DNA from: Fonticula alba ATCC 38817
Lineage: Eukaryota; Protista; Nucleariida
Assembly (NCBI GenBank): GCA_000388065.2
Contig: KB932206.1
Reading direction: 5' to 3' (one strand)
DNA length: 64,000 nucleotides
Both the position numbers and the translations under genes were made by a program. Positions 1 to 64,000 of this stretch are shown here, in pieces; within the stretch, counting starts at the first letter, position 1, and the number at the start of each line of letters is the position of its first letter. A model generated the notes under the pieces. That model was not told where the DNA came from and did no database searches. It worked only from the letters and a program-made list of their open reading frames with translations.

Positions 1-44
1 TGGGGCTGAGGGTGTGGACCGGTGTGCGGTGTGGGGGAGGGCGC

Positions 45-1850
45 TCACTTGCTCAGGGTATCCTGATCGAAGCGGTAGATGGAGCTCAGCTGCTCGGCGC
101 TGGTGACGCACACAGCGAGGTCACGCAGGAGACCGTCACTGATGTCATAGATCCAGCCGTGCACCGAGAGCGACTGCCCCCGGGCCCAGGCGGACTGGAC
201 AATCTCGGTCTGGCAAATGTTGCCAACCTGCTCACGGACGTTCAGCTCGCAAGCACGGTCAGCCCGGCGCTCGAAGTCCTTGATGGCGGACAGCTCGGCC
301 TGGTTGGCGTAGCAGACATCCTTGATGGAGCGCAGCCAGTTGTCGATGAGCCCATGGCTGGAGCGGGTCATGGCGGCGCGCACACCACCGCACCGGTAGT
401 GGCCGCAGACGATGATGTGCTCCACGCGCAGGACCGACACGGCGTACTGCAGGACCGACAGGCAGTTGAGATCGGTGTGAACCACGACATTGGCGATGTT
501 GCGGTGGACAAACACCTCGCCCGGAGCCAGGCCCATCAGCTGGTTGGCAGGGACACGGCTGTCCGAGCAGCCGATCCACAGGAACTTGGGGGACTGCTGG
601 GAGGCCAGCTTGCGGAAGTAGTTCGGGTCCCGGTGCTTGGTCTGCTGGGCCCAGCGCTGGTTGTAGAGGAAGATCTCGGACAGGTCGCGCGACAGCTCGG
701 TGTCCTTGCTCTGGAGCTTGATGAAGCCGCTGGTGTTGCGGTCCAGCCCGGAGGGGTGGGTCTCGATGCCGGCCATGTCGTCGGTGTCGGGGATGGCGGC
801 AGCCGAGGCGACGGCCGCCGCGGCCGCGGCCTCGGAAGCAGCCAGCTCCTCATCATTGGCGATGTGGGAGAAGACCGCGCCGCCGCGGACGAAGGCCGAC
901 GGCGAGGGAGCACCCGGCGGCAGGTTGTCCTCATCACCGCCGAGGCTCATGGCACGTGGCCGGACAATGTCCCGGGTGAGGATGTCCGGGGTGGAAACCA
1001 GAGCGCGCCCATGCTCGCCCACCACGATCGACGTGTCGACGGCCATGGCGATGGATGCCGGGTCGACGGCGGCAATGCGCGCGGCGGTCGTGGTCGGCGA
1101 CATGGGGAAGTTGGTGATCGAGGGCTGCCCCACGGCAAAGCCCACCAGACCGGGGGTGGTCATCGGGGGGATGGCCGGGTGCAGGTCGAGCCGCGGCATG
1201 CCGGCCGGGATGGAGGCCGTGTGGGTGTTGGCCGCGAGGGCGCCCTGCAAGACGCGGGTGTAGTCGTGCTCGCCGTCCTCGGGGGCGGGCACAGCGACCT
1301 TGGGGTCGGGGTAGGTGACCGACTGGCTGGTGGCGGTGCTGTTGGAAGGCATGAGCTGCATTTGAGCGGGGTGGGGGAGAGAGAGAGAGAGAGGGAGGGA
1401 GGGAGCAAGCGGGAGGCGGGTCAGTGGGGGGGGGGGCACGACGGCGTGGATGTGACGGCCATGAGGAGGGGAGGTGTGACGCACAAAGGAGAGAGGCAGC
1501 AGGAGCTGCGGGATGAAGGAGAAAGGGGAGGAGGGGGGCGGCGGTGGCGTGGACGGGGGGGGAGCAGCGGCCACGGGGGGAGAACGTTCGTCGGCGGAGG
1601 GGTCGACGTCGGCGTCCTCGGCGGAGAAGGACTCGCTGAAGTAGACCGGGTGCACGGACTGCTGAGACCGGCGGAAGGGCGGCCCGAAGAGGGTGGGCTG
1701 CGAGGTGTGGAAGAAGCGCGAACCGGCGGCAACGAGGGCGGCGGCGGCGGCGGGGTGGTGGTGGTGGGGGGTGCGTGCGCTGGCGCGAAGTGAGCAACCG
1801 AATAGAGGAGCGAGTGGCTGGAGAGCAGGTCCGAGTGCCGACAGCGCCAT
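45..1850 (-). CDS. Beta-class carbonic anhydrase (Can/Nce103-like) with long low-complexity N-terminal extension and a possible mitochondrial presequence; possible in-frame intron 1439..1356
   Basis: C-terminal ~240 aa carry the beta-CA zinc-site motifs WIGCSDSRVP, GEVFVHRNIANVV, CGHYRCGGV and HGWIYD. True ATG at 1850 (MALSALG...), stop at 45-47. Segment 1356-1439 has a GTGCCC donor, ACTGAC branch, pyrimidine tract and TGCAG acceptor (84 nt, frame-preserving). Confidence 0.93.
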   Translation of the reverse strand: MALSALGPALQPLAPLFGCSLRASARTPHHHHPAAAAALVAAGSRFFHTSQPTLFGPPFRRSQQSVHPVYFSESFSAEDADVDPSADERSPPVAAAPPPSTPPPPPSSPFSFIPQLLLPLSFVRHTSPPHGRHIHAVVPPPPLTRLPLAPSLPLSLSLPHPAQMQLMPSNSTATSQSVTYPDPKVAVPAPEDGEHDYTRVLQGALAANTHTASIPAGMPRLDLHPAIPPMTTPGLVGFAVGQPSITNFPMSPTTTAARIAAVDPASIAMAVDTSIVVGEHGRALVSTPDILTRDIVRPRAMSLGGDEDNLPPGAPSPSAFVRGGAVFSHIANDEELAASEAAAAAAVASAAAIPDTDDMAGIETHPSGLDRNTSGFIKLQSKDTELSRDLSEIFLYNQRWAQQTKHRDPNYFRKLASQQSPKFLWIGCSDSRVPANQLMGLAPGEVFVHRNIANVVVHTDLNCLSVLQYAVSVLRVEHIIVCGHYRCGGVRAAMTRSSHGLIDNWLRSIKDVCYANQAELSAIKDFERRADRACELNVREQVGNICQTEIVQSAWARGQSLSVHGWIYDISDGLLRDLAVCVTSAEQLSSIYRFDQDTLSK

Positions 1851-1884
1851 GGCAGCGGGTCCTCTTATACTAGGCGCGCAAAGG

Positions 1885-2527
1885 NNNNNNNNNNNNNNNN
1901 NNNNNNNNNNNNNNNNNNNNNNNNNNNNNNNNNNNNNNNNNNNNNNNNNNNNNNNNNNNNNNNNNNNNNNNNNNNNNNNNNNNNNNNNNNNNNNNNNNNN
2001 NNNNNNNNNNNNNNNNNNNNNNNNNNNNNNNNNNNNNNNNNNNNNNNNNNNNNNNNNNNNNNNNNNNNNNNNNNNNNNNNNNNNNNNNNNNNNNNNNNNN
2101 NNNNNNNNNNNNNNNNNNNNNNNNNNNNNNNNNNNNNNNNNNNNNNNNNNNNNNNNNNNNNNNNNNNNNNNNNNNNNNNNNNNNNNNNNNNNNNNNNNNN
2201 NNNNNNNNNNNNNNNNNNNNNNNNNNNNNNNNNNNNNNNNNNNNNNNNNNNNNNNNNNNNNNNNNNNNNNNNNNNNNNNNNNNNNNNNNNNNNNNNNNNN
2301 NNNNNNNNNNNNNNNNNNNNNNNNNNNNNNNNNNNNNNNNNNNNNNNNNNNNNNNNNNNNNNNNNNNNNNNNNNNNNNNNNNNNNNNNNNNNNNNNNNNN
2401 NNNNNNNNNNNNNNNNNNNNNNNNNNNNNNNNNNNNNNNNNNNNNNNNNNNNNNNNNNNNNNNNNNNNNNNNNNNNNNNNNNNNNNNNNNNNNNNNNNNN
2501 NNNNNNNNNNNNNNNNNNNNNNNNNNN
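1885..2527. other. Assembly gap (N)
   Basis: Run of N. Confidence 1.
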
Positions 2528-3011
2528 CGGGGGGATGGTCGCCCGCTGCCCTGTGGCCGGGGTTGGTCAAGAATGACGCGCCCATCCGGGCGCCTGGGCG
2601 CGGCGCGAGGGAGCGAGGCGAGGCGGCCAAGGACCCCAAACAAGACTCGGCCCGGGCGCAGGGGCAAGGGGGCGTGCACTGACTGGGGGGGGGGGGGGGG
2701 CGAAGCTGGCAGCGAGCCAAGGCGGGCCACGCGAGGGGGCCAGGTCGCAGAGATCTCCGTCCCATCGCATCTCCCACCCTGGGGGACACGATGTTTGGGG
2801 GACAGGGAAGCCATGGAGCCGGGGCACCTTGCGAGCCCCCGGCAGCCGGGGCCCCGGGACGCGCCGGCAAGAACAGCGCCGAGCAGGGACCAGGCGGGGT
2901 GGTACCCATCGGCCTGGAGACACCGCGGCCGGGGACAGAGGAGCGTGGGGCGCGGCCAGGAGGGCCAGACGACGATCGGCCCCCCCCAGACCACCCTGCG
3001 GGGGGGCCGGT

Positions 3012-3044
<33 letters not shown>

Positions 3045-6000
3045 ACAACACAGGCGGAGCAGGCCCGGGCCGCCCGGCCGCCCTGGCGCGTCCCACCGTA
3101 CTGGTTGCCGCGGTGCCGTGGTGCCGGCCTGGACGCCCTCCCCTTGCCCCGGGCAGCGGGGGCGCTCGTTGGCCCGGACGCCATGCTCCTTTGCACATGA
3201 AAAGGCTGCGCCCTGCAAGGCAGCCCTGTCTGCTGTGGGGGGGGGGGAGCGCGGGGACCAAGGCATCAACTGGCCCGGTTGCCGGCGAGCGGGGGGCGCG
3301 AGGGACGCGCAAGAGACAACACCCATCGGCACGCCCTTGCCGGTGGTGGGGAGGGGGGGGCCCGCGCTCGGCGGAAGGTCCCCAGCTCGTGGCCAAGGAG
3401 CCACTCTCCTGGCACCTTGGAGGGGGGAGGGGGGGGAGCGGCAGGCCGAAAGGCGGTGCTCAAACCGGTTACGTCCTCGTCTTGCTCGGTGTCGGGCGGC
3501 GGGGGCGCCCTCTCGGGCAGAGGCGCGACCCCCGGGGGCCAAGCCAAGGCCCCTCTCGAGCTCATGCGCGCGCTCGAACAACGCACACCGCCCCGGCGCC
3601 GCCGACGGCCGGGGGCCGGGAACCGACAACCCCGCCTCTCCACGGTGTCCACGCGGCGCCGGCCATCATCTTGCGGAGCGGGCCCCCGAACGGCGGCCCT
3701 TCGGCCCCCCAGCCCCGGGAGCACCCACCTCGACGGGAGCGCACTCTAGCACGGCCCCGGGAGCGCGCGGCTGCCTGCCGGAGAGCACGCCGACCGCCAC
3801 CGTCCCCCCCCCCCCCCCCCTGGACCGAAGACCCCGGCGTGGCAAGCAAACAGCCCCCGGGGGAGAGCGCAGCCCTTCTCACACAGGAAGCTCCAGCCAG
3901 AGAAGGGCGGGAATTCCACCGGGCCCGTCTCGCCCCCCTCCCATCCCCGGGCGGCGCGGGGGCGAATAGTTAGGCCCGCCGAAAGGCCACCTGCCCGACA
4001 AGAGCACCCCACCCCCCATGACTAGGAAGCCCAAAGGGGCTGGCTGTCATCTGCCGGAGACCTCAGGCGCAGAGTCGGGGCGGGGAAGGGGCAGGCGGAG
4101 TGACAAAGCACTCTGCCAGGAGAGGCCGCCGCCCAAGACCCAAGTGGCATGCTTTGCCGCCGAGGGCGACACGGAGCTGGGGATGCCCGGCATGCCTTTC
4201 TTTTGGAGTGCGCCCCGGCGCGCACATTGGCCAGCCGGGCAAGACAACCCCTTTTCAGCCGGTCGAACACCCCCCCTATTGCAGAAGGCATGCCCTCCGC
4301 GCCGGGCGAGAAAGGGTGCCACAGACCGGCGTCTACTGGAAGGGCGCCTAAAAAACAGGAGGCGCAGGTGGTGCTCGGCGCGACCGACACGCCCCGGCCC
4401 CACCCCGGAAGAGGCTCCGGGGGACGATCGAGACCCCCACCACCAGGGGCCCATTCACACCCCAGGCGCGACGGCCGGGCCCGAGAAAGCCGAGCCGAGC
4501 TCGCGGCCTGCCGCACGTCAACACAAGCCGCGGCCCGAGAGCCGCCACGTGCACACACGGACGTACGCACATCGGTCGCGTCCGCGCTCCCCCCCCCCGT
4601 GCCCCTACGCCGCGGCGGGCGTTTTTGCACGGGGTGGGGGCCTTGTCTCAACTAATAAGTCCGGCCTGTGGCCCCTTTTCCCAGGGGGACCTCGGGGCAG
4701 GGCCGCCGTGGCTCGGCAAACCCCGCGCCCGTGTGTGTACACGCTCACACGCCCAAGGAAGAAGACACGAAGCAGGCCCAGGCAGGCCCAGGCAGACAGA
4801 AGCCGCTCGTCCAAGCACTCACCCCCACGTACACATGAGTGAACGGAATGCCTCGCACTCGCCCGCACCCGCCCGCACCCCCGGCCTCGGCCCCTTTTGC
4901 TGGCGCCCGCCGGGCCGGCCCCCAAGCCAAGGGGGAAAGGGGCTCCCTCGATGGGGCGAAAAAGGCTCCACAATTTCGTTGGTTACGATCATATTCACCT
5001 GAATGCCGGCAGGGTGTTTGCCCTGGCCCTCGAGCGCAACTGAGTTACTTGGGAATACACTTTTGGGATCTTCCATCGTGATATATGGGAATATCATTCG
5101 GTCTTTCCTCTATCCGCGGGCACTCCCTTGTCACGTTGTTCTTCGAGAGTCGGATGATTTCCCCTTGCCCCCGTGCCGGCGGCCCGCCCCAGCTCGAGGA
5201 TGACAACTTGAAGTGTCTAGAAGAAGCTCTCTCTCCACGCCCTTTGTCGCTCCGGCCGTGTGCCGGCCGGCCTGTGGCCGGGGCAGGCGGGCGGCCCGCG
5301 GGCTGCTGTCCGACCGTAGCCGGCAAGGCTTCACGGTGCCGCATCCCCGGTATTTGCTGTGTGGCGCAATGGCGTCGGTGGGTCGGCCGACGGGGAGATC
5401 GGCCTGCCTGGGCATTCTCACCCTGGGCGCAGGCGGGGCAATGTTCGGGACTCGAGCCGGGCCAGCTCCGGTGGGGGGCCGGGGGGGGGGGGGGCAGATC
5501 GGCGAGTTACAACGCCCCGCCGGCGACAGGCCTTCCCACCCTCCGGGGCTCCTCACTGGTCGCCCCGCTCGGCCTGGCTAACGTCACATATATCCCTCAT
5601 TCGGGCCGCTGGCGTCTCGGATCGGTTGCCTCTAGGTGCCAACTCGCGGGGACAGGGGCACCCTCCCGCACCTTCGGCCCTGTCCGCCTCTCGCGCCTCT
5701 TGCCGTGGCCGGCCAGCCACCCAGGGGAGGACGGCCGAAAGCCCGAGAGCCAAGCAGCACCGCCGTCTCGGCAAGCTCCCCGGCCGACATCCACCAGCCT
5801 CGTCCCTCCTCTCCTGCCTTTCCCCCCTTCCCCTTTGTTGTATCTGGCCCCCCCTCCCCCCCCCCCCTCCTCGCCTCTGCATCCACCCCTCCCTCCCGGC
5901 GCGCTCCCTCAAGGTACTCCCGCCGTTGATGCTGCTTGCTGCATGTCTCCGCTTTTGCACCCTGCGCGCCTGCCGTTTGGTATACTGATCGCGCGCCCTG

Positions 6001-6056
6001 ACGACCTGATATGCACGGGGGGGAAAAAAAAAGACAGCATCGCTCCCCATCCCACC

Positions 6057-7029
6057 ATGGCCACCACCGCTGCCATCGCCACCAAGGTCGATTTCGCCGG
6101 CAAGGGCGCCTCCGAGGCCGGCCCCACCCTGGCCGACGTGGTCGCCGCCAAGAACCTCTCCTCTGCGGAGACACGTATTACCGCCCTCGAGAAGATCCTC
6201 AGCCACTGTGCGTGCCCGACTCCCCCCCCCCCCCCCCCCCTCTTTGCCCACATTCGGCACACCTGTCACCTCCCTGTCGGCTTTCGGTGGATGCGCCTCT
6301 AACGTGCAGATGCACATGTCCTTCACGGGCGCCCGCTCGCCGCCACTACCGCCACCAATCAGCCTCCATGGCCGAGGAGACCACTCGTGCCAAGGAGCAT
6401 GCTCTCCTGGCCCTGGGTGAGCAGTTTTCCGAGCTCGGGTGCGCACCACCAACAAGACCCTCCCTTTGTCCCGCCCTTCCCCTTTTTCGTCCAGGCACCT
6501 GTGTCCCCCGCTTTTTTGGCCAGCGGAAGGTGGATGATCGGCATGCGCCGCCACCTGTCACTCCAGCCCCAATCCGTCAGCCTGCTGACCTTGCCTCTTG
6601 CATACACGCCCAGTGATGGCCAGCGCCTCCAGACCCTGGTCCGCACCTCTCGCGAGTTCCTCAACTCCATTCCCAAGGCCCGCGCCTCGAAGATCGGTGC
6701 GTCGACTCCCAGACGCGTGTCCTGCCTCCTTCCGCCCTTTCCCCCAGCACGCGCATGCTGATGCCCCCACGCCGACCCCATCCTGGCCCACCACCAGTCC
6801 GCGACATGGTCGACCTCCTTGGCAAGATTCCCAACGCCCTGGACCTCCAGATTCAGACAACTCGTGAGGTGCTCCTCTGGGCCGAGGAGGATCGCAGCGC
6901 CTTCTTCCGCCAGTCGCTCGAGCTTCGCCTGGCCGCGCTGTGCGTTTTTCCCTGCTCCCCCAAATGAGCCCTCCCCTTTGGAGGGCCACTGCTCCCCCCC
7001 CCCCTCCCCCCGACACTCACCCACGCACG

Positions 7030-7072
<43 letters not shown>

Positions 7073-8624
7073 TCGATATACACGCCGTATGAAGTCTGCT
7101 TGAGGCCCGCCAGTTTTCCGAGGCCACCGGGCTCATCGACTCCCTGCTGACCGAGGTCAAGCGCCTGGATGACAAGCTCCTGCAGGCGGAGCTCCTGCTG
7201 CTGGAGAGCCGAGTTTACTTCGAGCTGCGCAACTATGCCAAGTCCCGGGCGTCCCTGACCGCCGCGCGGTCGTCCTCCAATGCGGTGTATTGCCCGCCTC
7301 CCCTGCAGGCGGCTCTGGACATGCATAGTGGCATTCTTCATGCGCAGGAGAACGACTTTAAGACCGCCTTCTCCTACTTTTACGAGGCCCTGGAGGCGTA
7401 CACCGGGCCCAAGTTCTCCGACAACAAGCAGGCCCTGCGCTCGCTGCTGTACATGCTTCTGTCGAAGATCATGATGGGGGCCGTGCGTCGCGCATCTCGC
7501 CCCTCCCCCCCTGGGGGGGGGGGGGAGTCTTTGTATTGCTGCCAGTTGTTCTTGCCACCTCCATCATGCACGGTTGTTAACACACCCCTCTTTCATTCTG
7601 CCCCCCCCCCCCCCTTTCTCTTCCCTGCTCCGCACTCATCCAATCCCATGCCGGTGCCCAGCCGGAGGACATTAGCGTCGTCCTCGGTGGCAAGGCCGCC
7701 CTGCGTATTGTGGACCATGCGGACTCTCGGGCCCCGGTGGAGGCCATGCGCGTGATTGCCCAGGCCGCTGGTGCTGCCTCGCTGTCGGACCTGCGTGCCG
7801 CGCGCGAGGAGCAGCCCCACTCGGCAGGTACGCTCATACGCCCGGCCTCTCGGTCACTCCCCTTCCGATCACCCCTGTGCACCTGCTGCTGTGTCGCACA
7901 TTGCTCCGCCCCATGGGCTGCTACTGTCTGTCGCTAACGCAAATACGCCTCCTCCTCCCCGCTCTCTCTCTCTCTCTCTCCCGCCGCCCTCTCCTTAGTT
8001 CTCTCGGTCGATCCCTTCCTGTCGATGCATCTGCGCAACCTCCAGAGCGACCTGCTGGAGAAGAGCCTGCTGCGCGCGCTCCTGCCCTACTCGCGCGTGG
8101 AGCTGTCTCGGATTGCCGAGCTTGTGGGCGTCGACGAGACCACCATCGAGACCAAGTGCGTCCCACTGGGGAAGTCTGCCATATGCTAGCTTGGTGGGGG
8201 GGGGGAGGGGGGCCTTTCGCCGGGGGGAAAGGGAAATGAGACACTGACCACCGGCCACACCGGTCCCACCATGTCCATCCATCCATTCCCCAACACAGGA
8301 TTTCGCAAATGATTCTCGGGAAGCGCTTCCGCGGCGTGCTCGACCAGGAGGCCGGGTGTCTGGAGATCTTTGATCCTGAGGACGATGACGTACGTGCCGG
8401 AATCTATGCCCACCACCCCGGGCTGGCCAGAAGCGGGGCATCCCCTGTCAGAAAGGAGTGCCATCTACTCACCACCAGTCCCTCTCTCTCTCTCTCTCCC
8501 TCCCTCCCTATCTCTCCTTCTCCTCGCCCCTGTATAGACCCTTTACGTTGAGGCTCGCGGTGTCATTGAAAACGCCGGATCTGCTGTTGACGCGCTTTTC
8601 AGCCGCGTCGCCAAGCTTAACTAA
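6057..8624 (+). CDS. RPN6: 26S proteasome lid subunit Rpn6/PSMD11 (PCI domain), 9 exons: 6057-6207, 6363-6438, 6614-6696, 6798-6939, 7095-7482, 7662-7827, 7999-8155, 8299-8389, 8538-8624 (446 aa)
   Basis: Spliced translation gives typical Rpn6 blocks: FFRQSLELRL, EVKRLDDKLL..LLLESRVY, SNAVYCPP.LQAALDMHSGILHAQE.DFKTAFSYFYEA, LLYMLLSKIM, PYSRVELSRIA, KISQMILGKRFRGVLDQEAGCL. All junctions are GT-AG and phase-consistent. Confidence 0.95.
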
Positions 8625-8957
8625 GTCCTTGGCCCGTCCTGCTGAAACAGAGGATGGAGCGGATCCTCCACCTGCCACCCAATCCCCGTCATGCCGAGGT
8701 GGAGTGGGGAAATCTCCCTCCTTTTTTCTCCCCCCCCCCCCCCCCCTTGTTCCCCACGTGCACACGCGCTAGCCGATGTTCACACCCGTGCATGCAGACA
8801 CAACGCCCCCCACCTCTGTGCCTTGCTCTGGCCGATCTGTATTTTGTAGCTCCCCGTGCTCTCCTCCTTCTCCGTGCTGCTGCCCCTCCGTGCAATGTCC
8901 TTTCCCCCCCTGCATGGCTCATCCCCTGCCTCTCGTGCAGCGGCGTCCTCTCATTCG

Positions 8958-8963
8958 AATAAA
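8958..8963 (+). terminator. Candidate polyadenylation signal (AATAAA) for RPN6
   Basis: AATAAA in an AT-rich patch about 330 nt after the RPN6 stop, in a background where such hexamers are rare. Confidence 0.5.
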
Positions 8964-9168
8964 CATACAACATCCCCCTGTAATGAGTGGCTCCTTTGCC
9001 AAGCCCTGTCCCCTCTCCTGGCCATTTTTCTCCCATCCCGCGCGCGGTGGACGTCCTCCTCTGTGCCGGGGACTCTGAAAAGGGGAAACCAAAGATCTGG
9101 CGGGGAGAGATATTGCGACATCATGACCCAAAACCGGGGTGGCACACGCATGACTTCGATGTTTTGGT

Positions 9169-9174
9169 TTTATT
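9169..9174 (-). terminator. Candidate polyadenylation signal (AATAAA on the minus strand) for RAB5
   Basis: Plus-strand TTTATT about 890 nt downstream of the RAB5 stop, convergent with the RPN6 signal. Confidence 0.4.
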
Positions 9175-9630
9175 GAGACAACAGGGGAGGAGGCGAAACG
9201 CGGCGGTAGAAATGTGCTCGTTGGTGGGAAATGAGAATGATGCGCGCTTGCCTGTGCGTGTGTGTGCGTGTGTGTGTGTGTGTGCGTGTGTGTGCCCGTA
9301 TGTGCGTGCCCCTGCGAGCCCATATGTACATGAGCATGCACGCACAAGTGGCACGAGGGGAGGGGGAACATACAATATCGCATGGGAGAAAGGCGCACAC
9401 TCACCACGCCAGGGCATGTGAGCGAGGACATATTTGGACCCCAGCAGCAGGAGGAAAGGCCAAGGGCAGGTGGGAGGTGTGGAGGAGGGAGGAAAGCGAA
9501 GAGAGAGACACACACACACACACACACAGGCACATGAGCACGCGGGTGCCGGCTCGAGGTTGGGCGCGCGCACAAGGCCGTGCACAGCACACAGCTGCAA
9601 CTGCGCATGCACAGGGAGGAGAAGTGCGTG

Positions 9631-9665
<35 letters not shown>

Positions 9666-10061
9666 AGCCGGAGGGCCACCCACACGGGAGAAATGAGAGA
9701 CGGAGTCCCCGACACACATGTGCAAACAGGCGGCCCTACACAAACAAACACAAGCAGCCAGCGTCGAGTCCCGCACGCACACGCGCAGAAAGAGAGGGAG
9801 GGAGAGAAGGAGCGGGGAGGAGGGGGAGAGGGAGAGGGAGGGCAGTCGGCGCAGTGCGACGCGCAAATGGCTCAGTGTGAAGAGAGGGGGAGAGGGAGAA
9901 GAGGAGGGGTGGGGGGGGAAAAGGGGGGGAAAGGGGGACATATGAGGGGAAGAGCACGGGAAACAGGCTCATGCGAGCACAGGGGCATGCACACGAAGTC
10001 ACGAGGAAAACGGCGACGAGGGGACGCCGCCATCCCCGGCCTGAGGCTGTTTCTCCGGCCC

Positions 10062-11005
10062 TTAGCAGCATTTCCGGCGGTTGTCCTCCTCGCCCAGGTT
10101 GACCGTCTTGCTGGAGGTATCCTGCGAGCGGGGAGCCGCGGTGGCGGCATCGGACTTGGGAATGGCCTCCGCCACGCGGGTGAAGATGAGCTTGACATTG
10201 GCATCGGTCTTGGCCGAGGCCTCGACAAAGAGGAGCTTGTTCTCCGCGGCATAGGCGCTGGCCTCCTCCTCGGACACCTGGCGCGAGTGGCTCAGATCCA
10301 GCTTGTTGCCAGCCAGGGCAATGATGATGTTGGGCGGGGCCTGGCGCTGAAGCTCACGGACCCAGGACTTGGCCCGGGTGAATGTGCTGGCATCGGAAAT
10401 GTCATAGACCACCACCGCGCAGTGGGCGCCACGGTAGTACATCGGTGCCAGACTGTGGTAACGCTCCTGGCCGGCGGTGTCCCAAATCTCGAACTTAACC
10501 GTCGTGCCGTCGCTGCACTGCACACTCTGGGTCATAAAAGCGGCTTCGGGAAGGAGGTCAAAGGGAGACACAGAGGGGGGTGGTTAGGGGGGAGGCAGGG
10601 GGGGGGGAGATGGTGTATGGACGTGTGCGTGTTTGCGTGTGTGCGTGTGCTCTGACGGTAGGGCAGGGAGAGAGAGAGAGAGAGAGAGTCGACATACCAC
10701 CGATGGTGCTCTCCTGGAACTCTTGGAACTGACCGCGCACAAAGCGCAGGGCCAGCGAGGACTTGCCGACGGAGGAGTCGCCTGGAAGGGGAAAGAAGCA
10801 GATGACGAGAGGGTGGATGCGGATGGGTGGCACGCGCCGAAGGTGGGGGACAGGGATGAGTCGGAGTCCCGGGCAAAGGGGGGATTGTTGGGTGTGAAAG
10901 GAAACTGCGGAAGAGGGAGAGGCACGCACCGAGAAGCACCAGCTTGTACTGGAAGAAAGACCGGTTGTTGCCGGACACGGCCATCGAGGTGGGCCGGTTC
11001 GCCAT
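10062..11005 (-). CDS. RAB5: Rab5-family small GTPase (Rab5/Ypt51), 3 exons: 11005-10930, 10781-10698, 10543-10062 (213 aa)
   Basis: [15 protein letters not shown] (P-loop), QESTIGAAF (Rab5 switch I), [30 protein letters not shown] and a C-terminal CC prenylation motif. Junctions are phase-consistent. Confidence 0.96.
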
Positions 11006-12225
11006 TGTGGAAACTGAGGGGCCATCAGGTGTGCATATGTGTGAGTGGCGGGTGGCAGGGAGTCGCGTTCATGGGACAGATGAGGGGAGGGGGGGCGACA
11101 GTGAAGGAGAGGGCGGGAGATGCGGAAGAGGGGGGGGGCTTACCTAAGGGGAAAGGGGAGGTGTAAGAGGAGACGTGTTGTCACACGAAAGCAGAGGGTG
11201 ATCTGGGGACGGGGCGACAATTAAGCAGGTTCAAGATGGCAAACGGGGGGGGGGGAGCGGGAGATCGGATGTGAGTTTGAGCAGGGCACTTCTAGCTGAG
11301 GAGAGAGGGAGGAGGGAGGGAGGGGGTGGGACGGAAAATGGGAGGGTAACCATGTGGTGTCCCCCTCAAGCGAAAAGGAGGATATCCCGAGGGAAGGCCA
11401 TCCCAAGAGAGGCAGTGGGGGGGAGGGGGGGAAGGGACAAGTTGTGGCCAGAGTAGGGAGGAAGAGAAAGGGCACTTGCATCAACCAGCTACAGAGGGAG
11501 GAGAGCGGCAGAGCGAGCGGGGCATGTATGTGTGGGGCGTCGAACAGCCCCCCCCCCCCCCCAGAAGCCTGGAAAGAACAGAGATGGGGGGGGGGGGCAG
11601 GTGGAAACCACGCGCCAGGGGAGAGGGGGGCCGGAGGAGGGGGAACTACGTACCGAGAGGGGCGAAAGAAGGAGAGGGCCAAGAGAGGGGGCGGCGCTTT
11701 CACAGGGCAGAAGGGGCAGGGGGGATGGAGAGCGCACAGGGGAGGGGAGAGGGGGAGAGCGCAAGCGCGAACAACCAAGAAAACGGAGCGGGGCGGGGAA
11801 GGAGGGAGAGAGCGAGGAGGAAAGGATGCGGAGTGGGTGGGAGAGCGAGGGGAAGAGGAGGGGGAGGGGCGATAAGTTCGTTGCCAGATCGGCCTGGCCC
11901 TGGTGCAGGGGTGGTGTGGCAGAAATTTTTCGCCACCATGCCCTCCGGGGGGGGGTGGGGGCAAACAGCTGGGCGCGGAGGAGAGCGAGGGGCTTCTCCC
12001 AGGCTCCAGGCGGATTCTGGCCCCGCCCCGGCCTTCCCCTGTTACGGTGCTAAGGGGGGGGGGGGGGGCCGCACAGAAGCCGCGGGCCATCCCCCTGCTC
12101 CCCCGGCCTGTGTGTGTGTGTGTGTGTTGTGCGTGCGCGTGAGCATGTGCGCGCCTGCGTATGCGTGTATATTTGTGCGTAGCATATATGTGCCCGTGCT
12201 GGGAGCTGCCGGCTCTCGCGCCCGC

Positions 12226-12227
<2 letters not shown>

Positions 12228-12269
<42 letters not shown>
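12228..12269 (+). repeat. Poly-G tract (42 nt), the longest of many G/C homopolymers
   Basis: Direct reading; length may be unreliable in this assembly. Confidence 0.85.
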
Positions 12270-12270
<1 letters not shown>

Positions 12271-13687
12271 GACGCCGGGCGCCGGGGGGGGGGGGGGGGG
12301 GCCGGGCACACCCACCCAAGGGTCGGATGGTGGCAGGCTCTCACCTAAGGGCGAGTCCGTTCCCGAAGAGAGTCGAGGGGCCGGCAGCGGCGGACGCCAA
12401 CCCCCCGCCCAGCCCTCTCGAGCCGGGTTCTGAGGACTGCCTCCTGACGACACTCGACGCGCGGCAACTGGCGGAAAAGCGAAGGGTGTGGCCTGTTGCG
12501 TCGGGGATGGCCCCTCCCCCCCCCCCCAGTCCCCCCGCCACCGCTTGGGGGCATCCTTGTAGCGGCCACACCACAAGCACACGCATGCACACACTTGCAC
12601 ACGGACAAACACCGTTGCCGCCGTAGGGAGGGCGGGAGACAGAGGGAACTCGGCTACAGGCGCGTGGCGCGGCCTCTCTCTCTCTCTCTCGCGGGCCCTG
12701 CGCAACGTCAGATAAAGGTGCTGGGGGGCGGGCGGGGGGGGAGGGAGATCCACGCGCACGCCAGCCGCTTCTGGCCTGATTCCCCAGCCGCCTTGGGCCC
12801 GAGCTGCGGCTGTTGCTGTTGCTGCTGCCCCATGCAGGAGGGCGGCGTGGGTCTTCTCTCGACAAACATATCACTCGCCCAGCTCCCGGCCGCGGCTCCC
12901 ACCCCCCTCGGGCCGACCTGGACACTCCTGGCGTGTGTGTCGGCAGCCCGGGAGAAGATGCCCCCACGGCGCACCCAGCCCTTGCCCCCCCCCCCCCGGG
13001 GGGGGGGGAGGGGGGCGAGCGGACGATGGAATCTACGTGGCGGGCCAGCAAAGTTGCCCCGGGCCGGGGCGGGTGGCGACCGCCGCCGGGGGATGGGGAT
13101 GCGCGGGTGGAGCCGGAGGAAAAGCCCCGGCGGAAGATCGCCCAAGCGCGGGCGGCCGGGCCAGGGCAGCCAGGCAGGGCAAGGGGGCGGAGAGATAGAT
13201 GCGCGCACCGGGGAGGAGCTCCAGAAAGATAGATTTGGGTAGGTTGCCGGCGCAAGATGTCACAGATGCGGCGACGGGGGACTTCCGGCAGGGCCAACGA
13301 GCAAAGCGGCCTGGAGCCCTCTGACGGCTTGGCAGCCCGGGGGTGATAGGGCCGGAGACTATCTCTCCCTTCCGGCCGGACGCCCTCCCGGGTGTCCCTG
13401 GCCAAGTGCGCCCCCCCCTCCCCCCCGCCTGCGCAGCCCTCTCCAGAACCCGTCCAGGCAGGTGGCCCCCGGGGGCGGCCGGCGGCGGGGCTCCACCGCA
13501 GGTGGGGGCTCAAACTCGCGGCCGGCCACGGCATTCCAGAGCTGGGCTGGTGGGAAGGCGGGCGGCTGGCCTGGCGCTTAGAGGATGTTCCAGTCGTCGC
13601 AGGGGCAAGGTGTGCAGGGACAGTCACGCCCCAGCCCCGCCCCGCCCCCCCCCCCCCCCGGCTGGGGGCGGAGGGATAGTGGTAGGG

Positions 13688-13725
<38 letters not shown>

Positions 13726-15336
13726 ATTTTGGAGGTGCCCGTCCGCAAAGATGAACGTCAGCTGGCAAACATGTTTATAAATATATGTTCACTTAAAAAT
13801 GTTGTCAATATCTCGCGCCCGGTGGTATCTTTGTCCCCGGAGGCGAGAGCCCGGGGATGTGTCCGCTGCTGGCGACGAGGGGTCGGCGGAGACGCAGATT
13901 CGGGCCAGATAGTGTTTGTTATTGTCTTGCCCGCCCGCCCGCCTGCGCGCCCCGCCCCGCCCCCGCGCCCACCGGTCGGGGTTGCCCTGCCCCGGGAAAG
14001 AGTGCCCGAACTGGAGAGGACATCCCACCGAAGGGCCGAGGCAACTGTGGCAGCCGAGCGAAGAAAACCAAGCGTGGGCCCATGGAAGGGGCCGCCTGCT
14101 CGTCGGTCTCCGCACACCGAAGCCTGCCCGGACTTAACCAATCTAGCAGCCGTAATCGCTCCGCCCCTCTTTCTCGGCCTGGGGGCCCTCTCGGCCAAAA
14201 GAGGCCCGGGAAAAAAGCACCGGTGAGGTGTACGAAATGGCCCGTCCCGAGGCAGGCTGGAATGTGCCCCCGCCCCCCCCCGTCTTGGCCCATCTCCCGG
14301 AAGCCACCCGCCGTGCCACCGCCACCACTGCCACCACCGCCACCACCACATCATCCCGGCCGGGGTGGAGGACGTTGTTGCCGTGACGCCCACTGAGCGG
14401 GGGCGGGGGGGATGGGGGCCGATCTCCCGGGGAGGGGCGAACGATCTGATGGGACGCTTCGAGAAAAGGGTTGTCGGCCGGAGTGACGCGCTTCAGGGAA
14501 AGTGTTACCCCAGTCCTCGGCCTTTTTGAGAGGGACATGGTGGCTGCGCGTCCGCGCCCCTCGCAGGCCGCCGACGGATGGGCGCCCAAAAGACAGCCGC
14601 CGGAGCAGACTGCCCCCCCCCCCCGGGGGGAGGGGGGGGCGGCGGGGGCAGGCTCACCGGTCGAGGGATTTTGCGCTGGGGCCACAAATGGCGACAGGTA
14701 GCTGCTATTATCTCGTCGTGCGGCCCCTCCTCGGCCTGTTTACTTTGTGCCGCCGGCCGGGCCGGGCCGGGCCGGTCGTCGGGTGGTAGTCCACCCCGAA
14801 GGGCGTGCCGGGGGGAGGGAGACCAGCGCTGAATTTTATTTCATCCGCCGACAACTGGGTCTCTATCCCACGGCGGGTCTGTTCTTTGTGACGCCCCCCG
14901 GCCCCCACCCCCGGCCCAGGAACAGGGGGGGGGGGGGGGGGCGGAGGCCGAGGCAGTCTGTGAGCTTGGCCGAGGGCCTAACGCCGTCTCAGCCAGCCGA
15001 AGGATGTGCCCCGTCTTTCGGCGGGCCGAAACCAAACCGCGTAGCATGCCCGGGGGGGGGGCTTCTTCTCTCCGTGCTCGGGACCTCTTTCTCTCGTGGA
15101 TGGCCTTCTTCCGGCCTTGCTCCGGCCGCTGGCCGGGCGGGCAGCGCGTCCCCTCCGGCCCAGCGTCCCCTGGTGGCGGCTGCATCTCCGCAGCCACAAG
15201 CACTGGCAGTCGGGTGCACCTGTGGAGTGCCGATGGTCCTGATATTTCGAAAGGGGAAAGCACCCGCAAAGAGCATTGACCGGGGCTGGATCGGGCAGCC
15301 CCTCGTTCCTTGGGGGCCCTGTTGCACTCGCCCTCC

Positions 15337-15339
<3 letters not shown>

Positions 15340-15386
<47 letters not shown>

Positions 15387-15450
15387 TCCCTCTCCCTCTC
15401 TCTCTCTCTCTCACTCTCTCTCTCTCTCTCGCTCGCTCGCTCGCTCGCTC
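15340..15450 (+). repeat. Compound (CT)n/(CTCG)n microsatellite, intergenic
   Basis: Direct reading. Confidence 0.85.
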
Positions 15451-17415
15451 TCCTTGTCGCCTTTTCCCACCGGCCCGAACGTCCGCCCCGCGGCCGGTGC
15501 TCCCCCGTACTCAAGCCCCATCCCCTCGGGATCTGAAAGGAGGACTCCGCGCACGTACACCGCCATACACGTACACCACGGACATAGACGCTTGCACATA
15601 CCGCCTGGACGTCTCTCGAGGCGATCGGGGATCATGCCACGAGGAGCACCCCGCCATCTGCACGAAATGGCCGTGCCCATGTTGCGTGTTAGTGGTGCCC
15701 TCCCTGCCTCAGGCTCGGGGTCCACCATGGCCCCTTGTCATGCACCTCTCGCCCCCTGGCTCGGCATGCTGCGCCCCACCGTCCACAGGCCCTTAATTGT
15801 GGCCCCACGGGTCCAGGAGTACCCCCCCCCCCCCACCTCCCTCTCTGTGTACGAGGGGCGGACGTTCATGTGTACCGCGCGCGCGCGCCCTGGTCGACTG
15901 GTGCGGCAGATGGGCCGCGCCTGATGGCGATCCTTCCTCGACAAGGGGCAAGGGGGCGCCGGATCACGGTCCGAGAATGTGCCTATCCCCGGCCGGGGCT
16001 GGGCCGCCCTGAGACACTACTGCCCCGTATTCGGAAGGCAGACGTGCCCCTCGCCCCTCCGCCCGCCCCTGCCGGAGGCGGCCCCGGCGTTGTGCCATCC
16101 GCCGCACTCACCGCCGCCTCGCCGTTGCGTCTGAGCCCAGTCGGAGAGAGATACACAGCCCCCCTCCTGTCGCTCTCACGTACAGGCGACGGAATATCGC
16201 AGAGACACACACACACACACACACACCCCGCCAGCCGCCTGCTGGTCGCGACACACCGACGTGCCCAAAGAAATAGACCCGCGCGTGCGTGCACGCCTCG
16301 TCCACGGCGCACGCCTGCACATGCCCCTCCCAGCCTCATGCACACGCCCACCATACGCCCGCGATCCCCCGCCCCCAAGATCAAGCATCAGCCACTGGCC
16401 AAGCAGGCGGTGGAGAGTATTCCACACACCCACATTCACATCCCATGATGCCCCCCCCCCCCNNNNNNNNNNGAGGGTGCAACCATAAACCCCATAACCC
16501 CGGGGATGAGGGGCAATGGTCTGCGCGCACATCCCACACAACCGAATGCGATGCACCCCCTCAGCCAGAGGACCCGAAAGAGAGGCACAGCGGGCCCGAG
16601 ACACCCAAAGCAAGGTGCGTGTGCGATGCCCACCCCTGGAGCCGCCTCGTGTACTTGCCCATGCCGCAGTCCCTTCCTCCGTCCACCCGCCGGGACACGC
16701 TCAAATGCACGCATCGGCAGTTATGGCCACACACACACACACATGTCGATAAACTGCTCCTGCCCATGCCCCGCCTGACTGTCCGTGACCCCCCTACAAC
16801 AGGCGCGCTTCCGCCGGACTGCGTGCTGCATTCCTCGCATGGAGGCCCCCGCGGACCGTTCCACCGGAGAATGGGTGTTGCTTCGGGCCCCGGAGGTGGA
16901 TTGAGAGCCGCCCACTCACACTGGGTTGCCCTCTCCCTCTTGAGAGGGCCCTGCCCCCCCCCCCCCCCCTCCGCGCACCGGCACACAAAACGAAGCATCG
17001 AGACAAACGCAGGGAGGGCTCTAGGCAAAGTACATTGGTGTATGCCCACAAGGAGAGAAGTGTACATGGACATTTTTGTACATATATGTTCGTGTCCATG
17101 CGTGCGTGTGTGTGCGCGCGCACGTTTCCGCGCGGAAGGGGTAGGCACATCTCGCACCATACACGAGGATGAGATGGTGAAACAAGGACAAAATATGCGC
17201 CAGGGCGGCCATCCTTCTTTCCCCATTGGCCGGCCTGCCCTCGGGTGAAGGGGCAGAGCGGAGGAGGGGAGAAAGGAAGGGGAGGAGGACTGGCACATGG
17301 GCATGCACTGAGTGAATACATGCCACAGGCAGGTGTGAAGAGGGGGAATGGAAAGAGAGAGAGAGAGAGAGAGGGAGAGGGGGAAAATCCGCCCCCCTCG
17401 CGCTCTCGGTCGGTC

Positions 17416-17569
17416 TCACTGCGGCACCGAGGCCAGGGCCACGGGATGGCGGTTGGCGGTGCCACCAGTCGCATTGACCGTGCCGGATCCGATGTCAGTG
17501 TCGCTACTGATCCGGAGATGCCCCGAGAAGGAACGCAAGCAGCTGCCGGTGCTGGGCCCGCTGTTGTTG

Positions 17570-17604
<35 letters not shown>

Positions 17605-19795
17605 TAGCTGGTGCTGGTGCTGCGCGTGCTTCTGCAGATCGTGCCCGGCCACGGTCAAGTCCTCCGGTGTCGCGTGCTGGTGGTACTGGCGCAGGAGCTG
17701 GAGAGTGGCTGCAGCCGGAGGCGGCCCACCATCCTCGGCCGTGGCGGCAGCCCCGCCATTGGAGGGGTTCACCGATACCACCATCGTCGAGGAGGGCATC
17801 GTCCGGGGCAGGCTGGCTGACTGGGCAGCCGAAAGCGGGGACCCGGGCGGAATGGGGCTCCCCCCATTACCACCGCCACCATTCCCAAGCAGGGAGGAGA
17901 AGGAGGACTCCGACGGATGGGACAGCTGCTGCTGGTGGTGCGGGGTGGGCAAATGCGCGGACACCGGGGCCAGGGATGAGCGCCGCGGCTGGACGATGAA
18001 GATTTGCCGGTGGAGCCGCACCCGTGGCGAGGTCCCGCTCACCAGAGACGAGGTGATCGAGGGCATGAGCGGACTTGGTGAGGGGCTGCGCGCACGGACC
18101 GGGCTCGAGCCCCCACTGGATGTCTGACTGCCGCCGGTGGTGGTCACCGGGGAGGGCATCAGGCTGACAAGGCCGCCACCGGCGCCGGTGGCCCCGCCCA
18201 CGGCGGCCATGGTGGCCGAGGACACCGAGGACGCCACAGACGGCGCATAGGAGGACGCCGGCGAAGAGGGACACACCCCGGAGGCCGAGGATGACGAGGA
18301 GGCCGAAGAAAAGGCCGCCGCCGCATACTGGGCCGCCTGCTGCTGATACTGGACCTGATACTGATAGGGGTGAAGGAAGTGTGATGCCGGGGCGCCGGAC
18401 GACATGCCGGGCAGGTGGTGATAGGCGCCGGTCGTCGCCGAAGCCATGCCACCCGCGGCGGAGGGCGTCGTGCTCAGGGGAACCGGCGGGCCGGCCGCCG
18501 GCATGGCAGACACGGCGGCAGTCGCCGCCGCCGCCGCCGCGGCCACATGCAGCGGCGATGGCCGCCCCTGCCCACTGGAGCGCTCTTGCTCCAACATCCG
18601 ACGGAAGCGATCCGCCTGGGACACCGCCTCGCGAAGCTGGGTCGACCGTTCACGAAGCTGGGCATCGCGCATGGCCAGATCCTGCGTCAGGGTGGCCACC
18701 TCCGCGCGGCTGGCATCCAAATCGGCCTGCCGCGCGGCCAGCATATCCTGCATGAGGTCTGCGCGGGCCTGCAGGGCAGCCACCTCGTCATCCCGTGCAC
18801 GGAGGTACACCAAGCACGCCTGCAGGTCATTGTCCTTGGTGGCGAGGCTCCGCGTGAGCCGGGCCACCAGGTCTTCCTGCTGGCGGTTCAGCAGCAATGC
18901 ATCCTGCAATTGCCGCCGCAGCTCAGCCACAAAGGCATTCGGCGGGACCATGGCCGTGGTGCCGAGGGGGCCACCGGTCGCGGCGGCGTTGGGGCCCGAG
19001 GGCCGTGACTCGTCCACGGTGGGGGACGAGGTGGTGATGTTGAAGGAGCCGCTGGCAGTGGTTGGGGCATCGTCGCCCCCACTGTGGTGAGTGACACCAA
19101 TGGCCGGGCCCTCGGCGCCCGGCGGCGCCGATGGCGAGGCCGACGCGGCGGCCGCCGCCGCGGCCGCCGGCGACGGGACCAACGACACGACCATGGATGC
19201 ACCGCCATCTTCCGAGGAGGATCGCGAGGAGGAGCGCTCCCGGATCGGATGGCGACCATCATCAACAACGTACGTCCTTCCGGAGGACAGCCCGGCCGAG
19301 CAGGAGGAAGAGCAGGAGGAAGAGCAGGAGGAGGCACCAGCGGCCGACTCATCATCGGAGGTCAGGCAGCCGTCCTCCAGGAAGTCCAGCCGCGGGCTCG
19401 TGGTAACCAGGGTGTCGGAGCTGGGCGATGACATGCCCCCGGCCAGGGCCAGCTCCTCGTCGGCCTCCAACGCCTCGAACAGGTCGGCCAGGACGCTGCT
19501 GGTGGCACTCTGGCCATGGCTGTGAGGGTCGTTCAGTGGGGCCACCAGCCCGGCACCGGATGCCGACCCGAAGGAGGACGTGGTCGAAGAGGCCGAGGCA
19601 TGGGAAGAGACCGTGGTGGTGGTGGTGGAGGAGGAGGAGGAGGAGGAGGCCGCGGGGTGGGCATTGGGGGCATTGTTGTAGGACGTCAAAGCATCACCAA
19701 GCGACGGGTGATAGTAACTGAGGAAGGGATCCGAAAGGGCTACCAAAGGACAGCGGGACCGGGTCAGTCACATGGAGAGGCGCGAGGTAGGTGTA

Positions 19796-19850
<55 letters not shown>

Positions 19851-21202
19851 AAAGGGAAGGGAAGGGGGGCCCAAAGAGCGAGACAAGCAGGCTGCGCGTA
19901 CGACTGAGTGCATCAGCCTCCTGCTCAGATGGCAATGGTCCGCCCGGCAGGGGGACGGTCGATTCGGAAGCATGGCGGGAAAAGCCCCCGGAAGAAGCCG
20001 CGCGATTGATGAGCATCGACCCCGGGCCCGGGATGTCCGGCGGATGGAGGGATTGGGCCGATGCCGGGGCCGTGATCGATTCGACCAGGCTCGCCAGGGA
20101 GGAGGAGACATCGAGGTCCGGAATGAGCGGCGCCACGGCCGGCAAAGAGGTCGGGCCCGTGAGAGAAGCAGTTGCGGCGGTGGCCCCGGGGCCGGTGGCT
20201 GCGGCAGCATTACGGCCGATTGACCCGGGGGCGCGCGCGTGTGGCGAATCCGGACTGAAGGGACTCACCGGGATGGAGATGGACAAGTTCGGCCTGGAGG
20301 AGGGTGACCGCGGGGAAACCAGCGACCCGGCACTCGGCGGGCCGCCAACATTCAAGCTGGCATTGGAGTTGGAAAGCTTGAGGGGGGCCGGCGTCGAGGA
20401 CAGGCGCCGTGGAAGGGACGCCGGAGCAGGCGACGGGGCCAGGGCGGCGGCGGCGGCGGCGGCTGCTGCTGGTGCCTGGGTGTTGGTCGGGCTGATGGGC
20501 CGTGGCGGAAGGATGGTCGAGGCGTCGGTGGGTCGACGCTTGCTGGCCCCGGCCCGGCGGTCCTTGGCCGTTTTCCGGTCCGATGGCCCGGGGGATGAAG
20601 ACGTCTTGGAGGTGGTCAGGCCGGCCTTGGCCTCGCGACGGAGGCGTCGCTGCAGGGCCAAGTAGTGCTGATCGCAGTAGGGGCGATTTTCATGGCGATA
20701 GAAGGGCCGATTGGCCAGGGAGATCCGACAGTCCGAGCTACGAAGACCCAAAGGCGAGCCGTGACCGAGGGGCGAGGGGAGGGGGGGGGGGGGGGGGGGG
20801 GGGGAAGGAGGGAGGCGCGAAGAGGCAAGGCAAGGAGGGCAGCCGGGCCGGGGCAAGCACACAAGAGGGCGGGAGTGGTTAGCCCAGGAAGTCCATGGCC
20901 CGCACACAAGAGACAGCCACTTGGCCGGGGCAGAGCGTCACGAACCAGGCAAAGTGATCCGGGTGCCAGGTTTCCCCCAGAGCATGGACAATGCGATCAA
21001 TGATGGGCTGCTGGCAGCCGAAGCAAATGAGAAACCCGTTGGCATGGTCGGAGGAGCCGGAATCGGGGCCGCTGGTCGAGGAGTCCCCGGTCACCGGGGA
21101 GGAAGCCAGCGCCGATGGCGGCGTCGGCAGGGCAGGGGCATCACGGCCGACGGACGCACCGGCACCGTCGGCAAACGGCTGCGTGAGGGCGTCGGTCGAC
21201 AT
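17416..21202 (-). CDS. LIM-domain protein with long Ser/Ala/Pro-rich disordered regions and a ~120-aa coiled coil; exons 21202-20946, 20737-19902, 19739-17416 (~1138 aa; the true start may lie in the adjacent gap)
   Basis: Splicing 20945..20738 builds a complete LIM: CFGC-x17-HPDHFACSDC-x17-CDQH. Intron 19901..19740 (GTACGC donor, GACTGAC branch, TAG acceptor; phase 1 on both sides) joins the LIM ORF to the 776-aa ORF, whose listed start is only TTG. A heptad-rich segment lies at ~18575-18940. Confidence 0.8.
19799..19848 (+). repeat. (GT)n microsatellite inside the LIM-gene intron
   Basis: Direct reading. Confidence 0.85.
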
Positions 21203-21221
21203 GCTGCCTTCTCGGGGGGGG

Positions 21222-22056
21222 NNNNNNNNNNNNNNNNNNNNNNNNNNNNNNNNNNNNNNNNNNNNNNNNNNNNNNNNNNNNNNNNNNNNNNNNNNNNNNN
21301 NNNNNNNNNNNNNNNNNNNNNNNNNNNNNNNNNNNNNNNNNNNNNNNNNNNNNNNNNNNNNNNNNNNNNNNNNNNNNNNNNNNNNNNNNNNNNNNNNNNN
21401 NNNNNNNNNNNNNNNNNNNNNNNNNNNNNNNNNNNNNNNNNNNNNNNNNNNNNNNNNNNNNNNNNNNNNNNNNNNNNNNNNNNNNNNNNNNNNNNNNNNN
21501 NNNNNNNNNNNNNNNNNNNNNNNNNNNNNNNNNNNNNNNNNNNNNNNNNNNNNNNNNNNNNNNNNNNNNNNNNNNNNNNNNNNNNNNNNNNNNNNNNNNN
21601 NNNNNNNNNNNNNNNNNNNNNNNNNNNNNNNNNNNNNNNNNNNNNNNNNNNNNNNNNNNNNNNNNNNNNNNNNNNNNNNNNNNNNNNNNNNNNNNNNNNN
21701 NNNNNNNNNNNNNNNNNNNNNNNNNNNNNNNNNNNNNNNNNNNNNNNNNNNNNNNNNNNNNNNNNNNNNNNNNNNNNNNNNNNNNNNNNNNNNNNNNNNN
21801 NNNNNNNNNNNNNNNNNNNNNNNNNNNNNNNNNNNNNNNNNNNNNNNNNNNNNNNNNNNNNNNNNNNNNNNNNNNNNNNNNNNNNNNNNNNNNNNNNNNN
21901 NNNNNNNNNNNNNNNNNNNNNNNNNNNNNNNNNNNNNNNNNNNNNNNNNNNNNNNNNNNNNNNNNNNNNNNNNNNNNNNNNNNNNNNNNNNNNNNNNNNN
22001 NNNNNNNNNNNNNNNNNNNNNNNNNNNNNNNNNNNNNNNNNNNNNNNNNNNNNNNN
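21222..22056. other. Assembly gap (N), may hide the 5' end of the LIM gene
   Basis: Run of N. Confidence 1.
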
Positions 22057-23824
22057 CCCCCCCCTCTCTCGCCTTCTTTCCTGAGCCTCCTCCCTCTCTC
22101 TCACACACACACACGCACATACAGCACACACCCGCCGCCTAGTTTGCGGGATTACTTAGGGCGCCTGGCGGCCTGAGGCGGGCACCGCCATGCATTCAGG
22201 GGCGCCGAGTTGGGGCCTGCCACAGGGACAGGCCGACCGAGCAGAGGCCTGCAACGGAGCGACCCCACCGAAGTGAAGCCCGGGCGGGTGGAAGGCGCGG
22301 CCTGTGTGCATGCTGCTCATGATATACTGCCGCGCCATTTTCCCGGCTCCTCCCTCAGTCGGCGGGGATTCGGGGCGAGATCTGCCGGCCGGTCCCGGGG
22401 CTGGCGGACGACCCTTCGGCGCCGATGGTGGGGCCGGCGGTGCAGGCCGGCGCGGGTCAGGGCCGGCCAGAGATTAAGCGGCGGCTGTGGGCGCGCGCGC
22501 GCGCGCGCACGCCAGCGCCCTGCATGAATCCAGTCCCCCTACGGCCCGGCCCCATTGCTTCGGGGTCCGTGTGCCTGCCTGCATGGCCCCCAACCCTTGC
22601 CCCGGCTGCGGCGCCCCCTCCTCCCTCAGCCACGAAGGCGGGTGAAACGGCCCCCGGCTCCGCCGGCTCTCCCCGCGCGCCCCCCGCCCCCCCCCCCCCC
22701 GACCCTGGATGCGTGCGCGGTGCGTCACTGTGGACAAAATAACAACACCGCCTCAGGGCTCGCGTCCCGGCTCCCTCCACACCTCCTCCGCGCCCGGCCC
22801 CGCCCCGGGGGTGGACGCCAACAACAACAACAACAACAAAAACAACAAGTGCGACAATAGCTGCGGCAATATTGCCAGGTGGGGCAGGAGCGGAGTGGGG
22901 GACAGAGTCAGTACTCCCTCATGGGGAGCCCTCACGACCGGGCGTGGTCGGGAGGACCATCTCATAATGGGATGGTGAGTTTGACCATCGGCTCACATGC
23001 GCTCCAGGCGTTGCAAGGAGGGGGTGGCCGCGCGATCAGGCCCAGATTGGTGTGCTGGAAGATGGGCGTGAGCGTCTCCGCGCTGGCGCGTGCATGCGTG
23101 GGGTCGCATGCACGCGGCCGGGGGTCGGGGCACAGAATCGTCCCGGCAGCTGGGGCCCAGGGGAAGACACATCGCAAGCGAGAGAAAGAGAGAGAGAGAG
23201 AGGGAGAGAGAGAGCCACACACACACATGCGGCCCGAGCCGGACAGCAAGGCGCAGGGCAGCGTGGCGGGAACGCGGCATCCGAACTACGCTTCAAATAG
23301 CGGGCCACATCCGGCGGGAGAAGCACTGATCGGCGGGACTCCGCTGGTAAGTCGGGGCATGGATGCGCGTACGTCCTCACAGACACACACACGCACACGC
23401 ACACGCTCACGCACTGAGGCACCCTGTTTTCGAGCTGGGGTGGCATTGTTTTTCCCGCCCTTGATCGGCGGCAGCACCCCCCGCCCTGCACGGCGCTCGG
23501 CCCGGAGACAGGGCGATGAAAAAAATGCGCTGCCCTCCCGACAGTCAGGGCCGGAAACCTCAATCGGGCGCGGCCGCGCACCCTTGGTTGATTGGGGCCC
23601 GCGCTCTGTTCGCGCAGACATGTGCCCGGGCGCATGTCTGCCCTGCCGGCCGTGTACCGAGGGCGGGCACACGGCGTTGCGCTCGGGTTTCCGAGGAATC
23701 GCCCTCCCTCGGCTGGCCCCCTCCCGCCCTCGCTCGCCCCTCGGCGGCATGCTTCGCTCCCCTGGGGCGAGGGGCGGGGGGAGCCCCCACGGCTGAGCTC
23801 GCGATGGTATCCCGGAAGCCCCGG

Positions 23825-24005
23825 NNNNNNNNNNNNNNNNNNNNNNNNNNNNNNNNNNNNNNNNNNNNNNNNNNNNNNNNNNNNNNNNNNNNNNNNNNNN
23901 NNNNNNNNNNNNNNNNNNNNNNNNNNNNNNNNNNNNNNNNNNNNNNNNNNNNNNNNNNNNNNNNNNNNNNNNNNNNNNNNNNNNNNNNNNNNNNNNNNNN
24001 NNNNN
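23825..24005. other. Assembly gap (N)
   Basis: Run of N. Confidence 1.
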
Positions 24006-25154
24006 CGTGGGGAAGAGGGCCGGAGCCGGCTCGGTCCGGGGAGAGGACCCTTCACCTGAGGGGGACCCCTGCGCTGGCTCCTTTCCGGCCGGGTGCACCC
24101 CTGGGCCCTGGGGCCCATGCGTGCGCGTGCGTGCGCGTGTGCAGGTGTTTGTGGTGGCGCCTTCTCGTGTGCCCGGAGGCCGGACCTGGCCCGGGGCGGG
24201 AGGCGTCGGCAAGGGCGCGGCCCGAGGGCCCGAGTCATAGCCGCAGCAGCACAGGCGTTCCCCTGCGCCGGCTGATGCCGCCAGTTGCCGCCAGGCTGGA
24301 GGGGACGGCCGGCGGGCCGGCGGGCCGGCTGGCCGAGGGGGGGGGGGGGGAAGGGGCGAGCTGGCCGACCTCGACCGGTCCCTGGCATGAGATGCCGGCC
24401 GAGGCCGGCGGCGGTCGGGTCCCAGCCGGCGCGCGATGAGTCAAACCCGTACACGCACATGCAGACTCACCGCCACCTTCACCTCCCGGCCGACCCAGGA
24501 CAAGAGAGAGGCACCGACGTGCCGAGAGGCCCTCGACACGCGCTCCGACTGAGGCCCGGGCAAGGCCGCCACCAGCACGGGGGCCGGGTTGCGTGGGGGC
24601 GGGCTTCCCTCGCCCCCCCCCCCCCCCCATCCGTCCCGTCGTGATGGGATCTTCTTTTGTCGGGCCTCTCCGTGCCGGGGGCGGGCCCCGGGAAAGAAGT
24701 TCGCGAGGCGCCCCCGCCGCCTCCCCCCCCCCCCGGCCGGCTGCCCAGTTTCCGGCAACGGCCAAAGAAGTCCCTCCTGGCCGGCGAACTGTTTGTCCCC
24801 GGCCATGTAGGTGCGGGAGGGTCTCCACACGCTTCGGCCCGTGCGCAAGCGTGCGCTCTGGCACCCGGGCTCGGCGTCGTCGGTCCCCGAGCGAAGATCC
24901 CTGCCAGGACCCGCCAGGGCGGGCCAGGAAGGGGGGTGGGGGGGGGGGGCGGGGAACACCGCCAGCCGGGCGCTGCCGCCACAAGCTTAACACAAGCGCC
25001 AACATACGGGGGAAGGGCGGTGGGGCGAAGGGACAGCGCGGGGCCCGAGCGGAAGGGGCCAACGGTCGAAGAAATCTCGCACTCCCAGGCGGCCAGACGC
25101 TGACCTTCCGGGCGTTCCCCGGCCGCAGGGCCTCGGTGCCTGTCCCCGGAGGCT

Positions 25155-25187
<33 letters not shown>

Positions 25188-26455
25188 GCAGGTAGACAAT
25201 GGTGGCCGGGGAAGGTGCCCAGAGACAAGGGCATCACACTTGAATGCCGCCCTCGAGGCTGGGGCCGGGCCTCCGGGGACCCGTGTGCGGGGCTGGCTAT
25301 AATGCACACACGCGCATGCACATCCCACCAACGGAGGAAGGCCGAGAACTCGGGGGCGGGCCGGCCGAAGCGACGCGGAATTGGCGAGGCATGGGGCGAG
25401 CACGGGCATGTGCTCGAATCCTCTCGCGGGCCCGAGGGGGCTATGCATACACACGCCGGCTTCCGCACAGCCCCCGGCCCCGGCCCCCGGCGATGAGTCA
25501 CTGCAACGCGGACGGACAACCTCTTCCGCCCGCCGGGGGCGCGGGGGGGGGGCGAAGTGACTCCGCCAAAAGGGGCGCCCTTCTCGGGACAGGGCCTATT
25601 GTGTGGGCGGCTCTCATGGCTCCCAGGGCGGGCGAACATGGCCCGGGGGGGTGGGGGGGGGGGGCGCGCGCGTGTACCAGCGCGTGCAAACGAGCGCACC
25701 TGCACATGCGGGCGCTCGCTCACTTTCTCCCCCTCGCTCGGTCTCCCTGCCTCCCCCCTCGCGCTGCTTCCTCTTGCGGCCCCTCGCACATGCACTCGTG
25801 GAAAGGCCGCCCCCCTGCCTCCCACCAGGCGCGGGCGCCGGGCGGAGAGGGATTTGCCCCCGATCGCCGGCAAACCCCCTCCCAGCCGGCGGGCCCTCGC
25901 AGCAGGGGGCCCCGATTGGCGCGGATTCGACCGGCGCCCGGGCCGTTCCCTTCGCGCCCGACCGGTTTTGTGCGTCACAGCCCGGCACCCGCCGCCAGGA
26001 TGCATCCCGGCCACTGTCGCGCAGACGCCTGCCGCTGTCGCAGCCACTACTGCGGCTGCTGCTGTAGCCGCCACCGGCGCCGTCGCCGCCTCCGCCTTGA
26101 CACCGTCCGCCATTCCTCCTAGCGGTAGACTTCCCCACGGTCGGGCGGCACCCCGGTGTCCCGCCCCGCCGCCCCCCCGGACCCCCCGGACCCCCCGGCG
26201 GTTGGGAGGCGCCGGGGGGGGGGGGGAGGGGGGGCGGGGAGGGGCGCAGGCACCAGCCCCCTGTCCCCGCCTCGCGACTCTCCGCTCCTGGGGTGTACGC
26301 ATGCACCCACGCGCGTGCTTGCTTGCTTGCTCGGTCTCTGGACATCCCCCGCATCAACACGCGCCCATGAGTCACAGTCGCTAGCGCCCCCGGGCCTCCC
26401 GTTGCCCCCGCCACGGAGCTGTCCCCGTCCTCCCCGGCCGGCCGAGGAGAGAGGG

Positions 26456-26550
26456 GGCATGAATCACCGCACACGCGCTGACAAGGGGGCCCAAGTTCGG
26501 CCGGCATGGACGCCGCACGCGGAGCCCGAAAAGAGGTCGCCCAGCCCCCC
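26456..26550 (+). repeat. 95-bp direct repeat, copy 1 (ends at an N-gap)
   Basis: Identical to 28047-28141 (GGCATGAATCACCGCAC...CAGCCCCCC). Confidence 0.9.
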
Positions 26551-26771
26551 NNNNNNNNNNNNNNNNNNNNNNNNNNNNNNNNNNNNNNNNNNNNNNNNNN
26601 NNNNNNNNNNNNNNNNNNNNNNNNNNNNNNNNNNNNNNNNNNNNNNNNNNNNNNNNNNNNNNNNNNNNNNNNNNNNNNNNNNNNNNNNNNNNNNNNNNNN
26701 NNNNNNNNNNNNNNNNNNNNNNNNNNNNNNNNNNNNNNNNNNNNNNNNNNNNNNNNNNNNNNNNNNNNNNN
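26551..26771. other. Assembly gap (N)
   Basis: Run of N. Confidence 1.
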
Positions 26772-26810
26772 TATGCGTCCGCGGCGCGCCGCATGCACCC
26801 GCATACCCCC

Positions 26811-26842
26811 GATTACAAGGTGACTGGAGTTCAGACGTGTGC
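26811..26842 (+). other. Illumina TruSeq indexed-adapter fragment (library contamination)
   Basis: GAT-TACAAG-GTGACTGGAGTTCAGACGTGTGC matches the P7-side adapter layout ...GAT[6-nt index]GTGACTGGAGTTCAGACGTGTGC. It sits about 40 nt from a contig edge. Confidence 0.92.
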
Positions 26843-28046
26843 CCCCCCCCCCCCCCCCCACCGACGCTCCCCAAGTGGGCCAGCGCGCCCGGGTCGCCGG
26901 GCCCACGCGCGACTCCCCCCCCTGGCCCCTCGAGCTCATTATTGGTGATTGGCCCCCCACGCGGGGGCGCGCACACCCAGGCGAGCGCTTCCCCTCCCCC
27001 TGGCCCCGCAGCAGGGGGGGTGGGGACCGGCCCCTCCACACGCGGGCGGCTCGTCCGGTCATGCTGGGCGACGATTGCCCAGCCGCACAGACCGACAGAA
27101 TACGAGCTGGCCCCGGGCCCACGCGAGTGTGGGAGGCACTGCGCACGAGGCAGGAACCAACAGGTGCGTGTGTGTGTGTGTGGGGTGGGGGGGGGGGTGA
27201 CATCCGTGTCTCGGCCCCGCCCCCGTACTCCAAGCTGGGCACCTCAAAAGGCGCGTGGTTCGTGCAATCCAAACGCCTCCCCCGGCACATGTGCTGTCCG
27301 GGAGACGGGCCAGGGGGCGGGCCGGACCGTTCTTGCATCCCCGGTTGGCGGTGCTCAAGTGGCAGGACGTGTATGCCTGCTTTTTAAATTCGAGTTTAAA
27401 ATAGGCTCTCACCGAAGATGCCCCTAGGGCAATCAGAAGACAAGGGTCGTCACACCCGGGGAATCACGCCGCATGCCACACACAGAGTGCATTCCAGGCG
27501 AAACGCCATTTACGCACATGGAGGGTTTTTGCGATCTCTCCTCGGGCTCCGTCGCCTGGTGGAGGAATGAGGAGCCGCACTATTCCCCGCGACGAGCCTG
27601 CGCCCACCCCCGTCCCTGAGCATCCGTCGAAGGGTTTTCTTGCCAACCCTCCGCCACTCCGGCACCGATCCAACTGGCGCCTCACCTTCCACCGTCTCTC
27701 TCTCTCTCCCTTGCCCTCGTCCCGGCCCCCTGTATCCCCGCCATGCTCTCTTTTGTCTTGCTTGGTCCGGGCCCAGGCGGCAGAGTGTGCTATTCAACGG
27801 AGCCAACAGGCGATGGGGAATATTCTAGCCGCACAGATCAGGATGCTCGGGGTGGTTCCCCCCCCCCCCCGGCTGGCCGCGTTTCCTTGCCTCTGCCGCG
27901 GGAGGAGGAACGGCGGGGGGGCGGCAGTCTCACTGGCCAGAGCGTCGTCACCCGTTTTCCTCGGGGCCCGGCCGTGTAACGCGCCCGGGCAGGCTGCCCG
28001 CCCACCATCCCTCGGCCGGGGGCTGGAGAGCTTGCCNNNNNNNNNN

Positions 28047-28141
28047 GGCATGAATCACCGCACACGCGCTGACAAGGGGGCCCAAGTTCGGCCGGCATGG
28101 ACGCCGCACGCGGAGCCCGAAAAGAGGTCGCCCAGCCCCCC
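28047..28141 (+). repeat. 95-bp direct repeat, copy 2 (starts at a 10-N gap)
   Basis: Identical to 26456-26550. Confidence 0.9.
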
Positions 28142-28675
28142 AGGCACGCTTCCCGGAGGCGCTTTGCCTGCTCCTCCCGCCCCCCCCCCCCCCCCCCCCC
28201 CCTTGCTCCTTTTTTGTTTCCCTTCCCATGCGCAAGCGCGCGAACGCCCAGGAGCAGGACACTTTCGTCACTCCGTGGATAAATGAGCCCTTCACGTGCA
28301 CGGGTGCCGGCCTCAGGCGCCGGAGGGGCCCGGGCGGCCCGTGTCGCGTCCGTTCCCCCCCCCCCCCCGGGGGGGGCGGGTCCCCCGATTGCCTCGCGTA
28401 TTTCTACAATCACCAAGTGTCCTCGAAGGATGCGTCCGCCGGCAACGTGCAAGGCGCAGGGGGGCAGGCGTCGGGTCAATCACGGCCCCATGCACTAATC
28501 TGCGGCGGGCAATGCGCCGGCCGCTGGGCGGCATTTCGTCTGGCGCGCACACATACACACACACACGCACAGGAAATAAGGCGGCCTCCAACGCGCCTCC
28601 CTGTCCTTCCTGTCGGTCTCCCTCGGCCTCTTCCCCGGCCCCTTGCCCTATTGATGGAATCCCCCCCCCCCCCCC

Positions 28676-29656
28676 NNNNNNNNNNNNNNNNNNNNNNNNN
28701 NNNNNNNNNNNNNNNNNNNNNNNNNNNNNNNNNNNNNNNNNNNNNNNNNNNNNNNNNNNNNNNNNNNNNNNNNNNNNNNNNNNNNNNNNNNNNNNNNNNN
28801 NNNNNNNNNNNNNNNNNNNNNNNNNNNNNNNNNNNNNNNNNNNNNNNNNNNNNNNNNNNNNNNNNNNNNNNNNNNNNNNNNNNNNNNNNNNNNNNNNNNN
28901 NNNNNNNNNNNNNNNNNNNNNNNNNNNNNNNNNNNNNNNNNNNNNNNNNNNNNNNNNNNNNNNNNNNNNNNNNNNNNNNNNNNNNNNNNNNNNNNNNNNN
29001 NNNNNNNNNNNNNNNNNNNNNNNNNNNNNNNNNNNNNNNNNNNNNNNNNNNNNNNNNNNNNNNNNNNNNNNNNNNNNNNNNNNNNNNNNNNNNNNNNNNN
29101 NNNNNNNNNNNNNNNNNNNNNNNNNNNNNNNNNNNNNNNNNNNNNNNNNNNNNNNNNNNNNNNNNNNNNNNNNNNNNNNNNNNNNNNNNNNNNNNNNNNN
29201 NNNNNNNNNNNNNNNNNNNNNNNNNNNNNNNNNNNNNNNNNNNNNNNNNNNNNNNNNNNNNNNNNNNNNNNNNNNNNNNNNNNNNNNNNNNNNNNNNNNN
29301 NNNNNNNNNNNNNNNNNNNNNNNNNNNNNNNNNNNNNNNNNNNNNNNNNNNNNNNNNNNNNNNNNNNNNNNNNNNNNNNNNNNNNNNNNNNNNNNNNNNN
29401 NNNNNNNNNNNNNNNNNNNNNNNNNNNNNNNNNNNNNNNNNNNNNNNNNNNNNNNNNNNNNNNNNNNNNNNNNNNNNNNNNNNNNNNNNNNNNNNNNNNN
29501 NNNNNNNNNNNNNNNNNNNNNNNNNNNNNNNNNNNNNNNNNNNNNNNNNNNNNNNNNNNNNNNNNNNNNNNNNNNNNNNNNNNNNNNNNNNNNNNNNNNN
29601 NNNNNNNNNNNNNNNNNNNNNNNNNNNNNNNNNNNNNNNNNNNNNNNNNNNNNNNC
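28676..29656. other. Assembly gap (N); smaller gaps also at 16463-16472, 28037-28046 and 39164-39186
   Basis: Runs of N. Confidence 1.
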
Positions 29657-30766
29657 CGCCCCATCCGGCCTTCTATTTAGCTGGGCCAAGTGGATTGAGT
29701 GGGACACATTCCATCCCGCACGCTAGAATGCTGTGGAGAGGATGCACAGACACCCATGCGCACCATAGGTCGTCGAGGGGGGGGGGGGGGGGGATATTTA
29801 TGCATATATCCATCCCCCTGACTCGCGGTCCAACTGCCGGGATCGGCGCTCCCGCCCTGGCCCAGAGGGCGCGGTTTCCCGCTAGATGGTTCCATGTTCC
29901 CCCCCGCTCCCCCCCCCCGCTTGGCCTTGCCCCTAGCGCTTGAGAACCACCGCCGGATACGCATGCATGCAGGTGAACACGTACACATGCCGCCCCCACC
30001 CCATGGGCCTTGCCTTGCCGGGGGTGGCCCTTGTGGCGGGGCTTCCCCGGCTCCTGCCCAGAGAAAGGACATACGTAGCCGGCCGAGGCTTTTGTCCCCG
30101 GGGCCCCCTCGAGGTCCTCTCTCCCAGCCGCATCTTGCGTCCGTCTTTCCTGCTGCTCCGGATCCACGGGCCGGCAATGTTACTTGCCGTGTGGGCTGTG
30201 GGATGCGCGCTCGCTCAAGTTTGCGCCCCCCCCCCCCCCTCTCTCTCCCTCTCTCACCCCCTCATGGTCTGGTACTCTGCTCGTCGCGGCCTCCCAGGCG
30301 CACATGCAGAGATGTACAGACCGCCTGAAGAGTCGCCTCCAAGGCAGGGCTCAGCCCTGGGGCGGAGCTGGTGGTAACCGGAATTATCATTGTCGCGAGC
30401 AATCCTCCGAGGCCTTGATAGACTTCCTCCTTTCCCCCCCCCCCTTCCCCCTCCCCCTCCCCTTCCCTGCTTCTGAGTTCCCCTCAGTAGCACACCACCC
30501 CTTCCACAGCCGTATGCCCCTTCATCTCGCCCTCGCCCCCTTCCTCTTCGCCTCCCTTCGCCGTCCCAAGACCCCCTCATGCCGCTCTGGACGGCTGCCC
30601 TGCCCCTCTACACTCACGCGGACGAGGGAGGTAGAGGGAAAGGGAGACACCTGTCTCCCGTCCTATCTTATTCTATCACTCTTCCTCCCCCCCCCCCCCC
30701 CCCCCCCCCCCCGGCCAAGCCCTTCCGCCCCCCCCCCTCTGACCCCCCCTTTCTCCGAATCAGACA

Positions 30767-32993
30767 ATGTCTCTTGTGTTCGACGAGTTCGGCCGTCCCT
30801 TCGTGATCATCCGGGACCAGGAGAACAAGCAGCGCCTGACCGGTGTTGATGCGATCAAGTCCCACATTCTGGCCGCCAAGACCGTGGCCAACATCATGCG
30901 CTCCTCCCTCGGCCCTCGCGGCCTGGACAAGGTACATGGTCCCCCCTCCCTCCCTCCCTCGCCGGCGCGCGCGCGCCCGCCCTACTTGCTCCACCCCTGC
31001 CCATGTGGCTGCTCCTCTCTGCTCGACTCACCCGCCTCCCTTCCCCGCCTCTCCTGCCCGCAGATCATGGTTTCCGCCGATGGTGATGTCACTGTCACCA
31101 ACGACGGCGCCACCATCCTCCAGCGCATGGAGGTTGAGCACCAGATCGCCAAGCTCCTTGTCCAGCTGTCCAAGTCTCAGGACGACGAGATCGGCGATGG
31201 CACCACCGGTGTCGTCGGTACGCATCCCTCTCTTCCCCTGGCCATCGTAAAATGCGTTGTGCCTCTTCATCTCCATCCATGAGCACTTATGCCTGACCGA
31301 CTCTCCATTCCCCCTCCCCCCCCGCCCCCCCCCTCCCTCCACCCCACCCCCCCCCCCCACACCCCTCTCACTGCGACCGCTCATTCGCACACTCCCCCCC
31401 CCCGACCGTGGTCTGCATCCCATCCGCATTGCCGATGGCTTTGGTGCGCTTCCTCCTCCCTCTCTCTCTCTCTCTCCCTCCCCCCCGCTACTACTGCTGT
31501 TGCTGCCACCGCCAACACATCCTGTCATGCACTCCCCCCCCCCCTCCCCCATATGCTCACCATTGCCATCCGCGACGCACCATCACACAGAGCGCGCCTG
31601 CCAGATCGCCATCAAGCGCCTGGATGAGATTGCCGACACCGTGGAGTTCAGCAACGACAACATCGAGCCCCTGCTGAAGACCGCCTCTACCTCCCTCGGG
31701 TCCAAGATCGTCTCCAAGTTCCTCCCCCTGTATGCGGACATCGCCGTGCGCGCGGTTCTCTCGGTGGCCGATCTCGAGCGCAAGGATGTCGACTTCGACC
31801 TGATCAAGATGACCGGCAAGGTCGGCGGGTCCATGGAGGACACTCGTCTGGTCCATGGTGTCGTTTTGGACAAGGAGATCTCCCACCCCCAGATGGACAA
31901 GGAGATCACCGACGCCAAGATCAGCATCCTCACCTGCCCCTTCGAGCCCCCCAAGCCCAAGACCAAGCACAAGCTGGACATCAGCAGCGTGGCCGAGTAC
32001 GAGAAGCTCCAGGAGTACGAGCGCAAGGTCTTCGAGGACATGATCCTCCGCGTCAAGGAGTCCGGCTCCAACCTGGTTGTCTGCCAGTGGGGCTTCGACG
32101 ATGAGGCCAACCACCTGCTCATGCTGCACGACCTGCCGGCCATCCGTTGGGTTGGTGGCCCGGAGCTCGAGCTCATCGCCATCGCCACCAACGGCCGGAT
32201 TGTTCCCCGCTTTGAGGAGCTGTCCGAGGGCAAGCTCGGCCATGCTGGCCGCGTGCGCGAGGTCACCTTCGGCACTTCCAAGGATCGCATGATCTTCATT
32301 GAGAACTGCGAGAACAGCCGTGCTGTCACTGTCCTCGTGCGTGGTGGCAATGCCATGCTCATCGAGGAGATCAAGCGCTCTCTGCACGATGCCATGTGCG
32401 TCACCCGCAACCTCATCCGCGATAACCGCATCGTCTATGGTGGTGGTTCCGCCGAGATTGCCTGCTCCATCGCCATTTCCGCCGAGGCCGACAGCGTGCG
32501 TTTTCCCGCCATTTCTTGCTCCCCTGCTGCTTGCCCCTTGCCTCTCGGGTCCCTTGCTGTCGTCACTCACCCTAGTTCGGTCCCTTTTTTTTCCTCCTCC
32601 CTCGTCAATCCCTTCCCGCCGCCTGCACTGCTCTTTCCCCCCCCCCCCCCCCCCCCCGCGCGCGCGCGCTTCCGCGTCTATCCACCACAGGTCCCCTCCA
32701 TCGAGCAGTACGCCATGCGCGCCTACGCCGCCGCGCTGGATGCCGTCCCCATGGCCCTGGCCGAGAACTCCGGCTTCTCGCCGATCGACGAGCTCACTTC
32801 CGTCAAGGCCGCCCAGATCGCCGAGGGCAACTCCCGCCTCGGTGTCGACGCCAACGACAAGGGCACCAACGACATGCGCGAGCAGTATGTCTTCGACCCG
32901 CTCATTTCCAAGAAGCAGCAGCTTCTCCTGGCTACCCAGCTGGTCAAGATGATCCTCAAGATCGACGATGTCATCATCTCCGGCTCGCAGTAA
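30767..32993 (+). CDS. CCT5: Chaperonin CCT/TRiC subunit epsilon (CCT5); exons 30767-30931, 31064-31217, (start unresolved ~31404)-31443, 31591-32495, 32691-32993
   Basis: [96 protein letters not shown] and VKMILKIDD are diagnostic for CCT5. The start of exon 3 is missing from the assembly (see findings). Confidence 0.96.
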
Positions 32994-33688
32994 GGCGCCC
33001 AGCGGCTTTCTCCTTGTAACGACTGCGTGTGACTTGGCGACAGAGAGAGAGTAGCGGCGGCGGCGGCGGCGACGGCGGCGGCCCCCCCCCCCTTCTCGCC
33101 GTCTCTCCGCGCCTTTCCCGCTTCGTCCTCCCCCCGCCTCATCCTTGTGGAGGCCTTCCCGTGCGCCCTTCCAGGCGAAAAAAAGCATCACTTCCCACGG
33201 GGCGCCGTTCGCGCGTGCGCACCCAAGGCGAGGGCACGGTGGGGTGGCCGTGGGAGGAGCGACAAAGGGGGGCATATGGCATTGTGCGACGCCCCTTTCC
33301 AGGGGCGCCACTCTCCTCTTTCCGATTGCCTCCTTCGCGCGCGCTCTCTCTCTCTCTCTCTGGCCCCTTCCAGCATCACACCCCCGCACGTCGCGGCTCC
33401 CCGGGGGCCTCCAACCCGAGGCATAGTTTCCTCGGCCAGTGAAAAAAGCCCCTCTCTTGTGTCTGTCCTTCCTCCCCCCCCCCTCCCCCCTTCCCGCGCC
33501 TCCACTCTCGTTCGGCGGCCCCCCCTTCCTCCACAAAGCGGATGGGCCGGCTCCTCTTCGCGAGCGGTGGCCCGGAGTGGGCCTCTCCTTATTCGCTGCC
33601 GTGTTCCAAGTTTCGACGGGCCACAGTAGTGTCACCTCCTCCTCCTCTCTCTCTCTCTCTCTCCCCCCCCCCCAATCCCAATCCCCCC

Positions 33689-33732
33689 TTTTACATATAC
33701 AATACAAAACACTTATAAATGGTAATATTTCC
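33689..33732. terminator. AT-rich island between convergent CCT5 and hydrolase genes; probable 3'-end processing zone
   Basis: TTTTACATATACAATACAAAACACTTATAAATGGTAATATTT lies between two facing stop codons. Confidence 0.4.
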
Positions 33733-33878
33733 CGTGTGCACTGTGAGCGGCAGAAATCGGTAGTTTGTTGATCCCCTGCTCCAGGCGAGAGGGTTTCCCC
33801 ATCAGCAGTGAGGTGGAAAACACGGGACACGGGGATGGATCCGTCTGTTGTCGGAGAGGGAAAGAGGGGGAGGGCGAG

Positions 33879-35418
33879 TCAATCGAGCTCCAGGCCATTG
33901 GCTGGTTGATACTCAATGGAAAGGCGGCCATGTGGGTCGCGCTGGGTGATAATCGCAACCCATCCCGGGGTGACCAGCCGGAGTGGCCCGGCCTCCGGCT
34001 CGTCTGCCTCGTCGTCACTGTCGATGACATACTGCTCGCCATCAATGACAAAGCCCAGACGACCGCCAACCAAGGTGGCTGGCACAATGCCTGGGAGAGA
34101 CCCAAGCGAGCCATCAGCCGGCGAAGCCCCGGGCCGGATGGCCGTGGCTTCGAGGCGTTCGCGCGCTGTTCGACGCACGGTCGCCGAGTCTGGTGCCCCG
34201 GCGGCTGTTGCCCGAGCCACTGCGCGTGCCAGAAACGAATGGAAGAGCCGTGCCTCATTGGCCGACCCCAGTTGCGGGCTTTCCCCCTTGTTGGGAACAA
34301 CAACATGGTCAACCGTGACCACGGTCGAGCTGGCGCCCATTGGCGGGGCAACTGTGAAGTGGACATTCGGCATGAGGGATACCGGGGCAGTGGTCGCCGG
34401 GACGCGGCCAAGGCCACTCGGAGCCCATCCAGTGAAAGCCATCATCTGAGGCGACGACATCACACGATCAGTTTCCAGGGAGTCTCCTAAAGCGCGAAGA
34501 GAGAGAGAGAGCGAGCAAGAGAGCAAGAGAGCAAGAGAGAAAGGGAGAGAGCAAGGACAACATACCGATTGGCGGTGCTCGGGCAGCAGGGCGTCTCGCT
34601 GGCCCGAGAGCAGCAGGACCGACGTACGTCCAGCAGAGGGAGCAGCCGGCGTTTTCGGTGGGCAGATGAGGCCCCCACCGACGGACACAGCCCCGCCCAC
34701 AGGCGGAGGAGCCGCCGGGTCGTCGGAGGCATGCGACGCCAGCGCATATGACAGGGCCACCGAGCCCCCGTGGCCGAAGCCCACCAGGACAATCGCCGAA
34801 GCCGGCCACGATCCGCACTCGGGATGTTCAAGCGCCCGGATCAGGTCTCCAAGGGATCGAAGCAGCGATCCAGGCATGCCAAAAGTGTGGGATGCTGATT
34901 TGGCGGGCCGAGTCGCTGGATGGGCCAGGTCGCATGCAATGTATCAGCAGCTTGGGTCAGAGGCAGGCTGGCATGTACCGGGAGGGCAGCGGCAGCAGCA
35001 GCGGCGGCGTCGCCGCCAAAGAAAAGAGGGGGCGAAGAAAGGGAGGATATAGCCGACATGCGAAACAGGGATGCAAGCTGGCACACGCACGGCGGTTGGT
35101 TCGCCAGTCCAGCGGGGCGTCCCACCAGAAGGGGAAGGACAAATCGAGCTCCTGCGACCCGGTGGACGACGGCGCACGTAGAGACAGTGCCGCACAATGC
35201 TCCAATTCCAGGCGCTCGGCCAGACGCTGGGCGGAGAGTTCATCCTGCCCCAGTGCATGCAGAAGGATCAGCAGCACCGGGGGAGGGGGGCCTGTCGGGG
35301 TTCCGGCCCGGCGGAAGGGCCTCGTGAAGCGAGCTCCCGTGCGCCAAGCTACAGGTAGCCGCCCAGAAGCCGGCCCGGAGAGACGCGCCGCCACCGCGCG
35401 CTTGCACACGGAGGACAT
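33879..35418 (-). CDS. Phospholipase/carboxylesterase-family (abhydrolase_2-like) alpha/beta hydrolase lacking the nucleophile Ser; exons 35418-35091, 34915-34566, 34445-33879 (~414 aa)
   Basis: VLLILLHALG (cf. hhhhLHGxG), LSLRAP...FWWD, IVLVGFGHGGSVAL (nucleophile-elbow position), VLLLSGQRDALLP. Both introns are GT-AG and phase-consistent. Arg-rich, acid-free N-terminus. Confidence 0.75.
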
Positions 35419-35631
35419 AGCGTGGGGCCCAGAGGTGCGCGCACACGGAGACCTGCTGAGATGTGAAGAGAGAAAAAGAGGAGCGGGGGGGGGGGGGGAC
35501 GATCGCGGTGCGTGGGCATCGGGCTGGGTGTTGGACCGCCACGCCGTGGACGTGCGCAGAGGACGCGCGCTGAAGAAAAGGTCGGGCGGGCGATCGGCGA
35601 TCACCCGGGTGCCAACGCTTTGGTCGGGGGC

Positions 35632-38176
35632 TCAAACTTGCGGACCGACCAGGGCCACGGTGAGCGAGGTATGCACCACCAGCGAAAGGAGGAAGGCCAG
35701 CAGGAGGCCGGTGTTGCCGAGAACCACCCACTGGCGAAGAATGCGGGCGTGCCGGCGTGCTGCCGGCCCCACAGCGAGCGAGGCATCCGGCCGACGGGGT
35801 GCGATGCCGCCGGGCTCGGCGCGTTCCGGGTCCTCACTCGACAGACGTCCAGCATCTGGGGGGAGATCGGCCGCGCGGCTGCGCGCGATGACCACCCACT
35901 CGATCAGTGACTCGGCCGTGCGCAGCCCGTCAAAGTGGTAGCATGCTGGCGAATTGAAAAAGGCCAGTGCCACGTTCACGCTCAGGGTGTACATGACGAA
36001 ATACCGTGCGGCCACCGGCATCAGCAAAAGGGCCCATAGGAGAGCCCTCCGAGCCAGGCCAAGTCCCCAGCGTGCCAGCGCTCGGATCGGCCGGCCGGCT
36101 GACAAGGGCGCTGCCGGGGGAGGGCTGCCGGATGCCTGGCCGGCGGGCCCCGGCTGCCAGAGGAAGATGTCCGGCGCATCCGGCCGCGGCCAGCGCGGAA
36201 TGTACCCGGACACGGTGATTTCCCGCCACAGAGACAGCGGGGAGCCGTAGAAAAAGATGGGCGGCAAAGGGACGCCCGAGGACTCGGCCATTGTCGGGCC
36301 ATCTGCCGAGCCGTAGTCCAACTTGACTTGGACTAGGCGTGTGCCTGGGGCCGTGTCCGGAGACAGGCACATGTGGCCTGGCTGGCACGCGGACGCCGGC
36401 CCGCAAGGTGTGGCCTCGGAGATCCCCCCGTACACCGGCAAGCAGATGGAGGTCTGGTTATGTTTGTGTCGCCCCGCATAGCCCCAGGGCGTGAAGGAAA
36501 ATGTGAGAAGGCGAAACAGGGCGGGGGTGCCAAGGCAGACCGTGCTCTCTCTCTCTCTCTCTCGCTCGCTCGCGCGCTCTCTCTCTGCCCAGAAAAGGGT
36601 CAAGAGGAGGGAAAGGGAGGAGGCAGAGAGGGGGGAGGAATACGCACGCGCGGGCGCAGGGGGTCTTCACCTGGGCGTGCTGGGGACCGGTCGACCAGGC
36701 AAAAGCCATTGGCCCCAGGCCGGGTGGCGGATCGATCGCAGCAGTCATACTCCGGTCGGGTGGCATACTCGACGATGGTTTTGTGCGACACGCAATAGCC
36801 ATCAAAGCGCTGGGGGATCGGGGAATCGGGCCCCACCTGGGCCGAGGCCATCGGGGGGGCACCTGCATTCAGATAATCGATGCAGGACACCCATGACTCG
36901 TGGTCGAGTACCGGACACCCGTCCAGCCGGCGGATACGTGCACCGAGCGGCAAGTACGGCCGCAGGGGAGAGGTCTAGGGGATGGCATTTTTTTTTTTTG
37001 CCCCCGCCCCCCATGCCCAGGCCCTCGTGGGGTTAGTCCCAGCTGGGAGATGCAGATGGCAATTGCTTGGACCGGCGCACCGAAGAGACATCGGCGACGG
37101 CGACCCCGGCACCAGTGCGCCATATCGCGAGGCCGGACTGGCCCGCCGGCGCAGCAACCCCAACGGCCGTCACCAGCAACGGCAGCACGATGGCCAATGC
37201 CAGGCAGGCCACCAGATTGTGCCACACGCCGGCCGTGCTGACCATGATCCGCTGCCAAAAAGTGCCCCGTTCATACTCGGTCTCATCGATGATGACACAC
37301 CCCCCGGGAAAGGGGGTGAGCTGGAAGTGGATCCGCTGCACGGTCATGGCCGACCTGCGCTTGTGAATAGCCCGTCAGTCCCATTAGACACAGGCCGAAG
37401 CAGCATGTGCATGTGTGCATGCATTTGTACACGCACGCCACGGCCGCCAGCGCATGGCCCAGCTCGTGGACCACCACCGACAGGAGCAGCACCAGGGCCA
37501 GGATAAGCATACTCGGCAGGGGAACATTGTAGCCCGGAATGAGCATCATCACCCCGCTTCCGGGGGCTGGCACGGCCGATGCGGTGGCCGGCGGAGGAGC
37601 CGGGGGCGAAAGGTCGGCCACCGCGCGCCGGTGCATCGATCGGCCATGCTGCCGAGATGTGGCCGCTGCCATGGACATCGCCGGCTCCGAGCCCCCCACC
37701 GGCTGGGAGCCGCCCCAGGTGCCCCGGACCAGATGCACAGACCCGGCCACCTGCAGCGAAGTCAAGCCCACCAGCACAAAGGGCAATACAAGCAGGAGCA
37801 CCAGGCCGACCGCCGCGCCGATGGAAAACCAGGCCCCCAGGGCTCGACGCGCTGTTCGACCCCCGAGGCGCCGGCGCAGCAGTCCGGCCACCGGGTCGGC
37901 CGGCGAAATGGCCAGCCCCAGCCGGAGCCCCTGGCGTTCAAAGGTGTAGTGCGCATCCGCCGGCTGGGGGACTACCGGTAGATTTGGCGCGGATTTGTCC
38001 GCAAGGTCAGCATCATGCCCTGGGCCCGGGAGTGATGGCTGGCCCCGGCCTGGTGTCCGCCCAGCCAGACGCATCAGTCGCCCAACCATGCGGCTGATCA
38101 CCGGCAGTCGCCGCCTCCCGGCATACGCCAGCACCAGGATCCCCACCAGGATGAGGGTCATCAGAGGGATACTCAT
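35632..38176 (-). CDS. MBTPS2: Site-2 protease (M50 intramembrane zinc metalloprotease, MBTPS2-like) with PDZ-like and Cys-rich luminal insert; exons 38176-37437, 37354-37081, 36974-36648, 36453-35632 (~720 aa)
   Basis: SVVVHELGHALAA (HExxH in a TM helix), FPGGCV, WQRIMVSTAGVWHNL, a Cys-rich insert (DCC...FCL...SICLP...PC...AC...CLSP), IFFYGSP and FNSPACYHFDG (NxxPxxxLDG equivalent). Junctions are phase-consistent. Confidence 0.9.
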
Positions 38177-39529
38177 GATGTTCCGGCCTTCCACAGGAGC
38201 CCTCCCCTAGGCATGTGTCAGGCTCAGGAAGATGGGCCACAGCAGGGTAGCTGGCAGGGTAGGTCCGGGGGTGGGGGGGGAGAGGGGGGGCGGGGGGCCG
38301 AGGCGGCGGGCTTTGACTGGGTCAGTGTTTGTTTGGTGGTTGTTGACTTTGTGGTGTGGGCGGGTGTGGTGGTGGTGGTAACTTTGTGTTGGTTGGGGCG
38401 CCAGGGGTCCGTGTTCTTCTTGCTCTTGTGTTTTAGGTGGTGTCGGCGCCGGGTTTCGCTGCTGGGAGGCGCGGCTACCGGCCGCTCGGCCATCGGGCCG
38501 GGTCGCGTGAGTCGGCCTTCTTGCCGGCGTCCGCCAGCCGCCGGGCTCGATCCGGAGTGTGCCAAAGAGGGGCGCTTTTTCCCTGCATCCCCGGACATTC
38601 GCAGCTCGCCCTGTGCCAGCAGGCAGGCTCGACCCGTGGGATGATGGAGAGCGTTCGCGCCCTCCCCCCCCCCCCCCCCCCCCCGACCGCGCCGCACGCT
38701 GGAGAGCCGGAGGCCAGAGGGAAAAAAAAGGCAGGACAGAAGACAGGGCGATGGCAGACCGCACCTCGTGCAGCAGGGTCACGGGACCGGTTTTCATCCC
38801 CGTCACGGTCGTGCCAATCACGCCCCGACTCACGGGTACCCCCTAGCCATTGCAGAACACCCGGCCACAACCCATTCACACGCCAACCCTCGCTCCCCCG
38901 CCAGGCACACCTTGTTGTGGGCGAAGCAGAATGCGCGACTCCGGGGGACATGAGTCGTCTTCGCGCGTTTGCGTGGCAATCACCGCCGGCCATTGGGGCC
39001 GGTGGTCGGCCGCGAAATGTCCCGCAAATGAGGGCACAGAATACAGCGCATCATGGCCCTTCGACGGCCACACAGCACCGACAGGTTCGGTCCCGGAGCC
39101 GGCTCGAGTCGGCCTGGGATCGTGAGTGGGACCCCCGCCTGCTGAGCTGAAATGCCCTCGCATNNNNNNNNNNNNNNNNNNNNNNNGGGGGGGGGGGGGG
39201 GGGGGGGGCGAGCGGGAAAAAGAAAGGCCAGCACGCCTTGGCGCGATCGCGGCAGACAAGCGAGGCAACCGGCCTTCATGCACCCGACCAAGGCTGCCTC
39301 CCCCTCCGCCCCCCCCTGCCCCGCCACCCGCTCTGCCACGCACCACTCGTCCTCCTGGGCCACGTGCCATACTACCCCCGGCTCTCTGTTGCCCCTCTTG
39401 CGCTGCCTTTTCCTCGCTCGCCCCCTCCCTCCGGCCCCTTGAGGGACCCTGCCAAAAGAACACCCCCCACCCGATGGCCCCACCCTCGTCCAGCAGGGAG
39501 CCCTTTCCTCGAGCGACGCCGACCCAACG

Positions 39530-42500
39530 ATGGGCCCTCCCCCTCGCGATCGCTCCGGCACCGGGCTTCACTGGTTGGGCCTCCACCAGGGCTTGAGGGG
39601 CCCTATCTTGCTGCAGCAGCTGCTGCTTCTCCTGCTGCTGCCGCTGTGCCTCGTCGAGGCCGTTGCTCGGGCCGACATGCGCGGGGGCTTCCAGCCCGAA
39701 GTCCACGTGTATGACCGCCTGCGATCGGTGAGCTTGGTGCTGCGTCTGGCCGACCAGGTGCCGACCGGCAGCAGGGATGTCCTGTCCGCCGGGGCCCTGC
39801 TCCGGGCCCTGGAGCACGGAGCCGGCGCCTGGAGCCCGGCCCTTCGCCGGTGCCGGCAAATTGCGCTGCATGTGTTGACTGCCGCGCCAGACTCGTCAGC
39901 CGACCCGGCCTGGTACGAGCCGGCGGCCGATCGATTTGACTCTCACCGGGCGGCCGACGCCCTCACCCCGTTGGAGGTCTTCGCCCGGCGGGAGGTTGAG
40001 CGAGTGCGCGGCCTGGCCGGGGGCGGGGGGGCAGCCCGCCGGCCCGGCGCATCCGCACCGCGCCCCATCACCCGCGGCCATGTACGTTCACTCGGGTGCG
40101 CCCTTCTCCATGCCCGGGCCCTGGTTGTGGGCATGGAGGTGGTATGGGGCCCGGGTGGGAACGGCGGCAGCAGTGGCGGCGGCGCGCAGGCCGCCGCCGA
40201 GGGGGACCTCCTGCTTCTGCCACCGGTGCTGGAGCTGCTCGGGGCCCGGGCCGGGGCTCGATCCGCCGGGTCCGAGTATGGCGCTTCGGCGCCCCCCCCA
40301 GGACCGAGCCTTCTCCTGCCGCTGGCTGTTGGACCACGCGGGGAGCTGGCCCTGCCGAGCACAAGCGACTCCGGGCTCGATCGGGCCATCGCCACGGTCT
40401 TGGGCAAGGCCAGCCTGACCGAGCGCTGGTGGTTGTGTTCCTCGCTCTTCCTGCAGCGCGAAATCCTCGGTGCCCTGGAGACGACCCTCTGGCTGCCGGA
40501 GGTCCTGGCCGAGGCGGCCCGGCAGACAAGCCCGCAAGCCCGGCCATGGACGCCCTGGCCACCGCCGCCAGGCCCGGGCCCGGTGCGCCCGGTGCACGCC
40601 TGCGAGCCGCCAGCCTCGGCCGGGCTCTTCCTCGGAGCCATGACCATGGACCCCTGGGACCGATGGGAGATCCCGAATAAGGTGGGGGCCGCCCGGCCCA
40701 AGGCCCGCGACGTCCTGCGTGCCATGGCCGTGGCCTCTTGCATGATGGGCCGCGATGGGTTGGATCCGCTGGCACAAATTTGGGTCCGGGGGAGCACGGT
40801 CCTGGTGCACTTCCCCGCGACCCCGGCGCACCCTGCGGCCGCGTCCGCCGCCGCGGCCGAACTTTCGTCCGTGGCAGACATGCTTCCGGGTGACCCTCTC
40901 GCCGGGCCGGTGACCGCCGCGGCCACGGCTGCCCTGCGCTCCGGTGCCACCTTCGTCGAGTGCGAGGTGTCCCCCTCGGTGCCAGCCTGCCGGGTGGTCC
41001 AGTCGCGCTGGTTCGGGGGGACGGCTGACGCGCCACCCCCCCGGGCCCCGGCCATCCGGCTTCTCACCGCGGCGGCCGACCGTCACCAGCGCCTCGAGCA
41101 GTTCTTGCGGAATCTGGACCCTGTCATCCGACCGGACGGGCGTTTCCCCAGCCGTCGAGCTGGTCCCCAGGGCGGCAGCACTGGTGACAACAGCACCAGC
41201 GCCAACCACACCAGCAGTAATAGCAGTAGTAGTAGCAGCAGCAGCAGCAACAGCGACTATGGCACAGGTACCGAGTCCGGCGGAAAGACCCCGTCCCTCG
41301 CGGCTCGGGTGTCGCTCTGTGTGGCGCTCTTTGCCGGCGCCCCGGACTTTGAGCGGAGTTTGGCACTGGCCCGGGCCTACCAAGCTCGGTGGGCAGCCCT
41401 TCGCGCGCCTGGGCAGCATGCCCCGGCCCTGGAGCTGGAGATTCGCCAACTGGCCGGGCCTTTCCGCCAGGCGGCCGCCCTGGACGCGTGTTTCGCGCGG
41501 GATGGTATGTTTCCCCCCCCCCCCCCCCGATACATCATGCGGAATTCCGTGGGGTCCGATGGTCGCGAGCGAAACCCCCTTCATGGCTAACCCGGGGGTC
41601 ATGGCTCCCCCATGGCATCAACTCGCCTGCCCGCCGCATCCATGTGGCCGGGGCCCGGGCCTGCTCCGGCAGTTGCCGCTGCGGAGGAGGGCGAGGACAT
41701 TGTCATGGTGATGGATGTGGACATGGACTTCTCGCCGGGAGTGCTCTTCCAGCAGGTGGTTCGGTGGCTGGGCCCCGGGACGCCCAATGGAGGGCCCCTG
41801 GCCCGGCCCCTGGCGTCGGTTTATGCGCCGATCGTCTTCTACCAGGGCCAGCAGGCTACACGTCGGAGCGACACCAAGGCCACATCAGTCGGTGGCCGGA
41901 GCATTGCCGCGATTTGGCGCGAGGCCAAGCAACTTCTCGAGGGGGCTCAAGGGTCCAGCAGGCCCCGCATGGCCGGCGAGGACCACGCCAGCGAGACACC
42001 CGAGCATGATGCGGGCAGCGAGGACCCCCGCGGCTGGGCATCCATGGGAACCGGCATTGTGGCCGCACGGCGGGCCACCTGGGCCGATGCCGGAGGTTGG
42101 GCCGGGGGACTGGCCGTTGGCCGGGACCGGCCATTGCGCACGGACCCCGGCCTGAGGCGGCTGGTCTGTTGGTCCAGCCGCCCGACCGGCGGCCCGGACC
42201 CCTGGCTCTTTGGCGCCCGTCATGGCTGGGAAGACACCGACGCCTTCTTCCGATTGGCCATCGCCGGCGGCGGGCCAGCCCGGCTGGCACGTTGGCGCGA
42301 GCCGGATCTGGTGCACGCCTGGCACCGGCGAGATCATGCCGGGCGCCCGGAAAGCGCCCCGGGCGGCCCGCCTGGCGCGGGACCGGACACCACCGATGCC
42401 CGGCTGAGTTCCGTTGCCCGATGGTTCGACAGCACCATCAGCTCTCTGCCTGCGGTACGCACAGGCAGGAAGGCAAGCCCCCACGATCTGGGCCCCACGC

Positions 42501-43801
42501 ATTCGGCCGGTCCACTCGCGGCGCCATGCTCTGACCATTTGTTCCCCCCCCCCCCTCCCCTCTCTTGCAACCTCTTCACCTCTTGGCGACCCATCGACGG
42601 GGACAAAATGCGGCGCATCTGTCCCCGCCCCTCGGCTCGGTCCACCGCACAGCCGCACCTGTGCCCGGCCATCCCCCGTGGGGCTCGGCTGCGTGACACA
42701 CAGGAGCCCCTCTGGCGGCGCCTGGTGGCCGCCCCGGGCGCCGAAGCCTGGAACGGGGTGTACCTGTATGCGGGACCCACCGGGCCGCGTGCGGCCAGTC
42801 AGGGCACGGTGTTGGCCATACGCGAGCACCATCCGGCACGCTTGTTGCTGGGGCTCCGGTCGCCGGAGGCCTTTGCACCGACCGACGGCACGGGGAGCAG
42901 GGCATCATTGCCGGCTCGACGGGAGCTCCTCTGGGTGCCTGCCTGGCGCCCGGAAGTCCCGCAGCCGGCCCCCCGACCGGGGCCTGGCGGCGAGCCGCTG
43001 GCCGTGCGCCTGGCCCCGGCATTCCACCAGCCAGCACACCCGGACTTCGCCGGGCGCATGGTGCACATCGCTTCGACCCTTCCCTGGGCGGCGGACTGCG
43101 CGCCGGCTCGCATAGTTCAGAGTCGCCTCAGCCCCAGCAGCCCGGAGGCCGGGGCCGGTGATGGCCGCGGCGGGTGCCCGCTCTTCGCCGGCGCCAGGGC
43201 CGCTCGATCGGCCGACCGAATGACCTTCCACTTTGAATGGCCCACCCTCGAGGAGGGCGACGCCCCGGCCATTCGGCCAGGCGCCGGCCCGGCTGGGCTG
43301 TGCCTTTGCCGTCTTGTGGAAGTGCTGTCCGGGCATCGAGACCACCCGACTCGGGTGGTGGGGTGTGGGGGTCAAGTGGAGGTCTTCCTGCCGGATGCGC
43401 TGGCCCCCGCCTGTCGTGGGGCCTTCGAGGAGGCCGGCGCCGCGGCCGTGATCTTATGCTCGACGGCCTGCCTGGCTGGTGGTCGGCACGATGCCGCCGA
43501 GGCCGCCAGCCGGCCGGCCACCATGGCCTCCCTGCTACCGGGGGCCGATGTGGCGGAGGCTCTGCGCGCCGGTGCCGGCGGCCGGCCGACCGTCTGCTGG
43601 CTGGCCAACGGCGACTCGCCCCAGATCCTGGGCCGGGTGGAACTCACGCAGCTTGGCGGCGACCCGATGGACTGCGTCACGCCAGACGGAGAGGCGCTCG
43701 AGCCTTGGAGCGTTGACGACGGTCTGGTGATTGCCAGCCTTCGGACACAGCTCGTGCATCTGGACCCGAACACCATGCGTGCTGAGGCCTGGCCCGAATA
43801 G
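39530..43801 (+). CDS. Putative secretory-pathway glycosyltransferase with a chondroitin GalNAc-transferase (CHGN/GT7-like) domain; exons 39530-41504, 41673-42454, 42653-43801 (~1300 aa; second intron probable)
   Basis: N-terminal hydrophobic stretch (ILLQQLLLLLLLPLCLVEAVA). Intron 41505..41672 (GTATGT, GCTAAC branch, CAG; phase 1-1) joins the two ORFs. The motif series RLEQFLRNL, IRQLAGPFRQAAALD, VMVMDVDMDF (DxD), VYAPIVFYQ, GWASMGTGIV, GWEDTD, LVHAWH parallels the CSGALNACT/CHSY C-terminal domain as I recall it. Confidence 0.65.
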
Positions 43802-43891
43802 TGGCTGGGCTCTTGCCGGAGGAAGGGGACAAGGGCCGGTGGCGGTGGCGGTGGCGGTGGCGCCGGTGCCGGCGGCGGCGGCGCGAGGCAT

Positions 43892-43929
<38 letters not shown>

Positions 43930-44310
43930 CAACTTCCCTCCGGCACGTTTGCCTACCACATCATGCCCACAAAAATACACCATATCATCTCCAGGAGCAC
44001 TGTCCGATCATCTGTGGGGGTGGCGGGGCCTCAAGGGCCGGAACTCCCGCGTATGTGTGTGTGTGTGTGTGTGGGAGGGGGGACGCGAGGTCGCAGTTCC
44101 GGTGGCAGTTCACCGAGCTGCGTGGCCGATCGGCTCTTTTTCTGCGGCCCTGGGGCCGAGCCAGGCAGGCCACGGGGGCCAGCAGATCTCCGCCGCCGCC
44201 GCCCCCCTCCCCTGTGCCCGCGAATTTTCCTCCTCTCGCCGCCGCCGCCGCCGCCTCCTCCCTCCCCCGCTCGCCCCCCTCCCCCTTCCTCCTGGAACTC
44301 AACCCCCCTG

Positions 44311-46089
44311 ATGTCTCTTCAGCATCTGTATGGCCGGCCGAGCGTGATGACCGCGCTACGGGCCGGCATCCGGCCACTTGCTGAGCTGACCCTGCTGGTC
44401 CCGCCCGGCTACACCAAGCCCAACGGCCCGACCAAGAAGCCCCGGAAGTCGGCCGGGCAATTTGGCGCACACCAGCCCGAGCAGGACCTCACTGTGACCC
44501 GAGAGGTGGAGGCCATGGCCCGCGAGCTGGGCGTCAAGGTGACCCTCACCACGGACCGGCACACCCTCAATGCCCTGGCCAAGCAGCGGACACATGGGGG
44601 CATGGTCCTGGCAACGGGGGAGTTCCCGCTAAACAGCATCTCGCGCCTGATGGGGCCGACCCTGCCAGAGGCGCTGGCCACCGCCGTGGCTCCGACCACC
44701 CCCGGCCCGGCGGCTGACAGCGACCCCTCTGACGCCGGCAACAGTGCCACTGTCTACAACATCCAGGTGACCGGTCCGTCCGGTCGGCGTGGGCTCAAGC
44801 CCCGGAGCTTCCCGCCGGGGCTGACTGGCGGATCGACCGCCCACCACCGGTGGCCCGTGTGGCTGGCATTGGACGAAGGTGCGCATGCGCGCGCGATCCA
44901 GGCACCCCCCCCCCAGCCCACCAGGATCAACCCCTCCCCCTCTCCTGCCGTTCTATGCCCTGCTCCAGCTCACATGTCCCTTTGCTCCCCTTCCCCCCCC
45001 CTCCCCCCCCTCGCCCCTGTTGGATGCAGTGGTCGATCCTCAGAACCTCGGAAGTATCCTTCGCTCGGCATACTACTTTGGCGTCGATGGTGTGGCCCTG
45101 TGCACGCGCAACAGGTTCGTTGTCTCGGTCTTTGGTGGCCCCCGGTTGCTTGTGGTTCGGTTGTGATGGGCCCACCTCTTGCACCCCTCTCACCCCCTCT
45201 TGCACCCCTCTCCCGAAGTGCCCCTTTGTCTCCGGTAGTCAGTCGCGCCTCGGCCGGCTCCCTGGAGGCCTTCATCTCGCCCTTTCCCGATGGGAAAGAC
45301 CAGAAATCCGCCCCGATTTCGGAGCGAGCCGATCAGCAGCCACTCCTGTACAATGTTCAGGCCATGACCCGGTTCCTGGCCGAGTCACGGATCAACAGCT
45401 GGGACATCATTGGCACGGTGGGGCCGGACTTCGAGCCGGATGTCCAGGGCTTGACGGCCGACAGGGCCCCGAAGCAACAGCCCCCGACGCCGACCCTGGC
45501 CGAGGCCTCGCTCGCGGCCCTGCGCGCCTCGCTCCCGGCCGATGCCCTGCCGGAGCCGGAGCCGGAGCCGGAGCCGACGCCCCGCGACCCGCAGACGCGC
45601 TTTGAGGGATCATCCAACATGGCGGACCTGCTGGTGTCCGGCCGGCCGGGCGACGGGGAATCCGAAGCCTCTTGCCCGGGGGAGAAGGTGCTACTGACTG
45701 TGGAGGATCTATCCGAGCTGGAAATTCGCCGGCCGACCATCATTGTTCTCGGGAATGAAGGCCGCGGGATGCGAACGAATGTGGCCCGGCTGTGCAACCG
45801 GCTGGTCAGCGTTCCGCGCGTGGGCCGGGCCCCGGTCTTTGCCAACTCCCTTCCTGGTGGGTCCGAGGAGGTGGTCGACTCGCTGAATGTCGGCGTGGCC
45901 ACCGGAGTCATCCTGAGCGAGGTGGTTCGCCAGGCACACCGTGGCTGGACCCCCGAGTTGGGGTCCGACTTCTTCGAGCACAACCTGGCCGACGTTCAGC
46001 AGCTGGATCGGGAGATCGCCCACATCCGCAGTCTTAAGAAGGAGCAGCAGCAGCAGCGCCAGCAGCAGGAGCAGGGGCAGGATAAGTGA
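44311..46089 (+). CDS. MRM1: SpoU/TrmH-family rRNA 2'-O-methyltransferase, MRM1-like; exons (5' end unresolved) 44311-44878, 45030-45114, 45219-46089
   Basis: HLYGRPSVMTAL, LNALAKQRTHGGMVL, WLALDEVVDPQNLGSILRSAYYFGVD, NSAPLSPVVSRASAGSLE, IVLGNEGRGMR, DSLNVGVATGVILSE (SPOUT knot motifs). The two introns are phase-consistent. A CTGAT...CAG just before HLYG suggests an unresolved upstream exon. Confidence 0.88.
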   Translation: MSLQHLYGRPSVMTALRAGIRPLAELTLLVPPGYTKPNGPTKKPRKSAGQFGAHQPEQDLTVTREVEAMARELGVKVTLTTDRHTLNALAKQRTHGGMVLATGEFPLNSISRLMGPTLPEALATAVAPTTPGPAADSDPSDAGNSATVYNIQVTGPSGRRGLKPRSFPPGLTGGSTAHHRWPVWLALDEGAHARAIQAPPPQPTRINPSPSPAVLCPAPAHMSLCSPSPPLPPLAPVGCSGRSSEPRKYPSLGILLWRRWCGPVHAQQVRCLGLWWPPVACGSVVMGPPLAPLSPPLAPLSRSAPLSPVVSRASAGSLEAFISPFPDGKDQKSAPISERADQQPLLYNVQAMTRFLAESRINSWDIIGTVGPDFEPDVQGLTADRAPKQQPPTPTLAEASLAALRASLPADALPEPEPEPEPTPRDPQTRFEGSSNMADLLVSGRPGDGESEASCPGEKVLLTVEDLSELEIRRPTIIVLGNEGRGMRTNVARLCNRLVSVPRVGRAPVFANSLPGGSEEVVDSLNVGVATGVILSEVVRQAHRGWTPELGSDFFEHNLADVQQLDREIAHIRSLKKEQQQQRQQQEQGQDK

Positions 46090-47054
46090 AAGGCCGGGCG
46101 GCTAGGCTGCCCGGGAGAATGCCCGCCTTTCCCTTGCACATCCGCCGGGCCATCGTCACACAGCTTTTCCTCTCCTCTTTCTCGGTCCCTTGTGTTGCGC
46201 CGGTCTCATGAATATAGATTGACCGGCACACATCCTGTCCACCTCTGGCTACACGACCAAGAGAAGGCGCGCAGCAGCAAGCGCACAGCAGACCCCTTTC
46301 CGGCATCGCTTCTGCCCTCCCTGCATATGACGCCCACTCCCTGCATGCCGCATCACCCCTCTGCTCAACAAAATATCCAACACATTCTCTTATATTTTTC
46401 TTCGACACCGGGAACGGGGGGGGGGGGGGCGGGGAAGGAGGTGGTGGGGCGGGATCGGTGGTGAGCCCGCCCGCGGCCCGAGGCTTCGTGCCATGGCGAC
46501 TCTCGTGCTAAGGGCCTGCCAGATCCGGGTCAACTGCCAGCAGGCCTGCTGCGTGGCGGAGAGATCCAGGCATCTGTGCGCTTTTTATGTCAGAGTGCCT
46601 TTCACGGTAGACCTCCTCCTCCCCTCCGCACCTGAGATGTATCGGCCCTACGCGCGGATAGTGCCGGGGAGTTTGGGACCGTGCCGCGCGGCAGGCGCAG
46701 GGTGGGGCGAAGATGCGTGGTGGGGGAGAGGCACGGGCGATAGGGAGTCGGAGCAATCTTTATGGAGATCCTCAGCGCCCAGTGGCGCGCTGGGCGATGG
46801 AGAGAGAGAGAGAGAGAACAAGAGAGATGGTCATTGCATGGCGACATGAGGGGGACGTGGCGCCCCAGAGGACGGGGGGGAGGGATCCCATCGCGAGCCA
46901 GCGCTTTTTCGTCCCCCTGTGAATTCCCTCTCCCTCTCTCTCTCTCTCTCCCTCTGGTGGGTTCAGGCTCACAAGGAGGCGCCAGCAATAAGTGCGTTGC
47001 CCGCATGTGCGTGTGCCTGCACACGTGCATATGCTTGGGCGCGGATGTACATAA

Positions 47055-47151
47055 TCACTTGAGAATGCGCAGGACGACATATGAAGCCGCACGGAAGAAG
47101 ATCCAGAAGCAACACAGGTACACGAAAAACACGGCGCCATTGAAGCTGATA

Positions 47152-47217
<66 letters not shown>

Positions 47218-50200
47218 GTTGCCGAAGGAGAGGGTTAGCATTGGTGTGCATTCGCCACCCTTGCAAGAGTGAGTGGCGCGTCTGGACACGTACCGATGCC
47301 TGGCGGACTTGGCGGCCGGTGATGTAGCCCGGGCCTCCCTCCATGCAGCCGGGGTACATACTGATTTCATTCTGGCAGCGGAAGTGCAGACTGTCTGGCA
47401 TCTGGATGGCCATCATCGTTGTGAAGGCATAGGTTGTCGGGGCAATGAAGCGTGTCCAATACAACCAACGCGGGAAGACACTGTGCGGGTACGCGGGGTG
47501 TTGGGGGCCATCAGTGTGGGATGAGGTAAGATGGGCTCGGGGATGCATGCATGGCACATAGACAATAAAAAAGAGACGGAGAAAAGCCCGGTGGCTCGGT
47601 TGTCCGCTCTTGACATGGCATCCTCCCCCCCATTCGCGAGCGCGGCAGGGCGGACGGCCGGGATGGATTGTCACGAGTGTGGTACATCCCCCCATCGGGC
47701 CGCTGGCTGGCCGGCAAACGCCCTTCCCCGCCCCCGCTCTCTCCGCCTGCTCTACTCTCGCAGCCCTCTCCCTTAGTCCTCCCCCCCATGACAGAGCATA
47801 CCTCAGATAGAAGCCTCCCACCAAGAGGAAAGTCAGCAGGAGGGTTGATGAGATGACAGTCACTGAGGACCGCCCCACAGAGTACGTGTGTGTACGCGCA
47901 CACACACGCACACGCGCGCACGCGCGCGAGGTGAGGGGGCGATTGTCCACGGCACACGACCAGATGGAACCGAGGCGCGTCAGAAATCGTCGGACAAGCC
48001 CAGGAGCATGCGCGCTGCTGGGCGCGGCTACCCCACCGCCCCTCGCCCTGCCCGGTGGCACACGCACCCTTTTGGATGTCAAACACAATGGCACTGATGA
48101 GCAGGGCAAAGGCCTGGAAGGTCCATGTGCAGACAATCAACAAACCAGCTGTGGCGAAGAAGGCGACGGCGTTGATGCGCAGGCCGGCCATGAAATAGAC
48201 GATACAAATGTACAACAGCGGCAGGAATGCCATGTACAGCATTTCCGCCACGATCTTGGCCGCATACCAGGACGACAAGCGGTAGGCCTTAGCCATGCGG
48301 TCCTTCATGATGACCAGGCGCTCGAGGGGGACTGCAGGCAGTCGAGAAAAAGGCCCACGCACATGTCAGAAAAAAGGCGTCTGCAGGGGGCGCGCGTCGT
48401 GAAGGGGCCCAGAGGAACCATGGCGCCATGATGCGAAGGCCCGTCGGGGCCAGTCGCGAGGACTTCTCTCCTTGGCCCTGCCCGCCCCCTGTGCTGCTCC
48501 ATTTACCCGGTCGTGATCACTCCTCTCGCCCCTCCTCCGCCTCTCTCTCTCTCCCCCCTCCCCCTCTCTCTCTTCCTTCCTCCCTCATAGACACAGGCAA
48601 GCATCGGCCTTTCTCGACGCACAGGAACTAGTGGTGGTGACGACCGGGAAGAAGCAGAAAAGGGTGGTCGAGAAGAAAAGCAAACCCACACGATCTTGGA
48701 TGGAGTTTTCCTGGAGCTTGGTCTGGAGCCACAAGAGACCCACAATGACAGACACGGCGACAATCTGAATGACCTGCATCTTGCCGAGGATGATGCCAAA
48801 TTGGTGCTTGAGACTGGAGGAGAGGGGCAGCGATGAGCAAAGGGTCGAAGTCAGGGCTGGCAAGTCCGGGCTGGCAAGCCCCCCCCCCCCCCAGTGGGGT
48901 GCTTTGGGGAGGTGGCAAGTGTGCGGGAGGAAATGTACGAAAGTGCCTCACTCCCGCCCCCCCCCCCCCCTCCCTTGGGCCCGGGCGTCATCAATGTGGG
49001 AAGAAAAGGACAGTGGGAAGGCACGGGGGCGGACGTGAAATATGGACGCACCTGCGCTCAAGCAGCACAAGGAATTGCATGAGCCAGGTGCTCTGGTAGG
49101 CGCGATACCCCTCCGGGGCCCGGTCGAACATGCGCCGGAAGAAGCCCTTCTTTCGCTGGTACTCCTTGCGCTTGGGGGCGTTCTCGACGAAAAGCCGCTC
49201 ATTCTCCATGGAGTCGGCATAGGCGCGATCGTAGTCGCCGGTCTTTTCGTCGATTTGGATGAGCTGCTGGCATTCGTCCTTCTGCTCGACCAAAACCTGG
49301 AGGGCGTAGTCTGCGATGTTGAAGAGCTTCGGGCAGAAGAGGTTGGCCATGGCCAGGCGCCGATGGAGGTCCTGCGGCCGGCCGCGGAAGACCGATCGGC
49401 CCTCCGCGAGGAGGGTCAGCTGGTCGAACATGTAGAAGATGTACTCCGACGGCTGGTGGATGGAGCAGATGATGGACTTGCGGTCGATGTGGGATAGGCG
49501 CTTGAGCACGCGAATGAGCGATGCCGCCATGCTGGCATCGAGGCCTGCCGGCGATAGGAGATCCCCGGGGGACGCGCGTGCGTGTGTGTGTGTGTGTGTG
49601 TGTGCGTGTGTGGGAACAGGAGGGCGAGTGAGATTAAGCTGACATGGAGCAGGCCCGAAAAAGAAAAGCCCGGCCAGAGGCCAGCCGATAACATGGTCCC
49701 AGTACGCCGGGAATATCCACATACCACTTGTCGGCTCGTCCAAGTAGATGACACTGGTGTTGGCCAGCAGCTCAGCGCCAATGCTTGTACGCTTGCGCTC
49801 ACCGCCCGACACACCACGAATGCCGGGCCCACCGATTTTGGTGTTCAGGCACCGGCGAAGATCCATCAAGTCGATGATTCGCTCAAGCTATCATGAATGG
49901 GACATGTGCAGGCGAGCAACATGCAGGGGGTGTGTCCCCCTCCCCCCACTCATGATGAGTGCCATAGTTAGTGAACCGTGGCCAAGCCCCCGGAGATGCC
50001 CTCCTGCCGTCGACCGTGTGCGAATGTGTGGAGCGACATATTTCCCTCTCCGTCTGTCCCTCCCTCTCTCTCTCTCTCTTCCTCTCTTGCTCTCGCCTTT
50101 TTCTTTGTTAGTGCGCGCGCGCGCGCGCCATGAAGCGCACCATCTCGAGCTTCATCTCACGGCTCATCTCACGGGGCAGTCGAAGAAGAGCCTGGAGGAG

Positions 50201-52049
50201 GGGCGGGCAAACACAGCGACCATGGTTAGCATATCCTGCGACAGAGTGCCATCACTGAAGCCCCTCTTCGGCCTTGCGATAGGCCGCTCGAGTTTGCCCC
50301 TTGCACATGTGCACTCCCCCACACTTCGACCCCCCCCCCCCGTGCGGCCTGTGCTGATTGCCTTTAAATCGCCCATGCAACTGCGCGCATACGCACCGAA
50401 TAGCGCAGGGTCTCCTTGACTGTGAGATGAGAGAACATGACGTCGTCCTGGGTGACAAAGCCAATGTATCTGGAAACACAGACACATGGCGATCCCCCCT
50501 CCCGGAGAGTCAGTCGCAAGGTGGGTCAACAAATGAAAAATGGCCCCCGCAGGTGCTCCACCCCCTTGGCCGCACACGACACAAGCGAGGAGAATGCCCC
50601 GGCATCCGCCCTTGGCCAGGGTGAATAGATCCCCAGCCTGTCGTCTCCCGCCCCCCCCCCCCCCCCCTTCCCGGCCTGGCCTGGGCCTTGCCCGACGACC
50701 GGATGTTGCACGCACCCGCGCATATACTTGTGATAGGGCTCGCCGTTGTAATGGAGCCAGTACTTGGCCTTGCCGGAGCGAGGCCGGTTGCCAGCCATGA
50801 TGTTCAGCAGCGTGGTCTTACCACAGCCGGAGGGGCCCATGAGGGCCACCAGCTGGCCGGGCTGCACCCGACAGAAGACATTGTGCAGCAGGGTCCGACG
50901 GCCGATCTTCTTGGCAGGCAGCCAGGTGCGCGACTCTGTGGCCGAGCCCCGGGGAGCAACAAAGGAGGGTCACATTCCGACATTGGGGGATTAGTCCTTG
51001 CTTGGGCAGGCATGCGTCAGGGGCCCGGCCACAGGCACGGGCTCCGGGTTGTGTGAAAGACGCCGCCACCGGCACAGGCCGGCAGGAAGGGGCAGGGCGA
51101 GCCCAAGGGCCAGGCACGTACTCTGAATGTCCACCGTGTAGTCTTCCACCGCACACAAGACCAGGACTTCCTTGTTCTTCCACTCGGTGGGGAAGATGGG
51201 TTCCAGCAAGGATTGATCATCCTTGGTCGGGTCTTCCGGCATATTGCTGCCGGAGCCCTCCGGTCCGACATTGCCGGAAGAAATGTCACCGGGGCCGCCG
51301 GGGCCGCCGGGGCCGCCGGGGCCGCCGGGGCCGCCGCCACGGCCAGCACCACCACCGCCAGGGCCCCCGCCGACCACCTCTCCTGACCGTTGGGCCGATA
51401 GCAGGTGGCTAGCGCGCGGGGATTGGACAATGCTCAACGGGTCGGCCGGGGTCACGCCAACCGTGGAGACGGTGAGGCGTGGCTGGCCGCCGATGGAGGC
51501 CCCCGAGGCCAGGCTGGTGATCGAGGCGCCGGGTGCCGGGCCCAGGACACTGGGGACCGGGCCCAGGACACTGGGGACCGGGGCCGCGGTCACGTCGCCG
51601 GGGCCGCTCGGCGGCACCGGGCATCCTCCCACGGCCTCCGACATGCGGTAGGTGTCCAGGCGATTGGCATCGGGGATGATGCGCAAAGGGGTGCCATCGA
51701 CCGCCGAGTCAATGATAACCGGCGGCACGGCGCCCGGGCTGGAGCTCTCGTGCCAGTGGAGGATCTCATGGTTGCCGCCCTCAATGCAATCGTTGATGAA
51801 GAGGGCAGCCCGGTTGTCCAGACTGCTCTGCTCATACTGCTCACGGACCACCCGGCGAAGGCTGTCGTACCGGGAGTGCTCGGGGTTGACCTCGATGCCG
51901 GCCGGGGAGTACATGTTCCGAGCGGCCTCGCCGCCATGGCGCGCCAGGCGCGACATGCCGGCCTCCTCCTGCGAGACACCGTCAATGTGGTAGGATCTTT
52001 GGGATACGCCGGCACGTGTCCGGGGCATCCAGCCCAGTGCGCCCTCCAT
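47055..52049 (-). CDS. ABCG-subfamily half-transporter (NBD-TMD, White-like) with ~310-aa N-terminal extension; 11 exons: 52049-51122, 50935-50716, 50469-50397, 50191-50141, 49887-49725, 49544-49052, 48813-48623, 48331-48068, 47862-47802, 47480-47294, 47153-47055 (909 aa)
   Basis: Walker [11 protein letters not shown]-loop GFVTQDD, signature VSGGERKR, Walker [13 protein letters not shown]-loop CSIHQPS, then an ABC2 membrane domain ([44 protein letters not shown]). All junctions are phase-consistent. Confidence 0.93.
47155..47214 (+). repeat. (TG)30 microsatellite abutting the last ABCG splice acceptor
   Basis: Direct reading; on the coding strand a (CA)n run leads directly into CAG. Confidence 0.9.
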
Positions 52050-54370
52050 GGTGGTCGGCAGCAAGGGGAAGGTTCTGCAGGCCCGGCGCCTGGGCGAGAA
52101 AGTGGCCAGGCAAGGGGTGAGATGGGGGAAAGAAAATTGCACAGGCGTGGAAGGCCCCGAGGCGCAGGACGGCAAGTTTTGGGGGGCCTCTTCTTCCTTT
52201 CCAAAGCCCCCCCCCCTTCGTCACATGCGGCGGGTCGTTGCTGGAAAAAAACGCACCGCGAGACGGCTGAGAGAAGTGGCTATGGGTTCGGGCAAAAAAG
52301 AGAGAGCGAGAGAGAGAGAGCAAGAGAGAGAGAGAGAGAGAGCGAGCGAGGGATGTTCTGAGACTGGCCAGACGCTTAGGCGAGCAGAGAGACAGGCAGC
52401 GAGGGAGGGGGTGGGGCAGGCGGGTAGGGGGGCGAAGGGTGTGTGTTTTCTGGGCTGGCAGGAAAAAGGAGTGCCGGACGAGGGCCGGAGGCACGGCCGT
52501 GGGGTTCCTTTTAGCGCCACCCTGGGGCCGGCTGGCAGAGAGTACCTCTGGAAGGCGGACCGGGGGATGGATGTGCCTCAGGATCCGTGCCGCTGTCGGC
52601 GTTGGAGGGCCTATTTACTTGCATGGCCGCCTGGCTGCGCGTCCGTGTGTCTGCGCATCTGGGCGTCCGCACGTTCATGTGCCTGTGTGTGTGTGTGTCG
52701 GCGTGTCGGCGTGTCGGGCTTGTGGCCAAATATGCCCATGCGCCGCAGGGCCTGTGTGCCGGTGTACACGGCAAATTCATGGCCAGAGGAGCTTGGAGCT
52801 CAAGCCCCCGGCGGCGGAATGTGCCTGGCCCGAGCTCGTGGAATGGCGGGGGCCTGGGTTGGCTGGCGCGGCGCAAGGCTTTCCCAGCTCATGTCTGCCG
52901 GGAAGGGGCTCGCAGGCGATGCGTATCCCCTCCAAAGCAAGCTCGCCCCCCCCCCCCCCCTCCCCGAGATCGGATTTCCTGCTCTCCTGTTGGTATGCTC
53001 CCCTGCCCGCCCCCCGCACGAGGGACACCAGGACCAGCTTTGGAACGCCTACACCTGCCGACACGAAGGCCGGGTAAAAAAAAATAGGCCGCGATGGGCG
53101 ATCCCATCAGCTGGCCTCCGGCCACTGCGGCCAATTCAAACGACCAGGGATTGTGGGCTGTAGGTAACTGCCCCGCACCCCGTAAACGCCATGTCCGCTC
53201 CAGATCGGCGGGGGCACACCGGCAGGGAGGAGGGGGGACGGGAGCCAGGATGTAGCCTCATGTGCCATCTCCCCCGGACCCAGGGATTCGGCACTTGGTT
53301 TCCGGTGGGGGGATCTTCCAAAAGCAAGATCCCTTCCCGACTCACGGCCCCTGCACTCTCGTGGCCCCTGGGTCGCGGGGCGGCTTCTGCACGCCCACGG
53401 AGGCGCTCGACCCCAGGTGGGCAGTGGAGCATGTGCCCCAGGCTGCCCCAGGCGGAAGGCAGATGCACCAGCGGGGCTCTCTTCCGGGAAAAGAAAGGAA
53501 AAATGTGAAGAACAAGCTCGGGGACGCCCAGCCCCAACCCCACAACGAGGAGTTACATAATGTTAATCGGCATCGTGTGACCACGTGCATGGTGTGGCGC
53601 TCCGCCCCGGGGCGTGATCCATCAGCAGGCGGTGGCGCCAGCCCGGAGGATAAGTGCCAACCCTCGTCGGCCAAGAGCCCCGTCCCCCCCAAGTGCGGGA
53701 CATTTGCGGGGGGGGGGCCCTGGCGCGGTGCAATTCCGGAAGAAAGCCGGCGCCGCAATGGTGTCGTGAGAGGCAGGGAACCAGCGGCATACCGCAATCC
53801 GGGCGTGTACCCCTGAGTCTCTTCGACATTTATGTCGGCCTGGCGATCTCCATCGAAAAGCGGGCCTCGGCCGCGGCCTCGCGAGGGGCCAGGGCGGGGG
53901 CCTCCATGCCGGTGGCGACACGATTGTGGGCTCTTCTATTTGGCAGGCCGCGGTTCCCGGCGGATGGACCCGGGGACCGCAGGTACAAAGCCCCACCTTG
54001 CTGGTGAATATTCGCAAAGTCCCGGCCACCACACATCCCTCAACAAAAGCACCGTTGCTCTGTTCTCCCCGGCCCTTGGCTCCCTCTTGGCCATTGGCTT
54101 GCCGCCATCGGACCTCTGGCTGCTAGACTCCACGTTGTGAGTCAATTAGAACGCGTGGAGGAGGGGGCCCCCACCACGCCCACCGGTGGGCGTGGACTCG
54201 CGGCAGGTGTGACCCCGGTGCCTGGTGGCTGCTTTGTGAAGTGCCCCGGGTCGGTGGAATGGCAGGGCCCTTTTGCGCCAAGCCCCAAGGCGAGACTGCG
54301 TGGCGCCTGGGGCGGGCCCCTGTGTGGGGCTTGATCCAAAAAGAAAGGGCCATCCGCTCGTGGGGGGGGG

Positions 54371-54374
<4 letters not shown>

Positions 54375-54418
<44 letters not shown>

Positions 54419-54441
54419 GGGAGAGGGAGAGGGAGAGGGAG
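54375..54441 (+). repeat. (GA)n/(GAGG)n microsatellite upstream of the NTase-ankyrin gene
   Basis: Direct reading. Confidence 0.85.
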
Positions 54442-54688
54442 ATCCTTCGCGGCCCGAGCGGCCCTTCGGAGGCGCCGCTGGTAAGGGGAGCGCCCTTCAA
54501 GGCAGAAGCCCCAGACAGAGTCAGTAGCCGCGAGCAAATGAAAAGGCACCCTAATGGCATCTCGTGAGGCTTGGCCCCGAGGGGGAACGAAGGCCACCCG
54601 GGTGAGATGCTGCTGCCTCGGCGGGGGCGTCCCGCAACCGGCGGCGGGGTGACCTTTTGTCATGGACGCGCTGCCATGCCGCTTGCTC

Positions 54689-54694
54689 TATAAA
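54689..54694 (+). promoter_or_regulatory. Candidate TATA box (TATAAA) of the NTase-ankyrin gene
   Basis: CTATAAAG about 100 nt upstream of the ATG at 54791 in a very GC-rich context. Confidence 0.35.
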
Positions 54695-54790
54695 GGCCAC
54701 CACAGGCGGCAGCCAGCAAAACACCACTTGGCCAGCATCCCCCCACTGTAGGAGCACGCTTCCTTTCCCCCCCCCCCCCCTTTTCCTGCC

Positions 54791-57700
54791 ATGGACACCA
54801 GCACCCTGTCCACGCCGACGGCCGATCTTTTGGCCGACTACCTGGCCCTCTTCACCCGGCAGGATGTCCGGGCTGATGTTGGCACACGACTGCAGGTGCC
54901 CTTCCCCCCAACGCCATGTTGTCCTTTTGTCCGCGCCGGCTGATCGCATGCACCCTCGCTAACATCCCGGCTTGACCTGGTGCTCCCCCGCCCCCCGGCC
55001 GGTTAGGATCTGATCGATCGGGAAAACCATTGCCGCATGCTGTTCGCGCAGGAGCGCGATCATGCCCACCTGCAGGACCCTCATTTGATGCTGATCCCCC
55101 TCTTCGGCCAGCCAGCAGGTAGCATGGTGGCCCGTGACGCCGGCGAGGAGGCGGCCCTTTCGCCGGACGGACTGCCACTCTACCGGCTGATGTTCGCCGA
55201 GACCGCCGAGACCCGGCGCTTTCGCAAGGCCCCCGGCGACCCGGTCATCACCGGCTCCCTGGATGCCTTCCACCGGAACTGGGAACTTTTCACGGAAAAT
55301 TCCCTGCGCTATGTCAAGTGGGATAATGTGGTGGCGGCCGGGGGGTCCGTCTTGGCGTGCCTGATGCCGGTCTTCGACCCGGACACGCCGAGCACCTTCC
55401 TGCCGGATGCCGACGTCGCCTTCGGCCAGGTGGCCCGAGCCCGAGCCGCCATGCGGGTGGATGCATCGGTCCGGACGCTGAATGGCGCCACGGTCACCAG
55501 CCCGGGCGAGGCCATCTCCCCCAAGCGCCAGCGGTACATCTACCACAACATGCTGTACCGGTCGTCGGACATTGACCTCTTCATCTATGGTCTGGATGAG
55601 GAGGCCGCCCGGGCCAAGCTCATCGAGCTGTATGAGGCCATTTCCAATGCCATCCCCCATGCGGCGCTGGTCTTCCGGTCGAAGTATGCCGTTTCGATTG
55701 TCAGCCAGTTCCCCTACCGGCACATCCAGATTGTCCTCCGCCGGTATGCCTCCCCGGCCGAGGTGCTCATGGGCTTCGATGTGGACTGCTCCGGGGTGGC
55801 CTTCGACGGCCGGCAGGTGTATGCCGTGCCGCGTGCCCATGCGGCGCTGGTGTTCCAGCGCAACACCATCGACATGTCCCGGCGGTCGCCCTCCTACGAA
55901 ACCCGACTGGCCAAGTACGCGGCCCGGGGGTTCGCCGTGCGGGCCCCCCACTTCGACCTCGATCGCGTGGATCCCCAGATCCTGGAACGGCCCCTCGACC
56001 GGGTCCAAGGCTTGGCCCGGCTGCTGGTGCTGGAGCGCCTCCGGTCGCCGGTGGCCCTTCAGACCTTCCGAACCGAGCAGCGCCTCCGCCGGATGCGTGT
56101 CGAGTCGACGGACGCCCAGTCGGCCGATGGGCTGGCTGGCGGCCTGGCCGGCAACCTCCCGGCCGATGATGACATTGACAATGGCCGCGGCGAGGGGGGC
56201 TATCTTCGCCAACAAATCGAAAGTCGCCTCAGTCAAGACGCCTTCCTGCGGGACCGGCTCCATGGGAGCCACATCAGCGAGCTGTCGGACTATGCCACGG
56301 TCTTCCTGCCCTGGGGCCCGGACTGGAATGCCAAAAACATCCGCGACCTGATGGAGGGCAAGGACTCCATGCTGAACTCGCCCTGGTTCGACCGGGGCAA
56401 GACATACCACACCCATCCCTGCTTCATCGGCCGCATGGCCACCATCATGGAGGACTGTTGTGGCTTTTGCCCGGCCTTCCCGGCGGACTTCGACATCGCC
56501 GAGTCCCCCTTCGTCCACGGGCCGTTGGTCTTCTTGGCGGATGACCCCGGCCGCCAGGCCATCGGCTCCTTCCGGCCCATCACCGACGGCGATTGGATGA
56601 CATCGGCCCTCCTTGACCCGGCGGCCGACTTGCTGGCCCAGGCCGCGGCGACCGGCGACCTGGGCCTCTTCCACCGGGCGCTGGAGCTGGAGTCGGCGCG
56701 TGTGGCGCATGACCGGGCGGCGGCCCTCGCCGGCCAGGCCGCCGCCGAGCGGATCGCCGCCGCCGCCCAGGCCGATGTGGCTGCTCGGTTGGCCGAGGCG
56801 TCGGCCGCCACCGCGGCCATGCTCGACCGGGGAGACCCCTACTGCGAGGTCTCCCCGGCCTGTGCCCTGGGCCGGCGCCTGGCCACCGCCCGAAGGGCCC
56901 ACACCCAGGCGCAAGAGGCGCAGGCCGCGGCCGCCCGGCGACTTGCCGATGTGCAGGGGATCCGCCTGGATGGCCGTGACTCGCTCGGCCGGACGCCCCT
57001 CATCCTGGCCGTCCTCAGTGGGAACCGGGAGATTGTTCGGGCGCTGCTGGACGCCGGGCTGCGGTCCCTGCGCGCGGCGGTGCTGCGCCTGCGGCACCCT
57101 CCCGGGCAGGCTCCCCCGGACGAGTCGGACCGCCGAGTGCTGGCCACACTGGAGCCGTGTCTGGAATTGTCGCTCCCGGAGTGCGTGCAGCCGAGTTTGT
57201 CCGAGCGCGGCGCCGATGGCCGGACGCCGCTGCACTTTGCCGCGCACTACCATCGCACGGACATTTTGGTCGACCTGCTGGAGTACAACCACCGGGTGCG
57301 GGAATTGCTGCTCGAGGCTCGGAGCCTGCGCGCTGGGCAATCACCCGAGGAGCCGGCCACGCCGGAGCCCGGGGCCTCCGCCCCCGAGGAGGACATCGAC
57401 CCTGATCAGGGCCATGCCAGCCCGGATGGCGACACCATCGACCCCGAGCTCGAGGAGATGATGGAGCTTGCCGAGTCGGACGACGACTCGGGGGACGACT
57501 CGGGGGACGATGCGCTCGACGACCGGCAGCCCACCGAGACCCCCCGTCGGGGCATGGCCGATGGCTCGGGCGGCATGGCGCCCCCCGCGCGCGAGGGCTT
57601 TGTGTCGGTCGATTGCGAGGATTGGGCCGGGCATCTGACCCCCCTGCACTATGCCATCCTCTTTGGGAGTGTGGAATGCGCGCGCGTGCTGCTGGCCCAT

Positions 57701-60700
57701 GGGGCCAGTGCGGGCCGGCCGTGCCTGCCCCTCGCCACGGGCTCCGGCGAGGCCCTGACCCCGCTGATGCTGGTGTCCTATGTCGAGGACACCGACACGG
57801 CCGTGGCCCTGGCCACCCTGCTGGTCGAGGGGGTGGACCTTGTGCCGTTGGCCGGGCAGCCGGCTGGCGGGCCAGCAGGGCGCTCGGCGCCGGCCTCCCT
57901 GGTGGACATGATGCTCACCCGGCAGCTGTCCGTGCTGGGGCTGTATGCGGCCCGGTTGCGGGCGGATTTGCTGACGGACTTCATCGGCCGGCACTTCTCG
58001 GCCGAGCAGCTGGCCCCGCTGCTGACCCATGTCACCCTGGACCAGTTGAACCCCCTCGGTCTGGCCATTCGCATCGGGTATCTCCAGGGCGGCAGCCATG
58101 GCCGCCATAGTGCGCCGGCCATTTTGCGTGATGGGCTTGGTCGTGCCCTTCGCGAGCAGCTCACCTGCGACACCGTCCGGGCGCTGCTGCGCCTGGGGGT
58201 CCCGGCTCGCGTGCTGCCCGAGCACCAGGCCGCCTCCAAGGACCTGGCCATGGCCACCTGGACCGCCGGGCTGTCCTTGCACAGTGCCCGCTGCTATGAG
58301 ACCCTCCCGGACGAGCTCCAGCCCTGCTACATGGCTCTCGAGGCCCGGCTGCCCCGGGTGCTGGAGCTCCTCCTCGAGGCGGATCCCTCGCTGGCCACCC
58401 TACGCCTTTCGGGCGTCGCACTGTGCGCCGCCCCCCCGGCCCATGCCCCTGGGCCACGGCCCCATTTTGCCGCCAGCCCACACGCCCCCGGGGATGCTGC
58501 CCGTGGGCATGCTTGCCATGACTAACACACCCGGCCTGGGCCGTGCACGGCTTGCCCTCCCCCCCCCCCAAAAAAAAATGCGACTCTCCCGGCGCCCGGC
58601 GGACGGGATGACGCCCGCCGCAGCGCGCCTGCCAAGCTCCCCGACCGTCAGCTTGTCGCCCCCGCCGGCGGGGCTTTCGCCGCACGCGCCCCCCTCGGGC
58701 ACGGGGCCGCCATGCCGGAGCCGGCCTTCCACCTGACGGACTCGGTCCTGGCCACGGCCGCCCGGATGGTGCAGGCGGCCCAGGCCGACGCCAGGGAGCT
58801 GGCCGCCCTCCAGGCTGCGGCTCCCGCGCTCTTTGACCTGCTCGAGCAGGTGTACTCCCATGCGGAACTTGGCAAGGCCACCGCCACCAATGAGGTGGCC
58901 ATCAACGCGGACGATCTGGACATTGCCGACATCCGGGCGGCCATGCGAGTCATGCGCCGGGTCATGCGCGACGAGTACCTTGCCGCGGCGGGCCTCGCGG
59001 GCCGGCCGACCGCCGGCGATGATGCCACCATGACCGACGCCACACCGGACGCCGGCAGCATGCCGGCCGGCCCCCAGGCAGACGATGATGCCGACCTGTC
59101 CGATGCCCCGGAGCCGACCATCGACCATGAGGACTATGCGGCCGGGCGGCCGGCGGTCGACCAGTTCCTCTGGCAAGCCGTCGGCAATGTGGCCGGCCTG
59201 TCGATGCCGGAGCCCCGGCTGTCGGATCGGGATGACCAGGTTTTCCGCCTGCGCAATGCCATCCGTCTGCGGAATGGCGAGCCCCGCCTGCCCCGGGCCC
59301 CGACCGGGCTGTTCGAGCCGGCGGAGCTCTTCGACCCGGCCAGCGTGACGACCATTCGCTCGGCCCTGCGCACGCGCCGGCAAATCCTGCGGGAGATCCA
59401 CCGCCACGAGGCGCTTCCGGCCGCCGGCGCGGCCCCGGGCCCCGGGGTGATGGTGACGCTTTTGCTGCACGACCTGGCCGTGGTCAATTTCATGGTCGGC
59501 CTGCCGGCCGGCGATCGACTCGACGACCGGGACCCGGCGCGCGGCGAATCCGGCCCGCTCGCGGCCGCCGACCACCCGCCAGGCCCCCTGCATCGGTTGC
59601 GGCCTGCTGCGCGCGACGCCCTCGACCGGGTCATGGCCGCCGCATCCGACGGCCTGTTGGCCCGGCAGCGGGAGGACTTCCGCCGGCTGGGGCTCATGCA
59701 TGAATTGCTGGCCCGGCATCTTGGCACGCCGTGCACCTTCCCCCGGCGGTATCCCCCTGCCGGGGACCGGCTGGCGCCCCGGGCCAAGCGCGTGTGGGCC
59801 GCCGGCTACGACGACCCCGAGGCCCTGGCCCAGCATCTGGTTCAGGAGGTGGCATTCCGCGCGTGGGCCAAGGTCACCGTGTCGGTGGCCGAATGCCTCC
59901 TCCGGAGCCTGACCATGGAAGCCATCCAGGCGGCCCTGGACCGGGAGTTCGAAGGGCACGAGCGCATGGGCACCTGCCCCCAGCTGGGGGCCTTCATCAG
60001 GCGCCTCGCTGGCGCGATGCTGGCCCGGGTCCCGGGCACGCTGGAGGCGACCATGGGCCAGGATCGCCACACGTCCGATTGCCGGGCCTTCGGCCCGGGC
60101 AGCGGCCAGGGGCCCGGTCTGCGGGTGGGCTTCCGGGCCGGGGGCCACCCGGTCCAGGGCCCGGCCAATGAGGCCATCTACCGGGCCCTCTTTGAGGCGG
60201 TCTTCGCCGGCGACACGGCCCTTGTGGCCCACTTGACCGACACGACGGCGCACGGCCCGCGCGTGGCCCTGGTGGACAGCTGTCTGAGCGGGTCATCCAT
60301 GACCACGCCCCTTCGGGTGGCCCTGCGGTTCTTGCCCCGGCCCGCGGCGATGGTGGAGCTGCTGCTCGCGCGGCTGGCTTGCCAGTACCGGCCGCGTATC
60401 AGCGCGGCGGCGGTGCGCGTGGCCGCCGCCCAGGCGGCCGAGTCGCCCGGGGCCGCGGCCAAGCGCGCCGCCCGCATCAGCACCCTCGACTTCTTGGCCA
60501 TGACCTTCGGCGATGGGCCCGACCAGGCCCTGGACTATCTGGATGAGGAGCCGGCCCCGGGCCCGGGTGCCGGCCATGCCGGGGGGCCAAATGCCCCGGC
60601 GGATGTGCCCCCCTCGCTGGGCCTCGGCCGGGGCCGCGGCAAGATGGCCCACCGGGCCTTTGCCCGGGCTTACCGGGCCAATTGCCGGGCCCAGAGCACG

Positions 60701-63424
60701 GTGGCCAGCACTGGCGCCTCGGCGGTGGCGCGGCCCGGGCCCCGGCACGAGGATGGCCACTTGCGCTTCAGCTCGACCAGCCCGCTGGAGCATCTGGCCA
60801 CCTTGCATACCTTCATGCCGGCGGTTCGCCGCCGGCCCGGGCACACGGATGCCCAATTGGCCGGGCTCCAGCTGCTGGTGCCCCCATCATGCAAGCTGTC
60901 CCACCGGCGCCGTGCCATGATGGCCAGACATTGGCAGCACTTCCGCCATCGCCATGTGGCCCTCGGCACGGACCCGGTGCCGGGGCTGGATGAACTGGCC
61001 CGCCGCGATGACCGGTGGGCCCGGGTCCCCGGGCCGGGGGACACCCCCGGCTGGGAGTTCCTCACCCAACTGCTTTCCAGCCAGGCCCAGCCGGACGAGC
61101 CCTCCCGGCCGGAAGTCTGCATGAATCTCCTGGGCGAGACGCTCTTCCATGCGGCCGGGCTTGCCGATGGCGCGGAGGAAGCCCTGGCCCTGGTGCTGGC
61201 CATGCTCAATGGCTTGCGTTTGGTGGAGGACACCGCCACCCGGCTGGACCGGCTGGCGGCCCGGATCCAGGGCCACTTGACCTATGCCCCGGGGCTGATG
61301 CAGCTGCCCGAACGCCTGATGGCCAACATCGCCGCCGGGGCCCAGGTCAGCCCGCCGCCCATGGCCATCGCCATGGCCATGGACATGCCGCGACAGGTGG
61401 TTCTGCTGCTCCTGCGGCGCTTCGGCGGCGGGGTCAACTTCGCGCTGTGGCCCCTGCCGGCCGATGTGCCGGTGGCCGCGGCCCGGCGCCATACGGTCCT
61501 CACGCGGTCATCCAAGACCCAGCTGTTCGCCGCCCCGGCCGACGGCGGCGAGGGCCTCGCACGCTCATCCCGCAACATGCTCACCTTGGTGGCTCTGTCC
61601 GGCGGCGCGGGAGCCCGGCCGGAGGGCTTCGAGCATGTGGACCCGCCGGCCATCATGCCCGCGGGTCCCCTGGCCGAGAAGCACCCCTTGAGCTTCCTGC
61701 CCCCGGTGACGGTGGCCCTCCTGGCCGGGCATCGGGACCTGGCCGGGTGGCTGGCCGCCGACCCGGCCCCGCGACAGGCCTTCCGCGACTTCTGGCACCG
61801 CAAGCCCGCCCGCCGGCCGGTGGCCGACCTGTCGCTGGCCGGGCAATTCCCCACCGTCGACCAGCTGGCCCTGGTGGTGCCGGACACCGAGCGCAGTGTC
61901 CTGCGGGCCCTCGGCCGGGAGGTCCTCCTGGATGTGGCCCCCCTCGAGCGGGCCCTCTTCCGCCTGGACACCGTGCTCAAGGTCCCGGCCCGGCCCGGCG
62001 AGGAGCGCACCCACACGGAGTACACCACCGCCGTGGCGGCGGTCACCATGCTCAACAGCCAGCCGGCCGCGGCCCTGCTCCGGGAAATCCTCACCGCCGA
62101 GCCGTACGGCCTCGGCCCCGGCCAATTGGCCAGCCTGGCCGGCACCGGCCTGGCCCTCGATTCGCAGGCCCTGCCCAACAGCCTGGCCGCCTGGGTGGCC
62201 GGCTCGGCGGCCGACGACCTGCCCCTGGTGGCGGTTGAAAGCCACGACGTGGCCCTCAGCCCGTTGGCCCTGGCGGCCGGGCTCGGCCTCGCCGGCGCCA
62301 CGGCCGGCCTCCTGGCCGACCTCCATGCGGATCCCTCCCAGGAGGACCCCCTCCGCGGCTGGACGCCCCTGCACCATGCGGCATACTCGCACCAACCAAC
62401 AATAGCCGGGCTGCTTCTGGCCACGGTGGCCGCGCGCGCCGGGGCCGACCCCCTGGCGGCCGTGCGCCGGGCCATCTTCCATCGGAGCCCGGTGTCTGGC
62501 CTGAGCGCGGTGCATCTGGCCGCCGAGCGTGATGCCCATGGGGTCCTGCGGGAAATGGCCCTGGCCCTGGCGCGCGCACGCTTCCACACCTCGGCCCCCG
62601 ATGGGGGGCACATCCTCCGCGCCCAGGCGGAGCTCTTCCAGCCGGAACACCACACCACCTCCGGCCGGGACTCGCCGCTGCATGTGGCCCTGCGCTTCTC
62701 GCACTTCCTCCTGACCGTGGAGATGCTCCTGATTTTGGCCGTCGAAACCACGGTGGAGCATGGCCCGCGTGATGCCGGGCCCCTGGCCGATGCCCTGCTC
62801 CGGGCCATGGGCACTTCGGTCGGATGCCTGCGCCATGCCGCGATGCCGGGCGGCCCACTTGCCGGGGTCCATTGGCCAGGCCTCGCCCGGGCCCTGTTGA
62901 CGGAAAATGCCTCCGGCATCACGGTGGCCGACCATCTGTTCGCAATCGACCGGCAGGCTCTCGCGGCCAGCCACATTTCCGCACCCCACCAGCCCTTCAG
63001 CAGCCAGCCTCTGCGTTGCTCGGACCTCACCCGTGCCCTTGGTGTGGAGGCCCCGGTGGCCGGCGCCACCGGCACGGCGCACTTCACCTCCATGGGTCGG
63101 CTTTTCAGTGCCCTGCGAGTCCTGGCCAGCGTGGTGGCCTTCGCCCCCGGGGCGCCCTGTCGCTTTACCATCCGGTCATCCGACGCGCGCAGGGCCCTCT
63201 TCCATCTGGCCGACCAGACCATGCTGCAGTTTGAGCGCATCAATTCCAGCGATCACTACCAGGACGAAGAGGACCAATACTACACCGGGGCCGATCCCTC
63301 GCTGGCCAGCAATGGGCTCCTGCGGATTGCCTGCTTTGAGGGCAAGCCAGCTCGGCCGGACCTCACCGCCGAGAAGGCCATCCCCCTGCCGCTGCTCCTT
63401 CGGAACCTCCTGGTTGATGCTTGA
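54791..63424 (+). CDS. Giant (~2773 aa) protein: N-terminal Pol-beta-superfamily nucleotidyltransferase-like domain plus dispersed ankyrin repeats; exons 54791-54895, 55007-58422, 58624-63424
   Basis: VVAAGGSVLACL...SSDIDLFIYG, RHIQIVLR, GFDVDCS, SRRSPSYETRLAKYAARGF. Ankyrin cores: LGRTPLILAVLSGNREIVRALLDAG, GRTPLHFAAHY, LTPLHYAILFGSVECARVLLAHGA, GWTPLHHAAYS, LSAVHLAAER, DSPLHVALRF. Introns 54896..55006 (phase 0) and 58423..58623 (phase 2, GACTAAC branch) fit the frames. Confidence 0.8.
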
Positions 63425-64000
63425 CAGAGGCCGCCCCCTTGCGGCCCGCCGCAGACCCACGGACATAGAAGGGGCTGGGCGCTGGCCGCTGGGGGCTGGG
63501 GGGGAGAAAAAAAGAAGCCGAATCAGGCAGCGCATAAAAACGCATGGGGCTGGGGTCTGTCCTGAGATCTGTCCCTCTCCTCCGTGGCTTTTTTGTTTCC
63601 CCCTTCGCACACAAGACAATACACAATGTCCCTCATGGCCTTCTCGTGCCTCCTCCATCATGGTCGGTGGTGCTCAGCCGAGCATATGTCCCCGCCGGCC
63701 ACCGACCGCACATCGGCCCAGCCAAAAGTCGGGAGATGGCCCCTTGACGCCGAGACCCGTGGCTGGTCCCCGGTCTGGGGAGGTCCTTCCGCTCGATCAC
63801 CCTTCCTCTCAAGACAACGGGTCCCACGGCGTTGGGTGCCCCCTCGAAAGGCCAGCAGCGAGATGCCGCCGTCTGGCCGCGTCCCAGGACAGTCCCTCCT
63901 GGCCACGGATGATGCCCGCAAGCAACTCCCCCAAGAGGGTGCGGGCGCACATTCGAACCAGGGGCGTTCTCGCTCGGCTCACGAGCATCCCCCCTGGGGG

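Follow-up and report, generated by a model that had tools for sequence, protein, structure and literature searches.

A highly diverged candidate GT-A glycosyltransferase domain in a predicted secretory-pathway protein of Fonticula alba

The window analysed here is a 64,000-nucleotide stretch of Fonticula alba contig KB932206.1. On its plus strand, a reading frame runs from an ATG at 39530 to a stop codon at 43799-43801, with codons beginning at positions that leave a remainder of 2 modulo 3. This frame is open over 4.2 kb with one interruption, a TAA at 41588-41590, which divides it into two ORFs of the same frame (39530..41590 and 41612..43801). We read these ORFs as parts of one gene, with at least one putative intron between them (Table 1). 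Near the start of the predicted protein lies a hydrophobic segment that, judged by its hydrophobicity and position, may be a signal anchor or a signal peptide, and via this segment the protein would enter the secretory pathway. The C-terminal region has no recognisable domain, and searches of it against Pfam, NCBIfam and the PDB gave no match. Part of the Ser/Asn-rich insertion (41188-41263) was flagged as a repeat during read mapping. Two minus-strand ORFs, at 40088..41602 and 41885..42832, were rejected as high-GC artefacts because their codon boundaries are those of the plus-strand frame and their products read as Arg/Gly/Pro-rich. An assembly gap lies 340 nt 5' of the ATG, and the genes neighbouring the locus are all multi-exon.

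Table 1. Predicted features of the gene, in positions of the window
Feature	Position	Strand	Basis or remark
Putative exon 1	39530..41504	+	ORF 39530..41590; ATG 39530; 658 codons and one base
N-terminal hydrophobic segment ILLQQLLLLLLLPLCLVEAVA	39605..39667	+	translation
Candidate first GT-A strand and helix RAPAIRLLTAAADRHQRLEQFLRNLD (RAPAIRLL...LRNLD)	41042..41119	+	GT2 HMM positions 9-34
RHQRLEQFLRNL	41081-41116	+	first-pass motif, present
Ser/Asn-rich low-complexity insertion	41162..41290	+	translation; codon-position GC pattern disturbed
VSLCVALF	41309-41332	+	first-pass motif, present
VSLCVALFAGAP	41309-41344	+	first-pass motif, present
LEIRQLAGPFRQAAALDAC	41435-41491	+	first-pass motif, present
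Putative intron 1, 168 nt, in frame	41505-41672	+	donor G/GTATGT; acceptor CTGCTCCGGCAG (CAG)
Putative exon 2 (or exons 2 and 3)	41673..43801	+	ORF 41612..43801; codon-position GC pattern
IVMVM-DVD, hydrophobic strand and DxD	41699-41722	+	DVD at 41714-41722
VYAPIVFYQ, candidate strand after DxD	41819-41845	+	present in translation
MGTGIVAARRATWADAGGW..., candidate 'G.G....R......GGF' element	42041..42118	+	GT2 HMM positions 175-201
Glyco_transf_7C-like domain end, GGPDP...GWEDTD...LVHAWH RRD	42188..42343	+	BLASTP, hhalign, HMM
GWEDTD	42224-42241	+	first-pass motif, present
LVHAWHR	42308-42328	+	first-pass motif, present; H..H at 42314-42325
Possible second in-frame intron, 198 nt	42455..42652	+	GTACGC...CAG; C12 run 42544-42555
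C-terminal region, about 380 residues	42653..43798	+	no recognisable domain

The first-pass annotation of this DNA had listed a series of glycosyltransferase-like motifs on either side of the putative intron, and all of them are present at the positions and in the order it gave, in one plus-strand frame. Those of exon 1 (41309..41491) would mark the site of the second strand and the pre-DxD loop of a GT-A domain. In exon 2, a DxD stands directly after a hydrophobic strand (IVMVM-DVD), and general knowledge of GT-A enzymes makes this a candidate metal and nucleotide-sugar site; the hhhhDxD pattern alone arises in 3.6% of shuffles. When the pattern is extended to a core signature, 'four hydrophobics + DxD ... 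G.?ED.D ... H..H', which was composed after the sequence had been seen, none of 20,000 shuffled versions of the exon-2 ORF contains it, and translating the window in all six frames shows it at a single place. The distance from GWEDTD to HAWH is 28 residues, and the corresponding ED-to-His spacing in the bacterial GT2 family described below is 27. Motifs of this kind are common to GT2, GT7 and GT27 enzymes generally.

The relatives that could be found are bacterial GT2 and Glyco_transf_7C enzymes. With a protein language model, the exon-2 piece was recognised (score 0.97; recognition 2720) next to clusters that carry PF02709, PF10111 or PF00535; the 30 nearest clusters are labelled PF02709, PF10111 or PF13712 or are unnamed, and are bacterial or phage. 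These matches share only 151-158 of 256 features, as is typical of distant relatives or of chance, and the exon-1 piece was not recognised by the model (0.83). An exhaustive phmmer search of 1.84 billion representatives returned three matches. Two of them (P0001 and P0003) were discarded as tandem-repeat junk without a family, which leaves one non-repetitive match, P0002, a bacterial protein with three GT2 plus Glyco_transf_7C domains. The alignment centres on GG.DP...G.ED.D...VH..HRRD. We do not take its database-wide E of 4e-6 as significant, since a local phmmer run shows this to be a sum over three near-identical repeats; the single domains of P0002 score 10-17 bits, and the best single-domain relatives reach 21 bits, which at database scale is an E of 12. 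The end of the domain is 45% identical to P0002 across 65 residues by BLASTP, and the stretch of P0002 that matches Fonticula overlaps P0002's own Pfam match to PF02709. On the ED...H motif, hhalign aligns exon 2 to the GT2 family of P0002 with a probability of 82-84%.

An HMM built from 121 bacterial GT2 domains of this family allowed the pieces of the Fonticula domain to be placed. Three pieces, from the start of the domain in exon 1 and from the middle and end of the domain in exon 2, align to the HMM in the order of the family. The exon-1 start piece gives an E of 3.8e-4 for one comparison, a score reached by 0 of 5000 shuffles; hhalign puts it at the same place with a score that is not significant. 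The exon-2 end piece aligns at HMM positions 193-242, also with 0 of 5000 shuffles reaching its score. Between them, the exon-2 middle piece is weak (135 of 5000 shuffles reach its score) and sits at the position expected if motif order is kept. The DxD piece, VSLCVALF and LEIRQLAGPF received no statistical placement on this HMM. The nearest solved structures of the GT2 family are E. coli K4 chondroitin polymerase, heparosan synthase and the polypeptide GalNAc-transferases, all of which are metal-dependent GT-A enzymes.

Taken with the motifs, these matches provide real but thin evidence, at the level of sequence, for a GT-A domain with a Glyco_transf_7C-like end. We consider it reasonably probable that the product of the gene is a secretory-pathway protein, about 1,300 residues long, that carries a highly diverged GT-A domain, lineage-specific and related to enzymes of the GT2/GT7C type. 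The domain would occupy the middle third of the protein (about 41040-42345), split by one intron and carrying low-complexity insertions.

Given such low scores, the motifs might instead have come together by chance in a protein that is not a glycosyltransferase, namely an orphan low-complexity secretory protein rich in Ala, Gly, Pro and Arg. The curated HMM libraries and the PDB are indeed all blank. Scanned exon by exon with HMMER, whose filters discard most matches above about 0.1, the whole exons and 5-7 short pieces matched no Pfam family at E <= 10, including PF05679, PF02709, PF00535 and PF13641; exon pieces gave no match in NCBIfam, and nothing or noise in PHROGs. PDB sequence searches with five pieces found no glycosyltransferase, only noise (endonuclease G, sphingomyelinase, DUF3494, CENP-H), and no PDB entry scores better with the short end piece than endonuclease G and a sphingomyelinase do. 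A word-index protein search with exon 1 and exon 2 (GT part) returned no relatives, and the libraries searched contain no orthologues of the gene. AlphaFold2, run on single exons from single sequences, gave no usable model (pLDDT 34.6 for the exon-2 GT piece and 41.8 for the N-terminal region), the GT2 scores are only 10-21 bits per domain, and there is a look-elsewhere effect in that the first-pass reading went through all six frames of 64 kb in search of familiar patterns. However, Pfam detects domains in the neighbouring genes (SpoU, M50, ABC2), so its silence on this gene is no general problem of composition. Chance also fits poorly with the language-model neighbours, which point to GT2/GT7C, and with an exhaustive search whose only genuine match is a GT2/GT7C protein aligned on the catalytic motif. 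Further, the exon-1 piece, which had no part in choosing the family, fits the start of the domain, the signature is absent from the shuffled ORFs, and motif order and ED-His spacing are kept. We judge a chance assembly of motifs unlikely, though it deserves serious weight.

The whole motif series stands in one polypeptide only if the two ORFs are joined. They could be separate genes, or a decaying pseudogene in which the stop at 41588 is real: the splice is a prediction from sequence signals, searches of two protein libraries returned no product of this Fonticula locus, and the assembly gap lies close upstream of the ATG. Against this, the putative intron has a canonical GTATGT donor, a pyrimidine-rich CAG acceptor and a length that is a multiple of three, and a single stop is all that breaks the 4.2 kb frame. 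The high-low-high GC over codon positions that marks coding sequence extends through exon 1 to about 41509, is lost only between the splice ends, and resumes in the same frame afterwards. Taken alone, the second ORF starts at 41612 with half a domain and without a signal sequence. Only six in-frame GT..AG pairs are able to remove the stop; all six leave both groups of motifs within one polypeptide, and the pair proposed in the first-pass annotation has the best splice signals of the six. Its claim that this intron puts the motifs in one polypeptide agrees with splice ends, frame and lost periodicity, and we regard unjoined ORFs as improbable. Besides the TAA, the putative intron contains a C16 run (41513-41528) and GCTAAC (41586-41591). 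The possible second intron holds no internal stop, and the codon-position GC pattern fades over 42410-42600; this segment is possibly an intron, or alternatively a coding linker. Four RNA runs, which contain no reads from this organism, contributed only poly-C reads sitting on the C-runs.

It had been claimed that the domain is of the chondroitin synthase/CSGALNACT (CHGN, GT7-like) type, and that the lineage may make a GAG-like extracellular polysaccharide. The first claim survives in part: the domain is probably of the GT-A fold with a Glyco_transf_7C-like end, as the language model, P0002, hhalign and the exon-1 alignment suggest. Its assignment to CHGN is not supported, nor is the proposed GAG-like polymer. 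Were the domain to belong truly to the CHGN/GT7 clade, as a deeply diverged enzyme making a GAG-like chain for the fruiting-body matrix, it would have a suitable setting, since a structured extracellular matrix is formed by Fonticula aggregates (PMC5055082). The chondroitin pathway is present in choanoflagellates and hence predates animals (10.1101/211789), and fungal sequences are reported as sister to the GT31 domain of CHSY/CHPF (PMC8022947). In those synthases a Fringe-like GT31 domain stands N-terminal to the CHGN domain (PMC8022947). In Fonticula, no such Fringe/GT31 domain was detected upstream, with no Pfam match in 39530-41026 and no PDB match. CSGALNACT-type members do not need this domain. 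The apparent likeness to the animal enzymes (CSGALNACT1/2, CHSY1/3, CHPF; PF05679, CAZy GT7) would lie in a type II topology in the secretory pathway, a DxD of the DVD type, G-W-(x)-E-D and an H-x-W-H style ending, and in VYAPIVFYQ, which resembles the CHGN form VYFPIVFSQ; DVD, GW.ED and H.WH would likewise be CHGN forms.

The searches point away from CHGN. In the exon-by-exon Pfam scans, neither PF05679 nor PF02709 matches exon 1, exon 2 or their sub-pieces, with PF05679 silent even at E <= 10. No CHGN cluster appears among the 30 that lie nearest in the language model, a negative weakened by the mostly metagenomic content of the Atlas searched, and the exhaustive phmmer search of 1.84 billion representatives returned no CHGN-bearing, animal, choanoflagellate or fungal protein. 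The best match of the motif region is instead a bacterial GT2, a family that the GG.DP element and the HRRD following the histidines fit as well. Our search of the literature returned no paper connecting Fonticula with chondroitin or with this gene. The gene is not demonstrable as a member of the animal CHGN family, the specific chondroitin or GAG reading is unsupported, and we give true membership of the clade little credence. About as doubtful is the reading that an ancestral opisthokont had a GT7/CHGN-type beta-1,4-HexNAc transferase whose relic, diverged past profile detection, is the Fonticula domain, there polymerising or capping an acidic GAG-like glycan in the matrix of the cone-shaped fruiting body.

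We return to a lineage-specific GT-A protein of the GT2/GT7C type and compare it with known systems. Its only relatives by sequence are the bacterial GT2 'family A' domains of the Chloroflexota/Actinomycetes type (P0002 and P0004-P0123), which carry Pfam PF00535 and PF13641, to which P0002 adds PF02709 at the end. Common to both are the end motif GG.DP...G.ED.D.FFRL..AG...VH..HRRD, a strand and helix at the domain start, and the ED-to-His spacing. In contrast to this family, the Fonticula domain is part of a eukaryotic protein, about 1,300 residues long, that has a predicted signal anchor; it has DVD and GWED where the bacterial enzymes have DDD and GGED, contains insertions of about 45, 65 and 30 residues, and matches no Pfam GT2 model; the similarity is confined to about 25 + 25 + 55 residues. 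E. coli K4 chondroitin polymerase (K4CP; PDB 2Z86/2Z87), whose first domain ends in the same kind of motif (...HWGGEDNEFGYRL...AYH), is with other bacterial GT2 GAG synthases the best solved relative of the GT2 family that Fonticula matches. This link is indirect, from Fonticula to the GT2 family and from there to K4CP, and direct PDB searches with Fonticula pieces miss K4CP, which has two GT2 domains whereas Fonticula has one candidate domain. The GT7 beta-1,4-galactosyltransferases and the GT27 GalNAc-transferases, the founding carriers of Glyco_transf_7C, are linked to the Fonticula piece through language-model neighbours that carry PF02709, although the Fonticula pieces themselves have no PF02709 score. 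Both families have a GT-A fold and a DxD, which reads DVD in B4GALT1, and their metal site is closed by an acidic motif and a histidine in the C-terminal part. GT27 enzymes are retaining, whereas the Fonticula ED motif looks like that of inverting enzymes.

By analogy with these enzymes, the strand and DVD together with a histidine of HAWH may bind the diphosphate of a UDP-sugar along with a divalent metal, and an acidic residue in GWEDTD may serve as the catalytic base. The C-terminal part of the domain would correspond to Pfam Glyco_transf_7C, which is common to bacterial GT2, GT7 and GT27. Transfer by the protein might then be inverting and take place in the lumen of the ER or Golgi, with a glycan or a protein as acceptor.

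GAG biosynthesis has so far been traced only to animals and choanoflagellates (10.1101/211789). If the gene were a relic of CHGN, the origin of chondroitin-type biosynthesis would shift from the choanozoan stem to the opisthokont root, and a chondroitin-type enzyme would be of far greater importance; for such a step the present evidence gives no support. No test ties the gene to the animal enzymes that make chondroitin, which leaves it a modest curiosity rather than a pre-animal chondroitin synthase. If the more cautious reading is true, Fonticula has one more lineage-specific glycosyltransferase of the Golgi or ER. The multicellular stage of this organism relies on secreted matrix, and the gene would be a candidate for work on that matrix, as well as an example of a GT-A domain that has drifted to below profile detection.

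We favour, with moderate confidence, a reading in which the gene (exon 1, 39530-41504; exon 2 from 41673) encodes a lineage-specific, highly diverged GT-A domain of GT2/GT7C kind within a secretory-pathway protein of ~1,300 residues. The GT-A domain, very divergent and weakly supported, is probable; the candidate protein also holds three low-complexity insertions, and its N- and C-terminal regions have no assigned family.

The first-pass annotation had described a GT-A domain with a GT7-like ending, split by an intron, and this stands in part, through the language model, a bacterial match, hhalign, an exon-1 HMM alignment and the intron signals. A language-model search with the exon-2 piece (41675-42460) gave 0.97 to clusters with PF02709, PF10111, PF00535 or PF13712; on the tool's calibration, 0.95 is attained by ~1% of shuffled proteins. 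These neighbour clusters were bacterial and phage, CHGN was absent among them, and the shared features (151-158) are compatible with a distant relative or a chance match; the exon-1 piece was unrecognised (0.83). Exhaustive phmmer against 1.84 billion representatives yielded three matches, two of them tandem-repeat junk. The third, the bacterial protein P0002, has three GT2 + Glyco_transf_7C domains, and its alignment, 45% identical across 65 residues, covers GG.DP...G.ED.D.FFRL..AG...VH..HRRD. The E of 4e-6 overstates the significance of this match, local phmmer giving 10-17 bits per repeat, and single-domain relatives reached <=21 bits locally, equivalent to E 12 at database scale. When exon 2 was compared by hhalign with 121 or 22 members of the GT2 family to which P0002 belongs, the probability was 82-84% over the same 56-59 columns.

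That family served as an independent test on exon 1. The exon-1 piece RAPAIRLLTAAADRHQRLEQFLRNLD (41042-41119) aligned to GT2 HMM positions 9-34, where the domain's first strand and helix lie, with an E of 3.8e-4 for one comparison and a score reached by 0 of 5000 shuffles. The exon-2 end piece aligned to positions 193-242 (0/5000 shuffles) and the middle piece to positions 175-201 (135/5000), all three pieces keeping the family's order; the DxD piece, VSLCVALF and LEIRQLAGPF gave no alignment to this HMM. A core GT-A regex (four hydrophobics + DxD, 100-280 residues, G.?ED.D, 15-45 residues, H..H) matched at this gene only in the six-frame translation of the window, and in none of 20,000 shuffles of the 708-residue exon-2 ORF, a count to be taken as indicative rather than as a strict probability, the regex having been composed after sight of the sequence.

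The alternative that survives best, an orphan protein with chance motifs, is unlikely; it would leave these ordered alignments to coincidence, and it would sit easily with the silence of the libraries. None of the searches brought up an orthologue or paralogue. At E <= 10, neither of the two exons nor any of seven shorter pieces matched a Pfam family, GT2 (PF00535) included; NCBIfam was blank for the gene pieces, PHROGs gave noise only, and five pieces compared with PDB sequences brought up nothing or noise. Pfam does detect domains in neighbouring genes, so its silence is specific to this gene. The spliced model was searched exon by exon, and a blank Pfam result is weaker than for a whole domain because profile and fold methods have more difficulty with a GT-A domain that is split into two parts.

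AlphaFold2 without an alignment gave pLDDT 34.6 for the exon-2 piece and 41.8 for the N-terminal region. The only part of the latter modelled with some confidence (40694-41005, residues 345-448 of the folded piece, pLDDT 58-73) is a small alpha/beta unit lying immediately before the candidate GT-A start; this unit may be part of the catalytic domain or a stem module. Towards the C-terminus, the stretch …VVGCGGQVEVFLPD…AFEEAGAAAVILCS… (43300-43620, +) resembles a PA (protease-associated) domain by eye; Pfam found no PA domain there.

The more specific claim of a CHGN/chondroitin assignment did not pass any of the tests applied to it: the PF05679 profile gave no match, CHGN was absent among the nearest neighbours, and no GT31 domain was detected upstream. 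In the exon-by-exon Pfam scan, PF02709 was as silent at E <= 10 as PF05679. The motifs behind the assignment are common to GT2, GT7 and GT27, and a pre-metazoan chondroitin synthase, with no positive support beyond motif likeness, is very unlikely; a true CHGN relative is very unlikely too. The best solved relatives of the GT2 family are E. coli K4 chondroitin polymerase (2Z86/2Z87), heparosan synthase and polypeptide GalNAc-transferases, a kinship that is general GT2/GT27 only and is not evidence of chondroitin in Fonticula. For the chondroitin pathway there is documentation from animals and choanoflagellates, according to a passage in 10.1101/211789 that cites Woznica et al. 2017. Fungi are reported to have sequences sister to the CHSY/CHPF GT31 domain, and the CHGN domain is described for metazoan members (PMC8022947). 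Aggregates of Fonticula lay down a structured extracellular matrix (PMC5055082); our literature search found no paper linking Fonticula to chondroitin or to this gene.

One plus-strand frame carries every motif quoted by the first-pass annotation, each confirmed in place on translation. Its sole interruption is a TAA at 41588-41590, which only six in-frame GT..AG pairs are able to remove; both motif groups stay in one protein with any of the six, and the ends of putative intron 1 are by far the best among them. Codon-position GC shows the high, low, high coding pattern from 39530 to ~41509, is flat to ~41690, and resumes from there to 43760. We conclude that the locus is a real gene; an unspliced locus or pseudogene, which would retain the TAA, is highly improbable. 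Its product is absent from the protein libraries searched. The long antisense ORFs have the same codon boundaries as the plus frame, the usual high-GC artefact, and were rejected as genes. RNA runs labelled as the same species contained no reads from this organism; the only reads to align were poly-C ones, at the C-runs 41513-41528 and 42544-42555.

Features of the gene and its neighbours in the window
Feature	Position	Strand	Remarks
Phospholipase/carboxylesterase ORF	33882-34877	-	Abhydrolase_2, E 5.8e-6
M50 peptidase fragment, ORF with HELGHALAA motif	37286-38194	-	weak Peptidase_M50 (site-2 protease) match, E 1.1e-4, below Pfam cut-off
Start codon ATG	39530	+	opens the frame
Hydrophobic segment, signal anchor-like	39605-39667	+	after ATG, by look of translation
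Putative intron 1 (pair of the first-pass annotation)	41505-41672	+	168 nt; G/GTATGT donor, pyrimidine-rich CAG acceptor
Possible second in-frame intron	42455-42652	+	198 nt; GTACGC..CAG; without internal stop
Stop codon ending frame	43799-43801	+	translation
SpoU-type RNA methyltransferase, last exon, MRM1-like	45400-46086	+	PF00588, E 1.5e-9; downstream of (CA)n/(GT)n microsatellites at ~43830-44100
ABCG-type half transporter pieces	47514-49869	-	ABC2_membrane E 1.3e-15; end of ABC_tran; broken by introns with (CA)n repeats

The window DNA is eukaryotic and high-GC (0.6-0.74); its introns are short, and it contains assembly gaps and homopolymer runs of C or G. The neighbours are genes of ordinary eukaryotic kinds, and no glycan-related clustering was found around the gene. 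At 39164-39208, 340 nt upstream of the ATG, a 23-N assembly gap is directly followed by a G22 run, and the gene's 5' end may be incompletely assembled. Another seven stretches of N (10-980 nt) account for the low-GC bins of the composition profile. Homopolymers of C or G, 10-22 nt long, occur often (41513-41528, 42544-42555, 58559-58569 and 13 more, 38-60 kb). Three lie inside putative introns, each also with a CTAAC/CTGAC branch-like element 80-120 nt from the acceptor; the combination of homopolymer run and distant branch-like element is possibly a feature of introns in the Fonticula genome.

If the domain works as GT2/GT7 enzymes do, the DVD and one histidine of HAWH would be candidates for metal and UDP-sugar binding, and an acidic residue of GWEDTD a candidate base in an inverting transfer. 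The gene would be a further member of a known GT-A glycosyltransferase kind, a finding of modest significance.

What the first reader, a model, noticed from the sequence alone, without database searches (positions are those of the whole stretch)
54791..56620. Orphan nucleotidyltransferase-like domain fused to ankyrin repeats: candidate sensor-coupled nucleotide signalling or RNA-tailing enzyme
Seen: the N-terminal ~600 aa have hGGSh (AAGGSVL, ~55335) followed, after a ~65-aa insert, by SDIDLF (55565-55582). Then come RHIQIV, FDVDCS and RLAKYAARGF, ahead of many ankyrin repeats. Established: hG[GS]...DxD is the catalytic signature of Pol-beta-superfamily nucleotidyltransferases, which include CCA/poly(A) polymerases, OAS and cGAS/CD-NTases, and FDxxC sits where class II CCA enzymes have RDFTxN. 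Inference: this is an active NTase whose substrate or trigger is selected by ankyrin arrays, possibly an innate-immune or second-messenger system. From memory it resembles uncharacterised 'ankyrin repeat proteins' of fungi; I know no functional study of it, but I have not searched.
Basis: partly seen in the sequence, partly recalled or inferred. Interest (0 to 1): 0.82.

Follow-up and report, generated by a model that had tools for sequence, protein, structure and literature searches.

The report
Gad2-like nucleotidyltransferase fused to ankyrin repeats
The front end of a 2,773-residue Fonticula alba protein is a strongly conserved enzyme domain of the CCA-adding/poly(A)-polymerase type, related to the phage anti-defence protein Gad2; eukaryotes have inherited it for a very long time, but its substrate is unknown in any organism.

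Summary
The glycine, both DxD aspartates and about 35 other residues are invariant in 63 homologues.

The gene is larger than the finding. Three exons (54791-54895, 55007-58422, 58624-63424) translate exactly to Fonticula alba H696_03796, 2,773 aa.

AlphaFold models of the domain match class II CCA-/A-adding enzymes and bacterial poly(A) polymerase best (Z 13.0-8.4). cGAS/CD-NTase, TUTase and Pol X chains score only Z 3.4-4.4.

The domain is not an orphan. The product carries Pfam PF26128 "Gad2". A profile comparison with authentic phage Gad2 gives 91% probability, E 1e-6, with all motifs in the same order. Gad2's biochemistry is unknown, and I found no study of the eukaryotic proteins.

The family is spread across eukaryotes, its tree resembles the species tree, and giant viruses carry many copies.

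Most likely it is an active, metal-dependent terminal nucleotidyltransferase acting on a nucleic-acid 3' end, with the ankyrin arrays as scaffold. The substrate is inferred, not shown. A signalling or immune role is neither supported nor excluded.

Two first-reader notes from this scan describe paralogues elsewhere in this genome.

Verdict: a new member of a known kind, of moderate interest.

The parts
54791..54895 (+). Exon 1, 35 codons, starting at the ATG
   Evidence: Homologues align from residue 1. The spliced CDS translates exactly to P0361.
54896..55006 (+). Intron 1, 111 nt, GTGCCC...TTAG, with an internal CTAAC
   Evidence: Read from the sequence. It holds an in-frame stop at 55004-55006. 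Removing it reproduces the public protein. No RNA reads were available.
55007..58422 (+). Exon 2: Gad2-type nucleotidyltransferase domain, Ala-rich helical linker, first ankyrin block
   Evidence: The family HMM covers positions 7-885 here.
58423..58623 (+). Intron 2, 201 nt, GTGCGC...CGCAG; it removes the stop at 58523-58525 and a poly-C/poly-A run
   Evidence: One of 7 in-frame GT..AG pairs enumerated, and the one used in the public model: the junction GVAL|APAK matches P0361.
58624..63424 (+). Exon 3: middle region and second ankyrin block, ending at the stop codon
   Evidence: A search with ORF2 residues 400-1570 returns a 2,773-aa protein at 100% identity and a 2,959-aa paralogue at 44%. 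It is colinear with family HMM positions 1060-1132 and 1452-1622.
55256..56041 (+). Catalytic core (head and start of neck) of the nucleotidyltransferase
   Evidence: AF2 model m835aabde7223, pLDDT 84. VIA Z 13.0 to A-adding enzyme 3wfo, 10.8 to poly(A) polymerase I 3aql. hhalign to the Gad2 profile gives E 1.1e-6.
55334..55354 (+). Motif A, first half: AAGGSVL (G147 of the protein is invariant)
   Evidence: It lies at the end of strand 1 and the start of a helix in both models.
55379..55510 (+). Insert between GGS and DxD, absent from the 62 aligned homologues but kept in the Fonticula paralogue; low-confidence loop
   Evidence: pLDDT below 50 at model residues 130-166. Homologue cores are about 42 aa shorter. 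It is 62% identical in the paralogue.
55565..55582 (+). Motif A, second half: SDIDLF (D223 and D225 invariant), the metal-binding DxD
   Evidence: Foldseek aligns residue 187 onward to residue 20 onward of E. coli-type CCA enzymes, which puts DxD on D21/D23.
55718..55735 (+). RHIQIV strand (R273 invariant; Q276 near-invariant and shared with Gad2)
55775..55792 (+). FDVDCS (D293 and D295 invariant), the probable counterpart of class II motif B (RRD)
   Evidence: It aligns with FDFTVC of Gad2. The helix-then-strand context matches. hhalign to a single CCA sequence is not significant here.
55862..55933 (+). NTIDMSRRSPSYETRLAKYAARGF block (N, R, S, Y, E, K, Y, R, G invariant); neck helix, probable nucleotide or phosphate contacts
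   Evidence: R..KY..G[FY] is shared with Gad2. It aligns to the SP..R..RFAAR..GF stretch of E. coli CCA (low confidence).
56408..56473 (+). His/Cys cluster HxH...CCxxC (H503, H505, C519, C520, C523), a probable zinc site
   Evidence: 87-100% conserved in 63 homologues. Metal binding is inferred.
56540..56596 (+). DDPGRQAIGSFRPITDGDW, an invariant loop closing the conserved domain
   Evidence: G, Q, G, S, F, P and W are invariant. pLDDT is low at model residues 514-522. Its role is unknown.
56987..57700 (+). First recognisable ankyrin repeats, interrupted by an acidic low-complexity stretch
   Evidence: Pfam Ank_2, Ank and Ank_3 hits. TPLH-type motifs at protein residues 698, 775 and 913.
60179..60394 (+). 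Family-specific repeat-like block Y..LF.A..GD...TP...QY.P in exon 3
   Evidence: It matches the semi-conserved columns 1051-1150 of the full-length family alignment.
62258..62780 (+). Second ankyrin block
   Evidence: Pfam Ank_2 hit at ORF2 residues 1200-1278. Family HMM positions 1452-1622. Motifs located.

Best explanation
This is the 5' third of one three-exon gene, Fonticula alba H696_03796 (2,773 aa). Its first ~580 residues form an active, divalent-metal-dependent nucleotidyltransferase of the Gad2 family (Pfam PF26128), a divergent offshoot of class II CCA-adding/poly(A)-polymerase enzymes. The rest is a helical linker followed by long, degenerate ankyrin arrays.

Proposed mechanism: the GGS turn and the DxD pair (D223, D225) hold the NTP and two metal ions. 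The FD(V)D element and the RRSPSYE..R..KY..RGF neck helix hold the ribose, base and phosphates. An NMP is transferred, without a template, to a 3'-OH of a nucleic acid. RNA, tRNA-like or other, is more likely than DNA. The ankyrin arrays bind protein partners that localise or regulate the enzyme.

Shown here: the gene model, the fold, residue conservation, homology to Gad2, a species-tree-like phylogeny consistent with vertical inheritance, and stronger conservation of the catalytic core.

Inferred: catalytic activity, the acceptor, the nucleotide and the role of the ankyrins.
For: - Gene model: the spliced CDS translates exactly to the public 2,773-aa protein.
- Family membership: Pfam PF26128:Gad2 is recorded on this product, on all listed eukaryotic homologues and on homologues of authentic SPbetaL7 Gad2.
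- Homology to Gad2: profile-profile comparison of the eukaryotic core with Gad2 gives probability 91%, E 1.1e-6 over 166 columns, with motifs in the same order.
- Conservation: G, DxD, FDxD and the R/S/Y/E/K/Y/R/G block are invariant in 63 sequences.
- Models: AF2 pTM 0.80 and 0.78.
- Fold: in a Foldseek-free search of 48,161 PDB chains, the top seven are all class II CCA/A-adding enzymes or poly(A) polymerase I, Z 13.0-8.4. FAM46 follows at 7.7. Everything else is at or below 5.5. Foldseek and the VIA second look agree.
- Phage link: PHROG 1614 'nucleotidyltransferase', E 3.5e-4.
- Core under stronger constraint: the paralogue is 89% identical in the core against 30-50% elsewhere.
- Tree: Fonticula groups with fungi and the branching resembles the species tree.
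- Independent literature: a preprint reached a class II nucleotidyltransferase assignment for what appear to be the pandoravirus relatives of this family, BTB-fused proteins (10.1101/2023.12.02.569716).
Against: - No biochemical activity is known for any family member, Gad2 included.
- The PF01743 HMM does not hit, class II motifs B (RRD) and D (EDxxR) are not kept as such, and no invariant third carboxylate lies on the sheet.
- A body/tail tRNA-binding module was not shown.
- Fusions to protein-interaction modules (ankyrin, BTB, F-box, WD40, VWFA) would suit a protein-modifying enzyme equally well.
- No RNA-seq read could be laid on the gene, so expression and both introns rest on homology and the public gene model.
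- I could not inspect model coordinates, so convergence of the invariant residues on one pocket was not checked.
Confidence: 0.55

Rival explanations
1. It is a protein or small-molecule nucleotidylyltransferase: an AMPylase/UMPylase, or an enzyme like LinB/ANT. The ankyrin array presents a protein target, which the enzyme modifies on a hydroxyl group.
For: Family members are fused almost only to protein-interaction modules: ankyrin, BTB/KCTD, F-box, VWFA, WD40 and HET. After the CCA/PAP/FAM46 group, the next structural neighbours are LinB and LnuA, which adenylylate small molecules (Z 5.5 and 4.9). Motifs B and D, which read the incoming nucleotide and RNA in CCA enzymes, have been replaced.
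Against: The clear structural optimum is among RNA 3'-end enzymes, Z 8-13 against about 5. Known protein AMPylases such as Fic, GlnE and SelO use other folds or sub-families. No target is indicated.
Confidence: 0.15
2. It is a sensor-coupled nucleotide-signal synthase in a eukaryotic conflict or immune system, cGAS/CD-NTase/OAS-like. The ankyrins sense a trigger and the enzyme makes a second messenger.
For: The only family member with a phenotype, phage Gad2, acts in a phage-bacterium conflict. The family is hugely expanded in giant viruses: 61 BFVD hits at E<=1e-3. Some fungal members are short or carry WD40 or HET-type partners.
Against: CD-NTase, cGLR and DncV chains score only Z 3.4-4.0 against 13 for A-adding enzyme. 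The ankyrin-type proteins follow the species tree, and their catalytic core is under strong constraint, which is unlike fast-evolving immune genes. No receptor or effector partner is evident. Gad2 is an anti-defence enzyme, not a sensor.
Confidence: 0.12
3. It is a DNA-end nucleotidyltransferase, TdT-like, acting in DNA damage or repair.
For: Several protist orthologues end in a BRCT domain (P0011, P0021), as do Pol lambda, Pol mu and TdT (established knowledge). Gabija, which Gad2 counters, is a DNA-nicking and DNA-end-sensing system (abstracts listed).
Against: Pol X and TdT chains score only Z 3.6-4.4. The Fonticula protein has no BRCT domain. The closest folds act on RNA.
Confidence: 0.1
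4. It is a catalytically dead scaffold, a pseudo-nucleotidyltransferase kept for binding only.
For: The third carboxylate and class II motifs B and D are not conserved in canonical form.
Against: The glycine and both DxD aspartates are invariant in all 63 eukaryotic sequences and in 33 Gad2 sequences. That is the pattern of active enzymes. Class II enzymes are reported to work with two carboxylates (cited in 10.1101/2023.12.02.569716).
Confidence: 0.04

Closest known systems
Gad2 (Gabija anti-defence 2) of Bacillus phage SPbetaL7, Pfam PF26128
   Same: Same Pfam family. Profile-profile E 1.1e-6. Shared motif set in the same order: AGG[ST], DxD, IQ strand, FD..C, R..KY..G[FY].
   Different: Gad2 is a 400-aa stand-alone phage protein with a 12-residue GG-to-DxD spacer. 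The Fonticula protein is 2,773 aa, with a 72-residue spacer, extra invariant residues (second Asp of FDVD, RRSPSYE), a His/Cys cluster, the GRQ loop and ankyrin arrays. Gad2 has a genetic phenotype, anti-Gabija, but no known biochemistry. Gabija is a bacterial system, so the eukaryotic function must differ at least in its target.
Class II tRNA nucleotidyltransferases (CCA-, CC- and A-adding enzymes) and bacterial poly(A) polymerase I (Pfam PF01743)
   Same: Best structural match, covering the head and start of the neck: Z 13.0 with 159 residues at 3.0 A for 3wfo, Z 10.8 for 3aql. GG turn and DxD in equivalent places. The SP...R..[KR][FY]AAR..GF stretch is recognisably similar to E. coli CCA.
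   Different: No PF01743 HMM hit. GGxVRD is reduced to GGS. RRD becomes GFD. EDxxR is not recognisable. There is a long insert inside motif A, and no demonstrated body/tail tRNA-binding domains.
Pandoravirus 'cluster 7' BTB + nucleotidyltransferase proteins and other giant-virus paralogues
   Same: Same fold. Pandoravirus proteins hit the model at E 1e-8 to 1e-10, and the Fadolivirus ankyrin protein at E 7.5e-33. The preprint reports the same peculiarities: motif A kept, RRD replaced by DFD, a conserved Gln in place of the third carboxylate.
   Different: The viral copies are shorter, highly multiplied and fused to BTB, VWFA, F-box or RING. The preprint's tRNA-maturation role is itself only a prediction.
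FAM46/TENT5 non-canonical poly(A) polymerases
   Same: Next-best structural neighbours (Z 7.7). Eukaryotic terminal nucleotidyltransferases.
   Different: No sequence relationship was detected. TENT5 proteins are small and have no ankyrin arrays.

Membership tests
Pol-beta-superfamily nucleotidyltransferase fold | hG[GS] at the end of strand 1 and start of a helix | tested here: met
   AAGGS: the G is invariant in 63 sequences, and Ascomycota have AGS[SA]. Strand-then-helix in both AF2 models.
Pol-beta-superfamily nucleotidyltransferase fold | [DE]h[DE]h on the following strand | tested here: met
   SDIDLF: both Asp are invariant and lie on strand 189-194 of the model.
Pol-beta-superfamily nucleotidyltransferase fold | Third catalytic carboxylate on a neighbouring strand | tested here: inconclusive
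   No invariant acidic residue lies on strands 221-247; Q276 is near-invariant there. Invariant E287, D293 and D295 lie just after. The pandoravirus preprint also reports the carboxylate missing.
Pol-beta-superfamily nucleotidyltransferase fold | Overall alpha/beta fold matches solved members | tested here: met
   All top Foldseek and VIA matches are nucleotidyltransferases.
Class II CCA-adding / poly(A) polymerase family (PF01743) | Head-domain architecture | tested here: met
   Z 13.0-8.4 for seven class II entries, well above the next group.
Class II CCA-adding / poly(A) polymerase family (PF01743) | Significant match to the PolyA_pol head HMM | tested here: not met
   No PF01743 hit even at E<=10; only PF18765 Polbeta at E 0.33.
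Class II CCA-adding / poly(A) polymerase family (PF01743) | Motif B, RRD (ribose recognition) | tested here: not met
   The corresponding element is GFDVD, or FDFT in Gad2. Only the Asp is kept. The positional equivalence is itself only probable.
Class II CCA-adding / poly(A) polymerase family (PF01743) | Motif D, EDxxR (nucleotide templating) | tested here: inconclusive
   The RRSPSYExR..KY block occupies the region, but the alignment to E. coli CCA is not significant (E 0.06).
Class II CCA-adding / poly(A) polymerase family (PF01743) | Body and tail domains that bind tRNA | not tested
   The full model aligns to 3wfo only over chain residues 3-311. The remaining ~150 conserved residues (His/Cys cluster, GRQ loop) have no identified counterpart.
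Gad2 family (Pfam PF26128) | Hit by the family HMM | tested here: met
   Precomputed PF26128:Gad2 hit on this very product. The HMM is absent from the local Pfam copy, so I could not rerun it.
Gad2 family (Pfam PF26128) | Demonstrable homology to the founding protein, SPbetaL7 Gad2 | tested here: met
   hhalign of the eukaryotic core profile against a 33-sequence Gad2 profile: probability 91%, E 1.1e-6, 166 columns. Against the single Gad2 sequence only E 0.039. BLASTP is not significant.
Gad2 family (Pfam PF26128) | Inhibition of the Gabija defence system | not testable with these tools
   This is a genetic phenotype of the phage protein, and it cannot be the function in a eukaryote.
cGAS / CD-NTase / OAS signalling synthases | Closest structural similarity to the CD-NTase/Mab21 core | tested here: not met
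   CdnE, DncV and cGLR chains score Z 3.4-4.0 against 13.0 for A-adding enzyme.
Ankyrin-repeat proteins | Pfam ankyrin HMM hits above threshold | tested here: met
   For exon 2: Ank_2 6.6e-16 and Ank 1.5e-15. The exon 3 hit is at threshold, 27.3 bits.

The most novel reading that the evidence does not exclude
An ancient enzyme, vertically inherited across eukaryotes, is the cellular counterpart of the phage anti-defence protein Gad2 and of a large giant-virus gene expansion. It would carry out a chemistry not yet described, for example a dedicated modification of nucleic-acid ends or a nucleotide-derived signal. Viruses of both bacteria and eukaryotes would have repeatedly borrowed that chemistry to manipulate host surveillance.
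Probability: 0.15. Interest if true: 0.8.

Novelty: new member of a known kind. Interest (0 to 1): 0.45.

Why it matters
Gad2 is one of the few phage anti-defence proteins thought to act as an enzyme, and its reaction is still unknown. This work shows that the same catalytic domain is strongly conserved in a protein found in fungi, Fonticula, amoebae, stramenopiles, green algae and metamonads, and that giant viruses have multiplied it. That gives many more handles on the chemistry, including fungi that can be manipulated genetically and soluble eukaryotic domains. It also raises the question of what cellular process the domain serves. For genome annotation, "hypothetical protein / ankyrin repeat protein" can be replaced by [quoted passage not shown].

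Tried and rejected
- The local Pfam, NCBIfam and PDB-sequence searches of the N-terminal domain gave nothing useful. PF26128 is simply missing from the local Pfam copy.
- tblastn of the eukaryotic core against 50,697 phage genomes gave no hit. I reached Gad2 by searching with a 53-residue stretch read from the supplement of the Gad2 paper.
- A second word-index search with the core profile returned only close eukaryotic relatives.
- hhalign of the core against the single E. coli CCA sequence was not significant: E 0.11 for the whole core, 0.06 for the part from DxD on. The residue-level equivalence of FDVDC with RRD therefore rests on Gad2's FDFTVC, the secondary-structure context and the pandoravirus preprint.
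- RNA-seq: 24 runs carried the same species label, but none is shown to hold the stretch. Four were laid on 54500-60400 and gave zero reads. This is no test of expression or splicing.
- I first treated ORF 55037-58525 and ORF 58712-63424 as possibly separate genes. Neither product is on record by itself. The representative search then showed they are one gene.
- My first guess for the intron 2 donor (58503) was out of frame and was dropped after enumeration.
- Literature searches for the gene identifiers, for PF26128 and for eukaryotic Gad2 relatives found nothing.
Full report
**The observation**

The window is GC-rich (64-74% around the finding). The ATG at 54791 opens a 35-codon exon. A 111-nt GT..AG intron (54896-55006) carries the only in-frame stop, and the frame continues from 55007. 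All five motifs lie at the stated coordinates:
- AAGGSVL 55334-55354
- SDIDLF 55565-55582
- RHIQIV 55718-55735
- FDVDCS 55775-55792
- RLAKYAARGF inside 55862-55933

Homologues align from residue 1 of the spliced protein.

**The gene is three times longer than the finding**

The ORF ends at a stop at 58523-58525, but a 1,570-codon ORF follows in the same frame. Three results show the two ORFs are one gene.
- A full-length HMM built from 60 homologues of about 1,800 aa covers positions 7-885 on the first ORF, and positions 1060-1132 and 1452-1622 on the second, in the same order.
- An exhaustive search with residues 400-1570 of the second ORF returned a 2,773-aa protein at 100% identity (match at 1603-2773) and a 2,959-aa paralogue at 44%.
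- These are Fonticula alba H696_03796 (XP_009495930.1, UniProt A0A058Z521, named "hypothetical protein" or "Ankyrin repeat protein") and H696_00014.

Joining 54791-54895, 55007-58422 and 58624-63424 reproduces the 2,773-aa protein exactly. The second intron (58423-58623, GTGCGC...CAG) is one of seven in-frame GT..AG pairs I had enumerated.

No transcript evidence could be obtained. Four RNA-seq runs with the species label gave no read on 54500-60400, which is no test.

Two earlier first-reader notes of this scan (s1-065674, s1-065561) describe NTase-ankyrin proteins of about 2,900 aa elsewhere in this genome. The second is probably H696_00014.

**The N-terminal domain: conservation**

The word-index search found 518 relatives at E<=0.001. 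The best are at 1e-132 to 1e-88 and 32-50% identity. They come from fungi (Dikarya, Glomeromycota, Zoopagomycota, chytrids, blastoclads), Amoebozoa, Blastocystis, a diatom, Bryopsis and Anaeramoeba. Most are about 1,700-1,900 aa and are named "ankyrin repeat protein".

In a 63-sequence alignment, 37 columns are invariant. They include:
- the motif-A glycine;
- both DxD aspartates;
- R273 of RHIQIV;
- both aspartates of FDVD;
- N, R, S, Y, E, K, Y, R and G of NTID..RRSPSYE.RL.KY..RGF.

Further along lie a His/Cys cluster (HxH...CCxxC, 87-100% conserved) and an invariant DDPGRQxIGSFxPITDxDW loop. Beyond residue ~560, conservation falls to degenerate ankyrin repeats.

The Fonticula paralogues are 89% identical in the catalytic core but only 30-50% identical elsewhere.

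**Fold**

An AlphaFold2 model of residues 36-643 has pLDDT 80 and pTM 0.80. A model of the core alone has pLDDT 84. The only long low-confidence part of the core is an insert of about 42 residues between GGS and DxD, which the 62 aligned homologues lack but the paralogue shares.

Foldseek against PDB and Swiss-Prot models returns only nucleotidyltransferases, led by class II CCA/A-adding enzymes, poly(A) polymerase I and FAM46. The alignment puts the DxD on D21/D23 of E. coli-type CCA enzymes.

A search that does not depend on Foldseek covered 48,161 PDB representatives:
- 3wfo (A-adding enzyme): Z 13.0, 159 residues at 3.0 A rmsd
- 3aql (E. coli poly(A) polymerase I): Z 10.8
- five further class II entries: Z down to 8.4
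- FAM46B: Z 7.7
- LinB: Z 5.5
- TUTases, Pol X, TdT, CdnE, DncV and a cGLR: Z about 3.4-4.4

The domain is therefore specifically CCA/PAP-like and not cGAS/OAS-like.

**The domain is not an orphan: it belongs to the Gad2 family**

All listed homologues carry PF26128. The Atlas names this family "Gad2", and the precomputed annotation of this very product lists PF26128:Gad2. The model is absent from the local Pfam copy, which explains the empty scans.

Gad2 is the second anti-Gabija protein of SPbeta-like Bacillus phages. It is 400 aa. Knocking it out sensitises phage SPbetaL7 to Gabija, and AlphaFold predicted it to be a nucleotidyltransferase. No mechanism is given (10.1101/2023.05.01.538930). 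Reviews from 2026 still give none.

I located the authentic gene (OQ921347.1, annotated Gad2). Its homologues also carry PF26128. I aligned 33 of them.

Profile-profile comparison with the eukaryotic core gives probability 91%, E 1.1e-6 over 166 columns. The motifs pair in order:
- AGG[ST] with AGGS
- DxD with DxD
- the IQ strands with each other
- FDFTVC with FDVDC
- R..KY..G[FY] with RLAKY..RGF

Gad2's FDFTVC resembles class II motif B (RRDFTIN-type).

**Spread and descent**

The family is abundant in giant viruses. BFVD gives 61 hits at E<=1e-3. The best is a 1,496-aa Fadolivirus ankyrin protein at 7.5e-33, and others are fused to BTB, VWFA, F-box or RING. Five GVMAG loci were recovered.

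A preprint on pandoravirus "cluster 7" proteins reached the same class II assignment independently. It noted the same oddities: motif A kept, RRD replaced by DFD, no third carboxylate, a conserved Gln.

AlphaFold DB clusters add cellular relatives with ankyrin, BTB/KCTD, F-box and HET partners. Some protist orthologues end in a BRCT domain.

I built a quick maximum-likelihood tree of the core, rooted on Gad2.
- The two Fonticula paralogues group together (support 100).
- They fall in a clade with fungi (SH-aLRT 86).
- Within it the fungal phyla branch roughly as in the species tree.
- Stramenopile and green-algal sequences lie next, and Amoebozoa and Anaeramoeba lie outside.
- Giant-virus sequences lie within the eukaryotic diversity.
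- Gad2 is on a very long branch.

This looks like old vertical inheritance with a duplication in the Fonticula lineage. It does not look like a fast-turnover conflict gene.

**Interpretation**

The invariant GG/DxD pair, the CCA/PAP-type head and neck, and the strong constraint on the core point to an active metal-dependent nucleotidyltransferase. By structural neighbourhood, the most likely acceptor is a nucleic-acid 3'-OH, and RNA is more likely than DNA.

The acceptor, the nucleotide and the role of the ankyrin arrays are inferences. Motifs B and D have been replaced, and the third carboxylate is missing. The partners found fused to this domain are protein-interaction modules. All this leaves room for protein or small-molecule nucleotidylylation. 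A signalling or immune role is neither supported nor excluded, and it is structurally the weaker analogy.

I rate "Gad2-family, class II-like nucleotidyltransferase" at about 0.9. I rate the specific terminal-transferase mechanism at about 0.55.

**Novelty**

The gene is already in public databases, as a hypothetical or ankyrin-repeat protein, and the domain is in Pfam. It is therefore a new member of a known kind.

I found no paper in the held library that discusses the eukaryotic NTase-ankyrin proteins or their kinship with Gad2. That kinship is the useful point to carry forward.

Noticed in passing
window 20001-22000 and 28001-30000: Two AT-rich islands (GC 0.42 and 0.34) in a window that is otherwise 56-74% GC. 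Their nature is unknown; they could be a transposon, an intergenic spacer or an assembly feature.
   Followed up: no
window about 54330-54420 and about 52200-52300: (GA)n-type microsatellites, read as ERERER / SLSLSL in several frames, just upstream of the gene's start.
   Followed up: no
window 58558-58578: A C11-A9 homopolymer pair inside intron 2. Read laying flagged 58545-58583 as a skipped repeat.
   Followed up: no
window 56408-56473: A conserved HxH...CCxxC cluster in the Gad2-type domain of the eukaryotic branch, a probable zinc site. I did not find it described for this family.
   Followed up: partly
P0011, P0021, P0005, P0012 (protist orthologues): These orthologues end in a BRCT domain at the extreme C-terminus, which hints at a link to DNA damage or phospho-protein binding. 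The Fonticula protein lacks it.
   Followed up: partly
P0001, P0017, P0004 (Gymnopilus dilepis): Shorter (1,024-1,442 aa), divergent paralogues without ankyrins. In one the domain is C-terminal, behind an N-terminal WD40 repeat. They form their own clade inside the Basidiomycota.
   Followed up: partly
L001-L005 (IMG/VR giant-virus MAG contigs); L002 2734-7263: Giant-virus contigs encode proteins of about 1,500 aa with the same NTase-plus-ankyrin layout, 36-37% identical to the Fonticula domain.
   Followed up: partly
L010 (KB932206.1 596591-617224): The neighbouring called genes (890 aa on the minus strand upstream; 277 aa and 1,127 aa downstream) have no Pfam hit on record.
   Followed up: no
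Sequencing-run output: Twenty-four RNA-seq runs from 2026 carry the same species label, but none is shown to hold the stretch. Four of them, read in part, gave zero reads. The label or the strain may not match the assembly.
   Followed up: no
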